64,000 nucleotides of DNA from an uncultured Chloroflexia bacterium (lineage in GTDB: Bacteria > Chloroflexota > Limnocylindria > Limnocylindrales > CSP1-4), in contig CAVPPB010000002.1 in NCBI GenBank assembly GCA_963707215.1, positions 160,001-224,000 on the forward strand, given 5' to 3'. Position numbers and translations under genes: made by a program. This document shows positions 1 through 64,000 of this stretch, one piece after another (position 1 is the first letter of the stretch; each line of letters begins with the position of its first letter). Below the pieces are notes generated by a model. It made no database searches. It saw only the letters and a program-made list of their open reading frames with translations, and had not been told where the DNA came from.

Positions 1-596
1 CGCGGCCGTGCGGACAGCCTCGCTCACGACCGCGGTCCCGCCGAGAACGACCACCTTCGATGGCTTGAGGCGGGCGAGTTCGGTCGCCGTCGCGGACGGG
101 AGGGTCGTCCGACCGACCAGCAGCACCGGACCACCGGCCCGTGCCGCAGCGACGGTCCCGGCCAGGGCATCGGGGAAGTCGAGCCCGGTGGCGAGGTAGG
201 CGACCGGAGCTCCGGATGGGAAGGCGGCCCGGCTGATGGCCGCCGCGGTCGCGTAGCGATCGCCGCCGGCGAGACGGGACGAGGCGACGCCGCCCGCGGC
301 AGCCGCCGCGGCCGTGCGGACAGCCTCGCTCACGACCGCGGTCCCGCCGAGAACGACCACCTTCGATGGCTTGAGGCGGGCGAGTTCGGTCGCCGTCGCG
401 GACGGGAGGGTCGTCCGACCGACCAGCAGCACCGGACCACCGGCCCGTGCCGCAGCGACGGTCCCGGCCAGGGCATCGGGGAAGTCGAGCCCGGTGGCGA
501 GGTAGGCGACCGGAGCTCCGGATGGGAAGGCGGCCCGGCTGATGGCCGCCGCGGTCGCGTAGCGATCGCCGCCGGCGAGACGGGACGAGGCGACGC
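1..596. repeat. Exact tandem repeat, 306-bp period (CWB2 domain copies)
   Basis: 1-290 recurs at 307-596; track ORFs 8..199 and 314..505 are identical. Confidence 0.95.
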
Positions 597-1878
597 TCGG
601 GTCAGGAAGCATCGAGCCGTCGTCGAGTGGGATGCCCCAGCTACCCAGGACGGCATCACGCTGGGTCCGGCTCAGGTAGACAGCACCCTCTTCTCCCGGC
701 GTTCCGTTGTACGCGCCGAGCGTGCTGCGGCCCCCCGACCATTCGAAGCGGTACGAGGAGGGCTCCGGGGCTCCGATCCAGTAGCGGCCGCCATAGCCCC
801 GGTTGCCGTTCGCGGCGGCGAACAGGGTTCCACCGTGGTCGTCGTACCAACCGGCGACACGATCCGCGCTGCTGCTGATGACGATGTTGTCGTGGACGAC
901 ATTGTGGTCGTGCGGTTGGAGCTGTCGGGCCTGGCTGATCACGCTGATACCGCGCCCGTTCCAGGCCACGACGTTGTCCCGGACCTCGGCCCCGTCCGAC
1001 GAGCTGATGGTGATGCCTGCCCCGTAGCCCCAGGCGACGAACGACCAGCCGTTCTCCCAGACCGCGTTGTCGTGGATCTGCGCGCCACGACTGATCTCGA
1101 AGAAGATGCCCTCCCGGTCATTGTGGTGGACTCGGTTCTCGCGAACGATGGCGTTCTGGACGTCGTTGTCGAACCAGATCCCTGGGCCGCGGTTGTGGTC
1201 GACCTCGTTCCCCTCGAACGTGACCCTCTGGCTGGCCATGACCTTGCCGCCGCCCGCCTCGACCATCCGGTCGAACCGAAGTGCCATGTTGTTGTGGTGG
1301 ATGCGGTTCCGGGCGAACAGGGTGTCCGAGACCCCGTTGGCGAAGTAGCCTTCCTTGCCGCACCCGGTGAGCTCGCTATCAAGGATCCGATGGCCGGTCC
1401 CGCCATTGAGCGATACGCAGATCGTGGCGCTGTCGCGGGCGATGCCGTCGCGGAAGGTGAACCGGGAGACGCCGGTCGTCCAGACGGCGCCCTTGTGGGT
1501 CTCGCTGCTCACCCTTGTCACGGTGAGCCCGTTGACGGTCACGTCGTTGGCCGTGATCGCCAACCCGAGCGAGCGGGTGTTCTCGCCGTCGATCGTGGCC
1601 CCATGGGCATTCACCGTCAGCGGCTTGGAGATGGTCACGGTCTCGCGGTAGACGCACGCCGGCACCGTGATGGTCCCGCCACTCGGAGCGGCGCTGACCA
1701 GGGCCTGGAATGAGGGACACGCGGCGAGGGCCGGGGCCATGGTGGCCTCGCCCGGTCCGCCGGGGACCCACGATGCGAGGCTGACCCCCATCGCGGTCAC
1801 CAGGCCTAGCACGGCGAAGGCTCCGCGGCGAGCGCGGCTGCGACGGGAGGCGTCGAGCGGCAAGGAAGTGGCGGACAT
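1..1878 (-). CDS. Secreted right-handed beta-helix (pectate lyase-like/NosD-type) protein with C-terminal cell wall binding repeats 2 (CWB2); 3' end runs off the window
   Basis: Manual minus-strand translation from ATG at 1878 (GGGAG upstream): MSATSLPLDASRRSRARRGAFAVLGLVTAMG (signal-like), beta-helix repeats (GNEVDHNRGPGIWFD, ENRVHHNDREGIFFE), then RLAGGDRYATAAAIS...DFPDALAG...GGPVLLV...VVVLGGTAVVS, typical of CWB2. Absent from the ORF track because it has no stop in the window. Confidence 0.85.
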   Translation of the reverse strand, partial: MSATSLPLDASRRSRARRGAFAVLGLVTAMGVSLASWVPGGPGEATMAPALAACPSFQALVSAAPSGGTITVPACVYRETVTISKPLTVNAHGATIDGENTRSLGLAITANDVTVNGLTVTRVSSETHKGAVWTTGVSRFTFRDGIARDSATICVSLNGGTGHRILDSELTGCGKEGYFANGVSDTLFARNRIHHNNMALRFDRMVEAGGGKVMASQRVTFEGNEVDHNRGPGIWFDNDVQNAIVRENRVHHNDREGIFFEISRGAQIHDNAVWENGWSFVAWGYGAGITISSSDGAEVRDNVVAWNGRGISVISQARQLQPHDHNVVHDNIVISSSADRVAGWYDDHGGTLFAAANGNRGYGGRYWIGAPEPSSYRFEWSGGRSTLGAYNGTPGEEGAVYLSRTQRDAVLGSWGIPLDDGSMLPDPSVASSRLAGGDRYATAAAISRAAFPSGAPVAYLATGLDFPDALAGTVAAARAGGPVLLVGRTTLPSATATELARLKPSKVVVLGGTAVVSEAVRTAAAAAAGGVASSRLAGGDRYATAAAISRAAFPSGAPVAYLATGLDFPDALAGTVAAARAGGPVLLVGRTTLPSATATELARLKPSKVVVLGGTAVVSEAVRTAA

Positions 1879-2035
1879 CGCGCTCCCATCGAGGCGCCGA
1901 CCGACGTTGGGAGGGCGTCGACCGGCGGGGTGGACTCACCGGCAAGGCTAACCCAGATCGTGTTTCGCGGGCCCCGACGAGGGCCGCTGGGACGAGGGAC
2001 CCCGCCGACGGACCCGACCGCGGCATACTCCCGTC

Positions 2036-3373
2036 GTGGTCCGACGGCTGGTCGGTGGCTCGCCGCTTCAGCGACTTCGGGCGCTGCGTGCCGAATTCGA
2101 CCGCGCCGTCTGGGTCCTCGCATTCGGCGACCTCGTCGCGAGCTTCGGCTTCAGCCTGATCTTCCCGTTCCTGACGATCTACCTCACCGCCGAGCTGGGT
2201 GGATCGGCCGCCCAGGCTGGTCTGATCCTGGGGCTCTACTCGATCGTCTCGATCGGCTCGAACGCCGTCGGCGGCTGGCTCGCCGACCGGGTCGGCCGCA
2301 AGGCCGTGATGGTCGTCTCGATCACGCTCACCGCGATCGTCATCGCGATGATGGGCATGGTCCGCGACCTTGCCTGGGTGGCGGCCCTCACGCTGGTCCT
2401 CGGGCTGGTGGATCCTCCGTTCATCCCGGCTGCCAGGGCCGCCGTGGCCGACGTGGTGCCGGAGCCGAGGCGACCGAGAGCCTATGGCCTGCTGGGAGTG
2501 GCGGCCAGCATCGGCTGGATCGCCGGGCCGTCCGTGGGTGCCGGGCTCTCGGGGCTGGGCTATGGCCTCCTGTTCGTGGCCTCGGGAATCATCGTCGGCG
2601 CCTATGCAGTCATCCTGATCGTTGCCTTCCGGGAGACCAGGCCGGGACCGGTGGGAGCGTCGATCTCCGCCGCGGGGGTCGAACCGGCTCCGGTCGATGC
2701 TGCCTCCGCCCGCGTCACCGCCGATCCGCCGGCCACCGCCGGGGCGCACCCGCCGGCCCCGCCCGGAGGGCTGAGCAGCGAGCGCCTGCTCATCTTCGGG
2801 GTCTTCCTGCTGCTCGCCGTGGCGATCCATGCGACGGCGTTCCAGTGGGTCGTCACCCTGCCGATCCACGCCTACGCCGATCTAGGGCTCTCGACCGCTA
2901 CCTGGGGTCTTCTGTTCGCTGTCAACGGGGTCCTGATCCTGCTCTTCCAGCTGCGGATCACGAGCGCCGCCGAGACCCGCAACCGTCCGCGGTTCATGGC
3001 CGTGGGCGCCCTCTGGTATGCGCTCGGCTATCTCCTCGTCGCGCTCATCCCGGGAGCCGCGATCGCTGCGCCGGCACTCGCCGCCACGGTCGTCCTGGTG
3101 ACCATCGGCGAGATGTGCATCTACCCGATCGAACCGTCCTTCGTCTCCGAGCTGTCGCCGCCCTCGCAGCGCGGTCGTGATCAGGGTCTGCTCGGCGCGG
3201 CGATGGGCCTTGGGACGGCGATCGGCCCGGTGGTCGGCGGCGTGGTCCTCGACGCGGCGCCCGGACCGGGTCTCTGGCTCGGCACCGCCGGGGTATGCGC
3301 AGTCACGGCCGCCGGCTTGTGGTGGCTCGGCGGCCGCGTGGTGCGGATCCGCCCCCTCTCGATCGCCGCGTGA
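2036..3373 (+). CDS. MFS transporter
   Basis: About 12 hydrophobic segments; motif A GGWLADRVGRK. Confidence 0.9.
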   Translation: MVRRLVGGSPLQRLRALRAEFDRAVWVLAFGDLVASFGFSLIFPFLTIYLTAELGGSAAQAGLILGLYSIVSIGSNAVGGWLADRVGRKAVMVVSITLTAIVIAMMGMVRDLAWVAALTLVLGLVDPPFIPAARAAVADVVPEPRRPRAYGLLGVAASIGWIAGPSVGAGLSGLGYGLLFVASGIIVGAYAVILIVAFRETRPGPVGASISAAGVEPAPVDAASARVTADPPATAGAHPPAPPGGLSSERLLIFGVFLLLAVAIHATAFQWVVTLPIHAYADLGLSTATWGLLFAVNGVLILLFQLRITSAAETRNRPRFMAVGALWYALGYLLVALIPGAAIAAPALAATVVLVTIGEMCIYPIEPSFVSELSPPSQRGRDQGLLGAAMGLGTAIGPVVGGVVLDAAPGPGLWLGTAGVCAVTAAGLWWLGGRVVRIRPLSIAA

Positions 3374-3443
3374 CGTCGCCGCGCTGGCGTCGACCGCGCC
3401 CGTAACGCGTCCGTCGGCCTGGGCGCCTGCTAGCGTACGGGGC

Positions 3444-4241
3444 ATGACCGAGACGACCGGACCGAAGCCTCCAGCCGGTTCCCGCTCGGCACGCGGCCAC
3501 TCGGTCTGGGTCCCCCGCCAGCACGGCGCCTGGGCGATGCTCGCCCTGCCGCTCCTGCTGGGTGTCGCGGCGAGCCGTCCCGACGCCTGGCAGGTCGTCC
3601 TCGCCGGCGCGGCTCTCTCCGCGTATCTCGGCTCCGCGGCGTTCCAGGCCTGGTCCCGTGCCCGCCGGCCGCCGGAGTACCGTGTCCCGATCCTGGTCTA
3701 CGGCGTGACGTTCGTCGTGCTGGGCGGTCTGCTGGTCCTCGCCTGGCCAGCCCTGCTCCTGGCCGGGCTCGTGGTGGTGCCGGCCGGGCTGGTCGTCTTC
3801 GGCGGAGCCCGACCGGGGACCCGGCGCGACCTCGCCAACAGCTTCGCCCAGGTCGCCCAGGCGCTCGTCCTGGTGCCGGCGACGGCCTATGTCTCTGGGG
3901 CGTTCGAGTCCGAGCGGGTCGCGGCCTACCTCGCCGTGGCTGCCGCGTACCTGATCGGGACCGTCCTCGTCGTCCGTTCCGTGCTCCGCGAGCGGGGCAA
4001 CGACCGGTTCGCCGCGATCTCCGTCGGCTTCCATCTCGCGACCGTCGTCGGGGCCGTCCTCTTCCTGCCCTGGCCGTACACGGTCGTCGCTGCAGGGTTG
4101 ACCGCCCGGGCCGTCGCCTTGCCGGTCGTCCAGCGCCGACGCGCTGGGACCCCGAGCCCGCTCCGCCCGGTCCAGGTGGGGATCGTCGAGATCGCCGCCT
4201 CGGCCGCCGTCGTGCTGGTCTCGTTCCTGGTCCCTCTCTAG
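3444..4241 (+). CDS. YwiC-like membrane protein
   Basis: N-terminal WVPRQHGAWAML signature; multi-TM; ATG at 3444. Confidence 0.85.
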   Translation: MTETTGPKPPAGSRSARGHSVWVPRQHGAWAMLALPLLLGVAASRPDAWQVVLAGAALSAYLGSAAFQAWSRARRPPEYRVPILVYGVTFVVLGGLLVLAWPALLLAGLVVVPAGLVVFGGARPGTRRDLANSFAQVAQALVLVPATAYVSGAFESERVAAYLAVAAAYLIGTVLVVRSVLRERGNDRFAAISVGFHLATVVGAVLFLPWPYTVVAAGLTARAVALPVVQRRRAGTPSPLRPVQVGIVEIAASAAVVLVSFLVPL

Positions 4242-4291
4242 GTCCGCCCGGCCCCACGGCAGCAGCGGGGCACGGTCGTCGACCGCGACCC

Positions 4292-4987
4292 TCAGAGATC
4301 GGCGACGTCGACGATGCCGCGGCGGACCGCGAACTTGAGCAGGTCGATCCGGTCGTGGAGGTCGAGCTTCTCCATGACCGATGCCCGGTAGTTGTGGATC
4401 GTCTGCTCGCTCAGGTGGAAGACCTTGGCGATCTCGCGGTTGGTGTGGCCGACGGCGGCGAGGAGGAGGACCTCCTTCTCGCGCTCGGTCAGGGTGTCGT
4501 AGGCGTCCTCGATCGGGGCGCCCGGGGTCCGCAGGACGTAGGTGTTGACCATCCGGGTCACGATCGCCGGGGACACGTAGGTCTCGCCCCGGGCGACGCA
4601 GCGGAGGGCAGCGACGATGTCGGCGGCCTGGGCCTCGCGGGTCAGGTAGCCGTCGGCCCCGGCCTTGAGGGCGAGGCTGAACTGCTCGCTCCCGCAGCGG
4701 CACTCGAGGGCGATGATCCGGACGGCCGGCTTGAGCGAGCGGATCGTCTCGATCGACTCGAAGCTCGCGCAGCCGGCGGCGGTGATCGGCTGGCACTCGG
4801 TGATGACGACATCGGTCGCGATCGTCTCGATCGCCGCCCGCAGGCCCTCGCGCTCGACGACCTCGCCGACGACCGCCATCCCGGGCTCGGCGTCGATGAC
4901 GCTGCGCAGCCCGGTCGTGAGCATCGGGAAGTCGAAGACCGCCAGGAGCACCCGGAGCCGATCGCCGACGGGCGCGGACCCGTTCAT
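4292..4987 (-). CDS. NarL/LuxR-family response regulator with atypical receiver (copy 1)
   Basis: REC-like N-terminus (ALKAGADGYL) plus LuxR HTH (LTEREKEVLLLAAVGHTNREIA). Alternative GTG start at 5005. Confidence 0.9.
   Translation of the reverse strand: MNGSAPVGDRLRVLLAVFDFPMLTTGLRSVIDAEPGMAVVGEVVEREGLRAAIETIATDVVITECQPITAAGCASFESIETIRSLKPAVRIIALECRCGSEQFSLALKAGADGYLTREAQAADIVAALRCVARGETYVSPAIVTRMVNTYVLRTPGAPIEDAYDTLTEREKEVLLLAAVGHTNREIAKVFHLSEQTIHNYRASVMEKLDLHDRIDLLKFAVRRGIVDVADL
4428..4985. repeat. ~558-bp direct repeat, copy 1 (identical to 8919-9476)
   Basis: Offset of 4491 bp; the alternative-frame ORF translations are also identical across the block. Confidence 0.9.
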
Positions 4988-5219
4988 AACGTCACCACCG
5001 TTCACCGAGGGTCATCGGCCACGACGACCCGCGGGACGCAACGCAACTATCCGTCGACGCCCGTGGTGTCCGGATGGGCCATCCGTCCCGGTGGGCGGGC
5101 ACGCCGGCCCGGCTCCCGCGGGTCGCTCGTACCGCCCGACCCTGCCGAGTGGGCCCGTGCCGCGTGGGCAGCGTGCTCGACCTGGGACGGCCGGCAACGG
5201 TCCCGGAAGCAGGTGCGCC

Positions 5220-5969
5220 CTACTGCGACGCGATCGTCTCGCTGTGGCAGAAGGCGCACATCCCCTCGCGACGGGCCAGCTCGTGCGGTGCCTCGGGTGC
5301 CTCGTCGACCGTGCCATGGCAGGAGATGCACGTCTCGTCGGTCCAGCCGTCGTGGCTGGCCGGCAGCGCACCCGCCTCACCGGGATCGTGGCAGTCGGTG
5401 CACGGTTGGTCCGGTGAGAGCCGGTGGAGGAAGTGCGGCTCCTGGAAGGACACCGACTGGTGGCAGACGAAGCACGCCGACTCGGGGCGCTCCGCCATGG
5501 CCGGCGGCAACGGGGCGCTGCTGCCGTGGCAGTCGAGGCAGTCCTGGCTCTGCGTCGGAGGGTGCGGGCGCGAGGGCGCGAGGGCGGTGCTCTCCTTGTG
5601 GCACGAGAGGCACTGCTCGGCATGGATGCCGTCGTGGCCCGGGGCCGTCTGGACCAGCCGCTGCGGGGAGTGGCATTCGGTGCAATCGTCCCAGCCCTCG
5701 AGTGGGTGGGCCAGGGGCGGAACGGGGTTCGTCCCGATCGTCCCGTCGGCGGTCATGTGGCAGCCGAGGCAGTCGTCGCCGAGGGCCATCGACAGGTCGC
5801 CGCCCATCAGGGGGAGCGACGGCTTTGGGCTCGGCGAGGCCTCCGCATCGATGTAGCCGCCCGGGTCGCGCAGCCCGAAGGCCACGATCGCGATCGTGGC
5901 CAGGATCGCCAGGAAGCCGAACCAGGCCCCGACGGCCAGCCAGCGGGAGTGCCGTCGGACGAAGGCCAT
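5220..5969 (-). CDS. Membrane-anchored octaheme cytochrome c
   Basis: Starts MAFVRRHSRW (TGATG overlap with nrfD); one N-terminal TM; 8 CxxCH motifs (CLGCH, CTECH, CLSCH, CLDCH, CFVCH, CTDCH, CISCH, CAFCH). Confidence 0.9.
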   Translation of the reverse strand: MAFVRRHSRWLAVGAWFGFLAILATIAIVAFGLRDPGGYIDAEASPSPKPSLPLMGGDLSMALGDDCLGCHMTADGTIGTNPVPPLAHPLEGWDDCTECHSPQRLVQTAPGHDGIHAEQCLSCHKESTALAPSRPHPPTQSQDCLDCHGSSAPLPPAMAERPESACFVCHQSVSFQEPHFLHRLSPDQPCTDCHDPGEAGALPASHDGWTDETCISCHGTVDEAPEAPHELARREGMCAFCHSETIASQ

Positions 5970-7243
5970 CAGAGGACCCCCTCGGTCGCGGCCGGGGCGA
6001 AGACCGTGACCTCGATCTCGCTCGGCTGCTGGTGGCCCAGGTGCGGGCGCATGTCGAGGAACCGCTCGGCGAGCGTGTACATGAGCGCGATGAAGGCGCC
6101 ACCACCGACGAGGATGCTGATCTCCACGAGCGTCGGCATGTACTCGGCGAACGGCGACGAGACGACGCCCGAGGCCGTCGTGGTGGGGACGATCTGGCCG
6201 GCGTGGACGAAGAGCGCGCGGTCGGCGATGAGGCCGATGAAGGCGAGGACAGAGGCGGCCATGATGCCGTCGGGCGTCCGCGTCCGCGGCACGACCAGCA
6301 GGACGAGCGGGACGACCAGGCCCAGGCCGACCCGGACGACCCAGAACGGCAGGGCCAGTGGCCCGTCGACCAGCGTCGCCGTCGACTCGGCCAGGTACGG
6401 GGTCGTGCTCTGGAGGTCGGTAACCAGCTTGGCGGCGAGGAGGACGAGCGTGGCCACGACGGCGATGACGAGCAGGAAGCGGGCTGCCGGCAGGGCGATG
6501 GTCGCGGCCCGCTCGAAGTCGGCCAGGCGGTAGCGGTGGACCCCCCAGAAGACGATGCCCAGGAGGGCGGTCCCGGACAGGAAGGCCGACAGGATCATGT
6601 ACGGCGGGGTCAGGGCGCCGTGCCAGAACGGATGGGCCGCCAGCACCGCGAACACCGCGCCCAGGGTCAGCGGCGCGAAGACCGCCGTGACCGAGGAGCA
6701 GACGCAGGAGATCCGGTGGATCGTGTAGTGGTTGGTGAACATGCTGCCGACCTCGACGACGAGGAACAGCAGGTAGGCCCCGTAGAAGACGCCCATCCAC
6801 CACATCGGGGAGAACGGGCTGGGACTCAGGACGGCCCCGAAGACCATCCGCACCGGGAAGTGCAGGTCGAGGGCGATGATCCCGAAGGCGGTGACGAGCG
6901 AGAGCAGGGCAAGGACCGCGTGTCGCTTCTCGAAGGGCAGGAAGCGCTCGATGTTGAAGACCGTCCCCAGGGACGAGGCCAGGCACAGCCCGCTCGTGGT
7001 GACGGCGAAGAAGACGTAGCCGGTGATCAGGATGCCCCACTCGAAGCTCGGGCTCGTCCCGAAGACCTCCCAGCCGGGCGGCAAGGCGATGAGCGCGCCG
7101 GCCGCTCCGAGCAGGCAGAGGGCCGTCAGGAAGGCGAACCAGAGCTTGAGGGCGAACGGCTGGCTGAGGACCTCGCCGCGGACCGCGCCGTAGACGGAGC
7201 GGGGCAGGGTAGCCAGGTCGTGGGTCGTGACATGGACGGCCAT
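5969..7243 (-). CDS. nrfD: NrfD/PsrC-family quinol oxidoreductase membrane subunit
   Basis: WGILITGYVFF, ALDLHFPVR, SPMWWM motifs; about 10 TM; directly downstream of a 4Fe-4S subunit. Confidence 0.88.
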   Translation of the reverse strand: MAVHVTTHDLATLPRSVYGAVRGEVLSQPFALKLWFAFLTALCLLGAAGALIALPPGWEVFGTSPSFEWGILITGYVFFAVTTSGLCLASSLGTVFNIERFLPFEKRHAVLALLSLVTAFGIIALDLHFPVRMVFGAVLSPSPFSPMWWMGVFYGAYLLFLVVEVGSMFTNHYTIHRISCVCSSVTAVFAPLTLGAVFAVLAAHPFWHGALTPPYMILSAFLSGTALLGIVFWGVHRYRLADFERAATIALPAARFLLVIAVVATLVLLAAKLVTDLQSTTPYLAESTATLVDGPLALPFWVVRVGLGLVVPLVLLVVPRTRTPDGIMAASVLAFIGLIADRALFVHAGQIVPTTTASGVVSSPFAEYMPTLVEISILVGGGAFIALMYTLAERFLDMRPHLGHQQPSEIEVTVFAPAATEGVL

Positions 7244-8082
7244 CAGCTCACCTCGCCCTCGAGACCGAGGTAGTAGACGCGCGGCTCGGTACCCTGCTCG
7301 GGCTTCATCACCCGGATGCGCGGATCCTGGAGCAGCTCGTTCACCGGGGCCGCCGGATCGGCCCGGTCACCGAAGCTCCGGGCGCCGACCGGGCAGACAC
7401 CGACGCAAGCTGGCTGGAGCCCGCGGGTGGTCCGGTGGTAGCAGAACGTGCACTTGTCGGCGACGCCCGGGTAGCCGCCCGGCATCTCGTCGCCCGCCGG
7501 CACGATGTAGCGGGCGCCGTACGGGCAGGCGACGACGCAGTAGCCGCAGCCGATGCAGCGGGCCGGGTCGACGAGGACGACGCCGTCCTCCGTCTTGTAG
7601 GTCGCGCTGACCGGACAGACCGAGACGCACGGCGGGTCGTCGCACTGCATGCAGAGGCGCGGCACGAAGTACGCCTCGTGGGCGCGATCGCCGACCTCGC
7701 CGTCGGTCGCGACCGCCGGCGGGAAGCCCTCGATGCCGCCATCCGGCGAGTCGATGACCACCGCGCCGTCCGCGGCGACCGTGTGGCGCTCGACCCAGGT
7801 CCGGTTGCACTCGGGCTCGAGAGGGACCTCGTTCTCCAACTTGCAGGCCTCGACACAGAGGCCGCAGCCGATGCACTTCGTGGCGTCGCACACGAAGACC
7901 CAGTCGTGGCTGGCCGGGTCGTAGGCCAACGGCTCGGGCAGCGGCTCGGCTGCCTGGGCGGTCGGATCGACCGGCGAGGCGAGCAGGGCCGAGAGCAGGT
8001 GGACACCGCCGAGCGCGGGCAGGGCCATGACGCCGGCCTTGAGGACCGCCCGGCGCGAGCAGGTCGGGAGGGTCGGGTTCAT
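7243..8082 (-). CDS. Tat-exported 4x[4Fe-4S] protein (NrfC/DsrO/TtrB-like)
   Basis: SRRAVLK twin-arginine motif; CIGCGLCVEAC, CMQCDDPPCVSVCP, CIGCGYCVVACP, KCTFC...CVGVCP. Confidence 0.92.
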   Translation of the reverse strand: MNPTLPTCSRRAVLKAGVMALPALGGVHLLSALLASPVDPTAQAAEPLPEPLAYDPASHDWVFVCDATKCIGCGLCVEACKLENEVPLEPECNRTWVERHTVAADGAVVIDSPDGGIEGFPPAVATDGEVGDRAHEAYFVPRLCMQCDDPPCVSVCPVSATYKTEDGVVLVDPARCIGCGYCVVACPYGARYIVPAGDEMPGGYPGVADKCTFCYHRTTRGLQPACVGVCPVGARSFGDRADPAAPVNELLQDPRIRVMKPEQGTEPRVYYLGLEGEVS

Positions 8083-8786
8083 CGGCCGTCTCCATGGAGT
8101 CCGTCGGCTCCGTCTGCGTGGCAGCCGAGGCAGATCGCGTCGTCGGCCTCCTCGTGCCCGGTCGGCAACTCCTTCAGGCCCTCGGGCTTGTGGCAGACCG
8201 TGCAGGCTGGCAGCTTGACCATCGGGTGGACCACGACGGGCGGCCGCACGACCGCCGTCGAGTGCGCGTCATGGCAGGCTCGGCATTCGCCGGAGCGGAA
8301 GTGCGTCGAGAGGTCCACCTGGGGGAAGCCGATCGGGCGGCCGCTCGTCGCTGCGTGGCACTGGGCACACATGCCAGCCGGGGGGATCTCCAGCGGGAGC
8401 TTCGCGACCGCCGCGTCGGTCGAGTGGGCCGCGAGGGGTCCATGGCAGCTCTCGCAGCTGATCGAGCGATGCTGCGAGGTCGCCTGGCGTCCGTACTCGG
8501 CGGCGTGGCAGGTCTGGCAGATGCCCGCCTGGGCGAAGGCCGGCTCGTGGGCGGCCCACTCTCGGGCGTCGGCTTCCGGGTGGAAGCCGTACTCCTCGTA
8601 GAAGGTCACCGCGGCGAGCGCGGCGGCGAACGAGCCGATCGTCAGCACGGCGACCATCGCCAGCCCGCCGGCGACCGCGAGGGCGTAGCCGCGCGGGGTG
8701 CGGGGGCGGAACCGTTCGAGCCGGGAGGCGGCCGAGCCGCCGAGCTGCCGGATCCGCTCGCTGTGGGGGAGGGTCGGTCGCTTCAC
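8079..8786 (-). CDS. Membrane-anchored hexaheme cytochrome c
   Basis: Probable GTG start overlapping the regulator stop (GTGA); one TM; 6 CxxCH motifs (CQTCH, CESCH, CAQCH, CRACH, CTVCH, CLGCH). Confidence 0.88.
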   Translation of the reverse strand: MKRPTLPHSERIRQLGGSAASRLERFRPRTPRGYALAVAGGLAMVAVLTIGSFAAALAAVTFYEEYGFHPEADAREWAAHEPAFAQAGICQTCHAAEYGRQATSQHRSISCESCHGPLAAHSTDAAVAKLPLEIPPAGMCAQCHAATSGRPIGFPQVDLSTHFRSGECRACHDAHSTAVVRPPVVVHPMVKLPACTVCHKPEGLKELPTGHEEADDAICLGCHADGADGLHGDGR

Positions 8787-9502
8787 AGGTCGGCCACCCC
8801 GATGACCCCGCGCCGCAGCGAGTACTTGAGGAGCTCGACCCGGTCGTGGAAGCCGAGCTTTTCCATGCCGCTCGCGCGCAGATGATGGATCGTCCGCTCC
8901 GAGCGCTCCAGCCGGCCTGCGATCTCGCGGTTGGTGTGGCCGACGGCGGCGAGGAGGAGGACCTCCTTCTCGCGCTCGGTCAGGGTGTCGTAGGCGTCCT
9001 CGATCGGGGCGCCCGGGGTCCGCAGGACGTAGGTGTTGACCATCCGGGTCACGATCGCCGGGGACACGTAGGTCTCGCCCCGGGCGACGCAGCGGAGGGC
9101 AGCGACGATGTCGGCGGCCTGGGCCTCGCGGGTCAGGTAGCCGTCGGCCCCGGCCTTGAGGGCGAGGCTGAACTGCTCGCTCCCGCAGCGGCACTCGAGG
9201 GCGATGATCCGGACGGCCGGCTTGAGCGAGCGGATCGTCTCGATCGACTCGAAGCTCGCGCAGCCGGCGGCGGTGATCGGCTGGCACTCGGTGATGACGA
9301 CATCGGTCGCGATCGTCTCGATCGCCGCCCGCAGGCCCTCGCGCTCGACGACCTCGCCGACGACCGCCATCCCGGGCTCGGCGTCGATGACGCTGCGCAG
9401 CCCGGTCGTGAGCATCGGGAAGTCGAAGACCGCCAGGAGCACCCGGAGCCGATCGCCGACGGGCGCGGACCCGTTCGTCGCCTTCTCGTTCATCACGGTC
9501 AC
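8783..9502 (-). CDS. NarL/LuxR-family response regulator with atypical receiver (copy 2)
   Basis: Same REC domain as copy 1; different C-terminal HTH (REIAGRLERSERTIHHLRASG). Confidence 0.9.
   Translation of the reverse strand: MTVMNEKATNGSAPVGDRLRVLLAVFDFPMLTTGLRSVIDAEPGMAVVGEVVEREGLRAAIETIATDVVITECQPITAAGCASFESIETIRSLKPAVRIIALECRCGSEQFSLALKAGADGYLTREAQAADIVAALRCVARGETYVSPAIVTRMVNTYVLRTPGAPIEDAYDTLTEREKEVLLLAAVGHTNREIAGRLERSERTIHHLRASGMEKLGFHDRVELLKYSLRRGVIGVADL
8919..9476. repeat. ~558-bp direct repeat, copy 2
   Basis: Identical to 4428-4985. Confidence 0.9.
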
Positions 9503-9524
9503 CAGCGGATCCAGGACGCGACGA

Positions 9525-9842
9525 TCAGGCGTGGACGGACGGCCGATGCGCCCAGCCGCGGATCACCACGGCCCAGGCGACCGGGATCGCGACCAGGGCG
9601 ACCAGGCTCGCCACGAAGGCGATGGCAGCGGCCGGCTCACCGAGCGTGAACAGGACCGCGTGGACCGCCACGAACAGGATCGTGAAGGCCGCGCCCGTGG
9701 TCACGGCGGAGAGCACGAACCAGGTCACGACGAGCGTGCTCGTTCGGTGGCTGCGGCTGACCTGCGGCCCGAAGACGAGCACGGCTCCGAGCATCAGCAG
9801 GGCTGACACGATGAGTGCCAGCTGCACCATGGTGGTGTCCAT
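9525..9842 (-). CDS. Small 3-TM hypothetical membrane protein, first gene of the redox operon
   Basis: 105 aa with three hydrophobic stretches; AGGGGA upstream; co-oriented with the operon. Confidence 0.65.
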   Translation of the reverse strand: MDTTMVQLALIVSALLMLGAVLVFGPQVSRSHRTSTLVVTWFVLSAVTTGAAFTILFVAVHAVLFTLGEPAAAIAFVASLVALVAIPVAWAVVIRGWAHRPSVHA

Positions 9843-9983
9843 CGTCGTCCCCTGTTCCCATTGCGTTCATCCCCGGGCCGGCTGGTCCGGGTCTCGGGTC
9901 GAGGCTAGGCGTCCGGGATGGGCGGATGAACGGCATGGCCGGGCGGGGTGGCTGGCACGGAGAGCCTGAAGTGGTACGACGGT

Positions 9984-10060
9984 CGTCGGAAACGCAGCCA
10001 CACCGCAGGTAGGCGACGACGACGGCCGTCGGAATGGACCCCCACGCGCGTCGGAATGGA
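9984..10060. promoter_or_regulatory. Phased direct repeats CGTCGGAA(TGGA), putative regulator binding sites
   Basis: CGTCGGAATGGA at 10027 and 10049 (22 bp apart) and CGTCGGAAA at 9984 (43 bp apart), upstream of the redox operon. Confidence 0.45.
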
Positions 10061-10216
10061 GTAGGCCGTCCGTGCCCTCCGGTACCGCGGGCCGCCCAAT
10101 GGGGCCGCTCGTGTCGAGTCGATGGGTCGGGAGGCCCACGCTTGACGTGGGCCGTTCATGGCGCCGGCGAGGCCGGCCGTGTCCTTCGACTCCTACGATC
10201 GCGGGGGGAGGGGCCG

Positions 10217-10369
10217 ATGGAGCGCTACATCCGCAGCTTCGCTGCGCCGAACGAGGTCATCGCGCTCGAGACGACCGGCTTGGCCGGCGACATCGGGACC
10301 GGGCTCGAGGATCGTGGGGAGCACGAGCTCCGGGGGATAGGGGACCGCCGCCTCTTCGCCATCCGGTAG
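10217..10369 (+). pseudogene. Internally deleted remnant of a cupin-adenylate cyclase gene
   Basis: MERYIRSFAAPNEV resembles the N-terminus, and LEDRGEHELRGIGDRRLFAI the C-terminus, of the 40524-41390 protein; GGAGG upstream. Confidence 0.65.
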
Positions 10370-10402
10370 CCCGGCTCGGCGGCTCCTCCGGCCCCGCCAC
10401 GG

Positions 10403-10960
10403 TCAGCCCGTAGGCCCGGCCCGCCGTCGCGCCCGCTCGCGATCCTCGACCACGAGGATCGTCGTCATCTCGACGACGCGGCTCAACGTGCAGTGCACGT
10501 AGCAGAGTCGTTCGGCGCGCTCCACCAGGCCCTGGGCCAGCTCGTCCGACAGCTCGCCGCGGGCGTGGATCTCGCAGGTGATCCGCTGGAAACCCCCGCC
10601 CGACTCGCGCCGGAACTCGCCCCTGGCCGTCGCTCCGGTGAAGTCCATGGCGTAGCGCTCGGCAGCCGCGATCCGGACGAACTGGTTGAGCAGGCAGGCC
10701 GCCGTCCCGGTGAGGAAGTGCGAGAGCGGGCTGGAGCCGATTCCACTGCCACCGCGCTCCACGGGTTCGCCGATCCGCATCAGGCCTGCCGGCTCGTGGG
10801 GGTTCCGGGCCTCGTACGCAAGGCCTCCGACGACCTCGATCTCGATCCGCTCGATACCTCGCATGCCGATCGGGTCGGCGGTCTCCTCGCGCGTTCGAAG
10901 TCCCGCCCGGATCCGCTCGACCTGTGCCTGCGTCAGGGCTCGTTTGGCATGCTCGCTCAT
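10403..10960 (-). CDS. OsmC-family protein
   Basis: GEPVERGGSGIGSSP...AAC and AERLCYVHCTL (two conserved Cys). Confidence 0.8.
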   Translation of the reverse strand: MSEHAKRALTQAQVERIRAGLRTREETADPIGMRGIERIEIEVVGGLAYEARNPHEPAGLMRIGEPVERGGSGIGSSPLSHFLTGTAACLLNQFVRIAAAERYAMDFTGATARGEFRRESGGGFQRITCEIHARGELSDELAQGLVERAERLCYVHCTLSRVVEMTTILVVEDRERARRRAGPTG

Positions 10961-11118
10961 CGGCTCGATTCTAGGTGCCCGGCGACACGACGTCCGAGCA
11001 TGCGGCGGGTCCGCCGGATCGGTGACCGATGGCCGGTCCCGGGGCGTCGGAAGCGCCCTTGGCAGGCCGGTGCACTGCCCCGATGGTGATCGGGCCACAC
11101 CGCCGGGTGGAGGGGACC

Positions 11119-12435
11119 ATGGCGCACGCGACGACCCAGGGTGCCTACCGGAGGCTGGCCGACCGCCTGGACCGCTTCCCGCAGGGCGCGCCGGCTTCGG
11201 ACCTCCTCTTCCGGATCCTCGCGCTTCTCTTCAGCGAGCGGGAGGCGGAACTCGTCGCCCGGATCCCGATCCGACCCTTCGACGCTCGTCAGGCCGCACG
11301 GATATGGGGGATCGGCCGAGCCGAGGCGCAGCGGATCCTCGACGGCCTGGCCTCGAGGGCGATCCTCCTCGACATGGAGACGCCACGCGGGACCGTCTAC
11401 ATCCTGCCCCCGCCGATGGCCGGCTTCTTCGAGTTCTCGATGATGCGGGTCCGCGACGACGTCGACCAGCAGCTGCTCAGCGAGCTCTTCTACCAGTACA
11501 TCACCGTCGAGGACGACTTCATCCTGGCCCTCTTCACGAACGGCGAGACGCAGCTGGGCCGGGTCTTCGTCAACGAGCCGGCCCTCGAGGCGAGTCGCTC
11601 GGTGGATGCCGGTGCCTCATCGGCCGACGGCAGCGCGCTCCGCGTCCTCGACTACGAGCGGGCGAGCGAGGTCGTCCGGACGGCCGAGCACATGGGCGTG
11701 GGTCTCTGCTACTGCCGTCGGAAGGTCGAGGCCATCGACCGAGCCTGCCCCGCGCCGATGGCGATCTGCATGACCTTCGGCGGCACCGCCGACTCGCTCA
11801 TCCGCCATGGCTATGCTCGCCGGGTGGACCGGGTGGAGGGGATGGACCTCCTCCAGCAGGCCTATGACAGCCACCTCGTCCAGTTCGGCGAGAACGTCCA
11901 GCAGCAGCCCGCCTTCATCTGCAACTGCTGCGGCTGCTGCTGCGAGGCGATGATCGCGGCCCGTCGCTTCGGGCTCCTGCAGCCGGTCCTGACGACGAAC
12001 TTCGAGCCGCGGGTGGATGCCGAGGCCTGCAACGGCTGTGGCAAGTGCGCCGACGCCTGTCCGGTGGAGGCGATGACGCTCGTCTCGGCCAATGATCCTC
12101 GGCGGCCTCGCAAACGCAGGGCGGTCCTCGACGCGCGGCGCTGCCTGGGCTGCGGCGTCTGCACCCGCGTCTGCCCGACCGACGGCATCCGGCTCGCAGC
12201 CCGCGCCGAGCGTGTCATGACGCCGGTCGACACGCTCCACCGGACCGTCCTCATGGCGATCGAGCGAGGCAAGCTCCAGGACTGCATCTTCGACAACCGG
12301 GCCCTCTGGAGCCATCGGGCGATGGCAGCCGTCCTCGGCGTCATCCTCCGGCTGCCGCCGACGAAGCAGGTCCTCGCGACGGAGCAGTTCCGGTCGCGCT
12401 ACCTGGTCAGGATCCTCGAGCACGTGCAGCCCTGA
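11119..12435 (+). CDS. Multi-cluster Fe-S protein (4Fe-4S dicluster domain)
   Basis: CYCR, CNCCGCCC, CNGCGKCADACP, CLGCGVCTRVCP; GGAGG RBS. Confidence 0.88.
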   Translation: MAHATTQGAYRRLADRLDRFPQGAPASDLLFRILALLFSEREAELVARIPIRPFDARQAARIWGIGRAEAQRILDGLASRAILLDMETPRGTVYILPPPMAGFFEFSMMRVRDDVDQQLLSELFYQYITVEDDFILALFTNGETQLGRVFVNEPALEASRSVDAGASSADGSALRVLDYERASEVVRTAEHMGVGLCYCRRKVEAIDRACPAPMAICMTFGGTADSLIRHGYARRVDRVEGMDLLQQAYDSHLVQFGENVQQQPAFICNCCGCCCEAMIAARRFGLLQPVLTTNFEPRVDAEACNGCGKCADACPVEAMTLVSANDPRRPRKRRAVLDARRCLGCGVCTRVCPTDGIRLAARAERVMTPVDTLHRTVLMAIERGKLQDCIFDNRALWSHRAMAAVLGVILRLPPTKQVLATEQFRSRYLVRILEHVQP

Positions 12436-12513
12436 CGGGCAGGCACGCGGGTCCTTGACGCCGCTACGACGATTCGATGTGGGGCGGCAGACGCCGCCCG
12501 AGGAGGGTGTTCC

Positions 12514-12894
12514 ATGAACGGATATCTGATCTCGACCACGGACCGACCGGGCCTGGCCGCTCAGCTCCTCGAAGCCGCCGCCGCCCGGGGCGTCAATGTC
12601 TCCCCGGCGTATGGGCTCAGCGATGGGGCGACCGGGATCCTCTGCGTGGGCTCGGACGACGAGGCCGGGCTCCAGGCGGCCATCGCCGATGCCGGCCTGT
12701 CTGCCGTGGCGCTCGAGATGGTCGTCACCGAGCTCGAGAACCGACCCGGGACCGGTGCCGCGCTGTTCCGCAGGCTCGCCGATGCGGGCGTCGACCTGCG
12801 AGTGGCGGTCCCGATCGGCATGAGCGGCGACAAGATGCAGATCGCCCTCGCCGCCAGCGACCCGGCGGCGCTGCGGAGTGCGCTCGGCGGTTGA
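12514..12894 (+). CDS. Tandem ACT-domain protein
   Basis: DRPGLAAQL and ENRPGTGAALFRRLADAGVDL; GAGGAGG RBS. Confidence 0.75.
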   Translation: MNGYLISTTDRPGLAAQLLEAAAARGVNVSPAYGLSDGATGILCVGSDDEAGLQAAIADAGLSAVALEMVVTELENRPGTGAALFRRLADAGVDLRVAVPIGMSGDKMQIALAASDPAALRSALGG

Positions 12895-12935
12895 CGCCGC
12901 CCGAAGACGGCGTGTCCCGGGCACGTGCGGCGGGG

Positions 12936-13088
12936 ATGACCCGGTCGGCGATCCCGCGGGCGCTGGCGCTCGTCGGCGGCATCGGTCCGATCGCCTACAT
13001 CGGTCTGGTCACCGTCCTCGGGCTGCTCTGGTCGGGGTACGACCCGATCCACCAGACGCAGAGCGAGCTCATCGGCGACCGACCATAG
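12936..13088 (+). pseudogene. Truncated DUF998-like membrane protein fragment
   Basis: TM followed by GYDPIHQTQSEL (DUF998 N-terminal motif), then a stop after about 50 codons. Confidence 0.55.
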
Positions 13089-13097
13089 GAGGAACGC

Positions 13098-14021
13098 ATG
13101 CGGATCGGGCTGTACATCCGCCTCTACGGACGACCCGGCGGGGCGACGCCCGCACCGACCTGGGCGGACATCCGTGAACAGGCGCTTGCCGCGGAGGCGG
13201 CCGGCTTCGACATCGTCGTCCTCGAGGACGCCCTCTGGATGCCGGATGACGCCGGAAGCGTCGGCCTCTGGGAGAGCGTATCCGTCGCGGCGGCCCTGGC
13301 GGCCGCGACATCGACGATCGGGATCGGACACGCGGTCATCAACAGCCCGTACCGGAACCCGGCCCTGGTGGCCAAGACCGCCGAGACGCTCGACGAGATC
13401 TCCGGTGGTCGCTACACGCTCGGCATCGGCCTGGGCAACACCCCCGACGACTACGGCCCGTTCGGGTTCGCCGACGACCGCCGCTACTCGCGGTTCGCCG
13501 AGGCCATCCGGATCATCCACGGCCTCCTGCGCGACGGCCGGGTCGACTTCGAGGGCGAGTTCTACCGGGCGCCCGGCGCCGAGCTGGTGCTCCGCGGGCC
13601 CCGCCCGGCCGGTCCGCCGATCGCCATCGCCGGGGCGAAGCCGAAGATGCTGCGCCTCGCGGCCCGGTACGGGGACGAGTGGAACTGGTGGACCGGCGAA
13701 CCGGGCGATCCTGGCACGTTGCGGCCGATCGTGGACGAGCTGGGTCGGGCCTGCCAGGAGGTCGGCCGTGACCCGGCGACCCTGCGGCGTTCGATCGACG
13801 TGTTCTCGGTGGCCGCGCCGCCCGAGGGGGCCGACACGTCCGACCTGGCCGCCGAGGGCGTCCTCGGCGGTCCACCCGGGGCGGTCGCCGAGGGCCTCCT
13901 CGCCTACCGCGACCTGGGCTTCGAGGAGGTCCGCTGCAACCTCGCATTCGCAGCTGGTGCCCGGAAGCCGGAGGCCATCGCCGCCATGACCGACGTCGTC
14001 GGCCTGGTCCAGGCCGGCTAG
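13098..14021 (+). CDS. LLM-class flavin/F420-dependent oxidoreductase
   Basis: AEAAGFD, RNPALVAKTAETLDEISGGR...LGIGLG, MLRLAARYGDEWN. Confidence 0.9.
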   Translation: MRIGLYIRLYGRPGGATPAPTWADIREQALAAEAAGFDIVVLEDALWMPDDAGSVGLWESVSVAAALAAATSTIGIGHAVINSPYRNPALVAKTAETLDEISGGRYTLGIGLGNTPDDYGPFGFADDRRYSRFAEAIRIIHGLLRDGRVDFEGEFYRAPGAELVLRGPRPAGPPIAIAGAKPKMLRLAARYGDEWNWWTGEPGDPGTLRPIVDELGRACQEVGRDPATLRRSIDVFSVAAPPEGADTSDLAAEGVLGGPPGAVAEGLLAYRDLGFEEVRCNLAFAAGARKPEAIAAMTDVVGLVQAG

Positions 14022-14046
14022 CCGATCCCTCGCCTCCGAGCCCTCC

Positions 14047-15255
14047 CTAGACCGGGGCGCACTCGGCGACGCAATCCTCCGGGCCCACGACGGCCGGCTC
14101 GGCAGCCGGCACGGGCCGCTGCCGTGGCAGCAGGACGAAGGCGGCGACGAAGGCGAGCACGGCGATGATCGCCGTGTAGGTCCCCAGGATCCTGAAGTCG
14201 CCGGCGGCCAGGATCGCCCCCGCGATGGTCGGCGAGATGACCGCCGCCAGGTTCAGGGCGCTGCTGTTGAAGGCCAGGATCGTCCCCCGGGCCCGCGGGT
14301 TGAGCCCGGCCGCGATCGACTGCTGGGCCGGCAGCCCGAACCAGGTCCCGAAGACCCAGACCCCGAAGACCAGGAGCGAGAGGGCGAGGAACGGCGGGGT
14401 CGACGGCAGGATGAAGACCGCCGTCCCGAAGCAGGCGATGGCGATGAGGACCACCTGGCGGGCGCCGAGCCGGGCCGTCAGGCGACCGCTCGTTCGGGCC
14501 GAGATCACGCCGATGGCCCCCAGGACCATGAACACGAAGCCGACCTGGGCCGTGTCCAGCCCGTACGACGACTGGAAGAACTCCCCGACGAAGACGAACA
14601 TCCCGAAGGGGCCCAGGAACCAGACGAAGGTGACCACGAGGACCGACAGGACCGCTCGGTCCCCGATCGCGAGGCGCAGGCCCTCCGTGTAGCCGACGAC
14701 CGCGGAGCCCTTCGGGCGGTCCGCCGGCAGGCGCCAGATCAGGATCAGCGCGACGGCCGAGAGCACGGCTACCGCCAGGAACGTCGCCCGCCAGCTGACG
14801 AGCCCGGCCAGGAAGGCGCCGAGCGGCAGGCCGAGCAGGGCGGCCAGCGGGAAGCCCATGGCCAGGTTCCCCATCGCCCGCGAGCGCTGGGTCGCCGTCG
14901 GCAGGTCGCCCGCGTAGGCGAAGGCCGCCGGCATGACGACCGCCGCGCCGAGCCCGTTGAGGACCCGCATCAGGGCGAGGATCAGGAGGTTCGGGGCGAT
15001 CGCACTGCCCGCGACCGTCACCGCGAAGAAGCCCATCCCGCCGAGCAGCGCCAGGCGACGCCCCAGCCGATCCGACAGCGGCCCGAAGACCGGCGCCAGG
15101 AGCGCGTTCGGCAGGGCGTACGCGCTGACGAGCAGGCCAAGCGCGGCGACCTGCTCGTCGAGCTCCGTCGCGATCGTCGGGATCAGGGCGGCCACGACGT
15201 ACATGTCGATGCCCAGGCAGAACACGGCCAGGAGCAGGGGGATGGTGGACGACAT
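14047..15255 (-). CDS. MFS transporter
   Basis: GPLSDRLGRR motif A; about 12 TM; start MSSTIPLL after GGAGG. Confidence 0.88.
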   Translation of the reverse strand: MSSTIPLLLAVFCLGIDMYVVAALIPTIATELDEQVAALGLLVSAYALPNALLAPVFGPLSDRLGRRLALLGGMGFFAVTVAGSAIAPNLLILALMRVLNGLGAAVVMPAAFAYAGDLPTATQRSRAMGNLAMGFPLAALLGLPLGAFLAGLVSWRATFLAVAVLSAVALILIWRLPADRPKGSAVVGYTEGLRLAIGDRAVLSVLVVTFVWFLGPFGMFVFVGEFFQSSYGLDTAQVGFVFMVLGAIGVISARTSGRLTARLGARQVVLIAIACFGTAVFILPSTPPFLALSLLVFGVWVFGTWFGLPAQQSIAAGLNPRARGTILAFNSSALNLAAVISPTIAGAILAAGDFRILGTYTAIIAVLAFVAAFVLLPRQRPVPAAEPAVVGPEDCVAECAPV

Positions 15256-15393
15256 CGCCTTCCTCCGCGGGCGGCAGCCCTCGGGTGGGCGAAGGCCGCG
15301 CCGTTCGGAGCGCCGCAGCCAGGGCGAGCTGCCTTTGGCCGATCGTAGGACCGCCGTCAACCGGGCCCCGGTCCGGTCGGAGGAGCCCCTCGG

Positions 15394-17016
15394 TCAGCGA
15401 CCCAGCGGCACCCCGGCCATCCGCTCGGCGATGGCGTCCCGGCGTACCTTCCGGGTGTGGGTCCGGGGATAGTCGGGCTCCGGGAAGGGCGCCCGGCCCA
15501 CGATCCGCTGGTGATCGGCCAGCCGGCGGTTCGCGGCCCGTACCGCCGTCGCCAGGCCGGCGGCCTCGTCCGCGGGCGGGACGCTGAAGGCCGCTCCCTC
15601 CCGGTAGGTCATCGCGATCCGGCCCGAGGCCTCGAAGACGACGGGCTCCACGAGCCCCTCGGCCACCAGGGCCGCCTCGACATCCTCGGGGTGGACGTTC
15701 ATGCCGTTGGGGAGCGCGATCAGCGAGCGCGCCCTCCCGATGAGGCGAAGGGCACCGGACGCATCGAGCTCGCCGATGTCGCCGGTCCGGTACCAGCCAT
15801 CGGCCGTGAAGGCAGCTGCCGTCGCGACGGGGTCGTGCCAATAGCCCGTGAAGACCGAAGGGCCCCGGACGACGACCTCGCCATCCGGTTCGATCCGCAT
15901 CTCGAGGGGCGGCAGGGTCCAGCCGACCCGGTCCACCGGAGTCCGGCCGCGGAAGTTCGTGGTCACCAGGCCGGCCTCGGTGGAGCCGTACCCCTGGACA
16001 ACCTCGACCCCGAGCGCCTCCCAGCTGCGCTGGAGGGTGGGTGACAGGTGGGCGGCCGAGCAGAGCACCAGTCGCAGCTCGCCCCCCAGCGCCTCGTGCA
16101 CCTTGGCGAACAACCGCCGTCGCGCGGCCACCGGCAGGTACGGGGCGATCCGCAAGGCCCGCTGGAACGTGGCGCCGCTGCCGGCTCGCTCGGCCTCCCG
16201 GCGGATCGCCCCGAACAGGAGCTCGAGGACCTGGGGGACGACGACGAGGGCGGTCGCCCGGTGGCCCTTGATGGCGGCCGCGATGACGTCGGGTCGAAGC
16301 GTCGTGATGTACTCGGTCTCGGCGCCGGACGCCACCGCGTACACCAGCCCGGCGACCTGTTCCATGATGTGGGAGAGCGGCAGGATCGAGACGAACCGAT
16401 GGCCGCTCGGCGGGATGGTCACCAGGCAGCGCTCGGTCGACGCGATGAGCATCGCCTGGGTGACCGTGACCCCCTTGGGATCGCCCGTCGAGCCCGACGT
16501 GCAGAGGATCTCGATCGGTTCGTCGGGGCCGGCCGGCTGGCGGGACGCCAGGGCCCGGACCGCCTCGGGACCGGCGGGCTCGACGATCGCGTCGAGGTCG
16601 AGGACCGGCAGGTTCGCGAGCTTGGGACTGGTGACCGGCTCCAGCGTCGCCCCGGTTCCCAGCAGGATCGCCGAGGGTTCCGTCAGCGCCGCGATCCGCT
16701 CGACCGTGTCGGGCGTCATCCGCGCGTCGAGGGGGACGAGGACGACGTTCGCTCGAGCCGCGGCGAACAGCGCGGCCGCGAACCCTGGGCCAGGTGCCCC
16801 CTGCACCAGCACTCGTTCGCCGGGTCGAAGGGCCGCGGCCAGGCGGGCGGCGGCATGCTCCACGGCGACGCCGAAGGCGTCGAGGGACAGCGACTGCTCG
16901 CGGGCAGCGGAGCTGCGGACCCCGAGGAACGGCGCCGTGCCGCCGGTGGCGACGGCGCCCTCGAGGAGCTGCGGCAGCGTCGGTGGGAGCGCCCGCACGG
17001 CGGTGGGATCGGGCAT
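15394..17016 (-). CDS. AMP-binding long-chain acyl-CoA synthetase-like enzyme
   Basis: TSGSTGDPKG, QGYGSTE, YRTGD, NVHPEDVE; AAGGAGG before MPDPTAV. Confidence 0.88.
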   Translation of the reverse strand: MPDPTAVRALPPTLPQLLEGAVATGGTAPFLGVRSSAAREQSLSLDAFGVAVEHAAARLAAALRPGERVLVQGAPGPGFAAALFAAARANVVLVPLDARMTPDTVERIAALTEPSAILLGTGATLEPVTSPKLANLPVLDLDAIVEPAGPEAVRALASRQPAGPDEPIEILCTSGSTGDPKGVTVTQAMLIASTERCLVTIPPSGHRFVSILPLSHIMEQVAGLVYAVASGAETEYITTLRPDVIAAAIKGHRATALVVVPQVLELLFGAIRREAERAGSGATFQRALRIAPYLPVAARRRLFAKVHEALGGELRLVLCSAAHLSPTLQRSWEALGVEVVQGYGSTEAGLVTTNFRGRTPVDRVGWTLPPLEMRIEPDGEVVVRGPSVFTGYWHDPVATAAAFTADGWYRTGDIGELDASGALRLIGRARSLIALPNGMNVHPEDVEAALVAEGLVEPVVFEASGRIAMTYREGAAFSVPPADEAAGLATAVRAANRRLADHQRIVGRAPFPEPDYPRTHTRKVRRDAIAERMAGVPLGR

Positions 17017-17271
17017 CGGCGGGGGCCTCCTTGGTCGACCGCCGGGGCATCCTGGCGGGCGTGCGTCCCGGACGGGTCGGTCGTGCCGGGGACGGCGAGG
17101 ATACCCCGGGGGCCCGGCGGGCGCTCGGGACGGCCTGGGCTCGCGCGGATCCGCGATCGCGCATACCATCCCCCGGACGCCCGGGAGACCCCGGGCCACC
17201 AGGATCGAGGGACGATGACGCTACCGCTACCCGATCGGGACGGCGCCGACCGGCGCCGCGTGTCCTAGCCC

Positions 17272-17712
17272 GTGCGCCGCCGCAAGGTCACCTACCCGCC
17301 GCCCAAGACCGCCACCAGGAAGGCGCCGTCGCCTCTCGGGGCCGCCGATCCCCGGACATCGGCGAACCGAACGGTGGTCTCCATCAACACCGAGGCCATG
17401 CTCGGTCGGGCCGAGATCGGTCTCGGAGACCGGGTCCGGATCCTGAGCGGCCTCTACGAGGGCGAGCTCGCCACGGTCGAGACGGTCGCCAGCGGGGTGA
17501 TCCCCGCGGCGATGGTCCGCACGGACGCCGGGCGGACCAGGCGTGCCAGGACCATCGACCTCGAGCCGCTGCCGCCGGGTTCCGAGGCCCCGCGCGCGCC
17601 CGACGCCCCGGTCGAGGCGGATGCGGCGCCCGCCCCGGTCACCGAGCCGCCCGCCCCGGTCGAGGCGGATGCGGCGCCCGCGCCGGTCTCGAAGGGCGCT
17701 GCCACCTCCTAG
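17272..17712 (+). CDS. Small KOW-motif-like hypothetical protein with a Pro/Ala-rich tail
   Basis: GDRVRILSGLYEGELATVE resembles a KOW motif; basic N-terminus. Confidence 0.6.
   Translation: MRRRKVTYPPPKTATRKAPSPLGAADPRTSANRTVVSINTEAMLGRAEIGLGDRVRILSGLYEGELATVETVASGVIPAAMVRTDAGRTRRARTIDLEPLPPGSEAPRAPDAPVEADAAPAPVTEPPAPVEADAAPAPVSKGAATS
17604..17688. repeat. Short intragenic repeat (48-bp period, APVEADAAPAPV x2)
   Basis: CGCCCCGGTCGAGGCGGATGCGGCGCCCGC at 17604 and 17652. Confidence 0.8.
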
Positions 17713-17914
17713 CGGCCCGCGGACGCTCGCATCCGTTCCGTTTGTCGGGAAGCCGCTGGGCACCTACACTCGGCGGACCCCGGCTCACTCGTCGACGGCA
17801 CCCTCGTGCTGCGAGATGCCCTGGGGCGGGGGTTCCCTTGATGACGATGGATGGCGTTCCGGGCTGCGCGGCGGTCGCCGCGACGCGTGGCCTCGGCAAG
17901 CGAGCGGGCAGGGC

Positions 17915-18169
17915 ATGAGCCTCGGATGGGCCGTCGCGCTCCTGGGTTGGATGTCGGCCCGCGGCGGGCACCCGACACACCTCCCCGACACGGGAGGGCT
18001 GCCCGCCATCAGAGACGGAGCCTGGGCGGCCTGGGCACAGGCATACCCGGCCGCCGATCACGACCACACGGATACCGGCTACGCCTGCCGGATGCCGGAC
18101 GGCCGAATGGGTCGGGTCCACGCGGTGCTGGCGGATGGCGAATGGACTCTCGTCTGCGCGGTCGCCTGA
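17915..18169 (+). CDS. Small hypothetical protein (start uncertain)
   Basis: C-terminal GYACRMPDGRMGRVHAVLADGEWTLVCAVA looks coding; fills the intergenic gap. Confidence 0.35.
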   Translation: MSLGWAVALLGWMSARGGHPTHLPDTGGLPAIRDGAWAAWAQAYPAADHDHTDTGYACRMPDGRMGRVHAVLADGEWTLVCAVA

Positions 18170-18194
18170 GCCCGAGGGCCTCGCGGGTCCTCCG

Positions 18195-18686
18195 TCAGCG
18201 GGCCGTGACGGGGGCCACCATCTCGACGACGGGGAACTCGATCACCGTCCTGATCCGCTCGGGCGGGGTGTCCGGCGGGCTGAGGTAGACCTCGCGGGGT
18301 GGTCCGGCGGCCTCGAGGCCGTGCGCCTCGATCCACGCCCCCATGGTCTCGTAGGAGGCCCCGACCGTGTCGTAGGGGCCGACGTGGACGAGGGTCGCGA
18401 ACGTCCCGGCCGGGAGCTCCTGGACACACCAGCCGTCTGGCGCCTCGTCGGTCGCCCGGCCGATCGGGGCGCAGATCTCGATGTCGAACGGCAGGTCGGC
18501 CTGCGGCATGCCGTGGTAGATGACGAACGGCTCGCCCGCCGGCTCGATGCCGCGGGCGCCCAGGTGGCCGTAGACCTCGCCGAACGCGCTTCCCATGACC
18601 CGGCCGATCTCCGAGAGCCGGACCGCGACCCGCTTCGCCATGACGAGGGCAGCTTCTCGCTGCCCGACCTTGACCTCGTGCTCCAC
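18195..18686 (-). CDS. GyrI-like small-molecule binding protein
   Basis: ELPAGTFATLVHVGPYD, GPPREVYL; AAGGAGG before GTG. Confidence 0.85.
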   Translation of the reverse strand: MEHEVKVGQREAALVMAKRVAVRLSEIGRVMGSAFGEVYGHLGARGIEPAGEPFVIYHGMPQADLPFDIEICAPIGRATDEAPDGWCVQELPAGTFATLVHVGPYDTVGASYETMGAWIEAHGLEAAGPPREVYLSPPDTPPERIRTVIEFPVVEMVAPVTAR

Positions 18687-18874
18687 GTGACGCCTCCTTG
18701 CCGGTCCGGTCACTCGACCCACCGGCCGACGGTCCATCTTGGGGCCGGCGGAATGGGCCGACCAGAGTCGTCCGGCTCGAACCGCCGCCCGGCGTTGCCT
18801 CGATGCCGGGCCCGGACTAGGCTGGGGGTTCGGCCGCACCGGCCCGCGTCCCGGTGGCCGAGAGGAGGGCACCC

Positions 18875-19675
18875 ATGGCCGTGACCGACACTCAGCGTAT
18901 CCACGAGCTCCTGGCTCGCTTCAGCGAAGGCGACCCGGGTGCGGTGAGCGAGCTCATCGCCCGGGAGTTCTTCACCTACGATCCCGGCGACGGCGAGGAA
19001 ACGGCTACCGAGGTCTTCGCCCGGTTCGCCGCCGATCTCAAGGCGGCCGCCCCGGACCTGCGGGTCGAGATCCCCGACCTCGACGTCCGGGAGGACGGCC
19101 GGCTCCACGGGACGGCGATCGTGACGGGCACCCACTCGGCGCCGCTCTGGGGCGTTCCACCGAGCGGTCGCCGCCACCGGTTCGAGATCCCGGTCACGTT
19201 CCGGCCCGTCGACGGACGCTACGCCGTCAACCTCGACCTCGCCGTCCCGGCCATCCTGGCGATCCTCCGCGAGCTGGACCTGGTGAACCCGCCGGACCAG
19301 ATGCACCTACCCCCCGCACACCCGGTCGTGATCGACGACTTCATGGTCAAGGTCCTCTTCACCGGCCAGGTCGCCGACAAGCCGTGTCCCCATCTTGCCG
19401 ACGTGCGGGTGACCCGGCCTACGGCCGACCTCTGCGACGACTGCGGTCCCGACGACATCTGGCCGGCGCTCCGGATGTGCCTGACGTGTGGCAACGTCGG
19501 CTGCTGCGACACGTCGACGAACAAGCACGCCAAGGCGCACTGGGAGCAGACCGGCCATCCGCTGATGCGCTCGATCAGGACCGACGAGGCCTGGATCTGG
19601 TGCTACGCCGACAACGCCCTGTTCCAGCGGCGAACGCTGGAGGCGATCGAGTCGCGCCTGGCGGCGGCGTCCTGA
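18875..19675 (+). CDS. SnoaL-like ester cyclase fused to a UBP-type zinc finger
   Basis: N-terminal AAAPDLRVEI...GTHSAPLWGVPPSGR; C-terminal CPHL...CDDC...LRMCLTCGNVGCCD...KHAKAH...HP...WCY. Confidence 0.82.
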   Translation: MAVTDTQRIHELLARFSEGDPGAVSELIAREFFTYDPGDGEETATEVFARFAADLKAAAPDLRVEIPDLDVREDGRLHGTAIVTGTHSAPLWGVPPSGRRHRFEIPVTFRPVDGRYAVNLDLAVPAILAILRELDLVNPPDQMHLPPAHPVVIDDFMVKVLFTGQVADKPCPHLADVRVTRPTADLCDDCGPDDIWPALRMCLTCGNVGCCDTSTNKHAKAHWEQTGHPLMRSIRTDEAWIWCYADNALFQRRTLEAIESRLAAAS

Positions 19676-19914
19676 TGGCCTACATGGTCTACCAGCAGTA
19701 CGCCTCGGCGATCCGTGACGCCTATGGACACGGTCGCGATCCGGACGAGCTGCGCAGGCACCTGGCCGAGGCGCGCCGGGCACGAGCCTGGCTGGCCCTG
19801 CTCGAGGTCGACCCGACGATCCGGGCCTCGCTCGTCGAGCCGATGGCTGTCGTCGAGGATGCCTTCGCCGGGCTGCTGGGCAGCGCCGGAACGGACGGCT
19901 CGGTGCGGCGCTGA
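19675..19914 (+). CDS. Small helical hypothetical protein, translationally coupled
   Basis: TGATG overlap; MAYMVYQQYASAIRDAYG..., 79 aa. Confidence 0.55.
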   Translation: MAYMVYQQYASAIRDAYGHGRDPDELRRHLAEARRARAWLALLEVDPTIRASLVEPMAVVEDAFAGLLGSAGTDGSVRR

Positions 19915-19930
19915 CGGCGGCCCTGGACCG

Positions 19931-20509
19931 CTACTCGATCGGCATCTCCATCGTCACGCACTCGACCCGGACGCCGTCCGGCAGCTCGATGTCCACGCGC
20001 GCTCCTGCCCGGAAGCCGTAGCGCTCGTACAGCCGGAGACCCGGCAACGTCGCCATCAGCGAGAGCTTGCGGAAGCCTTCGCTTCGAGCCGCTGCCCGGC
20101 AGGCGTCGAGGATCCGCGTTCCCAGGCCGCGGCGTGTCCAGTCGGCACGCACGAACATCGCCCGCACCCGGGCGGCCTCGGACGATGGATCGAGGAGCCG
20201 GACCAGGCCCTCCTGGTCGGCCGATCCGCTGAAGAGCTTGTCCCGCCGGCTCCAGCCCCCACAGGCGACGATCGCGCCATCGGCCTCGAGGACGAAGTAG
20301 GTCCCGTCGTCGATGAGCATCGGGTCGACGTGGGAGATGTGGACGATGCTCGATTCGGTCTGCCGCGCATCGTAGAAGCCCGGGAAGATGTCCCGGATCG
20401 ACGCCTTCATCAGGGCATCGATGGCCTCGGCGTCCGCGGGAGCGGCCATCCGCAGTACCGGCTCGCCCGGTCGCGAGGGTACGGATGTCTCTTCGGGACG
20501 GGACGCCAT
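19931..20509 (-). CDS. GNAT-family N-acetyltransferase
   Basis: VACGGWS, RAMFVRADWTRRGLG, LYERYGF. Confidence 0.88.
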   Translation of the reverse strand: MASRPEETSVPSRPGEPVLRMAAPADAEAIDALMKASIRDIFPGFYDARQTESSIVHISHVDPMLIDDGTYFVLEADGAIVACGGWSRRDKLFSGSADQEGLVRLLDPSSEAARVRAMFVRADWTRRGLGTRILDACRAAARSEGFRKLSLMATLPGLRLYERYGFRAGARVDIELPDGVRVECVTMEMPIE

Positions 20510-21056
20510 CCGCGCATCATGGGCGATCGGACGGACGCGAGGAAGCCTCGGGCCGGAGCCGGCCGACGTCGGCACCCCGCCACTGCCGTGTGATGCCGCA
20601 GCGCCCGCGGACATGCGTGACGGGCGGCCCGCGGGCCGCCCGTCACGGTTCCCTCCCTCCGAAGCCGGTCGCCTAGTGGCTCTTCTCGATCCAGCCGAGC
20701 ATGCCGCTGGTCATCAGCCGCCTGGTCCCGTGGGCCGCACGCTCGACCACGGACGCACCGGCGGCGACATCCAGGCTCATGCTCACGACACCCAAGAGAT
20801 GCCGCTGGACCACCGAAGCGATTCAGGGCATCGCGGAGGGGCGCGGGGATCGAGCGCCCGCGGCCGCTACAGGCGATGGGATCACGTACCTAGGGTGTCC
20901 AGATGCGTCCGTCGCGAAACCGCGCGAGCGGCCGTACCCACCCGGGAGGGGGCGCCGGTCGGGAGGGCCGACGGCGCGGTATCGTCCCCCCATGCCGTTC
21001 GCCGTCGCCGACCCGGACGGGCGACCTCCTGGCGCCGCCGCAAGCCTGATCATCCG

Positions 21057-21995
21057 ATGACCGGGCGGTACAAGCTGCGCCTCCGCCGTCCCCGGTTCAC
21101 CGGCGCCACGACCCCGCTGGCGACCCCGCGCCAGAGCGCCGGGCGCCTCGTCGGGCTCGGGCTCGTCGCAGTCGTCATCGCCGTCGTCGTCTGGGTGGGC
21201 ACGACCCAGACGCTGACCGGCCAGCGACTCGCCGACGTCATCCTGTGGGGCCGCTTCGCCGCCGATCTCTCGATCCTCGAGGCCGCCAACGACGCGCTGG
21301 CGCTCGTGGGCCTGACCTCGGCCGTGATCGCCGGCCTGGGGCTGGCCACCATCGCCCTTGCTCATGGTGGCTTCGGGCTGGTCGGCGCCATGACGGTCCT
21401 GCTCGCGGGCGCGAACCTCACGAGCCTCGGCCTGAAGCTCGTCCTCGAGCGCCCGGACCTGCTCGGCAGCGTGGCCTACGCCTTCGGCAACAGCTTCCCG
21501 AGCGGTACGGTCACCCTTGCCGCGTCGATCGGCCTGGCCGCCGTGCTGGTGGTGCCCCGGCGCCTCCGGACGCCGACCGCGGTCCTCGCGGCCGTCCTCG
21601 TCGCCGTGATCGGGGCCAGCACCATCGTGGCCGGCTGGCATCGCCTCGCCGACGTCGTCGGTGCGATCGCGATCGCCCTCGCCTGGGCCTCGCTCGTCGC
21701 CGGCGCCCTCGTCGTCGCCCAGGGCTGGATGCCCCGACGGACCTGGGGACACGGCCGTGGCGGACGGACCGCCCAGGTGATCGGTCTCGTCGGACTCATG
21801 GCCGTGGTCGCAGGCGGTCTCGGTGTCGCCCTCGTGATCGCGGATCAGCCGGGGCTGGCGGAGCTGATCGCCGCCCGGGCCTCCTCGCCGGGTCCGTTCA
21901 TCGCGGCCCTGGCGATCGCCATCGGGACGGCGTTGATCGCGTTCGCTGCGTATGTCTGGGCGATGCGTGGGGTCGCCTTCGAGCTAAAGGGCTGA
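21057..21995 (+). CDS. PAP2-family membrane phosphatase-like protein
   Basis: KLVLERP, NSFPSGT (usually SGH), WHRLADV; multi-TM. Confidence 0.8.
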   Translation: MTGRYKLRLRRPRFTGATTPLATPRQSAGRLVGLGLVAVVIAVVVWVGTTQTLTGQRLADVILWGRFAADLSILEAANDALALVGLTSAVIAGLGLATIALAHGGFGLVGAMTVLLAGANLTSLGLKLVLERPDLLGSVAYAFGNSFPSGTVTLAASIGLAAVLVVPRRLRTPTAVLAAVLVAVIGASTIVAGWHRLADVVGAIAIALAWASLVAGALVVAQGWMPRRTWGHGRGGRTAQVIGLVGLMAVVAGGLGVALVIADQPGLAELIAARASSPGPFIAALAIAIGTALIAFAAYVWAMRGVAFELKG

Positions 21996-22304
21996 CACGG
22001 AAGAACGGTCGGCGGGACGAAGGCCGACGCGACCCGGCGCGGACACGAGCGGACCGGCGGGTCGGTTCCGACGACCTGCCGGTCCTACTCGATCTCCCGG
22101 CTAAGGAGGACCGAGCGCGGCTCAGCCTACACGGGGTGGCGTCCCCCCGCCACGGTGGCCGGACCCTTGGGGCGTCGCGGGGTCCTTCCGTCCCGCGCCG
22201 TGCCGGCGAACCATGACGTCCGATACTCGCGGCCGGGTGTAGCCTCGAACCGAAGGTCGGCCCGGGCCGACCGATCCGGTGCCACTGCAGCGAGAGACCC
22301 TTTC

Positions 22305-23369
22305 ATGTCGGGACCGACGTTCACTACGACCGCGGAGGCTATCGTGGCGGCCCGCGCGAACCTCGACCCGGCCGAGTGGGACGACCTCATGGGGGGGGCC
22401 GAGAGCGAGACGACCCTCAGGCGGAACCAGCTCGGGTACGACGCGCTCGCCTTCCGTCCTCGGGTCCAGGCGCAGGATGCCCTCGTCGACCCATCGACGA
22501 GCTTCCTGGGCCACGCCCTGCGCATCCCCGTCCTCCTGGGCCCGCTGGGTTCGCCGCAACGCCTGACACCCGATGGGCCGATCGCGCTCGCGCGGGCTGC
22601 CGCGGCGTTCGGAACCGTGCCCTTCGTCAGCACCGCCTCGCGGCCGGACTTCGAGGAGGTCGCCCGCGACGTGGCGGGCCCCCGGATCCTCCACCTGGCG
22701 ATCCGCCAGGGATTCGACTGGTGCGCCGACGTGTTGGCCCGGGCGCGGGCCTCCGGCTACGTCGCCGTGAACCTGACGGTCGGCAGCCCGCGACTCGGGC
22801 GGATGGAGCGACAGGCCGGCGGCGCGCGGCGGGCCAAGCCACCCGAGGACCCGTTCCGCTCGGGGCTGACCTGGGCCGACGTCGACCGGATCCGCGATCT
22901 TGCAGAGCTTCCGCTGATCGTCAAGGGCATCTCGACGGGGGAGGACGCGCGGATCGCGCTCGACCACGGCGTCGACGCGATCTGCGTCTCGAACCACGGC
23001 GGTCGGACCCTCGACCATGCCCAGGCGACGATCGATGCCCTGCCCGAAGTCGTGGACGCGGTCTCCGGCCGGGTCGAGGTGCTGGTGGACGGCGGGGTCA
23101 TGCGGGGATCCGACGTGATCAAGGCCGTGGCCCTTGGGGCCCGGGCGACGACCATCGGCAAGCTCGAGGGCATCGGCCTCGCGGCGGGCGGCGAAGCCGG
23201 ACTCGTCTCCGTGCTCGAGATCCTGGAGGACGAGATCGTGACGGCCATGGAGCTGCTCGGGGTCGCCGGCCTCGTCGAACTGACCCCCGAGCATCTCCGG
23301 CCGGCCCGACCGGTCCGCTTCCCCCGCGACCTCGGCGGCTTCCCGACCCTGGTGGAGTCGAGCCGATGA
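22305..23369 (+). CDS. FMN-dependent alpha-hydroxy acid oxidase family protein (1)
   Basis: LPLIVKGI, VSNHGGRTLD, VDGGVMRGSDVIKA. Confidence 0.88.
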   Translation: MSGPTFTTTAEAIVAARANLDPAEWDDLMGGAESETTLRRNQLGYDALAFRPRVQAQDALVDPSTSFLGHALRIPVLLGPLGSPQRLTPDGPIALARAAAAFGTVPFVSTASRPDFEEVARDVAGPRILHLAIRQGFDWCADVLARARASGYVAVNLTVGSPRLGRMERQAGGARRAKPPEDPFRSGLTWADVDRIRDLAELPLIVKGISTGEDARIALDHGVDAICVSNHGGRTLDHAQATIDALPEVVDAVSGRVEVLVDGGVMRGSDVIKAVALGARATTIGKLEGIGLAAGGEAGLVSVLEILEDEIVTAMELLGVAGLVELTPEHLRPARPVRFPRDLGGFPTLVESSR

Positions 23370-24469
23370 GCACGAGCGAGCCGTTGACCACGACCGAGCC
23401 GGACTTCGCGACCAGCGCGGAGGCGATCGCGGCGGCCCGCGCCAGGCTCTCCGACGTGGCGTGGGATCGCCTCGTCGGGGCCGCGGAGTCCGAGTCGACG
23501 GCGCTCCGGAACCGCCTGGCGCTGGACTGCATCGCGTTGCGGCCGCGCGTGCTCGTGGGGGTGGCCGACGTGGACCCGTCAACGACCGTCCTGGGGCAGC
23601 GCGTCCGCATCCCGGTCCTGCTCGCCAACATCGGCGATCCGGAGGCCCTGTCGCCGGCTGGCTACGAGGCCGTGATGGAGGTCGCATCAGGGGCCGGAAG
23701 CATCCCGTTCGTGGCCCGGAGGGCAGAGGCTCGACCCGGGGCGAGAGCCGGGTCGCACGTCGTCACGTCGGGCTCACCGCGTCCGATCCTGGAGCTCCCG
23801 GCCCACGACCCGGACACCCTGTCGTCCGACCTCGTCGAGCGTGCAGCGGACCGCGGCTACGCGGCGCTGTGCCTCAGCCTGGTCCCGCACCGGGCCGGTC
23901 GACGGGAGCGCGAGCCATGCGAACCGCGGCCGCTACCGCGACGGCTCCGCGATGTCTGGCGGGTCGTGGCGGAGGTCCGTGGGCGCACCACGCTCCCGCT
24001 CGTGGTCAAGGGGGTGATGGGTGGGGAGGATGCCCGGATGGCGATCGACCAGGGCTGTGCCGGGATCTACGTCTCCAACCTCGGAGGTCGCGCACTCGAC
24101 CACGCCGAGGGGACGATCGACGTGCTGCCCGAGGTCGTGGCCGCGGTGAACGGCCGAGCCGAGGTGATCGTGGACGGCGGGTTCACGCGAGGCACCGACA
24201 TGGTCAAGGCGCTGGCCTGCGGTGCCCGAGCGGTCGCCATCGGACGCCTCCAGGGCTTCGGACTGGCGGCCGGTGGGGCTGCCGGCCTTGGGAGGATCCT
24301 CGAGATCCTGGAGGACGAGCTGCGGATCGCGATGTCGCTGCTGGGCGCGCAGACGGTCGGTGACCTCGGTCCGGGCAACCTCGCCCACGACGCCCTCCCG
24401 GTCCAGCTCCCGGGCGAGCCCGGCGCCCCCGCTCGGAACGCGGCCGGTCCCGGGAGGCCGACCGCCTGA
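23366..24469 (+). CDS. FMN-dependent alpha-hydroxy acid oxidase family protein (2), catalytic His replaced by Leu
   Basis: ATGA overlap; LPLVVKGV, VSNLGGRALD, VDGGFTRGTD. Confidence 0.85.
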   Translation: MSTSEPLTTTEPDFATSAEAIAAARARLSDVAWDRLVGAAESESTALRNRLALDCIALRPRVLVGVADVDPSTTVLGQRVRIPVLLANIGDPEALSPAGYEAVMEVASGAGSIPFVARRAEARPGARAGSHVVTSGSPRPILELPAHDPDTLSSDLVERAADRGYAALCLSLVPHRAGRREREPCEPRPLPRRLRDVWRVVAEVRGRTTLPLVVKGVMGGEDARMAIDQGCAGIYVSNLGGRALDHAEGTIDVLPEVVAAVNGRAEVIVDGGFTRGTDMVKALACGARAVAIGRLQGFGLAAGGAAGLGRILEILEDELRIAMSLLGAQTVGDLGPGNLAHDALPVQLPGEPGAPARNAAGPGRPTA

Positions 24470-24498
24470 CGGTCTCCCGGTGCCAGCAGTCGGCCGGT

Positions 24499-25171
24499 TC
24501 AGCCCGAGCGCAGCAGCAGGTGCCAGTAGGCCCAGCCGCCCTGGGCCTCGCTGTCCGCGTCGACGATCTCGAGCCCCTCGGTCTCGAGCCAGCGGGTCAC
24601 CCGCTGGCGACCCGGGTAGTAGTGGTAGCCGGCGACGTCGCCCTCGACGACCTCGCCGCGGACCGCGGGCAGGCCCCGGCCAGTGAGCTCCGCGACCGCC
24701 TCGTCGATCACGGCCTCGTCGACCTCCTCGACGGTCAGGTAGAGGTGGCCGCCCGGCCGGACGGCACGGTGGACGTTGGCAAGGACGAGCGGCCAGTCCT
24801 CGGGCGCGACGTTCTCCATCGCATCGATCGTCATGACCGCGTCGAACTCGCGCTCGAAGGCCAGCTCCTGGAGGCCGATCCGGTGCAGGTCAAGGGCGAT
24901 CCCCTTGCGCGCCGCCTGCTCGAGCATCCGGGCCGACTGGTCGATGCCGACGACCCGACGTCCCGCCGCGGCCACGAGCGGGAAGTACCGGCCGGTGCCG
25001 CACGGTGCGTCGAGGACCAGCCCGTCCGCTGGGCACGTGGCCAGGAGGCGGTCCACGAAGACGCGCTGCATCTCGGCGGGGTAGGGATCGTCGTCGAAGG
25101 TCGGAGGCCTCCGCGTCGTAGGCCGCCCGGGTCGCGGCCCGCCGCTCGTCCAGCCAGGCTCGGCGATCCAC
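24499..25171 (-). CDS. Class I SAM-dependent methyltransferase, frameshifted near 25105
   Basis: VLDAPCGTG motif I; the N-terminus MDRRAWLDERR...AYDAEA joins PTFDDDPYPAEMQR if one base is removed. Confidence 0.75.
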
Positions 25172-25172
25172 C

Positions 25173-25877
25173 TCAGGACCTCCCCGGCTCGACGGGTCCG
25201 GCGCCGGGGTCTCGATCCGCTTCCAGGAGGCGCTCGAGGCCGTCGAGGATGAGGTCGAGCCCGAACTCGAAGTCGATCCGGAGGGCCTGCGGGGCGGAGG
25301 TGACCAGCTCGATCATGGCGACCAGGTTGGGGTACTCGCCCGCCGGGAGCTCCCGGCCCATCGCCGCGGCCATCTCCGGGCCATCCTCCATGTCGTACGA
25401 CCAGCTCTGCTCCTGGAGCGTGAAGCCGTAGGTGTGGCTGTCGAGGGCCATGAATGCCCGCCCGATGACCGGCATCGCGAACCCCGCCTTGGCCAGCACG
25501 CCGATCACCGAATCGACGTAGCGGAGCCTGGCCGGTCCCAGATGGAGCCGCGACTCCAGCAGGCCGCTGGCCCAGGGGTGCCGCCGGAGGACCTCGTGGG
25601 CCGAGATCGCGCTTCGTCGGATGGCGGTCCTCCAGTAGGTCTCGAACGAGGGGACCTCGAACTCGGCCGTGATCAGGTCGGCCACCCCGTCGAGGAGGTC
25701 CTCCTTGTTCCGGACGTGGTTGTAGAGGGACATCGCCTCGACCCCGAGGGCCTGGCCGAGCCTGCGCATGCTGAGGGACCCGATCCCGCGTTCGTCGGCA
25801 AGGTCGACCGCAGTCCGAAGGACCCGGTCCCGGGTCAGGGGGGCGCGTGGGGCGGGAACCTGCTCGGTGGACGTCAT
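25173..25877 (-). CDS. TetR/AcrR-family regulator (TetR_C type)
   Basis: LSMRRLGQALGVEAMSLYNHV HTH; FEFGLDLILDG. Confidence 0.92.
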   Translation of the reverse strand: MTSTEQVPAPRAPLTRDRVLRTAVDLADERGIGSLSMRRLGQALGVEAMSLYNHVRNKEDLLDGVADLITAEFEVPSFETYWRTAIRRSAISAHEVLRRHPWASGLLESRLHLGPARLRYVDSVIGVLAKAGFAMPVIGRAFMALDSHTYGFTLQEQSWSYDMEDGPEMAAAMGRELPAGEYPNLVAMIELVTSAPQALRIDFEFGLDLILDGLERLLEADRDPGAGPVEPGRS

Positions 25878-25899
25878 CGGCGTGGGCCTCGGATAGGGC

Positions 25900-25950
25900 T
25901 TGACAAACTTACGGTGTACATATACCTTACACCGTACGCTTACAGTGTAC
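25900..25950 (+). promoter_or_regulatory. Sigma70 promoter overlapped by three TetR operator repeats
   Basis: TTGACA(25900)-17 bp-TACCTT; CTTACGGTGTAC (25908), CTTACACCGTAC (25926), CTTACAGTGTAC (25939). Confidence 0.75.
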
Positions 25951-26011
25951 ACCCTGACCTGCGGGACGGCTACCGGACCAGGCAGGTCGCATCGATGCGA
26001 GGGGAGCCGAC

Positions 26012-26998
26012 ATGCCGACCACCATGACCGCCATCGTCCAGGACCGCTACGGCCCGCTCGACCGGGTCCTCGAGCTCGCCGAGGTCGATCGACCCACGGT
26101 CGGCGACAGCGAGGTCCTGGTCCGCGTCCACGCCGCGTCCATCCACGTCGGCGACGTGTTCGTCGCGAAGGGCGTCCCGTACCTGTTCCGCCCCACGTAC
26201 GGGCTGCGCCGCCCCAAGCAGCGGATCCCGGGGACGGACCTCGCCGGGACCGTCGAGGCGGTCGGTCCGAAGGCAGGCCGCTTCAAGCCAGGGGACACCG
26301 TGTTCGGCTGGTGTAGCGGCGCTTTCGCGGAGTACGTCGCGGTCGCCGAGGAGGCGCTGGCGCTGATGCCGGCCGATCTCACGTTCGAGGAGGCTGCCGC
26401 GCTCGGAGTCTCGGCGATGACCGCGCTCCAGGCGCTCCGTGACCAGGCCGGGGTCCGACCGGGCCAGAAGATCCTGGTCAACGGGGCGGCCGGCGGCGTC
26501 GGCACCTTCGCGGTGCAGATCGCCAAGTCCCTCGGTGCCGAGGTCACCGGCGTGTGCAGCACCCGGAGCGTGGATCTCGTCCGGTCCCTCGGCGCCGACC
26601 GCGTCATCGACTACACGCGCCAGGATTTCACCAAGGGTGGCGAGCGGTACGACGTCATCCTCGACAACGTCGGCAACCACTCGCTGAGGGCCACTCGTCG
26701 AGCCCTCGCCCCGGACGGGATCCTGCTCGCCAACGGGTCCGACGTCGGCGGCTGGCTCGTTGGGATCGGCCGCCCGATCAAGGCGATGGTCTCGTCGATC
26801 TTCGTGCGCCAGCAGGGCCGCCCGTTCTTGTCGACGCCGACCGCTGCCGACCTCTTCCACCTGAAGGAGCTCGCTGAGTCGGGCCGGGTCAGGCCGGTCA
26901 TCGATCGCACCTATCCCCTGGTCGAGGGGGCCCGGGCCATGCTCTACGTCGCCGAGCGACATGCCCAGGGGACGACCGTCATCACCACCGCCTCATAG
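26012..26998 (+). CDS. MDR-family NAD(P)-dependent oxidoreductase (Zn-independent ADH/quinone reductase-like)
   Basis: GTDLAGTVEAVG, GAFAEY, NGAAGGVGTFAVQIAK. Confidence 0.9.
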   Translation: MPTTMTAIVQDRYGPLDRVLELAEVDRPTVGDSEVLVRVHAASIHVGDVFVAKGVPYLFRPTYGLRRPKQRIPGTDLAGTVEAVGPKAGRFKPGDTVFGWCSGAFAEYVAVAEEALALMPADLTFEEAAALGVSAMTALQALRDQAGVRPGQKILVNGAAGGVGTFAVQIAKSLGAEVTGVCSTRSVDLVRSLGADRVIDYTRQDFTKGGERYDVILDNVGNHSLRATRRALAPDGILLANGSDVGGWLVGIGRPIKAMVSSIFVRQQGRPFLSTPTAADLFHLKELAESGRVRPVIDRTYPLVEGARAMLYVAERHAQGTTVITTAS

Positions 26999-27016
26999 CA
27001 CCAGGAGAAGCCTCCG

Positions 27017-27532
27017 ATGTTCATCCAGCTGCTCGTCCTCGCCGGCGCCGCGCTGGTCGCGATCGCCGCCGCGCTCGCTCTCTTCCTGCTCGGGATGCGG
27101 GCGAAGTCGCCGCTCGTGATGAAGCCCGTCATCTGGCTCAGCCGGGCCTTCATGAACCCGATGCAGATGCGCACGGCGGGCACGCCCGGCGCCTACGCCT
27201 CGGTGATCCGTCACCGTGGGCGGGTATCGGGCAAGCCCTACGAGACTCCTGTCGGCGTCCTCGCCGTCGATGACGACTTCCTCATCACCCTGCCGTATGG
27301 GACGTCCGCCCAGTGGCTCCGGAACGTGCTCGCGGCCGGGTCGGCGACCCTGGTCACCGAGGGCCGGACCTACGAGGTCGACCACCCCGAGCTCGTCCCG
27401 ATGGCGACGGTCGAGGCTCACTTCCCGGCCAGCGAGATCCGGAGCGCCCGTCTCTTCCGGGTCGACCAGTGCCTCCGGCTCCACCGGGCCGGCGCCACCG
27501 CGTGGGAACCGTCGTCCGCCCGGGCCGCATAG
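27017..27532 (+). CDS. Deazaflavin (F420)-dependent nitroreductase-family protein
   Basis: HRGRVSGKPYETPV, LPYG...WLRNVLAAG; N-terminal TM. Confidence 0.8.
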   Translation: MFIQLLVLAGAALVAIAAALALFLLGMRAKSPLVMKPVIWLSRAFMNPMQMRTAGTPGAYASVIRHRGRVSGKPYETPVGVLAVDDDFLITLPYGTSAQWLRNVLAAGSATLVTEGRTYEVDHPELVPMATVEAHFPASEIRSARLFRVDQCLRLHRAGATAWEPSSARAA

Positions 27533-27592
27533 GCGGGCGGCCCGCCGACAGGAGCGTCGCGGCGGCCGACCCGAGACCGGCCGCCGGCGCGA

Positions 27593-28210
27593 TCAGGCCG
27601 GCGGCATCGCGAGGATAGCCTCGAGCGCCGGCACGGCCCGGTCGAAGGTGCTCGCCACGGCCTCGGCCGGGTCACCCTCACCGTCCCCGCCAAGCCACGC
27701 CGCGATCCCCGCCCTCAGGACTGCGACCGTGGCGTGGGCGACGATCCGGGGGCGCGGATCCTGCTCGAGGTCGACGCCAAGATCGGTGGCGACCTCGGCT
27801 GCCAGGGCATCCTCCCAGCGGACCTGGTACGCGAACGCCGCGGCCGCCACCGCCGGCTCCAGCTGCCCGACACGAACCTCGGCGCGAACGAGCTCGGGTT
27901 CGAAGTAGGCGGTCGCCAGGGCGACGACCCCGCGGCGCAGGGCGGCGATCGTCGGCTCCTCGGGCGGGCCGTCCGCGAGGGCGACGTGGAGCGCGGCGAG
28001 CTTGCCCTCGGGGTCGACGATGAAGACCTCCTCCTTGCTGGCGAAGTAGCGGAAGAAGGTCCGCCGCGAGACGTTCGCCGCGGCGGCGATGTCGTCGATC
28101 GTCGTCGCCGCATAGCCCCGCTCCTCGAAGAGGCGCATCGCGGCCCGCGCCAGCGCGAGCCTGGTCGCGATCTTCTTGCGCTCGCGGAGTCCCCGGGGGA
28201 TCGGCTCCAT
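27593..28210 (-). CDS. TetR-family regulator (MftR-like C-terminus)
   Basis: GLRERKK...TTIDDIAAAANVSRRTFFRYFASKE. Confidence 0.92.
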   Translation of the reverse strand: MEPIPRGLRERKKIATRLALARAAMRLFEERGYAATTIDDIAAAANVSRRTFFRYFASKEEVFIVDPEGKLAALHVALADGPPEEPTIAALRRGVVALATAYFEPELVRAEVRVGQLEPAVAAAAFAYQVRWEDALAAEVATDLGVDLEQDPRPRIVAHATVAVLRAGIAAWLGGDGEGDPAEAVASTFDRAVPALEAILAMPPA

Positions 28211-28216
28211 GCCCCG

Positions 28217-28295
28217 ACCGTACGGCCGGTGTCCGGGAGTGTCAAGTGCCACAATGTGCCAACTGGCACTAGATGCATATGGCACGGAGTGCCAC
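28217..28295. promoter_or_regulatory. Divergent control region: leaderless tetR promoter and TGGCAC/GTGCCA operator repeats
   Basis: Minus strand TTGACA-17-TACGGT-6-ATG; palindrome TGGCACggaGTGCCA at 28280-28294 plus further GTGCCA/TGGCAC half-sites from 28246. Confidence 0.7.
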
Positions 28296-28386
28296 CATCC
28301 ACGACGTCGCGGGTCACCGGTGCGGACAGGTCGCCGCGACGACGGTGCGTCGCTCAACGGGTCCGTCAGTGCGAAGGAGGCCCGTG

Positions 28387-30085
28387 ATGGCGCTCCGGAC
28401 ATCTCGTCCCAGCCCCTCCGCTGCCGAGCTGGCCGACCGCTACGTCGAGCTGCCCACGCGGGCCCTGCGCGGCGTCCTGGCCAGCCTTGCGCTGGTGATG
28501 CTGGCGGCATCGCTCGACTCGACCGCGGTCGGCACCGCCCTGCCGCGGATCGTGGCCGATCTGCACGGCAACGAGCTGTACGCCTGGGTCTTCACCATCT
28601 ACCTGCTGACCATGACGGCGACGATGCCGGTCTGGGGCTCGCTGTCCGACCGGTTCGGGCGGCGGACCGTCCTCTTCATCGGGGTCGTCATCTTCCTCGC
28701 CGGGTCGATGCTCTGCGGCCTGAGCCAGGAGATGTGGCAGCTCATCCTCTTCCGTGGTCTCCAGGGCCTGGGTGCCGGGGCCATCGTGCCGATCTCTCTG
28801 GCGACCATCGGCGACCTGTTCCCACCCGCCGACCGGGCGCGCCTGCAGGCCGCCTTCAGCTCGCTCTTCGTGCTGGCCTTCCTCATCGGACCCACGCTGG
28901 GCGGCGTCCTGACGGACACCATCGGGTGGCGCTGGGTCTTCTACATCAACCTGCCCGGTCGGCCTGGTCGCCCTCGCGGTCATGGGTCGGTTCATGCCGC
29001 CGCTCCGCAGCACCGTCGAGCGACGGGCCTTCGACCGGCTCGGTGTCGTGCTCTTCACGGCTGCGGTCGTGCCCTTCCTCATCGGCGTCCGGAACCTCCC
29101 GGACGGCGCCATCGCGGACCCGACCGTCGGCGGCCTCATGCTGCTGGGCCTCGGGTTCGCGGCCGCCTTCCTGGTCGCCGAGATGCGGGCGACCGAGCCG
29201 ATCGTGCCGGTCCGCCTCTTCCGTGACCCTACCTTCGCGGTGGCGTCGATCGTCGTGCTCCTGGCGGTGGCCGGGCTGTTCGTCTCGATCGTCTTCATGC
29301 CGCGGTACTTCCAGTTCGTCCACGGCGCCAGTGCCACCGAGTCCGGCTGGCAGATCATGACCCTGCTGCTCGGGCTGATCGTGGGCGCGGTCGGCTGCGG
29401 CCAGATCGTGGCCAGGACGGGGCGCTGGAAGGTCCTGCTCCTCGGAGCGATGGCGCTCGGCACGGGCGGCATGCTCCTGCTCTCGCAGCTCCGGGCCGAC
29501 ACACCGATGCCGCTCGTCTGGGCCGCGATGTTCCTCACCGGCCTCGGGCTCGGTCCCATCTCGTCGGTGCTCACGGCTGTCGTCCAGACGACGGTGCCGG
29601 CGGCCGTCATGGGCGTCGCGACCAGCACCCTGACCTTCTTCCGCCAGCTGGGTGCATCGATCTGGCTGGCCATCAGCGGCTCGGTCTTCTCGGCCGCGTT
29701 CCGGGACCTGCTGCCGGTCCGGATGACCGAGAACGGTGTCCCGAGCGAGCTGGCCACCGGCCTCACCTCGGGAACCGGTGCCGTGGCCTCGGAGGCATCG
29801 GCGAACGTCGGCGACCTCGGCGCCTCCATCCTGGCCGCGCTTCCGACCGAGGCCCGAGCGGTCGTCGAGCCGCTGATCGGCGGCATCGTGACGGCGATGC
29901 ACGAGGCCTTCAGCCTGGCCACCGGAACGGCGTTCTGGATCGGGATCGTGGCCGTGCTGGCCGCCTTCGTGATCCTCCTGCCGCTCCAGGAAACGCGTCT
30001 GCCGCTCGAGCGCCTGGCCGAGATCCGGGGTCGGGCGAGCTCGACCCCGGGATCTGCTCCCGCCGAGGCGCCGGCCGCGTCATAG
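28387..30085 (+). CDS. DHA2 (EmrB/QacA) MFS efflux transporter, frameshifted near 28955
   Basis: GSLSDRFGRR, GPTLGG, WRWVFYINLP; removing one C of CCC at 28954-28956 gives LPVGLVALAVMGRF and joins the two ORFs. Confidence 0.85.
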
Positions 30086-30193
30086 CGGGCGACGTACGGG
30101 ACCGCCGTCGACGGGTCGGTTGGCCCTGTCGACGGCGGTCGGCCGCTCGCTAGGGTCGTCACCGTCGATGGTCTTCCGTGGAGGTGCCGGCCG

Positions 30194-30616
30194 GTGAGAG
30201 TGGCGATCGTCTACGACAGCGAGACGGGCACGACGCGGAGGGCGGCCGAGGCGATGGCCGACATCGTCCGGGCGGCCGGCCACGACTGCAGCGTCGGCCC
30301 GATCCACGAGGCCGACGCCGCGTCGGTCGCCGCGGCCGATGCCATCTGCGTCGGCTGCTGGACCCAGGGCCTCTTCATCGTGGCCCAGCATCCGACCGAC
30401 CGGGCGATGCTCTTCATCGACCGGCTGCCGCCGCTCGAGGGCAGGCCGGCCGCTGTCTTCACGACGTACAAGCTGGCCGTGGGCTCGATGCTGGATCAGC
30501 TGGCGACCCGGCTGGAGGGCCGAGGTGCCCGGGTCAGCGGCCGGTTCAAGGCCCGCGGCGGTCGGGCAGGGAAGGGCTTCGATGCCTGGGCGCGGAGCCT
30601 CCCCGGCAGCGCCTGA
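30194..30616 (+). CDS. Flavodoxin-domain protein
   Basis: IVYDSETGTTRRAAE FMN-binding loop. Confidence 0.8.
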   Translation: MRVAIVYDSETGTTRRAAEAMADIVRAAGHDCSVGPIHEADAASVAAADAICVGCWTQGLFIVAQHPTDRAMLFIDRLPPLEGRPAAVFTTYKLAVGSMLDQLATRLEGRGARVSGRFKARGGRAGKGFDAWARSLPGSA

Positions 30617-30638
30617 CCGCTCGGGCGCTGACGCGAGC

Positions 30639-31469
30639 GTGAGACCCAGGTCGAGTCGCGACGCCGCGCCTGCGCGGCCGGGAGTCGCCGCCACCGAGAT
30701 CGCCCCGGACGTCTTCTGCATCGGCCCGCACGGCCGGACTCAGACCAACGTCTACCTCGTCCGCGACGGATCGTCGTGGGCCCTGGTCGACGCGGGCTGG
30801 GCGGGCGACGCGTCCCGCATCCGCGCCGCCGTCGGGTCGCTGCTGGGCCCGGACTCGACGCCGGCGGCGATCCTGCTGACCCACGTCCACCCCGACCACG
30901 AGGGGTCGGCCCGCGAGCTGGCGCAGGCCTGGGGCTGCCCGGTGCTGGTCCACCCGGCCGAGCTGGCGATCGCCACCGGCGACTTCGCCGTGATGCAGCG
31001 CTTCGCGGGCCCGCTCGACCGCTGGCTGATCCTGCCGACGATGCGGGCGATCGGGAGGCGTCGCCGGGAGGCGATCCTCGCCCGTGGCAGCCTGGCCGGG
31101 GTGGTGGCGGCCCTCGAGCCGGACGGCGCGATCCCGGGCCTGGGTGCCTGGCGCTGGATCCCCACGCCTGGCCACACCCCCGGTCACGTCTCATACGTCC
31201 GGGTCGCGGATCGAATCGCCATCACCGGCGATGCGCTGGTGACGCTGGCCGTGAACTCCGTCGCCGGTGCTCTGGCGGGTCGTCAGGGCTTGTCCGCGCC
31301 ACCGTGGTACACGACCTGGGATCGGGCGGCCGCGACCCGGTCGATCGAGGCGATCGCCGCGCTCGAACCGACGGTCCTGGGCGGCGGCCACGGTCGCCCG
31401 TTGACCGGACCCGGCACGGCGGAAGCCGTCCGTGGGTTCGCCTCCCGCGTCGCTCGCCGATCGGGCTGA
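30639..31469 (+). CDS. MBL-fold metallo-hydrolase
   Basis: LVDAG, THVHPDHEG, TPGHTPGH, TGDA, GHG; start uncertain. Confidence 0.85.
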   Translation: MRPRSSRDAAPARPGVAATEIAPDVFCIGPHGRTQTNVYLVRDGSSWALVDAGWAGDASRIRAAVGSLLGPDSTPAAILLTHVHPDHEGSARELAQAWGCPVLVHPAELAIATGDFAVMQRFAGPLDRWLILPTMRAIGRRRREAILARGSLAGVVAALEPDGAIPGLGAWRWIPTPGHTPGHVSYVRVADRIAITGDALVTLAVNSVAGALAGRQGLSAPPWYTTWDRAAATRSIEAIAALEPTVLGGGHGRPLTGPGTAEAVRGFASRVARRSG

Positions 31470-31504
31470 CCCACCGTCGCCCGGAGAGGGCGCATCATGG
31501 GCCC

Positions 31505-32632
31505 ATGCGGATCCGTGATTTCGGCGTCGAGCAGTGGATGAACCGCTGGGAGACCCGCTGCACCCATAACCTGGCAGAGACGTGCGTGGCCTCGATCACG
31601 GTCGATGAGCTGCTGGACCTGGCCGGCATCACGCGCGAGGAGCTGACCGCCGAGCTCGCCCCGCTGCGCCTGACGTACGGGGCGATCGAGGGTTCGGAGC
31701 GGCTGCGGGCGGCGATCGCCGACCTCTACGAGACGGCGCGGGCCGAGGACGTCCTCGTCATGCATGGGGCCATCGGGGCCAACGCCCTGGCCTGGCAGTC
31801 GCTCGTCGAGTCGGGCGACGTGGTGATCTCGCTCGTCCCGACGTACCAGCAGCACACCGCGATCCCGGAGAGCCTGGGTGCCGAGGTCCGCGAGCTGCGC
31901 CTGCGCGAGGATGACGGCTGGCTGCCCGACATGGACGAGCTCCGTCGCCTGGCAGCGGACGGGGTCCGGGCCATCGCCCTGGTCAACCCGAACAATCCGA
32001 CCGGATCGCTGCTCGACGAGGAGCGGTTCGCCGCCATCGTCGAGGTCGCCCGCGAGCACGGGGCCTGGATCCTCGCCGACGAGGTCTACCGTGGGCTCGA
32101 CCAGGACGGGCCGGGGACCTCGCCATCGTTCGTCGACCGCTACGAGCGGACGATCGGCGTCGGCAGCATGTCGAAGGCCTTCTCGCTCGCCGGGCTTCGG
32201 CTCGGCTGGGTCGTGGCCCCGCCGGAGATCCGGACCGCGATCGTCCGCCATCGCGACTACTCGGTCATCAGCGTCGGGATGGTCGACGATCTCCTGGCGG
32301 CGATCGCGCTCGAGTCGAGCGAGGCGCTGCTGGCCCGGAACCGGACGATCGTCCGAGGGAACCTCGCCATCCTCGACGCGTGGGTCGGCGGCGAGCTGGC
32401 CATCGACTATGTCCGGCCCGCCTCCGGGAGCACCGCGCTCCTCCGCTACGAGGTCGACCTGCCGTCCGACGACCTCTGCGTCCGCCTCCTGGAGGCCGAG
32501 GGCGTCATGTTCACGCCGGGCGGCGCCATGGACGTCGAGGGCTACCTGCGCATCGGCTACGCGAACCACTCGGCGGTGCTGCAGGCCGGGCTCGAGCGGA
32601 CCTCCGCCTTCCTGGCGACCCTCCGTTCCTGA
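31505..32632 (+). CDS. PLP-dependent aminotransferase class I/II
   Basis: NPNNPTG, ADEVY, SMSKAFSLAGLRLGW. Confidence 0.92.
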   Translation: MRIRDFGVEQWMNRWETRCTHNLAETCVASITVDELLDLAGITREELTAELAPLRLTYGAIEGSERLRAAIADLYETARAEDVLVMHGAIGANALAWQSLVESGDVVISLVPTYQQHTAIPESLGAEVRELRLREDDGWLPDMDELRRLAADGVRAIALVNPNNPTGSLLDEERFAAIVEVAREHGAWILADEVYRGLDQDGPGTSPSFVDRYERTIGVGSMSKAFSLAGLRLGWVVAPPEIRTAIVRHRDYSVISVGMVDDLLAAIALESSEALLARNRTIVRGNLAILDAWVGGELAIDYVRPASGSTALLRYEVDLPSDDLCVRLLEAEGVMFTPGGAMDVEGYLRIGYANHSAVLQAGLERTSAFLATLRS

Positions 32633-32696
32633 CGAGCTGACCGGCCGACCGGGCACCGGCCATAGGCCGCCGGGCGCTCTCCGTGTCCCGTCCCTC

Positions 32697-32744
32697 TTGA
32701 CGGCGAAGGCCGTCGCTCGTACAGTTCACCAATCGGTTAACTGT
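32697..32744 (+). promoter_or_regulatory. Sigma70 promoter with overlapping ArsR-type inverted repeat
   Basis: TTGACG(32697)-17-TACAGT; ACAGTTcACCaatcGGTtAACTGT at 32721-32744. Confidence 0.7.
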
Positions 32745-32761
32745 TGCGTGAGGGACGAGTC

Positions 32762-33118
32762 ATGGCCGAGGTCGCCGACGACCTTGATCCGCTGTTCGCG
32801 GCCCTCGCCAACCGACATCGCCGCGAGATGGTCGACCTGCTGGCCCTCCAGCCGTGGTCCATCAGCCGCCTGGCGGCCATCCGCGGCCTATCGCTGCCAG
32901 CCATCCACAAGCACGTCCGGGTGCTGGAGGAGGCTGGCCTGGTCCGCCGCCGGAAGCTGGGCCGGACGACGTTCCTGACGCTCGACCGGGCGTCCGTCCT
33001 CCAGCTCCAGGCATGGCTTGGCCGGTTCCACGCCTACTGGGGCACCGAGAAGGAGAGCCTCGAGAACTACGGAACGTTCCTCGACGGCGAAGCATCGGTC
33101 GAAAGGAAGGGATCGTGA
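32762..33118 (+). CDS. ArsR/SmtB-family regulator
   Basis: FAALANRHRR...SLPAIHKHVRVLEEAGLV. Confidence 0.88.
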   Translation: MAEVADDLDPLFAALANRHRREMVDLLALQPWSISRLAAIRGLSLPAIHKHVRVLEEAGLVRRRKLGRTTFLTLDRASVLQLQAWLGRFHAYWGTEKESLENYGTFLDGEASVERKGS

Positions 33119-33405
33119 AGAAGTACCTGCTCCTCTACCACGACAGCTGGGAGCCGACCCAGGAGACCATGGACGCCTGGGGGGTCTGGTTCGCCAGGGT
33201 GGGTGACCGGTTCGTGGACAGCGGCAACCCGCTCGGCAACGGCCTCGAGGTGACGCGCGACGGTTCCCGCGAGCTAGCGGGCGATGCCAGCGCCGCGACG
33301 GGCTACTCGCTCCTCTCGGCCGAGAGCCGCGAGGAGGCCGAGCGACTGCTCGAGGGCTGCCCGTTCGGCTCGAGCGTTCGGATCTACGAGGCGATGGCGA
33401 TGTAG
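33115..33405 (+). CDS. YciI-like protein
   Basis: GTGA overlap; KKYLLLY...AWGVWF...DSGNP...GYSLLSAESREEA...CP. Confidence 0.75.
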   Translation: MKKYLLLYHDSWEPTQETMDAWGVWFARVGDRFVDSGNPLGNGLEVTRDGSRELAGDASAATGYSLLSAESREEAERLLEGCPFGSSVRIYEAMAM

Positions 33406-33539
33406 CAATCGGCCGGCGGTGGCTCCTGCGCGGGACGGCACGGTGTGCCGGCTTGACTTCCCGATGGCCCGTCGCGATGGTGGCGGTTCCGGAGGACGAC
33501 GATGAATCCGGCGACACCGATGCCTGGAGCGCAGCAGCT

Positions 33540-34007
33540 ATGACCGAGGATCAACCGTCGACCGCTTCGCCCCGCCTCCCGCCCCGCTGGTTCATCCGCG
33601 CCGCCTGGGCGGTGCACCGCGCCATCTACTCGATCACCGCCGGCCGCCGCGGTCTCCGCAGGGCGACCGACGACCAGTGGGGGATGATGCGGCTCAGGAC
33701 GGTCGGGCGCCGCAGCGGCAGGGAGCGCGTCGCGATCCTCGGCTACTTCGAGGACGGCCCGAACCTGGTGACCATGGCCATGAACGGCTGGGGGGAGCCC
33801 GAGCCCGCCTGGTGGCTCAACCTCCAGGCGCATCCCGACACGGTCGTCGAGCTGAAGGACGGGCCCCGGGCTGTCTACGGCCGAGCCGCGGACGGCGAGG
33901 AGCGGGACCGGCTGTGGGCCCGCTGGGCCCATTACGACAAGGATCTCGATGCCTTCGCTGCCCGGCGGCCGGGGCAGACCGCGGTCGTGGTCCTCGAGCC
34001 GCGGTAG
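33540..34007 (+). CDS. F420H2-dependent nitroreductase/quinone reductase (Ddn family)
   Basis: LRTVGRRSG, MNGW...PAWWLNLQAHP, TAVVVLEPR. Confidence 0.85.
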   Translation: MTEDQPSTASPRLPPRWFIRAAWAVHRAIYSITAGRRGLRRATDDQWGMMRLRTVGRRSGRERVAILGYFEDGPNLVTMAMNGWGEPEPAWWLNLQAHPDTVVELKDGPRAVYGRAADGEERDRLWARWAHYDKDLDAFAARRPGQTAVVVLEPR

Positions 34008-34135
34008 GGGGCTGGGCCGGGACCCGAGGCCATCCCTCGCGTGGTCGTCTCTCGCGTCGCCGGTGCTTGCTGTCACCACGTGGCTGCCCCCTCCCCCCTA
34101 GCCAGGACGACGCTCCTCGGGCATCATGCCCGGAT

Positions 34136-34236
34136 CGCTGGGGTGGCGGGAGCGGCGGGGTGCTCCACGGCACGGCGTCCAATCGGAGCGGTCGCCCGAC
34201 TCGTGCCGGAAGCCAATGGCGAGACCGACCCCGGCG
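34136..34236 (+). ncRNA. c-di-GMP-II-like riboswitch (variant), copy 1
   Basis: P1 CGCUGGGG/CCCCGGCG; P2 GGC/GCC; P3 CGGCACG/CGUGCCG; loop UCGCC pairs with GGCGA (pseudoknot); 3' GCC-AAU-GGCGA-GACCGA-CC; abuts the GGAGGAGG RBS. Confidence 0.72.
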
Positions 34237-34250
34237 GAGGAGGAGTGCGG

Positions 34251-34592
34251 ATGATCCGCCATGTCGTTTCCAGGCTCACGGTCGCGGTCTCGGTGGCCGC
34301 CATCGTCGCGAGCCTGAGCGCTACCGCCGTCTTCGCCGGTGAGATCACCGGCAACGGCAAGAGCCTCAAGGTCGAGGACGGGGGCAAGTGGCACACGGGG
34401 CTGCACGCCCGGTCGTTCTGTGCCTTCTCCGGCCAGAACGACGAGTACCACGAGGTGAGCACCGAGTACCCGCGGGTCCAGAACTGGGGTGAGATCCCGA
34501 AGGAGTTCCGGGCCTTCCTCGCGTCGATCGGAGCCCATCCTGGCCAGGCCTGCAACCCGAACATCGGGCCGCCCCCGGAGCCAGAGGGGTAG
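34251..34592 (+). CDS. Small secreted two-Cys hypothetical protein, paralog A
   Basis: Signal peptide ending AVFA; GEITGNGK...HARSFCAFSGQ...HPGQACNP; strong RBS; paralog at 40095. Confidence 0.85.
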   Translation: MIRHVVSRLTVAVSVAAIVASLSATAVFAGEITGNGKSLKVEDGGKWHTGLHARSFCAFSGQNDEYHEVSTEYPRVQNWGEIPKEFRAFLASIGAHPGQACNPNIGPPPEPEG

Positions 34593-34617
34593 CCGACCCG
34601 GATCCGACCAGCCGCCT

Positions 34618-34648
34618 GACGGCCTCCCGGTCCATCCGGGGGGCCGTC
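34618..34648 (+). terminator. Hairpin terminator-like element
   Basis: GACGGCCTCCCGG-loop-CCGGGGGGCCGTC; conserved after paralog B. Confidence 0.7.
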
Positions 34649-34753
34649 GGCTTGTCCGTGAGGCGCGGCTGCGTCATCTGCCGGGCCGATCGGGCCGATC
34701 GCCCCTTCCGCCAGCCGAGCCGCGGAGGCACCGTCTCGGCGGAGGTCGCAGCC

Positions 34754-36307
34754 GTGCCGGACACCACTGCCGCCGGGTCATCCACCATCGCGTCCGCGGG
34801 GACCGAGTCGCCCCTCGAGACCTGGGTCGAGGAACTCGCGGGTCGTCACCCTATGGTCGGGCTCGCGGTGGGCGTCGTCCGCGACGGACGCCTCGACGCC
34901 TTCCAGGGCTACGGCCTTGCCGACATCGCATCAGGTCGGCCCGTGACCGAGGACACGGTCTTCCGGATCGCCTCGATCACCAAGACCTTCACGGCGATCG
35001 CGGTGATGCAGCTCTGGGAGCAGGGGCTGGTCGACCTCGATGCGCCCGTCAGTGAGTACCTGCGGGCCTATCGGCTGGTCCCGGCGAACGTCGGCTGGCG
35101 GCCCGCGACCGTGCGCCATCTCCTGACCCACACCGCCGGCCTGCCCGAGGTGCGCGATCCGAGGGGGGCACTCCAGCCGGACTTCGGCGAGAGCGTGCCA
35201 GCCGGACGACTGCTGCCGTCCCTGGCGGACTTCTATGGCGGCCGCCTTCGAGTGAGCGCCGAGCCGGGCACCAGGTTCGTCTACGGCAACCACTCGCCGG
35301 CGACCCTCGGCCAGCTCGTCGAGGACGTCACCGAGCTGTCGCTGGGCCGCGTCTTCCGGGAGCGGATCTTCGAGCCGCTCGGGATGATGGAGACGACGCT
35401 CGTCCGTCCGGACCGGGTTGTGTCGCGCCTGGCGACCGGGTACACGATCGGTCGCCGCGGTCCCAGGGCCGTTCCCGAGCGCGACATGGTGACGACCGGG
35501 GCCGCCTCCATCTACTCGACCCCGCGCGACATGGCCCGGTACGTGGCGGCCCTGCTCGGGGGCGGTGCCAACGAGCACGGCTCCGTGCTGCGGTCGGCCA
35601 CGTTGTCGAGCATGTTCGAGCCGCACTACCAGCCCGATCCGAGGTTGCCCGGCTTCGGCCTCGGCTTCTTCCGGACCGACCTCGCCGGCCATCGCGTGGT
35701 CCGTCACCAGGGCGTCATCCCCGGCTTCGACTCCGAGATGGCCCTGGCGCCCGACGACGGCGTCGGGCTGGTGGCCTTCGCCAACGGCGCCCGCGACGCC
35801 GCGCTCTGGCTGCCCGCCGAGGTGGCCACGCTGATGCGGCGCCTGATGGATCTCCCCGGTGACGGGATCAGCTCCGGCATCGCGCCACGCCCCGACGTCT
35901 GGGGCGACCTGCGCGGCTGGTACCGGCTGGACGCTGGCATGAGCGACGTGCGACTGCGGGCCATGATGGGTGCCGGGGTCGAGATCTTCGCCGCGGACGG
36001 CGGGATCAGGCTCCGGTTCCTGACGCCGATCCCGGCGATGTACCGCGGCTTCGCGCTCCATCCCGACGACCCGATGGATCCGACCATCCACCGGATGGAC
36101 CTGTCCGCGTTCGGCCTTGGGACGACCCGGGTCGCGTTCAGCCGCGGACCCGGCGGAGCGAGGTCGGTCGCCCTCGAACTGATGCCGCTGATCCTGCGGC
36201 GGCAGCCGTCGTGGACGAACCCACGACGGTGGGCCGCGGGTTCGCTCGCCGCTCTCGGGCTCGGTGCCGCCGCGCTCATCCTCGGCCGGCGCCGCTCGGC
36301 CCGATGA
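34754..36307 (+). CDS. Serine hydrolase (class C beta-lactamase family)
   Basis: FRIASITK (SxxK), LLTHTAG, YGN, HQG; GGAGG before GTG at 34754. Confidence 0.88.
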   Translation: MPDTTAAGSSTIASAGTESPLETWVEELAGRHPMVGLAVGVVRDGRLDAFQGYGLADIASGRPVTEDTVFRIASITKTFTAIAVMQLWEQGLVDLDAPVSEYLRAYRLVPANVGWRPATVRHLLTHTAGLPEVRDPRGALQPDFGESVPAGRLLPSLADFYGGRLRVSAEPGTRFVYGNHSPATLGQLVEDVTELSLGRVFRERIFEPLGMMETTLVRPDRVVSRLATGYTIGRRGPRAVPERDMVTTGAASIYSTPRDMARYVAALLGGGANEHGSVLRSATLSSMFEPHYQPDPRLPGFGLGFFRTDLAGHRVVRHQGVIPGFDSEMALAPDDGVGLVAFANGARDAALWLPAEVATLMRRLMDLPGDGISSGIAPRPDVWGDLRGWYRLDAGMSDVRLRAMMGAGVEIFAADGGIRLRFLTPIPAMYRGFALHPDDPMDPTIHRMDLSAFGLGTTRVAFSRGPGGARSVALELMPLILRRQPSWTNPRRWAAGSLAALGLGAAALILGRRRSAR

Positions 36308-36371
36308 TCGCCGACGTGACGGTCATCGTCCCCATTGTCCGCCTGCCCGGGTGTCGCTAGAGTCTGCGGCC

Positions 36372-37199
36372 ATGGGCAACATGACGCCCCAGGAGACGAT
36401 GCACGAGCTCCTGACGGGCCACAATCCGATGAGCACCAGGCTGCGGCGGATCTTCATGCGGGTGCCCAGCGGGCCCAACTGCAAGATGTGCGCGGCGCCG
36501 TTCGCCGGGCCCGGAGGGGCGGTCCTCCGCCACGTGGGCTTCGGTCGCTTCCCCGGCAACCCGTCGCTCTGTGGATGGTGCATCAAGGACCTTCAGAAGA
36601 TCGGGGTCCAGGGCGCGGAGATCCCGGTGAGCCTCCTGTTCGCCGACATCCGGGGGTCGACCTCGATCGGCGAGCACCTGTCGCCCACCGAGTTCCGGTC
36701 CTTCCTGGACCGCTTCTACCGGATCTCGTCGCAGGCCGTGCTCACCAATGACGGCGTGGTCGACAAGTTCGTCGGCGACGAGGTCATCGGGCTCTTCTTC
36801 GGCGGTGTCAGCGGCGATCGCCATCCGGCCGCGGCGGTCGCAGCCGGACGCGAGCTCCTCTCGCGAGCCGGCCGCCTGGACGCGACACCCAGCGGCCCGA
36901 TCCCCATCGGCGCCGCGGTGCACACCGGCCTGGCCTTCGTCGGCTCCACCGCGACCGACGACGTCGTCAACGACTTCACGGCGCTCGGGGACACCGTCAA
37001 CACGACGGCACGGCTCGCGGGCCAGGCGGCTGCCGGCGAGCTCCTCGTCTCGGTCGAGGCGGCCACGGCGGCCGGTACGGACACCGCTGGCCTGGAACGC
37101 CGCTCGGTCGAGGCCCGCGGCCGCAGCGAGCCGGTGGAGGTCGTGGCCCTGCGGATCGGTGTCGAGCCCGCCGGACCCTCCAGCGGGGGGCCCGCCTAG
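36372..37199 (+). CDS. Class III adenylate cyclase with N-terminal CxxC...CxxC domain
   Basis: CKMC...CGWC; FADIRGST, DKFVGDEV, FTALGDTVNTTARL. Confidence 0.9.
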   Translation: MGNMTPQETMHELLTGHNPMSTRLRRIFMRVPSGPNCKMCAAPFAGPGGAVLRHVGFGRFPGNPSLCGWCIKDLQKIGVQGAEIPVSLLFADIRGSTSIGEHLSPTEFRSFLDRFYRISSQAVLTNDGVVDKFVGDEVIGLFFGGVSGDRHPAAAVAAGRELLSRAGRLDATPSGPIPIGAAVHTGLAFVGSTATDDVVNDFTALGDTVNTTARLAGQAAAGELLVSVEAATAAGTDTAGLERRSVEARGRSEPVEVVALRIGVEPAGPSSGGPA

Positions 37200-37221
37200 G
37201 GACCCTCGCGGGACCGGTGCG

Positions 37222-37935
37222 TCAGTCGCCCCTGGGGTGCGCCTTCGCGATGTCGCCGATGATCGCGGCCAGCTCGTCGGGGCGCGACCACATCGGCCAG
37301 TGGCTCGTGGGCAGGTCGACCCAGGTCACGTCCCGCAGCTCGGCCAGGCCGGCGAGCCATGCCCAGTCGTGGTCCCGGGCGGCTGCCCGGATCTGCTCCG
37401 ACGGGAAACCGGTGCAGACGATCGTGCTGGGGATGTCGCAGCGGGCGTCGTCGGTCAGCTCCACGGTCTTGCGCAGGACGCCGCCCGGCACCGGGACCGC
37501 CCGTTCCCGGAACCGCTCCAGCTGCGCCTCGGTCAACCCGTCGAGGTTCTCCTCCGCCTCGATGTCGGCCCAGACCAGCGGCTTGTCGGCGTCCGTGAAG
37601 TCGGGGTCGAGCGCCCCCACACCGGGGGCGGTGTCGACGTAGGCCATGGCCGCGATCCGGTCCGGGACGCGGTCGCTGGCCGCGTACCCCGAGAAGCCGG
37701 CGGCGCTGTGGACCGCCAGGACGACGGGAGCATCGGCCGCCCGGACCGCCACGCAGATCGCCTCGACATGGTCGGCGAAGCCGATCGAGGATCGGTCGGC
37801 GTCGGCCGACTCGAGACCGGGCAGGGTGATCGCGGTCACGTCGTGGCCATCGGCACGCAGCGCGGCGGCGACCTCGTCCCAGGCCCATGCGCCGAGCCAG
37901 AAGCCGGGGACCAGGATGATCGGAGCGGGCATCAT
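37222..37935 (-). CDS. Alpha/beta hydrolase
   Basis: LVPGFWLGAWAW, VHSAAG nucleophile elbow, HWPMWS. Confidence 0.88.
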   Translation of the reverse strand: MMPAPIILVPGFWLGAWAWDEVAAALRADGHDVTAITLPGLESADADRSSIGFADHVEAICVAVRAADAPVVLAVHSAAGFSGYAASDRVPDRIAAMAYVDTAPGVGALDPDFTDADKPLVWADIEAEENLDGLTEAQLERFRERAVPVPGGVLRKTVELTDDARCDIPSTIVCTGFPSEQIRAAARDHDWAWLAGLAELRDVTWVDLPTSHWPMWSRPDELAAIIGDIAKAHPRGD

Positions 37936-39677
37936 CGGGTCGCCGTAGCGGCGGGCTCGCCTCCATCGGTGGCAAGCACCCCTGCCGCGGCGAGGTCGTC
38001 CTTCCAGCGGCTGACCATCTCCGGCGAGCTGTACGGGTTGCGGTCGAGCCATGCCTCGACGTCGACCGTCGGGAAGCGCTCCCGGATCAGCTCCGCGGTC
38101 GCTCGGGCTCGCCGGTCCAGCCCCAGCTCGACCTGGGCCGCCGCCAGCACGAGGAGCGCCTCCAGGTTGTTCGGCTGGTGCTCCAGGACCATCTCTGCCA
38201 CGCCCGCCGCCTGCTCGACCCTCCCGCCCATGTAGAGGGAGCAGGCCTTGACCGTCGGGTACCAGGGCTTGTTGACGGCGGTGAGGCGCATCGCGACGTC
38301 CGTGAGGTCGACGGCCCGCTCCCACTGGCCGAGGTACCGCCGGACGCTGCCCTCGAGGCCGAAGGTGACGTCGCAGGTGGGCCGGACGATCTCGACCGAC
38401 TCGATCATCTGCAGGGCCTGCTCGCCATGACCCTGCGACATCAGGACGGCGGCCTCGACGGTCCGGGCCATGCCCGTCGGATCGCCGACCGCGAGCCCCG
38501 CCCGAGCCTGCTCCAGCGCCGTGGCCAGCGTCGCTTCCGGATCGCTGGCCCACCCGCTGTCGGCGCCCGACCAGTTGGCGAACGCCGAGAGGACGTGCCC
38601 GTACGGCTGATCCGGATGCGAGCGGGTCACCCGGCCGAAGTGCTCGACAGCTCGCGACCACCCTTCGCGCGTCCCCGTGGTCAGCTGGTACCAGCCGAGG
38701 TAGACCTGCTCGATCGCCTCCGGATCGTCCAGGTCCGCGTACAGGCCGGCCGGCTCGCCGACGACGAGCTCGACCTCGACCGCCCGGCCGACCTCGTCGG
38801 CGAACGCATCCGAGAGCGCGAGCAGGTCGGCCACCGGAGCCGTTTGCTTGTACGACTTGACGACGTTCATGGTCGACACGTCGAAAAGGTTCGCGTAGAT
38901 CCGCACGCTTTCGCCGATCAGGTGGACCCCGGTCTCGATCATGTAGCGGGCAGCGCCCGATGCCGCCCCGCGATCTTCGGCCTTCGCGTCGATGACGGTC
39001 AGTTGCGGGATCCGGGTCAACCGATGGATCAGGTCGGTCCGCAGGACCCCGGCCACGGTCCGCACGGCCTCGTCCGGGATCTCGGCATGGATCGGCAGGA
39101 CGGCCAGCGTTGGCGCCTCGAGTGCCAGTGGACGATGCGCCGAAGCGGCTGGGTCGTCGCTCGGCAGGTCGGTGAACTCGTGGACCTCCACCTCCTCCGG
39201 GATCCCCTTGAGCCGGTGCCGGCCCGTGGGCCTGAACCGAAGGGCGGGTTCGTCCAGGGCCTGGTAGACCCGCCCGGTGACGCTGATCCCGCCGGGCTGC
39301 GCGATCGCCTGGATGCGCGCGGCGATGTTCAGGGCATCTCCGAAGTACTCGCCGCCGGAGATGGAGATCGGGCCCTGGTCCAGACCCATCCGGAAGCGGA
39401 TCTTCCGTGAGTCGGCTCGTGTCGCGTTCCTGGCCTCGATCTCGGACGTGATGGCGATCGCCGTCCGCATCGCCTCCATGGCGCTGCCGAAGACCGCCAT
39501 GAAGTTGTCCCCGACGAAGTTGACGAGCGTCCCGTCGTTCTCCGACACCGTCCGCTCGACGAGCTCCCGGTACTCGTCCATCGTCGCCGTCATCGCCTCG
39601 AGGTCATCGGCGATGAGTCGGCTGTAGCCGACCACGTCGGCGTTGAGGGCCACCATCTCGGGACGCTGCTCGGTCAA
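37932..39677 (-). CDS. Class III nucleotide cyclase with TolB-like N-terminal segment and TPR region
   Basis: NADVVGYSR, VNFVGDNF, FGDALNIAARI, LAVLP, helical TPR-like C-terminus; TTG start after AAGGAG assumed. Confidence 0.85.
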   Translation of the reverse strand: MTEQRPEMVALNADVVGYSRLIADDLEAMTATMDEYRELVERTVSENDGTLVNFVGDNFMAVFGSAMEAMRTAIAITSEIEARNATRADSRKIRFRMGLDQGPISISGGEYFGDALNIAARIQAIAQPGGISVTGRVYQALDEPALRFRPTGRHRLKGIPEEVEVHEFTDLPSDDPAASAHRPLALEAPTLAVLPIHAEIPDEAVRTVAGVLRTDLIHRLTRIPQLTVIDAKAEDRGAASGAARYMIETGVHLIGESVRIYANLFDVSTMNVVKSYKQTAPVADLLALSDAFADEVGRAVEVELVVGEPAGLYADLDDPEAIEQVYLGWYQLTTGTREGWSRAVEHFGRVTRSHPDQPYGHVLSAFANWSGADSGWASDPEATLATALEQARAGLAVGDPTGMARTVEAAVLMSQGHGEQALQMIESVEIVRPTCDVTFGLEGSVRRYLGQWERAVDLTDVAMRLTAVNKPWYPTVKACSLYMGGRVEQAAGVAEMVLEHQPNNLEALLVLAAAQVELGLDRRARATAELIRERFPTVDVEAWLDRNPYSSPEMVSRWKDDLAAAGVLATDGGEPAATATR

Positions 39678-39981
39678 GGTGCTGCTGCTCCTTCCCTCGG
39701 CTGGGTCATCCGGATCGGCAGCGGCTGCCGGTGATCGGCCGATCTTGCCGGTGATCCATGGGGGCGACCACGGGGTCGAACGTTGCCCGGATCCCCCGAA
39801 GCATCTCACGCCCTGCTACCAGGGCGCGAGCGCCCGGCCGTCGGGTGGGTCGAGGCGCCGTCACTTCTGGCTGATCGGGTGACCTCGCAGACAGGGTCCG
39901 TGGTCACCGCACGCACCAGGGTAGATGGATTTCTTAACGTGCTGGCGCTTTGCCGTCATCGAGCGCAGCATGCCCCGACGA

Positions 39982-40076
39982 TCGAGGAGGCGGGAGCATC
40001 GGGAGAGCTCCCCGGCACGGCGTCCCAGCATCGGTCGCCTGCTCGTGCCGGATGCCAATGGCGAGACCGACCTCGG
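39982..40076 (+). ncRNA. c-di-GMP-II-like riboswitch (variant), copy 2
   Basis: P1 UCGAGG/CCUCGG (compensatory changes relative to copy 1); same P2, P3, pseudoknot and GCCAAUGGCGAGACCGACC core; AAGGAGG follows. Confidence 0.72.
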
Positions 40077-40094
40077 CGAAGGAGGTTCGTGCGG

Positions 40095-40445
40095 ATGATC
40101 CGCCACGTCATGACGAGGCTCGGCCTCGCGGTCACCCTGGCGGCCGTCGTGCTGAGCCTCAGCGTCCCCGCCGTGTTCGGCGGCGAGATCACTGGGAACG
40201 GCAAGGTCCTCAAGCTCGAGGACGGCGGCAAGTGGGACACCGGGCTTCATGCTCGGTCGTTCTGCGCCTACTCGGGCCAGGAGGACGACCAGTTCCTGGC
40301 CGGGGGCTCCAAGGGAGACCCGGGCCATGCCCAGTCCTGGGGCCAGATCCCCAAGGCCGACAGGAATTTCCTGGCCACGATCGGGGCCCATCCCGGCCAG
40401 GCATGCAACCCGAACAGCGGCCCACCCCCCGAGCCTGAGGGGTAG
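40095..40445 (+). CDS. Small secreted two-Cys hypothetical protein, paralog B
   Basis: Signal peptide; GEITGNGK...HARSFCAYSGQ...HPGQACNP...PPPEPEG. Confidence 0.85.
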   Translation: MIRHVMTRLGLAVTLAAVVLSLSVPAVFGGEITGNGKVLKLEDGGKWDTGLHARSFCAYSGQEDDQFLAGGSKGDPGHAQSWGQIPKADRNFLATIGAHPGQACNPNSGPPPEPEG

Positions 40446-40466
40446 TCGACCTACCACTCGACGACC

Positions 40467-40501
40467 GACGGCCTCCCGGTCCTTCCGGGGGGCCGTTTCT
40501 T
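40467..40501 (+). terminator. Intrinsic terminator
   Basis: GACGGCCTCCCGG-loop-CCGGGGGGCCGTT followed by TCTT. Confidence 0.75.
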
Positions 40502-40523
40502 GTGGGCGTCCGGATCGCCGTCG

Positions 40524-41390
40524 CTAGGGGCTCCCGTCGACGACGAGCCGGAGGAGCTGTCGTTGCCCGGGCAACCCCTTGAGCTCGTGGACGCCGGCAT
40601 CCTGAAGTACCAGCTCCGAACCCTCCAGGAGCCCACCCGTCGTCGACGAGACGAGCACCTCGCCCGGGCCGGCCATCGCGAGCACCCGCGAGGCCGTGTG
40701 AACGGCGATCCCTCGGACGTCGTCGCCCACGAGCTCGATCTCCCCGGTGTGGAGGCCGACCCTGATCTCGAGACCGATCGCCCGGACGGCACGCGTCATC
40801 TCGGCGGCACACCGGGCGGCACGGGTCGGGCTGTCGAAGATCGCCAGGAACCCGTCACCGGTCGTCTTCACCTCGCGGCCGCGTTGGACGTTCAGCACCT
40901 CGCGAAGGCGCGCGTTGTGGGCGACCAGCAGGTCGTGCCATGCGGCATCGCCGAGTGCCTGGAGCCTGGCCGTCGAGTCGACGATGTCCGTGAACAGGAC
41001 CGTGGCGAAGGACCGCGCCCCGCTCTCGCCGAGCGCCGCGCTGAGAGCCCGGCCGCTCGCCCCCCACTCGAAGCAGACCCAGGGCTCGTCGCCGATCACC
41101 CACATGTCGTGGCCCGGCGGGATGTCGAAGACCGTCTCGGGTCCGATGTCGAGTTCCTGCCCGTCCTCCATCGCGACATGGACGACCCCCGACATCGTGT
41201 AGCCGAGATGGCGGATCTGGCAGGACGTGATCCCCATCATCGAGCCGATGTCGGTCGACCAGCGCCAGCCAGGCTCGAAGCGACAGCGGCTGACGGTCGT
41301 CTCGTCGAGGTTGACGGCCTCGAACCGCACCCTCGTCATCGCCCTGACGGCATCGGGAGCGGCGAAGGTCTTGGTCTGCAACCGGGGCAT
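40524..41390 (-). CDS. Cupin-domain class III adenylate/guanylate cyclase
   Basis: FEPGWRWS...CQIRHLGY...IPPGHDMWV (cupin); FTDIVDST, VKTTGDGF, VHTASRV, HELKG. Confidence 0.9.
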   Translation of the reverse strand: MPRLQTKTFAAPDAVRAMTRVRFEAVNLDETTVSRCRFEPGWRWSTDIGSMMGITSCQIRHLGYTMSGVVHVAMEDGQELDIGPETVFDIPPGHDMWVIGDEPWVCFEWGASGRALSAALGESGARSFATVLFTDIVDSTARLQALGDAAWHDLLVAHNARLREVLNVQRGREVKTTGDGFLAIFDSPTRAARCAAEMTRAVRAIGLEIRVGLHTGEIELVGDDVRGIAVHTASRVLAMAGPGEVLVSSTTGGLLEGSELVLQDAGVHELKGLPGQRQLLRLVVDGSP

Positions 41391-41517
41391 GAGTCGGCCT
41401 GCCTTGGGGATGACGGGATCGGGACCCCGACATCATGGACCCGGGAGCCGGTCGCCGCACGGCCGGCGCCGGCCCGGCGGTCCGGCCCGCCGCGTTCTCC
41501 TCAGGCAGGATGGGGCC

Positions 41518-42765
41518 ATGCGGATCCTGCTCTGGCACGGCTACCTGCTCGGCGGCACCGGCTCCAACGTCTACACGCGGCAGCTGGCCCGCGCCTGGAT
41601 GCAGGCGGGTCACGACGTCACGGTCTTCTGCCAGGATCCGCGGCCGGACGAGCATGACCTGGGTGGGGCGCGGGTCGTCCGCCCGGACGTCGGAGGTCTC
41701 CTGCCGGTGTTCGTCCTCGACCGCTACGAGGGCTACGAGGTCAAGCTCGTCCAGGACTGCTCCCGCGCGGAGCTCGATCGGTGGGTCGAGGCGAACGCCC
41801 GGGCCCTGGCCGCGCACCTGCCGGCAGACCTCGTCTTCTGCAACCACGTCCTGCTCGGGGGACCGGTGGGGCTGGCCAGCGGCGCCCCGTTCGCGGTGAA
41901 GGCGCACGGCTCGGAGCTCGAGTACACGATGCGGGGCCACCCGGCCCTGGCGGCGTGGGGACGGGACTGTCTCCAGCAAGCCGCCGCGACCTTCGTCGGT
42001 TCCGAGCACATCCGTCGGGTCCTCGACGAGGTGTGCGGCCACGTCGACCGCGTGCACGAGGTCCCGCCGGGGGTCGACATCGACGCCTGGAAGCCGGAAG
42101 CGCGGTCGGTGGCCCTCGAGGCCCTCCTGGCCGAGGCCCGGCGCGACCCGCCGAACCCTGGCAACGCCGAGGAGCGGCTGCCCGACGAGGGGAACGCCGA
42201 GCGGCTCGCCCGCTTCCTGGCCGACGAGCGGCCGACCGTCGTCTACTTCGGGAAGCTCATCCGCAACAAGGGCGTGCACGTCCTGCTGGAGGCGCTCGAG
42301 GGCGTCGATGCGCGGGCGGTCATCGTCGGCTTCGGGGAGGAGCGCGCGCGATTGGAGCGTCTCGCCGGCGACGACGTCCTCTTCACCGGCCCGCTCGAGC
42401 ACCGACACCTCGTCCACCTGCTCGCCCTTGCCGATGCCTGCGCCGTCCCGTCGATCTTCCCGGAGGCGTTCGGGATGGTGGCCGCCGAGGCGGCCTCGGC
42501 CGGATGCCCGCCGCTCGTCGCCCGCCACTCCGGGCTTGCCGAGATCGCCGCAGGGCTCGCGGAGACGTACCCGCCGGCGCTGCGCCACCTCGCCGGCTTC
42601 GACTCGGGCGACGTCGGCGACCTCCGGGCGAAGCTCCGGGAGCTCGTCGCGCTCGGCCCGTCGGATCGAGCGGCGATCCGCGCCGCGGCAAGGCAGGCCG
42701 CGGTCGACCGGTGGAGCTGGACGAGCGTCGCGCGTCGGCTGCTGGAGCCGCTCGCGCTGAGATAG
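41518..42765 (+). CDS. Glycosyltransferase family 4
   Basis: GTGSNVY, FGKLIRNKG, PSIFPEAFGMVAAEA. Confidence 0.9.
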   Translation: MRILLWHGYLLGGTGSNVYTRQLARAWMQAGHDVTVFCQDPRPDEHDLGGARVVRPDVGGLLPVFVLDRYEGYEVKLVQDCSRAELDRWVEANARALAAHLPADLVFCNHVLLGGPVGLASGAPFAVKAHGSELEYTMRGHPALAAWGRDCLQQAAATFVGSEHIRRVLDEVCGHVDRVHEVPPGVDIDAWKPEARSVALEALLAEARRDPPNPGNAEERLPDEGNAERLARFLADERPTVVYFGKLIRNKGVHVLLEALEGVDARAVIVGFGEERARLERLAGDDVLFTGPLEHRHLVHLLALADACAVPSIFPEAFGMVAAEAASAGCPPLVARHSGLAEIAAGLAETYPPALRHLAGFDSGDVGDLRAKLRELVALGPSDRAAIRAAARQAAVDRWSWTSVARRLLEPLALR

Positions 42766-42814
42766 CCTGGCCTGCCGTCCGCGGCATTCGGGTCGCCGGG
42801 CCGACCCTCCTCGC

Positions 42815-44203
42815 TCAGGTGGCCGGCGGGATGTTGTGGTTGATCCGGAAGAGGTTCTCGGGATCGTAGCGGCGCTTGAGGTCCATCAGGCGCTCGAGCT
42901 TCGCCGGTCCGTAGGCCTCGAGTGCCTTCCGCCGGGCATCGTCCTCGTCGTGCCCCAGGAAGTTGACGTACTGGCCGGCCATCGCATGGGGCCGCATGGC
43001 CTCGGAGAAGCCTTTCACCCAGGCGATCCGCGCCGGATCGTCCGCAGGCTCGGTCCAGAAGCCGTAGATGTTGAGCCAGAACTGCGCCGCCCGGTTCGGG
43101 AACGCCGTGGCGTCCTCGGGTACGCGACCGAAGGCGCCGCCCATGTGGTGCAGGTCGGCGGCCGTGCCGACCCAGGCCTGCGCCCCGCAGTGCTCGATCA
43201 GGGTGTCGATCATCGACTCGTCGAGCCGTTCGAACGATGCGTTCCGCCAGTAGGCGCGGACGCCCTTGGGCAGGGCCGCGTCGAAGGCCGACTGGAAGGT
43301 CAGCCAGCGGGTCGGGTCGAGGACCGCGACATCGGGCGGGCTGGCGGCTCGGAGTTGGTCGACCACGGCAACGCCCTCGGCCCGGTCGGCGCCCGCCCAG
43401 GCGAACCCCAGGAACATCAGGACCCGTTCGCCGAGCTCCCAGTCGACCGGGGGCACCATGAAGGTGATCAGCGTCGTGATGTCATCGGGCACGTCGGCCG
43501 TCCAGGCGACGTAGGCGCGCAACGCATCGGCCCAGTGCTCCCGTTCGTAGATGAGCGATCCGGCGAAGACCTCCGGGCCCAGCGGATACGCCCGGAAGGT
43601 GAACGAGGTGACGACGCCGAAGTTGCCGCCGCCACCACGCAGGCCCCAGAACAGGTCCGGGTGCTCGTCGTCGCTTGCGCGGACCAGCTCGCCATTCGCG
43701 AGGACGACATCGGCCGAGACGAGGTTGTCGAGGGTCAGGCCGTAGGTTCGGGTGAGCCATCCGATGCCACCGCCGAGGGTCAGGCCTGCGACGCCCGTCC
43801 CGGAGACGACCCCGATCGGGACCACGAGGCCGTAGGGCTCGGTCGCCCGGTCGATGTCGCCCAGGGTCGCGCCCGCGCCGACACGGACCTCCCGCGCCTC
43901 ACGGTCGACCTCGACCGACGTCATGCCACCGAGGTCGAGCACGATGCCGCCGTCCACCGTGCCGTCGCCGGCGACGTTGTGGCCGCCCCCGCGGATCGCC
44001 AGGGGCAGCCGGGTCTCCCGGGCGACGGCGATGGTCGGGGCGACGTCCTCGACGCCGGAGGCCCGGACGATGACGCCCGGTCGCTTGTCGATCATCCCGT
44101 TCCAGACGCGCCGGGCCTCTTCGTAGGCGGCATCGCCTGGCGCCAGGACCTGCCCCTGGACGGCCGCGCGCAGTCGCTCGACGGCCCCGGTGTCGCTCAT
44201 CAT
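42815..44203 (-). CDS. FAD-binding oxidoreductase (BBE/VAO family)
   Basis: IRGGGHNVAG, DLFWGLRGGGGNFGVVT, LKRRYDPENLF. Confidence 0.92.
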   Translation of the reverse strand: MMSDTGAVERLRAAVQGQVLAPGDAAYEEARRVWNGMIDKRPGVIVRASGVEDVAPTIAVARETRLPLAIRGGGHNVAGDGTVDGGIVLDLGGMTSVEVDREAREVRVGAGATLGDIDRATEPYGLVVPIGVVSGTGVAGLTLGGGIGWLTRTYGLTLDNLVSADVVLANGELVRASDDEHPDLFWGLRGGGGNFGVVTSFTFRAYPLGPEVFAGSLIYEREHWADALRAYVAWTADVPDDITTLITFMVPPVDWELGERVLMFLGFAWAGADRAEGVAVVDQLRAASPPDVAVLDPTRWLTFQSAFDAALPKGVRAYWRNASFERLDESMIDTLIEHCGAQAWVGTAADLHHMGGAFGRVPEDATAFPNRAAQFWLNIYGFWTEPADDPARIAWVKGFSEAMRPHAMAGQYVNFLGHDEDDARRKALEAYGPAKLERLMDLKRRYDPENLFRINHNIPPAT

Positions 44204-44337
44204 CTCGTCCCTCGTGTCACGGAGTGGTCCCGCTCGGGACGCGTCGGCCTCAGTGGGATGGTCGTGTCGACCCCTCGACAGTGTCGGCCGTGTCCTGCCA
44301 TGCTGGAAGAGGCGGAATCAACCGCAACGGGTCGAAT

Positions 44338-45396
44338 ATGACACCGAGCCCCAGACCGCGGATCGCCCTGCTCGCCGCGCCGGAGACCTCCGCGTCGGTC
44401 CTCTACGGGCTCTACGACGTCCTGCTCTCGGTCGGCCCGATGTGGCCGGACATGACGGCAGCCCAGACCGCGGATGCGCTGCTCGACGTCTCGATCGTGG
44501 CCGCGACGGCCGAACCGTTCCGCTGCTTCGGCAACATCCTGGTCGAACCGCACGCCGCGGTCGCCGACGTGGACGCGATGGATGCGGTCGTCGTCTGCGA
44601 CATGTACGCCCCGATCCACACGCCGCCGCGCGGACGCTATCCGGTCGAGATCGAATGGCTGCGCCGAGTCCATGCCGGCGGCGCGCTGCTGGCCTCGGTC
44701 TGCTCCGGTTCGCTGCTGCTCGCGGAAGCCGGTCTGCTCGACGGACGATCCTGCGCCGGGCACTGGGCGTACCGCGACCTGTTCCGATCCGCCTATCCGA
44801 GGGTCCGCTTCGGGCCGGGCGAGATCCTGGACCTCACGAGCGAGGATGCCGGCCTCATCACGGCCGGCGGCGTGACGTCGTGGCAGGACCTCGCGCTCCA
44901 CCTCATCGGCCGGTTGTGCGGTCCGGAGCACGCGGCGCGGACCGCCAAGGTCTACCTGCTCGGCGGCCACGAGGACGGGCAGCGGCCGTACTCGGCGATG
45001 ACGCGAACGGCTTCGACGAGCGATGCGGTCATCGCCGATTGCCTGGCCTGGATCGCGGACCACCACGAGTCGACCACGCCGGTGACGGCGATGGCCGAGC
45101 GATCCGGCCTCAACCGGCGGACGTTCGCCCGGCGGTTCCGGGCGGCGACCGGCCAGCGGCCGATCGACCATGTCCACGCCCTGCGGATCGAGCGCGCCCG
45201 GGAGCTCCTGGAGACCGGCGACAGCAGCGTGAACGAGGTCGGGTTCGCGGTGGGCTACGAAGATCCGACGTTCTTCCGGCGACTCTTCAAGCGGACGACC
45301 GGCCTGACGCCGGCGGCCTACCGCCGGAAGTACGCCCCGATCGTCGCGGGCGGTCGAGCCGCCGCGGATGGTCCGCTGGCGAGGGCTACCCCGTGA
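44338..45396 (+). CDS. GlxA-family AraC regulator (DJ-1/PfpI + HTH)
   Basis: SVCSGSLLLAEAGLLDG; VGYEDPTFFRRLFKR. Confidence 0.9.
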   Translation: MTPSPRPRIALLAAPETSASVLYGLYDVLLSVGPMWPDMTAAQTADALLDVSIVAATAEPFRCFGNILVEPHAAVADVDAMDAVVVCDMYAPIHTPPRGRYPVEIEWLRRVHAGGALLASVCSGSLLLAEAGLLDGRSCAGHWAYRDLFRSAYPRVRFGPGEILDLTSEDAGLITAGGVTSWQDLALHLIGRLCGPEHAARTAKVYLLGGHEDGQRPYSAMTRTASTSDAVIADCLAWIADHHESTTPVTAMAERSGLNRRTFARRFRAATGQRPIDHVHALRIERARELLETGDSSVNEVGFAVGYEDPTFFRRLFKRTTGLTPAAYRRKYAPIVAGGRAAADGPLARATP

Positions 45397-46409
45397 GTGC
45401 CCGTCCGGTCCTCGATCGCTCGCGGATCCTTGCCTTCCGCCGGTTCGTCGGCGCGCTCGACGAGCGGCTGGCGTCCGGCCCGGCCTCGCTGCGTCGGGCG
45501 GCCTGGGCGGGTCTCCAGGACAGCGTGCCCCGGGCCGCTCTCCTCTCCATCCACGCCCGGGTCGCGGACACGGGCCCATCAGCCTGGGAGGACCCGTCGC
45601 TCGTCCAGCTCTGGGGACCCCGCTACAGCGTCTTCGTCGTGGCCGCGCGGGATCTGGCGGTCTTCTCGCTCGGGACGCTGCCGGACGACGAGGCGGGTCG
45701 ACGGAGGGCCGAGGACCTGGCGTCGCGCCTCGAGACCTTTCTCGGGGGCGCGAGGATGCCCTACGCCAAGGCGGGACGGGCCCTCGGTGAGCAGCCCAAC
45801 CGGCTCCGTTACGCCGGGGCGACCGGCCGGGTCCTGATCCGCTGGGACGGCGCCCGGCCGCCGACCGTGTGGACCGTCCCACCGCCCGACGCCGACCCGG
45901 GCGATGCACGCCTCGAGCTCGCTCGCCGGTACCTGCACGTGGTCGGTCCCGGCACGCCACAGGCCTTCGCGGTCTGGGCCGGGATCGCGCCGCGCCGTGG
46001 TCGCGAAGCCTTCGCCGACCTGGGTCGCACGATCATCCCCGTCCGGACGCCGCTCGGCGATGCCTGGATCCTCGCTCGCGACGAGCCGCAGCTCCGATCC
46101 GCCCCGGGGGCCCCGGCGCCCGTCCGGTTCCTGCCCAGCGGCGACCCGTACCTCATGGCCGGAGACCGAGAGCTGCTGGTGCCGGAATCGGCTCGCCGAC
46201 GCGAGCTCTGGCCGCCGAGCACGGTCTGGCCCGGCGGCCTCCTCGTCGATGGCGAGCTCGTCGCGACCTGGCGCCGAGCCGGGTCGAAGGTCGCGATCCG
46301 ACCGTGGCGTCGCCTCTCCACCGCGGAGCGAGCGGCGGTGGAGGCGGAGGCCGGCTCGTTGCCCATCCCGGGCCTCGAGGATCGGATCGCCGTGACCCTC
46401 GTCGACTGA
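45393..46409 (+). CDS. AlkZ-like DNA glycosylase / winged-helix (HTH_42) family protein
   Basis: GLQDSVPRAALLSIHAR, ELARRYL, RFLPSGDPY, GGLLVDGELVATW; GTGA overlap. Confidence 0.8.
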   Translation: MSARPVLDRSRILAFRRFVGALDERLASGPASLRRAAWAGLQDSVPRAALLSIHARVADTGPSAWEDPSLVQLWGPRYSVFVVAARDLAVFSLGTLPDDEAGRRRAEDLASRLETFLGGARMPYAKAGRALGEQPNRLRYAGATGRVLIRWDGARPPTVWTVPPPDADPGDARLELARRYLHVVGPGTPQAFAVWAGIAPRRGREAFADLGRTIIPVRTPLGDAWILARDEPQLRSAPGAPAPVRFLPSGDPYLMAGDRELLVPESARRRELWPPSTVWPGGLLVDGELVATWRRAGSKVAIRPWRRLSTAERAAVEAEAGSLPIPGLEDRIAVTLVD

Positions 46410-46479
46410 CCGATCAGGTGGTCGGAGCGGGGTCCGTGGCCGGCCCGGAACGGCGGGCGTGCCGCCCGTCGGCGCTGCG

Positions 46480-47019
46480 TCAGGCCCCGAGGGCGGGCAT
46501 CACCTGGAAGCCGGGCGCGCCGGGCTTCAGACTGCTGTTGCGGACCAGGGTGAGCTCGCCGCCGGTCGCCGTCGCGAGCCCCTTCCCGAAGTCGGTCATC
46601 AACTTGTCGTGGTTCCAGGTGAACGCCGGCCGGGCGAGCGGGGCGAGGAGGTTCATCCACCACTTCGGCGTCTCGACGAGCCAGAGGAACGAGACCTCGG
46701 TCCCGCCGGACGGGGCATCGGAGAGGAGGAACCGACCACGACCGACGATGTCTCCAGACGAGAGCACGTCGATCCGATCCGGGCGATCCACCTCCGCGAT
46801 CTCGGTCGAGTAGACCATGCGGTACCCGCCGGGCGTACCGACATGGCAGCCGTAGACGGCACCCACGCCATCCTCCGACGCGGCCTCGCGGATGACGTCG
46901 ATCCGCTTCATCCATCGCCACCACGTCGACCACCCGTCGACGGCATTGAGCGCGGCCCACACGGCGTCCCGATCGCTCGTCAGGGTGTACTCGCTCAGGA
47001 AGTGATACCGCGCTGCCAT
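46480..47019 (-). CDS. SRPBCC/polyketide cyclase family protein
   Basis: VWAAL...WSTWW, GDIVGRGRF, WNHDKLM. Confidence 0.8.
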   Translation of the reverse strand: MAARYHFLSEYTLTSDRDAVWAALNAVDGWSTWWRWMKRIDVIREAASEDGVGAVYGCHVGTPGGYRMVYSTEIAEVDRPDRIDVLSSGDIVGRGRFLLSDAPSGGTEVSFLWLVETPKWWMNLLAPLARPAFTWNHDKLMTDFGKGLATATGGELTLVRNSSLKPGAPGFQVMPALGA

Positions 47020-47122
47020 GTCGCCCTCTCAGCCATCCGCCCGAGGATGCCCCCCGGACGTGACGGCGGAGTGTGCGCCAGTTCGGGAATCGGCGCACGA
47101 AGGCGCGGCGCCCCCCCGGGGA

Positions 47123-47548
47123 TCAGGCGGGAGGACCCGCCGGCACTGCACCGATCTGCTGCATCATCGCCAGCGCATCCATCACGCCCCAGTGCTCGTG
47201 CAGCAGGCCGTCGTCGCCGAAGCCGAAGATGTCGATGAGCTGGGCGTCGACTCGCTTGCCGGACGCGGGCATGCCCTGGAACTCGCCCTGGTGCGTGCCC
47301 GTGTACCGCACGCGGGCGACGACCTTCTGGCCGTCCGCGACGATGTCTTCCACCTTCATGTGCATGTCCGGGAAGGCCGCCCGCTGCATCCGGAAGAAGG
47401 CGAGCACCCCATCCTTGTTCGGCGCGAGGCCGGGCGTCTCCTCGTGCTCGACGAAGTCGTCGGCCAGGAGCCAGCCGAACCCGTCGATATCCCCGGCGTT
47501 GATCAGGTCGTACAGGCGTCGCGCTGTCGCCGCGTGATCGGTGGACAT
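47123..47548 (-). CDS. SnoaL-like ester cyclase
   Basis: AAFPD, GTHQGEFQGMPASGK, EHWGVMD. Confidence 0.9.
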   Translation of the reverse strand: MSTDHAATARRLYDLINAGDIDGFGWLLADDFVEHEETPGLAPNKDGVLAFFRMQRAAFPDMHMKVEDIVADGQKVVARVRYTGTHQGEFQGMPASGKRVDAQLIDIFGFGDDGLLHEHWGVMDALAMMQQIGAVPAGPPA

Positions 47549-47740
47549 CTCAGCAGCCCTTGCCCTTCCTGGGCGCAGATCGCGCCCACCCGAGCGGGCC
47601 CGGTCTCGCCACTGGCCCAGCGCGACGGTCGAGGCGACCGCGTGGGGACGCCGCGCTGGCGGGAGCTCGAGTGCCCCCGCGCCTGCCCTTCGGTCGCCGG
47701 AGTATGCGCCCGGCCCGGCATCCCGTCGCGCCCGGGATCG

Positions 47741-48807
47741 TCAGGAGGCTCCGATGATCTCCAGGAGCACCGGGTAGACCTCGGACGTGCGCTGGTCGAC
47801 GCGATCCGGCCCGATGAGGTCGTGGGGCAGGTCCAGGGAGGCGGCGAACCGGTACTCGCTCGTCGCTCCCGTCGCCAGGTCCAGCCAGCGGCTCGTGAGC
47901 TCGTCGGTCAGGTCGTTGTTCACCGTGTCGTCGCCGTCGTTGACGACGGTCACGACCCGTGCCGCCCGGTGCGGGTGGTCGGCCGCATCGGCGAGGACCA
48001 TCCGACCGAGGCGCATGTAGGCGGCCGCCGAGCGGGTGTTGTTGTCCAGCCCGGCGTACGGCGCGTACTCGCCGCCCGAGGCCACCGACTCCGGGATGCC
48101 CCAGGCGAACGGCGGCAGGATATCGGCCAGGTTGACGAGCGCCGAGGTCAGGGGGGCCGGGACCTGCAGGAGGCCGAAGAACGGCGCGATCGGGACCGCC
48201 AGGTCGACGTCATCGCGGAACTGGGCGGCGTAGGCCGCGACCGAGCCGCCGCCGGACAGGCCCAGCACGGTCACCTCGTCGCCGAGACCCGCGGCGATGT
48301 CCACGGCCTCGTTGGCGTAGGCGATGAGCTCCTCGGCGGAGAGGTGCTCCAGGGTGCTGTGCTCGCGGTCCGCCTCGCCGTGCTCGGGAGCGAGGGGGAT
48401 GTAGACGTTGAAGCCCTGGGCCGCCAGCTCCTCGCCGAGCTGCTCGAACATCTGGGGGCAGTTGGTGTAGCCGTGGAAGAGGACGATCGACCGTTCCGCG
48501 CGCCCGTCGGAAGCCAGGATCCGGCTCCGGCAGGGGGGAGGAGGTCCTGGCCGGCTTCACGCCGCTCGACCTCGGCGAACCGGGCGATGGCCTCGTCGTA
48601 CGAGGCGGTCGGGTCCGCCGCCGCCGTCTCCGTCGGCACGTCCATGGGCTTGAGGAGCAGGAAGGCGGCGAAGGCGAGGACGACGAGCACGACACCACCG
48701 ACGGCGGTCAACACGACGCGGAGGGCGCGGTGCCGCGGGCGCGGCGGCGCCGTCGGGTCGCCCGGGGATCGGCTGGCAGCTTCGGGGATCGTGTGCTGGT
48801 CGGTCAT
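47741..48807 (-). CDS. Membrane-anchored alpha/beta hydrolase, frameshifted in the G6 run at 48533-48538
   Basis: N-terminal TM frame joins CRSRIL...LFHGYTNCP...GLSGGG...LPHD. Confidence 0.75.
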
Positions 48808-49102
48808 CCTGGATGTGGGCCCAGTGGCGCCAGGTCGAGGCGACGCGCTCGATCGACCGGGGCGCCATGCGCCGGAACCTTACCAACGATCGCTGACCGC
48901 CGCAGGGAACGACAGCTGAGCCCCTCGGGCGGATCGCGGTCGCAGGCCCCCACGTACGTCATCGGTCTCCAGCGGACCGCGACGAAGGTGCGACCGATCG
49001 AGTCGTCGGCCGTCGGACGTCGCGCGATGCGCCCGTCACCTACGGTCCGACCAGCAGGGCCGACCCCTCGGCCCAGGTGAGCCGAAACCGAGGTCGAGCA
49101 CG

Positions 49103-49438
49103 ATGCAGGCGTCCATCCAGCTGGGCATGTCGTCTACCCGGTCGCGTCCCCACTACATGGGCCTCGCCTTCTGGCGGGTCCCGCTGGCGCTCGCCATCGC
49201 GGCGGCCGCGATCGTCATCGGAGCGCCCGATGGGCCGGGCCCCGGCCCGACCGTCCCGCTCGCGGCGTCGGCCGACGACGTTGCCGGCTGGGCGATCGGC
49301 GACCTCCCGCTGCGGTACGAGGCCGGCAGCGAACCGGTCGACGCGGCCGGATCGCGGGCCGCCGTGCTGCGGGTTCGCGGGATCGAAGACCCGGTCGCGC
49401 GCGCCCAGGCCGAGCTCGCCGGCTGGTCGACCCGCTGA
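49103..49438 (+). CDS. Hypothetical membrane/secreted protein
   Basis: GAGG upstream; one hydrophobic segment; no recognised motif. Confidence 0.4.
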   Translation: MQASIQLGMSSTRSRPHYMGLAFWRVPLALAIAAAAIVIGAPDGPGPGPTVPLAASADDVAGWAIGDLPLRYEAGSEPVDAAGSRAAVLRVRGIEDPVARAQAELAGWSTR

Positions 49439-49509
49439 CGGCCGCGCCGGGCGGATCGGGCTCCTGGTCCGGCCCGGGCCGACTCGTCGGATGCGCGGGC
49501 CTCGCGGCC

Positions 49510-50376
49510 CTAGGCGTCCGCCCGGAGCACCGCGACGTCGACCTCGGCGGACCTGCCCCTGAGCTCGAGCCGGCGGTGCTCGAGCCCTCGATCCGGGACA
49601 TCGGCCCGCTCCAGAGCCGAGGTCGTGAGGAGGATCTCGCCCGGCCCGGCGGCCGACGCCAGGCGCGCGGCGACGTTGACCACGTCACCGAGCGCAGTGA
49701 ACTCGACGTGCTCGGCAGTCCCCACCGCTCCCACGTAGGCCACGCCCGTCGCGATGCCGGCACCGACCGGGAGCCAGGGCCCGCCAGGGTCGCCGTGGCC
49801 GGTCGCGGCGAGGAGGGCGCGAGCGGCAGCGACGGCGCGCCCAGCGTGGGCGTCCTGCGCCAGCGCCGGGATGAAGATCGCCACCACCTCGTCCCCGACG
49901 AACTTGTCGATGATGCCGTCGTGCTCGAACAGGATCCTGGTGGAGACCTTGTAGAAGCGGCTCATGAGGTGGCGGAACTCCGAGGCGGTCATCCCCTCGG
50001 CGAGGCTCGTGGACCCGCGGACATCGGCGAAGAGGAGCGAGCAGTCGATCTCCGCGCCGCCGTCGTGCTGCTCCATCGCGATGAAGCACTGCTTGCAGTA
50101 GTTCGGGTTGCGCTCCCAGGGGCTCCGGCCGAGCGGCCGCATGAAGGGAGCCACCGGCCCGGCGAACGGCGCGGCGCAGAGGTGGCAGCGGTGCGTGGCG
50201 GGCAGCCGTTGGAGCCAGCTTCGCCAGGTCCGGTACCGGGGGTCGGTTCCCTCGAGGACCCCCTTCCACATGGCGTCGAGGCGCAGATCGGCGGGTCCAG
50301 GCGCGACCGACCCGGGGTCGTCTTCTGAAGGCGATCCCGTCGGGGGATCCGTGGGACGCGGGTCTGGGGACGTCAT
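49510..50376 (-). CDS. Class III adenylate cyclase with N-terminal CxxC...CxxC domain (paralog of 36372)
   Basis: CHLCAAPF...NPNYCKQC; FADVRGST, DKFVGDEV, FTALGDVVNVAARL. Confidence 0.9.
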   Translation of the reverse strand: MTSPDPRPTDPPTGSPSEDDPGSVAPGPADLRLDAMWKGVLEGTDPRYRTWRSWLQRLPATHRCHLCAAPFAGPVAPFMRPLGRSPWERNPNYCKQCFIAMEQHDGGAEIDCSLLFADVRGSTSLAEGMTASEFRHLMSRFYKVSTRILFEHDGIIDKFVGDEVVAIFIPALAQDAHAGRAVAAARALLAATGHGDPGGPWLPVGAGIATGVAYVGAVGTAEHVEFTALGDVVNVAARLASAAGPGEILLTTSALERADVPDRGLEHRRLELRGRSAEVDVAVLRADA

Positions 50377-50563
50377 CCTGGTGGAAGGATAGCCCCCAGC
50401 GATGGACGACAGGAGCATGGCATGCGCGCCAGGTCTCGGCTGCCCCGTGGTCGACCGATGCATCCGCGGACCTGCCAGTACGCTTGATCGGGCCGGCAGG
50501 CACCACGACGTGACGTGCCAGGTCGGCGACCATCAAGAGGATCGACGCGAGAAGAGGGCCGGG

Positions 50564-51037
50564 ATGAAGGACACGCCGAAGTCGGCCAAAGGCACCGCCA
50601 AGCCGTCCGAGGGGTTCACGGACGAGGAACGAGCGGCGATGCAGGAGCGCGCCCGGGAGCTGAAGGCGGAAGCGCGCCGCGGCCCGCGCCCCAAGGCGGC
50701 CAAGGCCGACGGTGAGGCCGACCTGCTCGCGAAGATCGCCGAGATGCCGCAGGCGGACCGGGCCTTGGCCGAGCGGCTCCATGCGCTCGTCATGGCCAGC
50801 GCACCGGCACTGTCACCGCGGACCTGGTACGGGATGCCCGCCTACGCCAAGGACGGCAAGGTGATCTGCTTCTTCCAGGCCGCCTCGAAGTTCAAGGTCC
50901 GCTACGCGACGTTCGGCTTCCAGCCCGATGCGAACCTCGATGACGGCACCATGTGGCCGACCTCCTGGGCGCTGACCGAGCTGACGGACGCCGACGAGGC
51001 CAGGATCGCCGAGCTGGTGAAGAGGGCAGTGCTCTGA
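50564..51037 (+). CDS. DUF1801/YdhG-family protein
   Basis: [30 protein letters not shown]. Confidence 0.85.
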
Positions 51038-51052
51038 GTCGGTCGTCGGGTG

Positions 51053-51736
51053 TCAGGCCTCGTCCGCGGGCGAGAGGTCCTTGTCCTCCATCTCCCACGC
51101 ATGGTCGAGCGTGTGGAAGCCCGAGTGGCGGATCAGGAACGGCAAGGTCCATGAGCGCATGCGCCGCTTGACCTCCCCGGCGTGGTAGGCGCGCATCGCC
51201 GCGACGTAGGCCTCCCGATGCGCGCGCAGTCCGTCCGGGCTGAGTGCCGCGCCCTCGCGCGTCCGCAACCCCACCTGCTTCGCGAAGTACTCGCTCTCGG
51301 TGCGGATGGTATGGCGGATGATCTGGTCGCGGTCGCGCCCTCCCCCGCGCGGCCCGCGGCGCATCCCGGCCGAGACCCGTGCCGCCACGGCGTCGAAGTA
51401 CGCCCAGGAGGCTCGCAACAGGACGATGCCGCGCTCGAGCTCCGCGTCGCTCATGGCCTCCCGCTCGGCCGCGCAGGGCGAGAAGGAGATGCCCCAGAAG
51501 TCGGTCGATCCCGTCCCGGTCCGGTCCTCCACGACGGCGAGCGGCCCGGCGGCGTCGAACTCCTCGTCCAGCCCGGCGAGGCTCGCGACCGGCTGGTAGC
51601 GCTCCCGATACGACTCGAGCGTCTCCAGGGCGAGCTCGGCCGTCTTCGCGCCCCGGCTCCACCCGGGCCAGTCGAGGCAGAAGGCGACCGACCGCTTCCC
51701 CTTGGGACCTCGCTCCACGACCGTGCGCACAGGCAT
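51053..51736 (-). CDS. Conserved-looking hypothetical protein (DinB-like C-terminus)
   Basis: DWPGWSR, GPRGGGRDRDQIIRH, HTLDHAWEMED. Confidence 0.75.
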   Translation of the reverse strand: MPVRTVVERGPKGKRSVAFCLDWPGWSRGAKTAELALETLESYRERYQPVASLAGLDEEFDAAGPLAVVEDRTGTGSTDFWGISFSPCAAEREAMSDAELERGIVLLRASWAYFDAVAARVSAGMRRGPRGGGRDRDQIIRHTIRTESEYFAKQVGLRTREGAALSPDGLRAHREAYVAAMRAYHAGEVKRRMRSWTLPFLIRHSGFHTLDHAWEMEDKDLSPADEA

Positions 51737-51912
51737 GCCTGACTATCGCATGCGCCGAGCGGATCCCGCGAGGTCGCCGGTCGTCGTGGCCGCGTTGCCG
51801 ATCATCCTGGTCCGGGTCCGCGTCGTGGTCCCGCGAACCGCTCCACCATCACCGGGACGCGATGGCCGCGTCGGCCCGCCACGCCCCAGGCCGAGAGCGC
51901 ACCAGCTCGAAG

Positions 51913-53163
51913 TCAGCCAGGGACGTTGACGTCCACCCAGACGAGGCGATGGTCCGAGCTCGGGAAGGGGAACACGCCGGTGAGGGCGGACAGCGGATCG
52001 GCCAGGACCGGCCAGAAGACCGCCGCCTCGACGATCCGCATGTTCCTGCGTGGCAGCACGTAGTCCGCTCGCAGGTTGCCGGGTGCGCCGTCGGCGAAGT
52101 CGGCGGTGTCGAAGCGCGGATCGCTCAGTTGCGACGTATTCGCGCCGCCCTGGAGCGCTGAGGCCTCGACGGCGCCCTCGCTCTCCGGCGTGATCGTCGC
52201 GTTGACGAGTGGGTGGTCGAGGAGCTGCTGGATCGAGCCCGGGATGCTGTCACCGTCGAGCGGATCGCTGTTCTGGTCACCGGCGATGACGAACAGGTCG
52301 CCCGGGGCGAGGCCACCCCAGCCACCCTCGTCGTCGTAGATGTAGGCGGAGGCCGGGCCGGGCGTCACGTAGTCGGCCCAGAACCGGATCTCGTCGCTGT
52401 TGCGGGTGCCGTTGCGATCCTCGGGCCCGTCGAAGACCGGCGGCGTCGGGTGGCTGACCAGGAAGTGGACCGCCCGATGGCCGACGTCGACGGGCACATC
52501 CCAATGGCTCTTGGACGAGAGCCGGAACACCGCGAGCTCATCCGACGAGTACCAGTCGGCCGAGGCCGGCGTTGCCGGGTCGTCGGGCAGCAGTGCGCCA
52601 GGCATGTCCTTCCAGAGGAAGTGCTGGAACGTCCGGATGGCGTCATGGTCGATCGGGAAGCGCGACAGGACGGCCATCCCGAACTGACCCGGGAAGAAGC
52701 CGAAGCCGAAGGCGTCGTCGGGGCCGCCGACGACCCCATTGTTGTTGAGGTCGAAGCCGGACGGGATGCCGGTGTTGGACTCGGCAACGAACGCGTACGG
52801 ATACTCGATGGGTGCTGCGCCGTTCTGCCCGACGGCCAGGTAGTTGTCGCGGAGCGCGTCGACAAGTGGCCCATCGGGGTGCTCGGCGGTGGGGGCGTAG
52901 TAGTCGAACTCGTTGATCAGCAGCACATCCGGTCGGACGCGCTGGATGATCTCGGCCACCGCTGCAGCCTGGGCGTTCCCGGGCGCGGAGAGATCGGCCA
53001 GGGCCTGGCCGGCGGAGCTCCGGTTCAGCGACGCGTTGAAGGTCGCGAACCGGATCGTCGCGTCGGATCTGCCGACGGCCGATGGTGCGGCCACCAGCCC
53101 GGCGAGCAAGGCGATCGCGGCGCCAGTGACGATGAGGACACGTAGGCGGTTCGGTGACGACAT
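51913..53163 (-). CDS. Secreted endonuclease/exonuclease/phosphatase-family protein
   Basis: Signal peptide; FATFNASL, DVLLINE, AGDQNSD, LRADYVLP, SDH. Confidence 0.88.
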   Translation of the reverse strand: MSSPNRLRVLIVTGAAIALLAGLVAAPSAVGRSDATIRFATFNASLNRSSAGQALADLSAPGNAQAAAVAEIIQRVRPDVLLINEFDYYAPTAEHPDGPLVDALRDNYLAVGQNGAAPIEYPYAFVAESNTGIPSGFDLNNNGVVGGPDDAFGFGFFPGQFGMAVLSRFPIDHDAIRTFQHFLWKDMPGALLPDDPATPASADWYSSDELAVFRLSSKSHWDVPVDVGHRAVHFLVSHPTPPVFDGPEDRNGTRNSDEIRFWADYVTPGPASAYIYDDEGGWGGLAPGDLFVIAGDQNSDPLDGDSIPGSIQQLLDHPLVNATITPESEGAVEASALQGGANTSQLSDPRFDTADFADGAPGNLRADYVLPRRNMRIVEAAVFWPVLADPLSALTGVFPFPSSDHRLVWVDVNVPG

Positions 53164-53294
53164 CGTGAGCCTCCCAAGGACGCGGCGGCCGCCCTCCGCG
53201 GCCGCGGCTTCGGCTATCCCCCCGTCGACGTTGTGCACAGGGTGGACCACTCGGGAGCAGTTGTCACCATCGGACCCACGGCCGCGTGCCCAGG

Positions 53295-53730
53295 TCAGTC
53301 CGCCTCGATGACCTCCCAGCCGGCCGCGGTCGCGGCGCGTCAGAGGCCTCGATCCGGCGCCACCGCGATCGCCCGTCGGGCGAGCTCGAGCAGGGGGATG
53401 TCGGCGGCGGTGTCGCCGAGGGCGGCGAGGACCTCGCCTCCCGCCGCGAAGGCTCGGACCGAGGCGGCCTTCTGCTCCCCGCTCTGGGTCGGCGCGGCGA
53501 GGGAGCCGGTGGCGATGCCGTCCCGGATCTCGAGCGGCATTCCGAGTGCGACGCCGGCCCCGACGAAGCGGGCGATCGCGTCACCGACCGGCTGAGGGCA
53601 CCGGCCGCGATGACGACCCGGACCGCCTCGTCGGATGCGCGGGCCTCGCGTGCGGCCACCTCGAGCGCGTCGACGGCCGGCTGGCGTCGGGCGGGCCAGA
53701 GATGCGCCTCGGCCACCCCGGCTGATCGTC
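53295..53730 (-). pseudogene. HAD-IB hydrolase remnant
   Basis: GEQKA...ALGDTAADIPLLELA...AVAPD motifs; in-frame TGA at 53340, frameshift near 53595, motif I missing. Confidence 0.65.
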
Positions 53731-53776
53731 CTCAGAGGCCACGACCCGGACTTCCCGCGCCTCCTCTCGAAGACGC

Positions 53777-55954
53777 TCACGGTGGACTGAGGAGCCGGTA
53801 CACGTTCGGGCCGGCGACCCACACGGCGCCGTCCGGGGCGACCGACACGTCGCTGGACCAGAGACCCGGCACCGATCGGTGCCATCGCCCTCCGTCGAAC
53901 GTCGCGACGCCGTCGCCGACCGCGATCAGACTGCCGTCGGGGAGCAGCGCGAGCTCGTGGAGGTAGCCTGGGTCGCCGCCACCACCATCGTTCACCCACC
54001 GCCCTTCGATCACCCGCCAGACGGTGGTCCGCGGTGCGTCATCGGCCTCGTGCCATTGCCGGACCGCCACCCACAGCACCCCGTCTCGGTCGACGGCGAT
54101 CGCTGCCGGATCGACGTTGGCGTCAGGCTGGTCCACGGGCGGCAGGGCGACGACCTCCCACGACCCACCGACGGATCGTGACAGGGCATTGCCCCAGCTT
54201 CGCTCGAGGAGCCAGATCGTCCCGTCGTCAGCGGCCGCGATCGTCGACCAGCACGGACCAGCGATCGGCGGTGCACGAAGGAGGCTCGCCTCCCATGCGC
54301 TCCCGGCCGGTCGAAGCGCCACCAGTCGGTTCGCCGAGCGCGGTCCCGCGTAATACGCGACCCCGTCCGGGCCGACGGTGATGGCACCGCCGCAGCCTGC
54401 GTCGGCGTCGATGGATGCGAGCGCCACCCTCGCTACCACGTCGCCAAGATCGATCCAGGCCCCATCGCGGCGGACCAGCGGGCCGGAGCTGGTGGCCAGC
54501 CAGATCGCTCCGTCCGGGGTGACCGCCGCCTGCCCGACGGTCGCTTCGACCGGCAACCGCTCCGCGTGCCAGGCAGCACCGTCGAAGCGGAAGACCCCGC
54601 CGGGCTCGGGGGCGCCGGCGGCCCAGGCGTCGGGCTCCGATACCGCCCAGACCTCATCGCGCGAGATCGCGGCGATCGTCGCCACATCGCCCTTCGGGCC
54701 CGATCCCGCCGGCGGCGATCCTGACGGCGTCGACACGGCGAGCCGCCGCCACCTCCCATCCACGAGCCGGTACAGCCCGGCCCCGGTCGACACGAGCACG
54801 GAGCCGGCTCGGGGCAGGACGATCGCCCCCGGCCAGCTGACCTCGTCGGCCGAGGGCAGTCCGTCGAGCTCGTCCCAGGTGGTCAGCGTGGACCCGTCGT
54901 ACGCGTGGATCCGAACGCCGCACGGATCCGGACCGCAGTCCTCGCGGACGAACCAGAGGCGGCCGTCGTCCCCGACAGCGCTGAGCGACTCGCTCCTCTC
55001 GAGGTCCGGGACCCCGTAGCCCATCCAGCGGCCCTCACTGAACCGCGCCAGGTGCGCCAGCCCTCGGACCCAGACGCTGCCGTCAGCGGAGGCGGAGAGC
55101 CATCTGCCCCAGCCATCCCAGAGGACCCGCACGTCCCGCAGGTCCTCCCTGCCGAAGCTCGTCCAGGCCGACCCGTCCCAGACGGAGACGCCCAGCCGGC
55201 GCTCATAGTCCTGTCGTCGCTCGAGGTCGGCGGTCCACACCCGGCCCTCGGCGTCGACGATGAGCTCGGCCACGCCCAGGCCCTGGCGGCCCGGAGGCTC
55301 GCTGGACCAGACCCCGTCGACCCAACGGATCAGGCCGTACCGATCGGTCACTGCCCATAGGCTGCCGTCGGCGGCCTCGACGACGGACCACGCCTGCCCC
55401 GGCGTCTGGATGACCGCCCGGAATACCTCGCCGTCGAACAGGCGGATCGCCTCCGGCCCCACCAGCCAGACCCCGCCACGTCGTGCCGCGACGAGGTAGT
55501 CCCAGGCGAAGGCCGGATCGTCGGCAAGGGTCCATTCGCGGGCCCGGCCGGTCCGCGGGTCGACGTTGACGACAGCGCCCGCGCGGGACGTCCAGATCGT
55601 GCCGTCGACGTCGGCGACGAGGTCCCCGGTCGCCGGGTCACCGGTGTCGGCCACGAGGATCCCGGTCGGGACGAGCTCCACCGTGGCGGCCGGGGCGGCC
55701 ATGGGTACGAGCGTGGGCTCGGGGGTGGGCGTGGGGGTCGGCCGGGCCGTGGGTCGCGGGGTCGCTTCCGCGACCGGACCGCTGGCGCCGGGGAGTCCTG
55801 GCGAAGCTCCGGGATCGCCACCCTCGTCGAGGCTGGCCAGGAGCCCGACGCCCACGACGAGCACGGACGCGGCGACCACCACGGCGACCTGGACCCGGGA
55901 ACGAACGCTCCGGATCGTTCCTCGGAAGGCGGCCTGCTCGTCCGACGGGTGCAC
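53777..55954 (-). CDS. Membrane-anchored extracellular beta-propeller protein
   Basis: N-terminal TM, PTPTPT linker, many DGxxW blade repeats. Confidence 0.75.
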   Translation of the reverse strand: MHPSDEQAAFRGTIRSVRSRVQVAVVVAASVLVVGVGLLASLDEGGDPGASPGLPGASGPVAEATPRPTARPTPTPTPEPTLVPMAAPAATVELVPTGILVADTGDPATGDLVADVDGTIWTSRAGAVVNVDPRTGRAREWTLADDPAFAWDYLVAARRGGVWLVGPEAIRLFDGEVFRAVIQTPGQAWSVVEAADGSLWAVTDRYGLIRWVDGVWSSEPPGRQGLGVAELIVDAEGRVWTADLERRQDYERRLGVSVWDGSAWTSFGREDLRDVRVLWDGWGRWLSASADGSVWVRGLAHLARFSEGRWMGYGVPDLERSESLSAVGDDGRLWFVREDCGPDPCGVRIHAYDGSTLTTWDELDGLPSADEVSWPGAIVLPRAGSVLVSTGAGLYRLVDGRWRRLAVSTPSGSPPAGSGPKGDVATIAAISRDEVWAVSEPDAWAAGAPEPGGVFRFDGAAWHAERLPVEATVGQAAVTPDGAIWLATSSGPLVRRDGAWIDLGDVVARVALASIDADAGCGGAITVGPDGVAYYAGPRSANRLVALRPAGSAWEASLLRAPPIAGPCWSTIAAADDGTIWLLERSWGNALSRSVGGSWEVVALPPVDQPDANVDPAAIAVDRDGVLWVAVRQWHEADDAPRTTVWRVIEGRWVNDGGGGDPGYLHELALLPDGSLIAVGDGVATFDGGRWHRSVPGLWSSDVSVAPDGAVWVAGPNVYRLLSPP

Positions 55955-56220
55955 GTGTCGCCCGAACCTGTGATCGCGCCGTGGCCCCGTGCGGCAGCGA
56001 AGCCCGTCACCAGCGGCGCGGCGTCACCTCCTGCGCGTCCCCCGAATCTGCGACGAGCGCTCGCGGTCGGTGACGGCCATCGGACCTGAAATCCCCGTCG
56101 GCCGGACCCGAAGCGTCGGACAGGGAGACACCGGGATCGCCCGCTGGAGGGCACGGTTCACCGGCCGGGCGACGGGCCGTCGCCACGGTCTGGCCCCCTG
56201 AGACGCCGGCGCGCGATCCG

Positions 56221-57933
56221 TCAGTCGCCGCTCGACGTCCTCGCAGCGACCTCGGCCCGCAGATCCTTCCGCAGGATCTTGCCGACCATCGTCTTGGGAA
56301 GCGAGTCCCGGACCTCGATCGCGGTCGGGATCTTGAACCGGGCGAGGTTCGCCCGGCAGTGCGCGAGCAGGTCGTCGATCGTCGCCGTCGACCCCTCGGC
56401 CAGGACGACGAAGGCGTGCGGCACCTCGCCGTAGTGGGCGTCGGGCACACCGATGACGGCCGCATCGATGACCGCCGGGTGGCCCAGGAGGACCTCCTCG
56501 ACCTCGCGCGGGTAGACGTTCATCCCGCCGACGATCACGAGATCCTTGGCCCGATCGACGATCCTGAAGTAGCCATCGGCATCGCAGGTCGCCATGTCGC
56601 CCGTCCGAAGCCAGCCGTCGCGGAGGACAGCCGCCGTCTCGTCCATGTTCTGCCAGTAGCCGGCCATGACCTGCGGACCGGACACCTCGAGCTCGCCGAC
56701 CTCGCCCGGTGGTCGCTCGACGCCGGTCTCTGGGTCGATGACCCGGGCATCGGTCGACGGGAACGGCAGCCCGATCGTGCCAAGCTGGCGGTCGCCGTCG
56801 ATCGGGTTGCAGTGGGTCACCGGCGCCGCCTCGGTCAGGCCGTAGCCCTCCGAGACCCGGGCGCCGGTGATCTCCTCGAAGGCTCCCTGGATCTCTCCCG
56901 GCAGCGGCGCGGCGCCGCTGATGCAGGCCTCCAGGCTCGTCAGATCGTGCCGAGGGGCCTTGGGGTGGCGGGCGATCGTGTCGTACATGATCGGGGCGCC
57001 GGGGAAGAGCTGGGGGCGGTACCGATCGATCCCCTTGAGGATCGCATCCGGATCGAACCGGGGCACGAGGATGAGGGTCCCCCCCAGGAGGATCCCGTAG
57101 TCCATCGCGACGGTGAGCCCGTAGATGTGGAAGAAGGGCAGCGCGCAGAGGACGGTGGTGTGGTCACGCTCGCCGGCACGGGGGAACCACGCCGAGACCT
57201 GGGTGGCGTTGGCGACGAGGTTCCGGTGCGTGAGCATCGCCGCCTTCGGGATGCCGGTCGTGCCGCCCGTCGGCTGGAGGATCGCGAGGTCGTTGGGCGC
57301 GGCTCCTGACTCGACCCGCTCCCATGGCGTCTCCTCGAGGAGGCGGAACAGGTTCGGCGTCTCGGCGGTGTGCGGCTGGGGGTTCCAGCGACCCTCGCGA
57401 CGGGCCTTCAGCGGATACAGCCACTTGATCGGGATCGGGAGCGAGTCCTGGATGCCGGTCAGGACGAGCCGACCCGGCCGGCCGGCGTCGGCCGCGCCCT
57501 CGAGCGCGTGGAAGCGCGGGACCAGCAGGTCGAGCGCGACCGAGACCTTCGGCTCGGTCTGACCGAACAGGATCCCAAGCTCCCGCTCCACGTAGAGCGG
57601 ATTCATCGGCACGGCCAGGGCTCCGGCCCGGAGCGCCCCGAAGAACGCGATCACGAAGGCCGGCGAGGTGGGCAGGTGGAGACTGACCCGATCGCCCTTC
57701 TCCACCCCCATCCGGTGGAGGGCGAGGGCGAACCGGTCGACCGACCGATCGAGCTCCTCGTAGCTCGTCTTCGCCCCGAAGAAGATGAGCGCGTCCCGAT
57801 CGGGATGGCGCTCGGCGCTCCGGCGCAGGAGGCCGTCGATCGGCATCGCCGGGACCTCGACCTCGGCCGGGACGCCTGCGTCGTAGTGGGTGAGCCAGGG
57901 CCGCTCGGTCCTGGTCAGCTGTGCGGTCGCCAT
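56221..57933 (-). CDS. fadD: Long-chain fatty acid-CoA ligase
   Basis: TGGTTGIPK, EGYGLTE, LRTGD, VYPREVEE, VGKILRK. Confidence 0.9.
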   Translation of the reverse strand: MATAQLTRTERPWLTHYDAGVPAEVEVPAMPIDGLLRRSAERHPDRDALIFFGAKTSYEELDRSVDRFALALHRMGVEKGDRVSLHLPTSPAFVIAFFGALRAGALAVPMNPLYVERELGILFGQTEPKVSVALDLLVPRFHALEGAADAGRPGRLVLTGIQDSLPIPIKWLYPLKARREGRWNPQPHTAETPNLFRLLEETPWERVESGAAPNDLAILQPTGGTTGIPKAAMLTHRNLVANATQVSAWFPRAGERDHTTVLCALPFFHIYGLTVAMDYGILLGGTLILVPRFDPDAILKGIDRYRPQLFPGAPIMYDTIARHPKAPRHDLTSLEACISGAAPLPGEIQGAFEEITGARVSEGYGLTEAAPVTHCNPIDGDRQLGTIGLPFPSTDARVIDPETGVERPPGEVGELEVSGPQVMAGYWQNMDETAAVLRDGWLRTGDMATCDADGYFRIVDRAKDLVIVGGMNVYPREVEEVLLGHPAVIDAAVIGVPDAHYGEVPHAFVVLAEGSTATIDDLLAHCRANLARFKIPTAIEVRDSLPKTMVGKILRKDLRAEVAARTSSGD

Positions 57934-57945
57934 CTCGACCCCCTT

Positions 57946-59739
57946 TCAGACCGGGTATCCGCCCGCGGCGGTCACGGCGGCAGCCACCCGCCGCGATACC
58001 GCGATCCGGTCGCGCGGCTCGCCGCGCATCAGCCGGCGGATGCCGGCGACCAGGGTCCGGGCCTGGTCCCCCTCCGCGACCCGGGCCGCCAGGGTCCGGG
58101 CCCGCCCCTCGACCGCGGTCGCCCGTTCGGCGACGACGAGTCGGGCGAGGTCCTCGTGGACCGACGCGGACCCATCGGACGATCCGTCCCCCGAACCGGC
58201 CGTGACCTTGGCCGCCCGTTCGACGACGCTCTCCATCACGAACAGGTCGATCGCGAGGTCGGCCAGGCCGACGAGGACCTCCTGCTCCTCCTCGAGCCCC
58301 GTCCCGAACCGCTCCACGGCCGAGCCCGCCAGCAGCAGGGTCACCGTCCGGGTCGCGCTGACCGAGGCCCGTTCCTCGGCCAGGGCGCCCTCGAAGCTCG
58401 GCAGATCGCCGGCCGTCAGCGCGTCCCCGGCCCGGCGAGCCGGTCCCAGCAGGTCGAGCCGGCCGGTCATCGCGCGCTTCAGCAGGGTGCCCGGGACGAG
58501 GAGGCGGTTGATCTCGTTCGTGCCCTCCCAGATCCGGTGGATCCGGGCGTCGCGGTACGCCACCGCTGCCGGATACGCCTCGACGAAGCCGTAGCCGCCG
58601 TGGATCTGGACCAGCTCGTCGACGACGTGCCCCAGCTCCTCGCTGGCCAGGACCTTGGCGAGGCTGCACTCGACCGCGTACTCCTCCAGGGCCTTGCGCG
58701 TCGCCTCGTGCGAGTCGGCACCCTCGGCGGCCATCAAGCGGACCTGGAGGAGCCCGGCGATCCGGTAGACGACCGACTCGACCGCGTAGGTCCGGGCGGT
58801 CATCCCTGCAAGCTTGGCCCCGATGAGCGGGAAGTCGACGAGGTGGCGCCCGAAGGCCGACCGTTCGGCGGCGTAGGCGGCTGCCATCCCGACGGCGGGT
58901 CGCATGCCGCCCAGGCAGCCACCAGCGAGCTTGAACCGCCCGACGTTGAGGACGTTGAAGGCGACGCGATGGCCCTTGCCCTCTTCGCCGAGCAGGTTGT
59001 CCGCCGGGACGACCGCACCCTCGAGGGTGACCGGGCAGGTCGACGCGCCGTGGAGGCCGAGCTTGTCCTCCTCCGGGCCGATGCTGAGCCCGGGGGTGGT
59101 GCGCTCGACGAGGAAGGCGCTGAACCGCTCGCCGTCGACCTTCGCGTAGATGGTGAAGAGGTCGGCGAAGCCGGCGTTCGAGATGAACTGCTTGCTCCCG
59201 TCCAGGCGCCAGGAGCCGTCCTCGGCGCGCACGGCCCGGGCCCGGATCGCCATCGCGTCCGACCCGGCCGAGGGCTCCGTCAGGGCGTACGCTCCGACGG
59301 TCGTGCCGGCTGCAAGGCCTGGCAGATAGCGTTCCTTCTGGTCCTCCGTCCCGAAGAAGATGAGCGGCATCGTGCCGATGCCGGTGTGGGCGGAGAACGT
59401 GACGGCGAACGAGCCGGCCCCGGCCATCGCCTCGGTCGCCACGAGGGACGTGACGAGGTCGAGACCGGCGCCGCCGTAGGCCTCGGGGACGTCGATGCCC
59501 AGGTAGCCGTCCCGCCCGAGCACCTCGAGGAGCTCTCGATGGACCGCGTAGTCGCGGGCCTCGATCGCGTCCCGCCGGGGCCCGAGCTCACGCTCGAGGA
59601 AGGCGCCGATGGCGTCCCGGATCGCTCGCTGCTCGTCGCCGAGATCCTCGATCGTGAAGATCCCGCCTGGCCCGACGGGCCCGGTCAGGAACGCGCCGCC
59701 GGCGACGCTCTCGATCCGATCAGGTGCCTGGACGGTCAT
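57946..59739 (-). CDS. fadE: Acyl-CoA dehydrogenase
   Basis: YALTEPSAGSDA, VQIHGGYG, RIWEGTNEI; ATGA overlap with the thiolase. Confidence 0.92.
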   Translation of the reverse strand: MTVQAPDRIESVAGGAFLTGPVGPGGIFTIEDLGDEQRAIRDAIGAFLERELGPRRDAIEARDYAVHRELLEVLGRDGYLGIDVPEAYGGAGLDLVTSLVATEAMAGAGSFAVTFSAHTGIGTMPLIFFGTEDQKERYLPGLAAGTTVGAYALTEPSAGSDAMAIRARAVRAEDGSWRLDGSKQFISNAGFADLFTIYAKVDGERFSAFLVERTTPGLSIGPEEDKLGLHGASTCPVTLEGAVVPADNLLGEEGKGHRVAFNVLNVGRFKLAGGCLGGMRPAVGMAAAYAAERSAFGRHLVDFPLIGAKLAGMTARTYAVESVVYRIAGLLQVRLMAAEGADSHEATRKALEEYAVECSLAKVLASEELGHVVDELVQIHGGYGFVEAYPAAVAYRDARIHRIWEGTNEINRLLVPGTLLKRAMTGRLDLLGPARRAGDALTAGDLPSFEGALAEERASVSATRTVTLLLAGSAVERFGTGLEEEQEVLVGLADLAIDLFVMESVVERAAKVTAGSGDGSSDGSASVHEDLARLVVAERATAVEGRARTLAARVAEGDQARTLVAGIRRLMRGEPRDRIAVSRRVAAAVTAAGGYPV

Positions 59740-60953
59740 GACTCCCCTCCATCGGCCCGGACCGGCTGGGTACCGCCGAGCCACTCGATCACCCCCGCCG
59801 CGCCCTGCCCGCCGCCGACGCACATCGTCACGAGGCCGTAGCGGGCCTCGCGCCGGGCGAGCTCGGACAGGACCTGGACGGTGAGCTTCGCCCCGGTCGC
59901 CCCGAGCGGGTGGCCGAGGGCGATCGCGCCACCGTTCGGGTTGGTCCGCTCCTCGTCGAGGCCGAGGGCCCGGGCGACGGCGACGGCCTGGGCGGCGAAC
60001 GCTTCGTTGAGCTCGATGACCGCGATGTCCTCGAGCGCGATCCCGGCACGGTCGAGTGCCTTCGGGACGGCATCGACCGGTCCGATGCCCATGATCTCGG
60101 GCGGGACCCCGACGGTCGCGAAGCTGACCAGGCGGCCGAGCGGCTCGAGCCCGAGCCTCTCGGCGCGGCTGCGCTCCATGACGACGAGTGCTGCGGCGCC
60201 GTCGCTCATCTGGCTCGAGTTGCCCGCGGTGACCGTCCCGCCCGTCGCGAAGGCTGGCTTGAGGGCAGCCATCCGCTCGGCATCCGTGTCGTGGCGGATC
60301 CCCTCGTCCGCCTCGAACACCACCTCCCGGACGGCCGGTCGGCCGTCGGCCCCGACCTCCGTGACCTTCGCGGTCACGGGGACGATCTCGTCCCGGAAGC
60401 GGCCCTCTCGCTGCGCGGCAGATGCCCGCTGGTGCGAACGGAGCGCCCAGGCGTCCTGGTCCTCGCGGCTCACGTCGTAGCGCTCCGCGACGCGCTCGGC
60501 CGTGATCCCCATCGACAGGTAGACCTCCGGCCGGCTGTCGGCGAGCGCGGGGCCGGGTGCGAAGTGGTGGCCGGTCATCGGGATGAAGCTCATCGACTCG
60601 AGGCCACCCGCGATGACGACGTCGTGGACGCCGGTCTGGATCGCGGCGCTGGCGAGGGCGAGCGCCTGGAGCCCCGACGCGCAGAAGCGGTTGATCGTCA
60701 TCGCGCTGACGTGGTCCGGGATGCCGGACCCGAGCGCGACCTGGCGGGCGATATTCAGGCCCTGGGCACCCTCGGGCATCGCGCAGCCCAGGACCACGTC
60801 GTCCACCTCGGCCGGGCCGAGGCCGGGAGCCCGAGCGAGCGCCTCGCGGATCGCCGTCGTCGCGAGCACCTCGGGCGGCGTCTCTCGGAGCATGCCCCGG
60901 GGTGCCTTCCCGACGGCGGTCCTGGCGCCCGAGACGATGACGGCTTCGCGCAT
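59736..60953 (-). CDS. fadA: Acetyl-CoA C-acyltransferase (thiolase)
   Basis: NRFCASG, NEAFA, GHPLGATG, MCVGGG. Confidence 0.95.
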   Translation of the reverse strand: MREAVIVSGARTAVGKAPRGMLRETPPEVLATTAIREALARAPGLGPAEVDDVVLGCAMPEGAQGLNIARQVALGSGIPDHVSAMTINRFCASGLQALALASAAIQTGVHDVVIAGGLESMSFIPMTGHHFAPGPALADSRPEVYLSMGITAERVAERYDVSREDQDAWALRSHQRASAAQREGRFRDEIVPVTAKVTEVGADGRPAVREVVFEADEGIRHDTDAERMAALKPAFATGGTVTAGNSSQMSDGAAALVVMERSRAERLGLEPLGRLVSFATVGVPPEIMGIGPVDAVPKALDRAGIALEDIAVIELNEAFAAQAVAVARALGLDEERTNPNGGAIALGHPLGATGAKLTVQVLSELARREARYGLVTMCVGGGQGAAGVIEWLGGTQPVRADGGES

Positions 60954-60966
60954 GAGGTCGGCGCTC

Positions 60967-63279
60967 CTAGTTCCGCAATGGCTTCCCGGTCTTGAGCATG
61001 TGGCGCATGCGGTCGCGGGTCAGCGGCTCGCCGAGCAGCCGCAGGAACGCCTCACGCTCGAGGTCGAGGAGATGGTCCTCGCTCACGAGGGTGCCCTCGG
61101 CGACATCCCCGCCCGACATCACCCCGGCCAGCTCCAGGACGATCCGACGATCGTGCGTGCTCATCCGGCCGGCACTGAGCTCGTTGAAGGTCAGGGCCTC
61201 CGCGGCGGCGATCCCGCGGCGCCCAAGGACTGGGACAGGGGCTCCGGCCGGAGGGCGGTAGCCACCGTCGGCGAGGGTCCGCGCGGTCCGGGCCGCGTCG
61301 AGCCATTGGCGGTCGGGGTCCGCGGTGATCCGGTCGGCCTCGGTGAGCAGCCACATCTCGCGCGCCTCGACGGCGCTCGTCGCCACGCGGGCCATCGCGA
61401 TCGAGAGGAACACGTGCTGGAAGGCGGGGAACACGTCCGTGCCGGCCCCCGGGGCGACGCTGAGCGCCGCCCGACGGGCCATGGTCGCCGAGCCTCCGCC
61501 GGCCGGGACCAGCCCGACCCCGACCTCGACGAGGCCGACGTACGTCTCGGCGAGAGCCTGGATCCGGGCTGCTCCGAGCATCAGCTCCGCCCCGCCGCCG
61601 AGCGTCCGGCCACGCGGCGCTACGACGGTCGGAACCGGCGCGTAGCGGAGGGCGGTCGTGACGGCCTGGAAACGACGGACCGCCCGATCGAGCTCGTCCC
61701 ACTCGCCGTCCTCCGCCTCGACGACAAGGAGGACGAGGTTGGCCCCGGCGCTGAAGTCGGGCGCGGCGGTGCCCACGACGAGCCCGTCGTACCGCTCGGC
61801 CGCCAGGTCAATAGCCCGGCGCAGGATGTCCATCGTGTCCAGGCCGATGATGTTCAGCTTGCCGTGGAGCTCGACGCCGAGGATGCCGTCGGGGAGCTCG
61901 ACGACCGAGGCCGCCGCGTTCGACGGCAGGCCCGCCACGGCTCCCGCCGATCGGGCTGCCGCCAGGTCGATGGGCGGCGGTGCAGCGGGCGGCGGTTCGT
62001 GCGAGTTCTGCCGGAAGCTCCAGGCTCGGCCGTCGTCGTAGTAGGGCGGCGGCGGGGCCGAGGTCGCATCGGCGAGCAGCGCCCGGCCGGCATCACCGAG
62101 CCCATCGATCGTCTCGAGCGGCCCGAGCTTCCAGCCGAAGCCCCAGCGCATCGCCGCGTCCACGCTCCACGCATCGTCCGCGAGCCCGGGCGCGACCGCC
62201 GCCGCGTAGCGGAGCTCGCCGGCCAGCAGGCGGCCCAGGAACTCGGCGGCCGTGTCCCCACCGGTCCCGGCTCCGGCGAGGAGGAGCCCCAGCCGTCGCG
62301 ATGGATCCGGCTCCGCCCGGGCAGCCTCGACGACCCGTGAGGCGACCCGACGGCGCGAGCGGTACTCGCCGGTGTCGAAGTCGAGCGCGAGGATCTCCCC
62401 GTCGGGCTCGCGACGGAAGAAGCCCACCCCGGCCTTCGCGCCGAGCGCCCCGTGCTCCACGAGCCCACGCATGACCGGCGGGACGTCGAACGCCTCGGGA
62501 TCGGGATCGTCGGCCAGGGCGGCGTGACAGTGGTCGGCCACCGCGAGCGCGACGTCGATCCCGACCAGGTCCAGGGTCCGGAAGGTGGCGCTCTTCGGCC
62601 GCCCGATCAGCTCGCCCGTCAGCTCGTCGACCTCGTCCGGTCCGAGGCCGAGCTCCAGCGCCAGGCGCAACGTCGCGAGCAGCCCGTGGACCCCCAGGCG
62701 GTTGGCGATGAAGGCCGGCGTGTCACGGGCGACGACCGTTCCCTTGCCCAGGAGGAGCGACGCGTACTCGGCAAGCTCGGCCATGTGCCCCCGATCGCTC
62801 TCGGCGTGCGGCACGAGCTCCAGCAGTCGGGCGTACCGGGGCGGGTTGAAGAAGTGGGTGCCGAAGAAGCGCGCCCTGAACGCCTCCGACCGTCCGTCGG
62901 TCAGCTCGGCGATCGACAGGCCGCTCGTGTTGGTCGTCACGAGTGGGCGGTCGCGCCCAGCGGGCAGGGCGGCGTCGACGCGGGCGAAGAGCTCGTGCTT
63001 CGGCCCGGCCTGCTCGATGATCGCCTCGATCACCCAGTCCGCGATCGCGATGGCCGGCTCGAGCTCGCCCAGGCCGCCGGTCCGGATCCGGACCAGGTCC
63101 GACCTGCTGTAGAGGGGGGACGGCTTGAGCCGGGTCGCGCGCTCGAGGCCCTTGGCCGCCACCTCGGCGTCGACGTCGAGGAGGGTCACCCGCGAGCCAG
63201 CACCGGCGATGAGGCAGGCGAGCTGGGCGCCCATCGTCCCGGCTCCCAGGACCGTGACAGCGGGGAAGCGAGGGATCAT
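60967..63279 (-). CDS. fadN: 3-hydroxyacyl-CoA dehydrogenase/enoyl-CoA hydratase (FadN type)
   Basis: GAGTMG, TNTSG, HFFNPPRY; C-terminal crotonase FSAGANL, TLGGGAE; KTGKPLRN end. Confidence 0.92.
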   Translation of the reverse strand: MIPRFPAVTVLGAGTMGAQLACLIAGAGSRVTLLDVDAEVAAKGLERATRLKPSPLYSRSDLVRIRTGGLGELEPAIAIADWVIEAIIEQAGPKHELFARVDAALPAGRDRPLVTTNTSGLSIAELTDGRSEAFRARFFGTHFFNPPRYARLLELVPHAESDRGHMAELAEYASLLLGKGTVVARDTPAFIANRLGVHGLLATLRLALELGLGPDEVDELTGELIGRPKSATFRTLDLVGIDVALAVADHCHAALADDPDPEAFDVPPVMRGLVEHGALGAKAGVGFFRREPDGEILALDFDTGEYRSRRRVASRVVEAARAEPDPSRRLGLLLAGAGTGGDTAAEFLGRLLAGELRYAAAVAPGLADDAWSVDAAMRWGFGWKLGPLETIDGLGDAGRALLADATSAPPPPYYDDGRAWSFRQNSHEPPPAAPPPIDLAAARSAGAVAGLPSNAAASVVELPDGILGVELHGKLNIIGLDTMDILRRAIDLAAERYDGLVVGTAAPDFSAGANLVLLVVEAEDGEWDELDRAVRRFQAVTTALRYAPVPTVVAPRGRTLGGGAELMLGAARIQALAETYVGLVEVGVGLVPAGGGSATMARRAALSVAPGAGTDVFPAFQHVFLSIAMARVATSAVEAREMWLLTEADRITADPDRQWLDAARTARTLADGGYRPPAGAPVPVLGRRGIAAAEALTFNELSAGRMSTHDRRIVLELAGVMSGGDVAEGTLVSEDHLLDLEREAFLRLLGEPLTRDRMRHMLKTGKPLRN

Positions 63280-63456
63280 GGGGCCCACCCGGCGGCGGCC
63301 ACCATGAGATCGGCCTCGCTGGGACGGGCGGGGCCCGGCGTCAGGGTGGGTGGGGCCATCGGATGGCCGGTCACTCGCAACGCTCCCCGCCGTGCGGCGG
63401 GCCAGGCGACGACGGCCAGCCGCACGGACAGCCAGACGGTCGTCTGACCCGCGTCG

Positions 63457-63485
63457 GACGCTACGACCCGGTCACGGCAGTGTCA
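63457..63485 (-). promoter_or_regulatory. Sigma70 promoter upstream of the fad operon
   Basis: Minus strand TTGACA-17 bp-TAGCGT. Confidence 0.65.
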
Positions 63486-63591
63486 ACGACAAACGACCCC
63501 CAACAGCCGGGCATGCCGGCCCGACCGGCGCGCCACCCCGCGAACGCGAGACCCCGCCGGCCGGTCGGACGCCGCGGGCCGCGGCACGCCG

Positions 63592-64000
63592 TCAGGGCTT
63601 GGGATTGGCCTCCAGGAATCCGTAGAGGGTGTCGGTCCAGTCGCTTGACGGGGTCGGGCTGTGGCCGCTGCCGTCGAGCGTCCAGAGCTGGACGGCAGCG
63701 CCGGTCGGACAGTCGTCGTAGCGCCTGACGGTGGTCTCGGCCCCGGCGACCCTCGCGTCGAGGTCGAGGCGCTGCGGCGCGTCCTCGGCGATCGTCCCGC
63801 AGCCGTCCTTCGCCGCCCACATGGCGACGGTCTCGGCCGCCCCCGGATAAGGGACCCCGGCCAGCTTCCCTCCATCGAAGGCGATCAGGAAGTCGGCCGT
63901 GCCGTGGAGCTGGGCGACGGAGACGGGCTCCGTGGGCCGGCAGCTGGCCGGGTCCGCCCAGACCGCGCCGGCAAGGCTGACGATCGCGGCGATCCTGTCC
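63592..64000 (-). CDS. PHB-depolymerase/LpqC-like esterase, 5' end outside the window
   Basis: DRIAAIVSLAG...QLHGTAD...WAAKDGC...GSGH. Confidence 0.8.
   Translation of the reverse strand, partial: DRIAAIVSLAGAVWADPASCRPTEPVSVAQLHGTADFLIAFDGGKLAGVPYPGAAETVAMWAAKDGCGTIAEDAPQRLDLDARVAGAETTVRRYDDCPTGAAVQLWTLDGSGHSPTPSSDWTDTLYGFLEANPKP

Follow-up and report, generated by a model that had tools for sequence, protein, structure and literature searches.

Putative hairpin-bearing riboswitch leaders of the c-di-GMP-II-GAG type upstream of a duplicated gene for a small secreted protein in a Chloroflexota genome

The stretch of DNA analysed here (64,000 nucleotides, referred to as the window) carries two related cassettes on the + strand, at 34136-34648 (A) and 39982-40503 (B). 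Each is monocistronic and consists of a leader of about 100 nt, an ORF for a signal-peptide protein of 113 (A) or 116 (B) amino acids with two invariant Cys residues, and a common 13-bp GC hairpin. Mean column identity between the cassettes is 85% over an alignment of about 600 nt, and the two proteins are 67-69% identical. A preliminary description of this DNA had located both sets of leader, ORF and hairpin, which was borne out, and the strings that it had named as common to the two leaders, CGGUCGCC and GCCAAUGGCGAGACCGACC, are found in both. A third hairpin-type copy (C), on the - strand of the window, precedes a SnoaL-like gene, and orthologous arrangements of this pair have been found. 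The features are as follows.

34136..34236, + strand: aptamer A, a putative three-way-junction variant of c-di-GMP-II-GAG (RF03169, 35.4 bits; our own model R1, 100.1 bits)
34136-34143 with 34229-34236, + strand: aptamer A, P1, CGCUGGGG pairing with CCCCGGCG
34145-34147 with 34212-34214, + strand: aptamer A, P2, GGC with GCC
34148-34166, + strand: aptamer A, inserted hairpin P2a, GGGAGC...GCUCC
34168-34175 with 34200-34208, + strand: aptamer A, P3
34189-34196, + strand: aptamer A, pseudoknot loop CGGUCGCC, complementary to GGCG/ACCG within 34218-34227
34237..34245, + strand: Shine-Dalgarno (SD) region of cassette A (GAGGAGGAG), adjoining the 3' strand of P1 (from sequence and local fold)
34251..34592, + strand: ORF A, 113 aa, uncharacterised family (signal peptide, two invariant Cys)
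34618..34648, + strand: 3' hairpin of cassette A, GC-rich, 13 bp, followed by a weak U tract (fold -39.9 kcal/mol, z -3.24)
39982..40076, + strand: aptamer B, predicted architecture as in aptamer A (RF03169, 35.6 bits; R1, 99.3 bits)
39982-39987 with 40071-40076, + strand: aptamer B, P1
39989-39991 with 40054-40056, + strand: aptamer B, P2
39992-40012, + strand: aptamer B, P2a hairpin, GGGAGC...GCUCC
40014-40021 with 40042-40050, + strand: aptamer B, P3
40032-40039, + strand: aptamer B, pseudoknot loop, with its 3' partner within 40060-40069
40079..40085, + strand: SD region of cassette B (AAGGAGG; local fold -6.0 kcal/mol)
40095..40445, + strand: ORF B, 116 aa, paralogue of ORF A by sequence comparison
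40467..40503, + strand: intrinsic-terminator-like hairpin and U tract of cassette B (hairpin proper 40467-40497, then UUUCUUGUGG)
47588..47698, - strand: aptamer C, third hairpin-type (three-way-junction) GAG copy (R1, 44.3 bits; RF03169 partial, 24.2 bits)
47126-47548, - strand: SnoaL-like gene downstream of aptamer C (Pfam)

Cleavage of the ORF A signal peptide is predicted after VFA. The ORF protein gave no Pfam match above the cut-off and none in NCBIfam, its AlphaFold2 model (pLDDT 74) had 0 matches in a Foldseek search against the PDB, and an ESM Atlas search returned unnamed clusters alone; the earlier proposal of an uncharacterised secreted family agrees with these results, as a signal peptide is predicted and no named family or fold was found. 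The hairpin of cassette B folds at -35.7 kcal/mol (z -3.80), and in cassette A a good U tract is absent and GGCUUGUCC comes next. Of the 26 homologues examined, about 23 have a strong hairpin after the stop codon, and its sequence differs between them. Each cassette would constitute a self-contained transcription unit made of leader, ORF and terminator hairpin. A scan for sigma-70 promoters found none; exact-match metatranscriptome contigs, which may include DNA carry-over, span 34247-34623, corresponding to ORF A, and start 3' of the aptamer. None of the RNA contigs covered cassette B, the aptamers or the genes nearby, an absence that carries no weight.

Both leaders have RF03169, the c-di-GMP-II-GAG riboswitch candidate (Weinberg et al. 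2017 PNAS), as their top Rfam family, with a full-length alignment and an E-value of about 2e-5 in a 301-nt search. The scores of 35.4 and 35.6 bits appear in E-value mode and lie below the gathering cut-off of 40 bits for this family, so a default Rfam scan of the window, run at that cut-off, returns nothing. The low scores are attributed to the apparent replacement of the kink-turn by P2a and to the true P1 (GAGG/CCUC), which lies outside the hairpin and off the register of the model; RF03169 mis-registers P1 and P2 in A and B, marking non-canonical pairs. It outscores the other families of its clan on both leaders, in agreement with the GAG-variant type put forward in the preliminary description. 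A complement for the loop/tail pseudoknot is present, and the junction UGGCGAGACCG reads GAG in A, B and C. The canonical c-di-GMP-II copy of the same genome has GUGCAACCG, that is GCA, at this place. The leaders fall outside canonical c-di-GMP-II (RF01786), which is outscored within the clan by RF03169 and from which they differ in junction and loop.

Resemblance to the class is accompanied by a conserved architecture, by covariation and by conserved linkage to the gene family. Of 80 homologous genes from other genomes, 29 have an equivalent leader 5' of them, nearly all in Chloroflexota, with R1 scores of 75.5-110.6 bits; the next R1 match within those loci reaches 29.6 bits and is located elsewhere. 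The other 51 homologous genes have no such leader, and a gathering scan of 20 of these loci with Rfam found no riboswitch 5' of the gene. What the scan of these 20 loci did return were tRNAs and, in L026, a SAM_alpha element downstream. In the 29-sequence alignment 92.5% of cells are paired (P1 83%, P2 98%, P3 91%) and 14 of the 30 pairs are changed on both sides (P1 3, P2 1, P2a 3, P3 7), such that P1, P2a and P3 covary upstream of the homologues; none of 500 shuffles reached the observed pairing or covariation values, and slid registers left 32-43% of cells paired. The compensatory change in P1 that had been noticed between the two leaders was recovered as G-C in A against A-U in B (columns 17/122 of alignment A3), a column pair that is AU in 17, GU in 7 and GC in 5 of the 29 sequences and unpaired in 0. 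An inner P1 register resembling that of Rfam was rejected for the outer one; it has 79% of cells paired and no pair with changes on both sides. The pseudoknot complement is present in 29/29 rows, with 99.6% of cells paired, and is invariant; the rows were chosen by that motif, so it yields no covariation.

The structural sketch in the preliminary description combined P1, P2 and P3, all recovered here, and a loop pseudoknot, whose complement is present, with a kink-turn, which is absent; the hairpin P2a, missing from that sketch, occupies the kink-turn site of the parent class. Among the ordinary GAG copies of the genome the kink-turn signature is seen as GGC-NNN-GA in 13 of 16 and as GA-GC(C/U)-A in 16 of 16 (one GAGCUA), and neither the 5' nor the 3' side of the signature was found in A, B or C. 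Homology of position is fixed by the SnoaL-linked copies, in which the hairpin stands directly 3' of an ordinary GGGAGGC. Judged from sequence, P2a replaces the kink-turn between P2 and P3 and creates a three-way junction, and the leaders that carry it look like a new structural subtype of the known GAG class, missed by Rfam-based annotation. Taken together, we would give a probability of roughly three in four to the reading that the leaders are cis-acting, hairpin-bearing riboswitch aptamers homologous to the c-di-GMP-II-GAG class, with a translational ON switch as the likeliest mechanism; the scores under the cut-off, the missing kink-turn and the 51 genes that lack the leader count against it.

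The interval of 14-18 nt between aptamer and ORF contains no terminator. P1 does abut the SD, the ground on which translational control had been proposed earlier, and the complementarity of the P1 3' strand (ACCUC) to the SD, 6-15 nt downstream, makes a translational ON switch the likeliest mechanism. The local minimum-free-energy fold pairs these two elements in 24 of 29 leaders (raw count); in cassette B the SD AAGGAGG is paired with ACCUC at -6.0 kcal/mol, and in cassette A, where the P1 3' strand reads CCCC, the pairing is weak (-4.1 kcal/mol). When the aptamer was enforced in whole-leader partition functions, SD accessibility rose by more than 0.1 in 11 of 28 leaders, the mean going from 0.35 to 0.48, and was unchanged in A (0.68/0.68) and B (0.21/0.20). 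We infer a model of translational control in which a small ligand would bind the aptamer and stabilise P1, whose 3' strand may double as an anti-SD; with this strand locked into P1 the SD would be freed, turning on translation of the small secreted two-Cys protein. The best guess for the ligand is a nucleotide-derived signal related to c-di-GMP and probably not identical to it.

The leader could instead be a protein-binding or constitutive structural element acting on mRNA stability or translation, possibly through a GGA-binding regulator at the P2a loop and the SD. This would be consistent with the P2a loop, which is G-rich in 26 of 29 leaders (by eye, in the alignment) and resembles the SD, with the small hairpin that encloses the start codon in the local folds of both A and B, and with the literature searched, in which no ligand has been shown for the c-di-GMP-II-GAG class. 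The binding core of what is a proven ligand-sensing fold, however, is almost invariant across distant genomes and in front of many unrelated downstream genes, as is typical of metabolite or signal sensors, and we regard a protein-binding or structural role as the least probable of the explanations considered.

The 3.3-Mb genome holds about 16 ordinary GAG aptamers besides the hairpin-type copies, about 20 GAG-type RNAs in total (up to 25 in relatives), together with one canonical c-di-GMP-II aptamer that scores 59.6 bits, above its cut-off. Secreted and cell-surface proteins (PKD, CWB2 and many with signal peptides) are frequent among the products of the GAG-controlled genes. Alternatively, c-di-GMP itself might remain the ligand of these aptamers, with affinity or kinetics, and not specificity, tuned by the GAG change and the hairpin; the cassettes would then be members of an ordinary c-di-GMP regulon for secreted and surface proteins. 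The aptamers inherit their fold from c-di-GMP-II, GGDEF genes occur in 16/16 genomes of the family searched, and the secreted and surface targets fit such a regulon; PMC9481103 reports canonical c-di-GMP-II riboswitches, too, 5' of surface-anchor proteins. As a phyletic profile GGDEF is uninformative, the domain being present in every one of the 16 genomes. Two ligands, however, would more easily explain a canonical aptamer beside about 20 GAG-type ones in a single genome. The altered nucleotides sit in the junction/triplex region, in which class II aptamers hold their ligand. A triple helix of the class II aptamer is described in PMC9495366. A different signalling molecule was reportedly proposed in the abstract of the paper that founded the c-di-GMP-II-GAG class. 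Sensing of c-di-GMP is on balance unlikely; if it were the case, the present finding would simply extend a known regulon in an ordinary way.

A ligand made by class III nucleotide cyclases (cAMP, cGMP or a rarer cyclic nucleotide), with the cassettes lying among the cyclase genes that make it, was considered as well. Cassettes A and B have three Guanylate_cyc genes within 3 kb, and copy C has a fourth at a distance of 2 kb. Of the 12 GAG-RNA units in this genome, 4 have a cyclase no more than 5 kb away, where chance would give 1.0 (permutation p = 0.014), and GGDEF neighbours number 0/12 for the same units. An apparent methyltransferase-cyclase operon (G000:C1:738860-740275) has a GAG RNA at its head, the cupin-cyclase has orthologues (53-56% identity) beside 3 of the 29 homologous loci that bear the leader, and in genome G023 4 of 11 units are within 10 kb of a cyclase (p about 0.005). 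The distribution across genomes speaks against it: class III cyclases are absent from G015 (95% complete), which carries 2 GAG RNAs, a single partial cyclase match accompanies the 18 RNAs of G005, and G003 lacks the RNA despite its 30 cyclases. Co-localisation does not reach significance in G014, in G005, or in G023 at 5 kb, a cyclase of any kind lies within 3 kb in 6 of the 80 homologous loci alone, and the aptamer descends from a dinucleotide binder. The link between GAG RNAs and neighbouring class III cyclases is weak and partly contradicted, and a cyclase product as ligand is very unlikely. This candidate was set aside, the signal being modest in this genome, inconsistent in relatives and against the phyletic pattern. 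A bolder proposal, long odds though it carries, is that the GAG class, the hairpin subtype included, responds to a signalling nucleotide distinct from c-di-GMP, and that in Limnocylindria-like Chloroflexota this signal governs a regulon of about 20 proteins, most of them secreted or on the surface. In the boldest form of the proposal the interleaved class III cyclases make the nucleotide, which would be the first link between a natural riboswitch and that enzyme family.

The c-di-GMP-II-GAG class is an orphan with a proven ligand-binding fold and altered contact nucleotides. The lineage studied here is heavy in this class, and its many GAG copies beside a canonical aptamer make it a good system for ligand finding. 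An unannotated small secreted two-Cys protein family is added as a conserved target, and identification of the ligand would establish a signalling pathway for an abundant, little-known phylum-level group of soil and sediment.

Compared with c-di-GMP-II-GAG (RF03169), the leaders share P1, P2 (GGC/GCC), P3, the loop CGGUCGCC, the tail UGGCGAGACCGACC with the GAG nucleotides, and the position directly 5' of an ORF. They differ in having a 5-6-bp hairpin with a G-rich loop where the ordinary class has a kink-turn (3-nt bulge and tandem GA), in P1 (GAGG/CCUC against GCGGG/CCCGC) and in the base after GCCA (A or G against C). In the k-junctions of other riboswitches a helix is added at the bulge of the kink-turn and the resulting three-way junction keeps the sharp bend; here, too, a helix stands at the kink-turn position, a likeness seen at the level of sequence. 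We know of no other substitution of a junction for a kink-turn in c-di-GMP-II-type aptamers. With canonical c-di-GMP-II (RF01786) the leaders have in common the overall fold, with a predicted pseudoknot, and a P1 that would act on the expression platform, and surface or secreted proteins are linked to both (for the canonical class, PMC9481103), whereas the junction is GCA in the canonical class and GAG here, the loop UGGGCAC there and CGGUCGCC here, and the canonical model scores below the GAG model on A and B, being dropped in clan competition. A parallel is offered by the c-AMP-GMP (GEMM-Ib) riboswitches, for which PMC5473149 describes how a few changes in the c-di-GMP-I aptamer can retarget it to another dinucleotide, the variants being hidden in the parent class. 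Although they have a class I parent fold and a proven ligand, the GAG-type RNAs described here being still candidates, they set the precedent for the retargeting of a c-di-GMP aptamer by few nucleotides.

The duplicated cassette of the preliminary description was recovered, with 85% of columns common to the two copies over an alignment of ~600 nt. Both follow one plan, in which a leader of ~100 nt is followed by a Shine-Dalgarno sequence (SD), an ORF and a 13-bp GC hairpin, GACGGCCUCCCGG-loop-CCGGGGGGCCGU(C/U).

34136-34648 (+): cassette A, with aptamer A at 34136-34236
34251-34592 (+): ORF A, 113 aa
34618-34648: 13-bp GC hairpin of cassette A
39982-40503 (+): cassette B, with aptamer B at 39982-40076
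40095-40445 (+): ORF B, 116 aa
40467-40497: 13-bp GC hairpin of cassette B
47588-47698 (-): copy C, third hairpin-type GAG aptamer, upstream of a SnoaL-like polyketide-cyclase-fold gene at 47126-47548 (-)
G000:C2:20184-20267 (-): canonical c-di-GMP-II aptamer of the source genome (G000), outside the window

Of the shared terminator that had been described, the hairpin stands in both cassettes (-39.9 kcal/mol, z -3.2 in A and -35.7 kcal/mol, z -3.8 in B, against shuffles), and the U-rich tail passes a terminator scan only in B. Downstream of the stop codon, ~23 of 26 homologues examined have a strong hairpin that differs in sequence, two homologues without an ORF call and one too-short locus being left out, and the unit is thus conserved as a monocistron. 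Mismatch-free metatranscriptomic contigs from two libraries of one study cover ORF A (34247-34397, 34383-34592 and 34473-34623); being assembled, they give neither RNA ends nor expression level, and may derive from DNA carry-over. Around the start codon, both cassettes carry a 5-bp mini-hairpin, GCGGAUGAUCCGC (34247-34259 and 40091-40103), which reads UCGGAUGAUCCGA in the homologous locus L020, with a change on both sides. Neighbouring genes include an F420H2-dependent quinone reductase-like gene (33453-34004), a beta-lactamase-family gene (34652-36304) and an alpha/beta hydrolase (about 37222-37920, -).

The candidate riboswitch leaders derive from the c-di-GMP-II-GAG class and resemble it in how they work. 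With default settings, Rfam gave no match anywhere in the window; in E-value mode, the GAG affiliation proposed earlier was borne out by full-model matches of A (35.4 bits) and B (35.6 bits) to RF03169, at E ~2e-5 for a 301-nt search and below the family cut-off of 40 bits, a weaker match within the clan, to a different family, being left out. These alignments agree perfectly in the P3 stem, the loop CGGUCGCC and the tail UGGCGAGACCGACC, and contain many non-canonical pairs in P1 and P2. Since the leaders fall short of the Rfam cut-off and lack the kink-turn, they are filed as a structural variant of the class and not as ordinary members.

The ordinary form is abundant in the source genome (3.26 Mb, 72% G+C), which has 22 RF03169 matches, 17 of them over the cut-off; one of the 17 is the canonical aptamer (RF01786, 59.6 bits, cut-off 53.5; junction GUGCAACCG), which leaves 16 ordinary GAG aptamers reading ...GCGGGAGGC-NNN-GA-CGCACGG...CCGUGCC-GA-GCC-ACUGGCGAGACCGACCCGC. 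Their kink-turn signature is found on the 5' side in 13/16 and on the 3' side in 16/16 (once as GAGCUA), and was absent from A, B and C when searched for. RF03169 is greatly expanded in this lineage, matching 19/24 genomes of the family, with up to 25 matches in a single relative, and none of 16 small (~1 Mb) sister-family genomes searched. A sub-threshold GAG-like aptamer of 31.8 bits (G000:C3:396183-396265, -), also without the kink-turn signature, precedes a gene for a 504-aa protein with CWB2 cell-wall-binding repeats.

The architecture of the variant was read from DNA upstream of protein relatives at 80 homologous loci in species-representative genomes. In the upstream regions of homologues, whose testing had been suggested, the leader recurs: GGCGAGACCG lies 26-38 nt ahead of the gene start in 29 loci, or ~83-124 nt from the tblastn match where this starts further inside the gene. 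A, B and 27 of these loci were aligned (L029, identical to L011, and L044, nearly identical to L021, were omitted), giving the common plan 5'-nGAGG-U-GGC-[GGGAGC...loop...GUUCC]-A-CGGCACGG...CGGUCGCC...CGUGCCG-nAn-GCC-A(A/G)U-GGCGAGACCGA-CCUCn-3'. Here P1 is GAGG/CCUC and P2 is GGC/GCC, the counterpart in ordinary copies being GGG-A-GGC; where the latter have a 3-nt bulge and the GA of the kink-turn, leaders of the A/B type have a hairpin, P2a. In this outer register 92.5% of 862 cells are paired, as against 32-43% when registers are slid, and none of 500 shuffles attains any of five pairing measures. Both sides change in 14 of 30 pairs, including 3/5 in P2a, 7/8 in P3 and 3/6 in P1, so that the counts favour all three helices; the compensatory P1 change between A and B also holds across the alignment (column pair 17/122: AU 17, GU 7, GC 5, unpaired 0). 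The pseudoknot pairs are invariant yet uninformative, because rows were picked by the pseudoknot motif. The Rfam-like placement of P1, which takes the G-run of the P2a loop as 5' strand, is 79% paired with zero pairs changed on both sides, and was rejected.

R1, a covariance model trained on the alignment, scores A at 100.1, B at 99.3 and copy C at 44.3 bits, and ordinary GAG copies of the genome at 35.5 bits or less. Run over the 80 loci, it recovered those 29 leaders (75.5-110.6 bits), with no further match close to the gene. By label, 28 of the 29 are Chloroflexota (Limnocylindrales, Limnocylindria, 'Chloroflexia' and one 'Anaerolinea sp.') and one Polarisedimenticolia; among these loci, the leader is missing from the homologues of Actinomycetota and Gammaproteobacteria, and when 20 of the 51 loci without it were scanned with Rfam at the gathering cut-off, no other riboswitch turned up upstream. 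At E <= 1e-6, R1 has matches in 8 of 25 genomes (24 relatives and the source). Weaker matches make up another lineage with a hairpin, GGGAGGC-A-[hairpin]-A-CCAGCGCG, to which copy C belongs and which sits upstream of SnoaL-like genes and of a 119-aa protein; because its hairpin follows the ordinary GGGAGGC, homology of the hairpin-bearing and ordinary forms is confirmed. The arrangement of copy C with SnoaL recurs in relatives (L114, L118), and the sister form precedes the 119-aa protein in L113 and L117. Several sub-cut-off RF03169 matches longer than 100 nt in relatives are hairpin-bearing copies; the Rfam threshold therefore misses the subtype systematically.

The aptamer and the start codon are 14-18 nt apart, with no terminator in this stretch, so translation or mRNA stability is the most likely level of control. 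The P1 3' strand, ACCUC in most leaders, is the complement of the SD GGAGGU, so that the P1 5' strand GAGGU mimics the SD. When folded from the P1 3' strand to the start codon, 24 of 29 leaders (raw count) pair this strand with the SD, four of them weakly (-4.1 kcal/mol or weaker, A included); B reaches -6.0. A ligand stabilising P1 would thus free the SD and turn expression ON. With aptamer helices enforced, the unpaired probability of the SD rises by >0.1 in 11 of 28 leaders, the mean going from 0.35 to 0.48, and is unchanged in A and B; given these mixed results, the ON direction is only slightly favoured over its opposite. The P1 3' strand has another potential partner in the G-rich loop of P2a (79% of cells paired), which, speculatively, might be a third competitor. 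A box, GCGUCCC(A/G)GGAGG, recurs between aptamer and start codon in several ordinary GAG copies of the source genome (e.g. C3:1265462, C1:740186, C3:396183, C3:1273547) and may be part of the expression platform; aptamers A and B have GGCGUCCC in their P3 loops as well.

The protein encoded behind the leader has 251 relatives at E <= 0.001 (word-indexed search); clustered at 50% identity, the family comprises at least 150 groups, of which 46 have E <= 1e-10. None bears a name beyond 'hypothetical' or 'secreted protein', and Pfam and NCBIfam searches gave no match. In a 20-sequence alignment the (nearly) invariant motifs are AGEITGNGK, right behind the predicted signal peptide, LHARSxCAxSGQ, WGQIPK and PGxACNP, which carries the second of two cysteines. 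An AlphaFold2 model (83 sequences; pLDDT 74, pTM 0.38) predicts a mostly irregular mature part preceded by a signal helix, and a Foldseek comparison with the PDB found nothing. In database entry P0086, a metagenome homologue, the ORF call runs upstream through the riboswitch (...HWANGETDL...), the RNA's GCCAAUGGCGAGACCGAC being translated as ANGETD, which shows how gene callers handle these leaders.

The searchable literature assigns no ligand to c-di-GMP-II-GAG, and variant and orphan descriptions add nothing further. The abstract of Weinberg et al. 2017 reportedly says that variants 'might recognize different bacterial signaling molecules'. That a single genome carries a canonical aptamer together with ~20 of the GAG type speaks for the latter having another ligand or a very different affinity. 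It is conceivable, at low probability, that this ligand is tied to class III adenylate/guanylate cyclases, four of whose domain genes are interleaved with the three hairpin-type aptamers in 14 kb:

36264-37196 (+): class III cyclase
37932-39806 (-): class III cyclase with TPR
40524-41387 (-): class III cyclase with cupin domain
about 49597-50046 (-): fourth class III cyclase, near copy C

Of 12 RNA units in the source genome, 4 have one of the 25 cyclase matches within 5 kb (expected 1.0, p = 0.014) and none has a GGDEF gene so near; among relatives, however, only G023 gives significant co-localisation, at 10 kb, and a cyclase lies within 3 kb in only 6 of the 80 homologous loci. Moreover, G015 (95% complete) has GAG RNAs without a class III cyclase, G005 has a single partial cyclase match for its 18 RNAs, and G003 has 30 cyclases and zero RNA. 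An ordinary GAG aptamer heads an apparent operon (G000:C1:738860-740275, -) in which a methyltransferase is followed by a large protein with a class III cyclase domain.

That the class exists and is an orphan was known; useful handles on the open question are the subtype, the secreted protein conserved as its target, and the very large number of copies in the lineage. Genes behind GAG aptamers encode many family-less signal-peptide proteins, PKD and CWB2 surface proteins, a DUF6326 membrane protein, an ATC_hydrolase-like protein, an alpha/beta hydrolase, a methyltransferase, two SRPBCC and two SnoaL-like proteins. Without identifying the signal, this secretome-heavy list in the source genome resembles c-di-GMP regulons.
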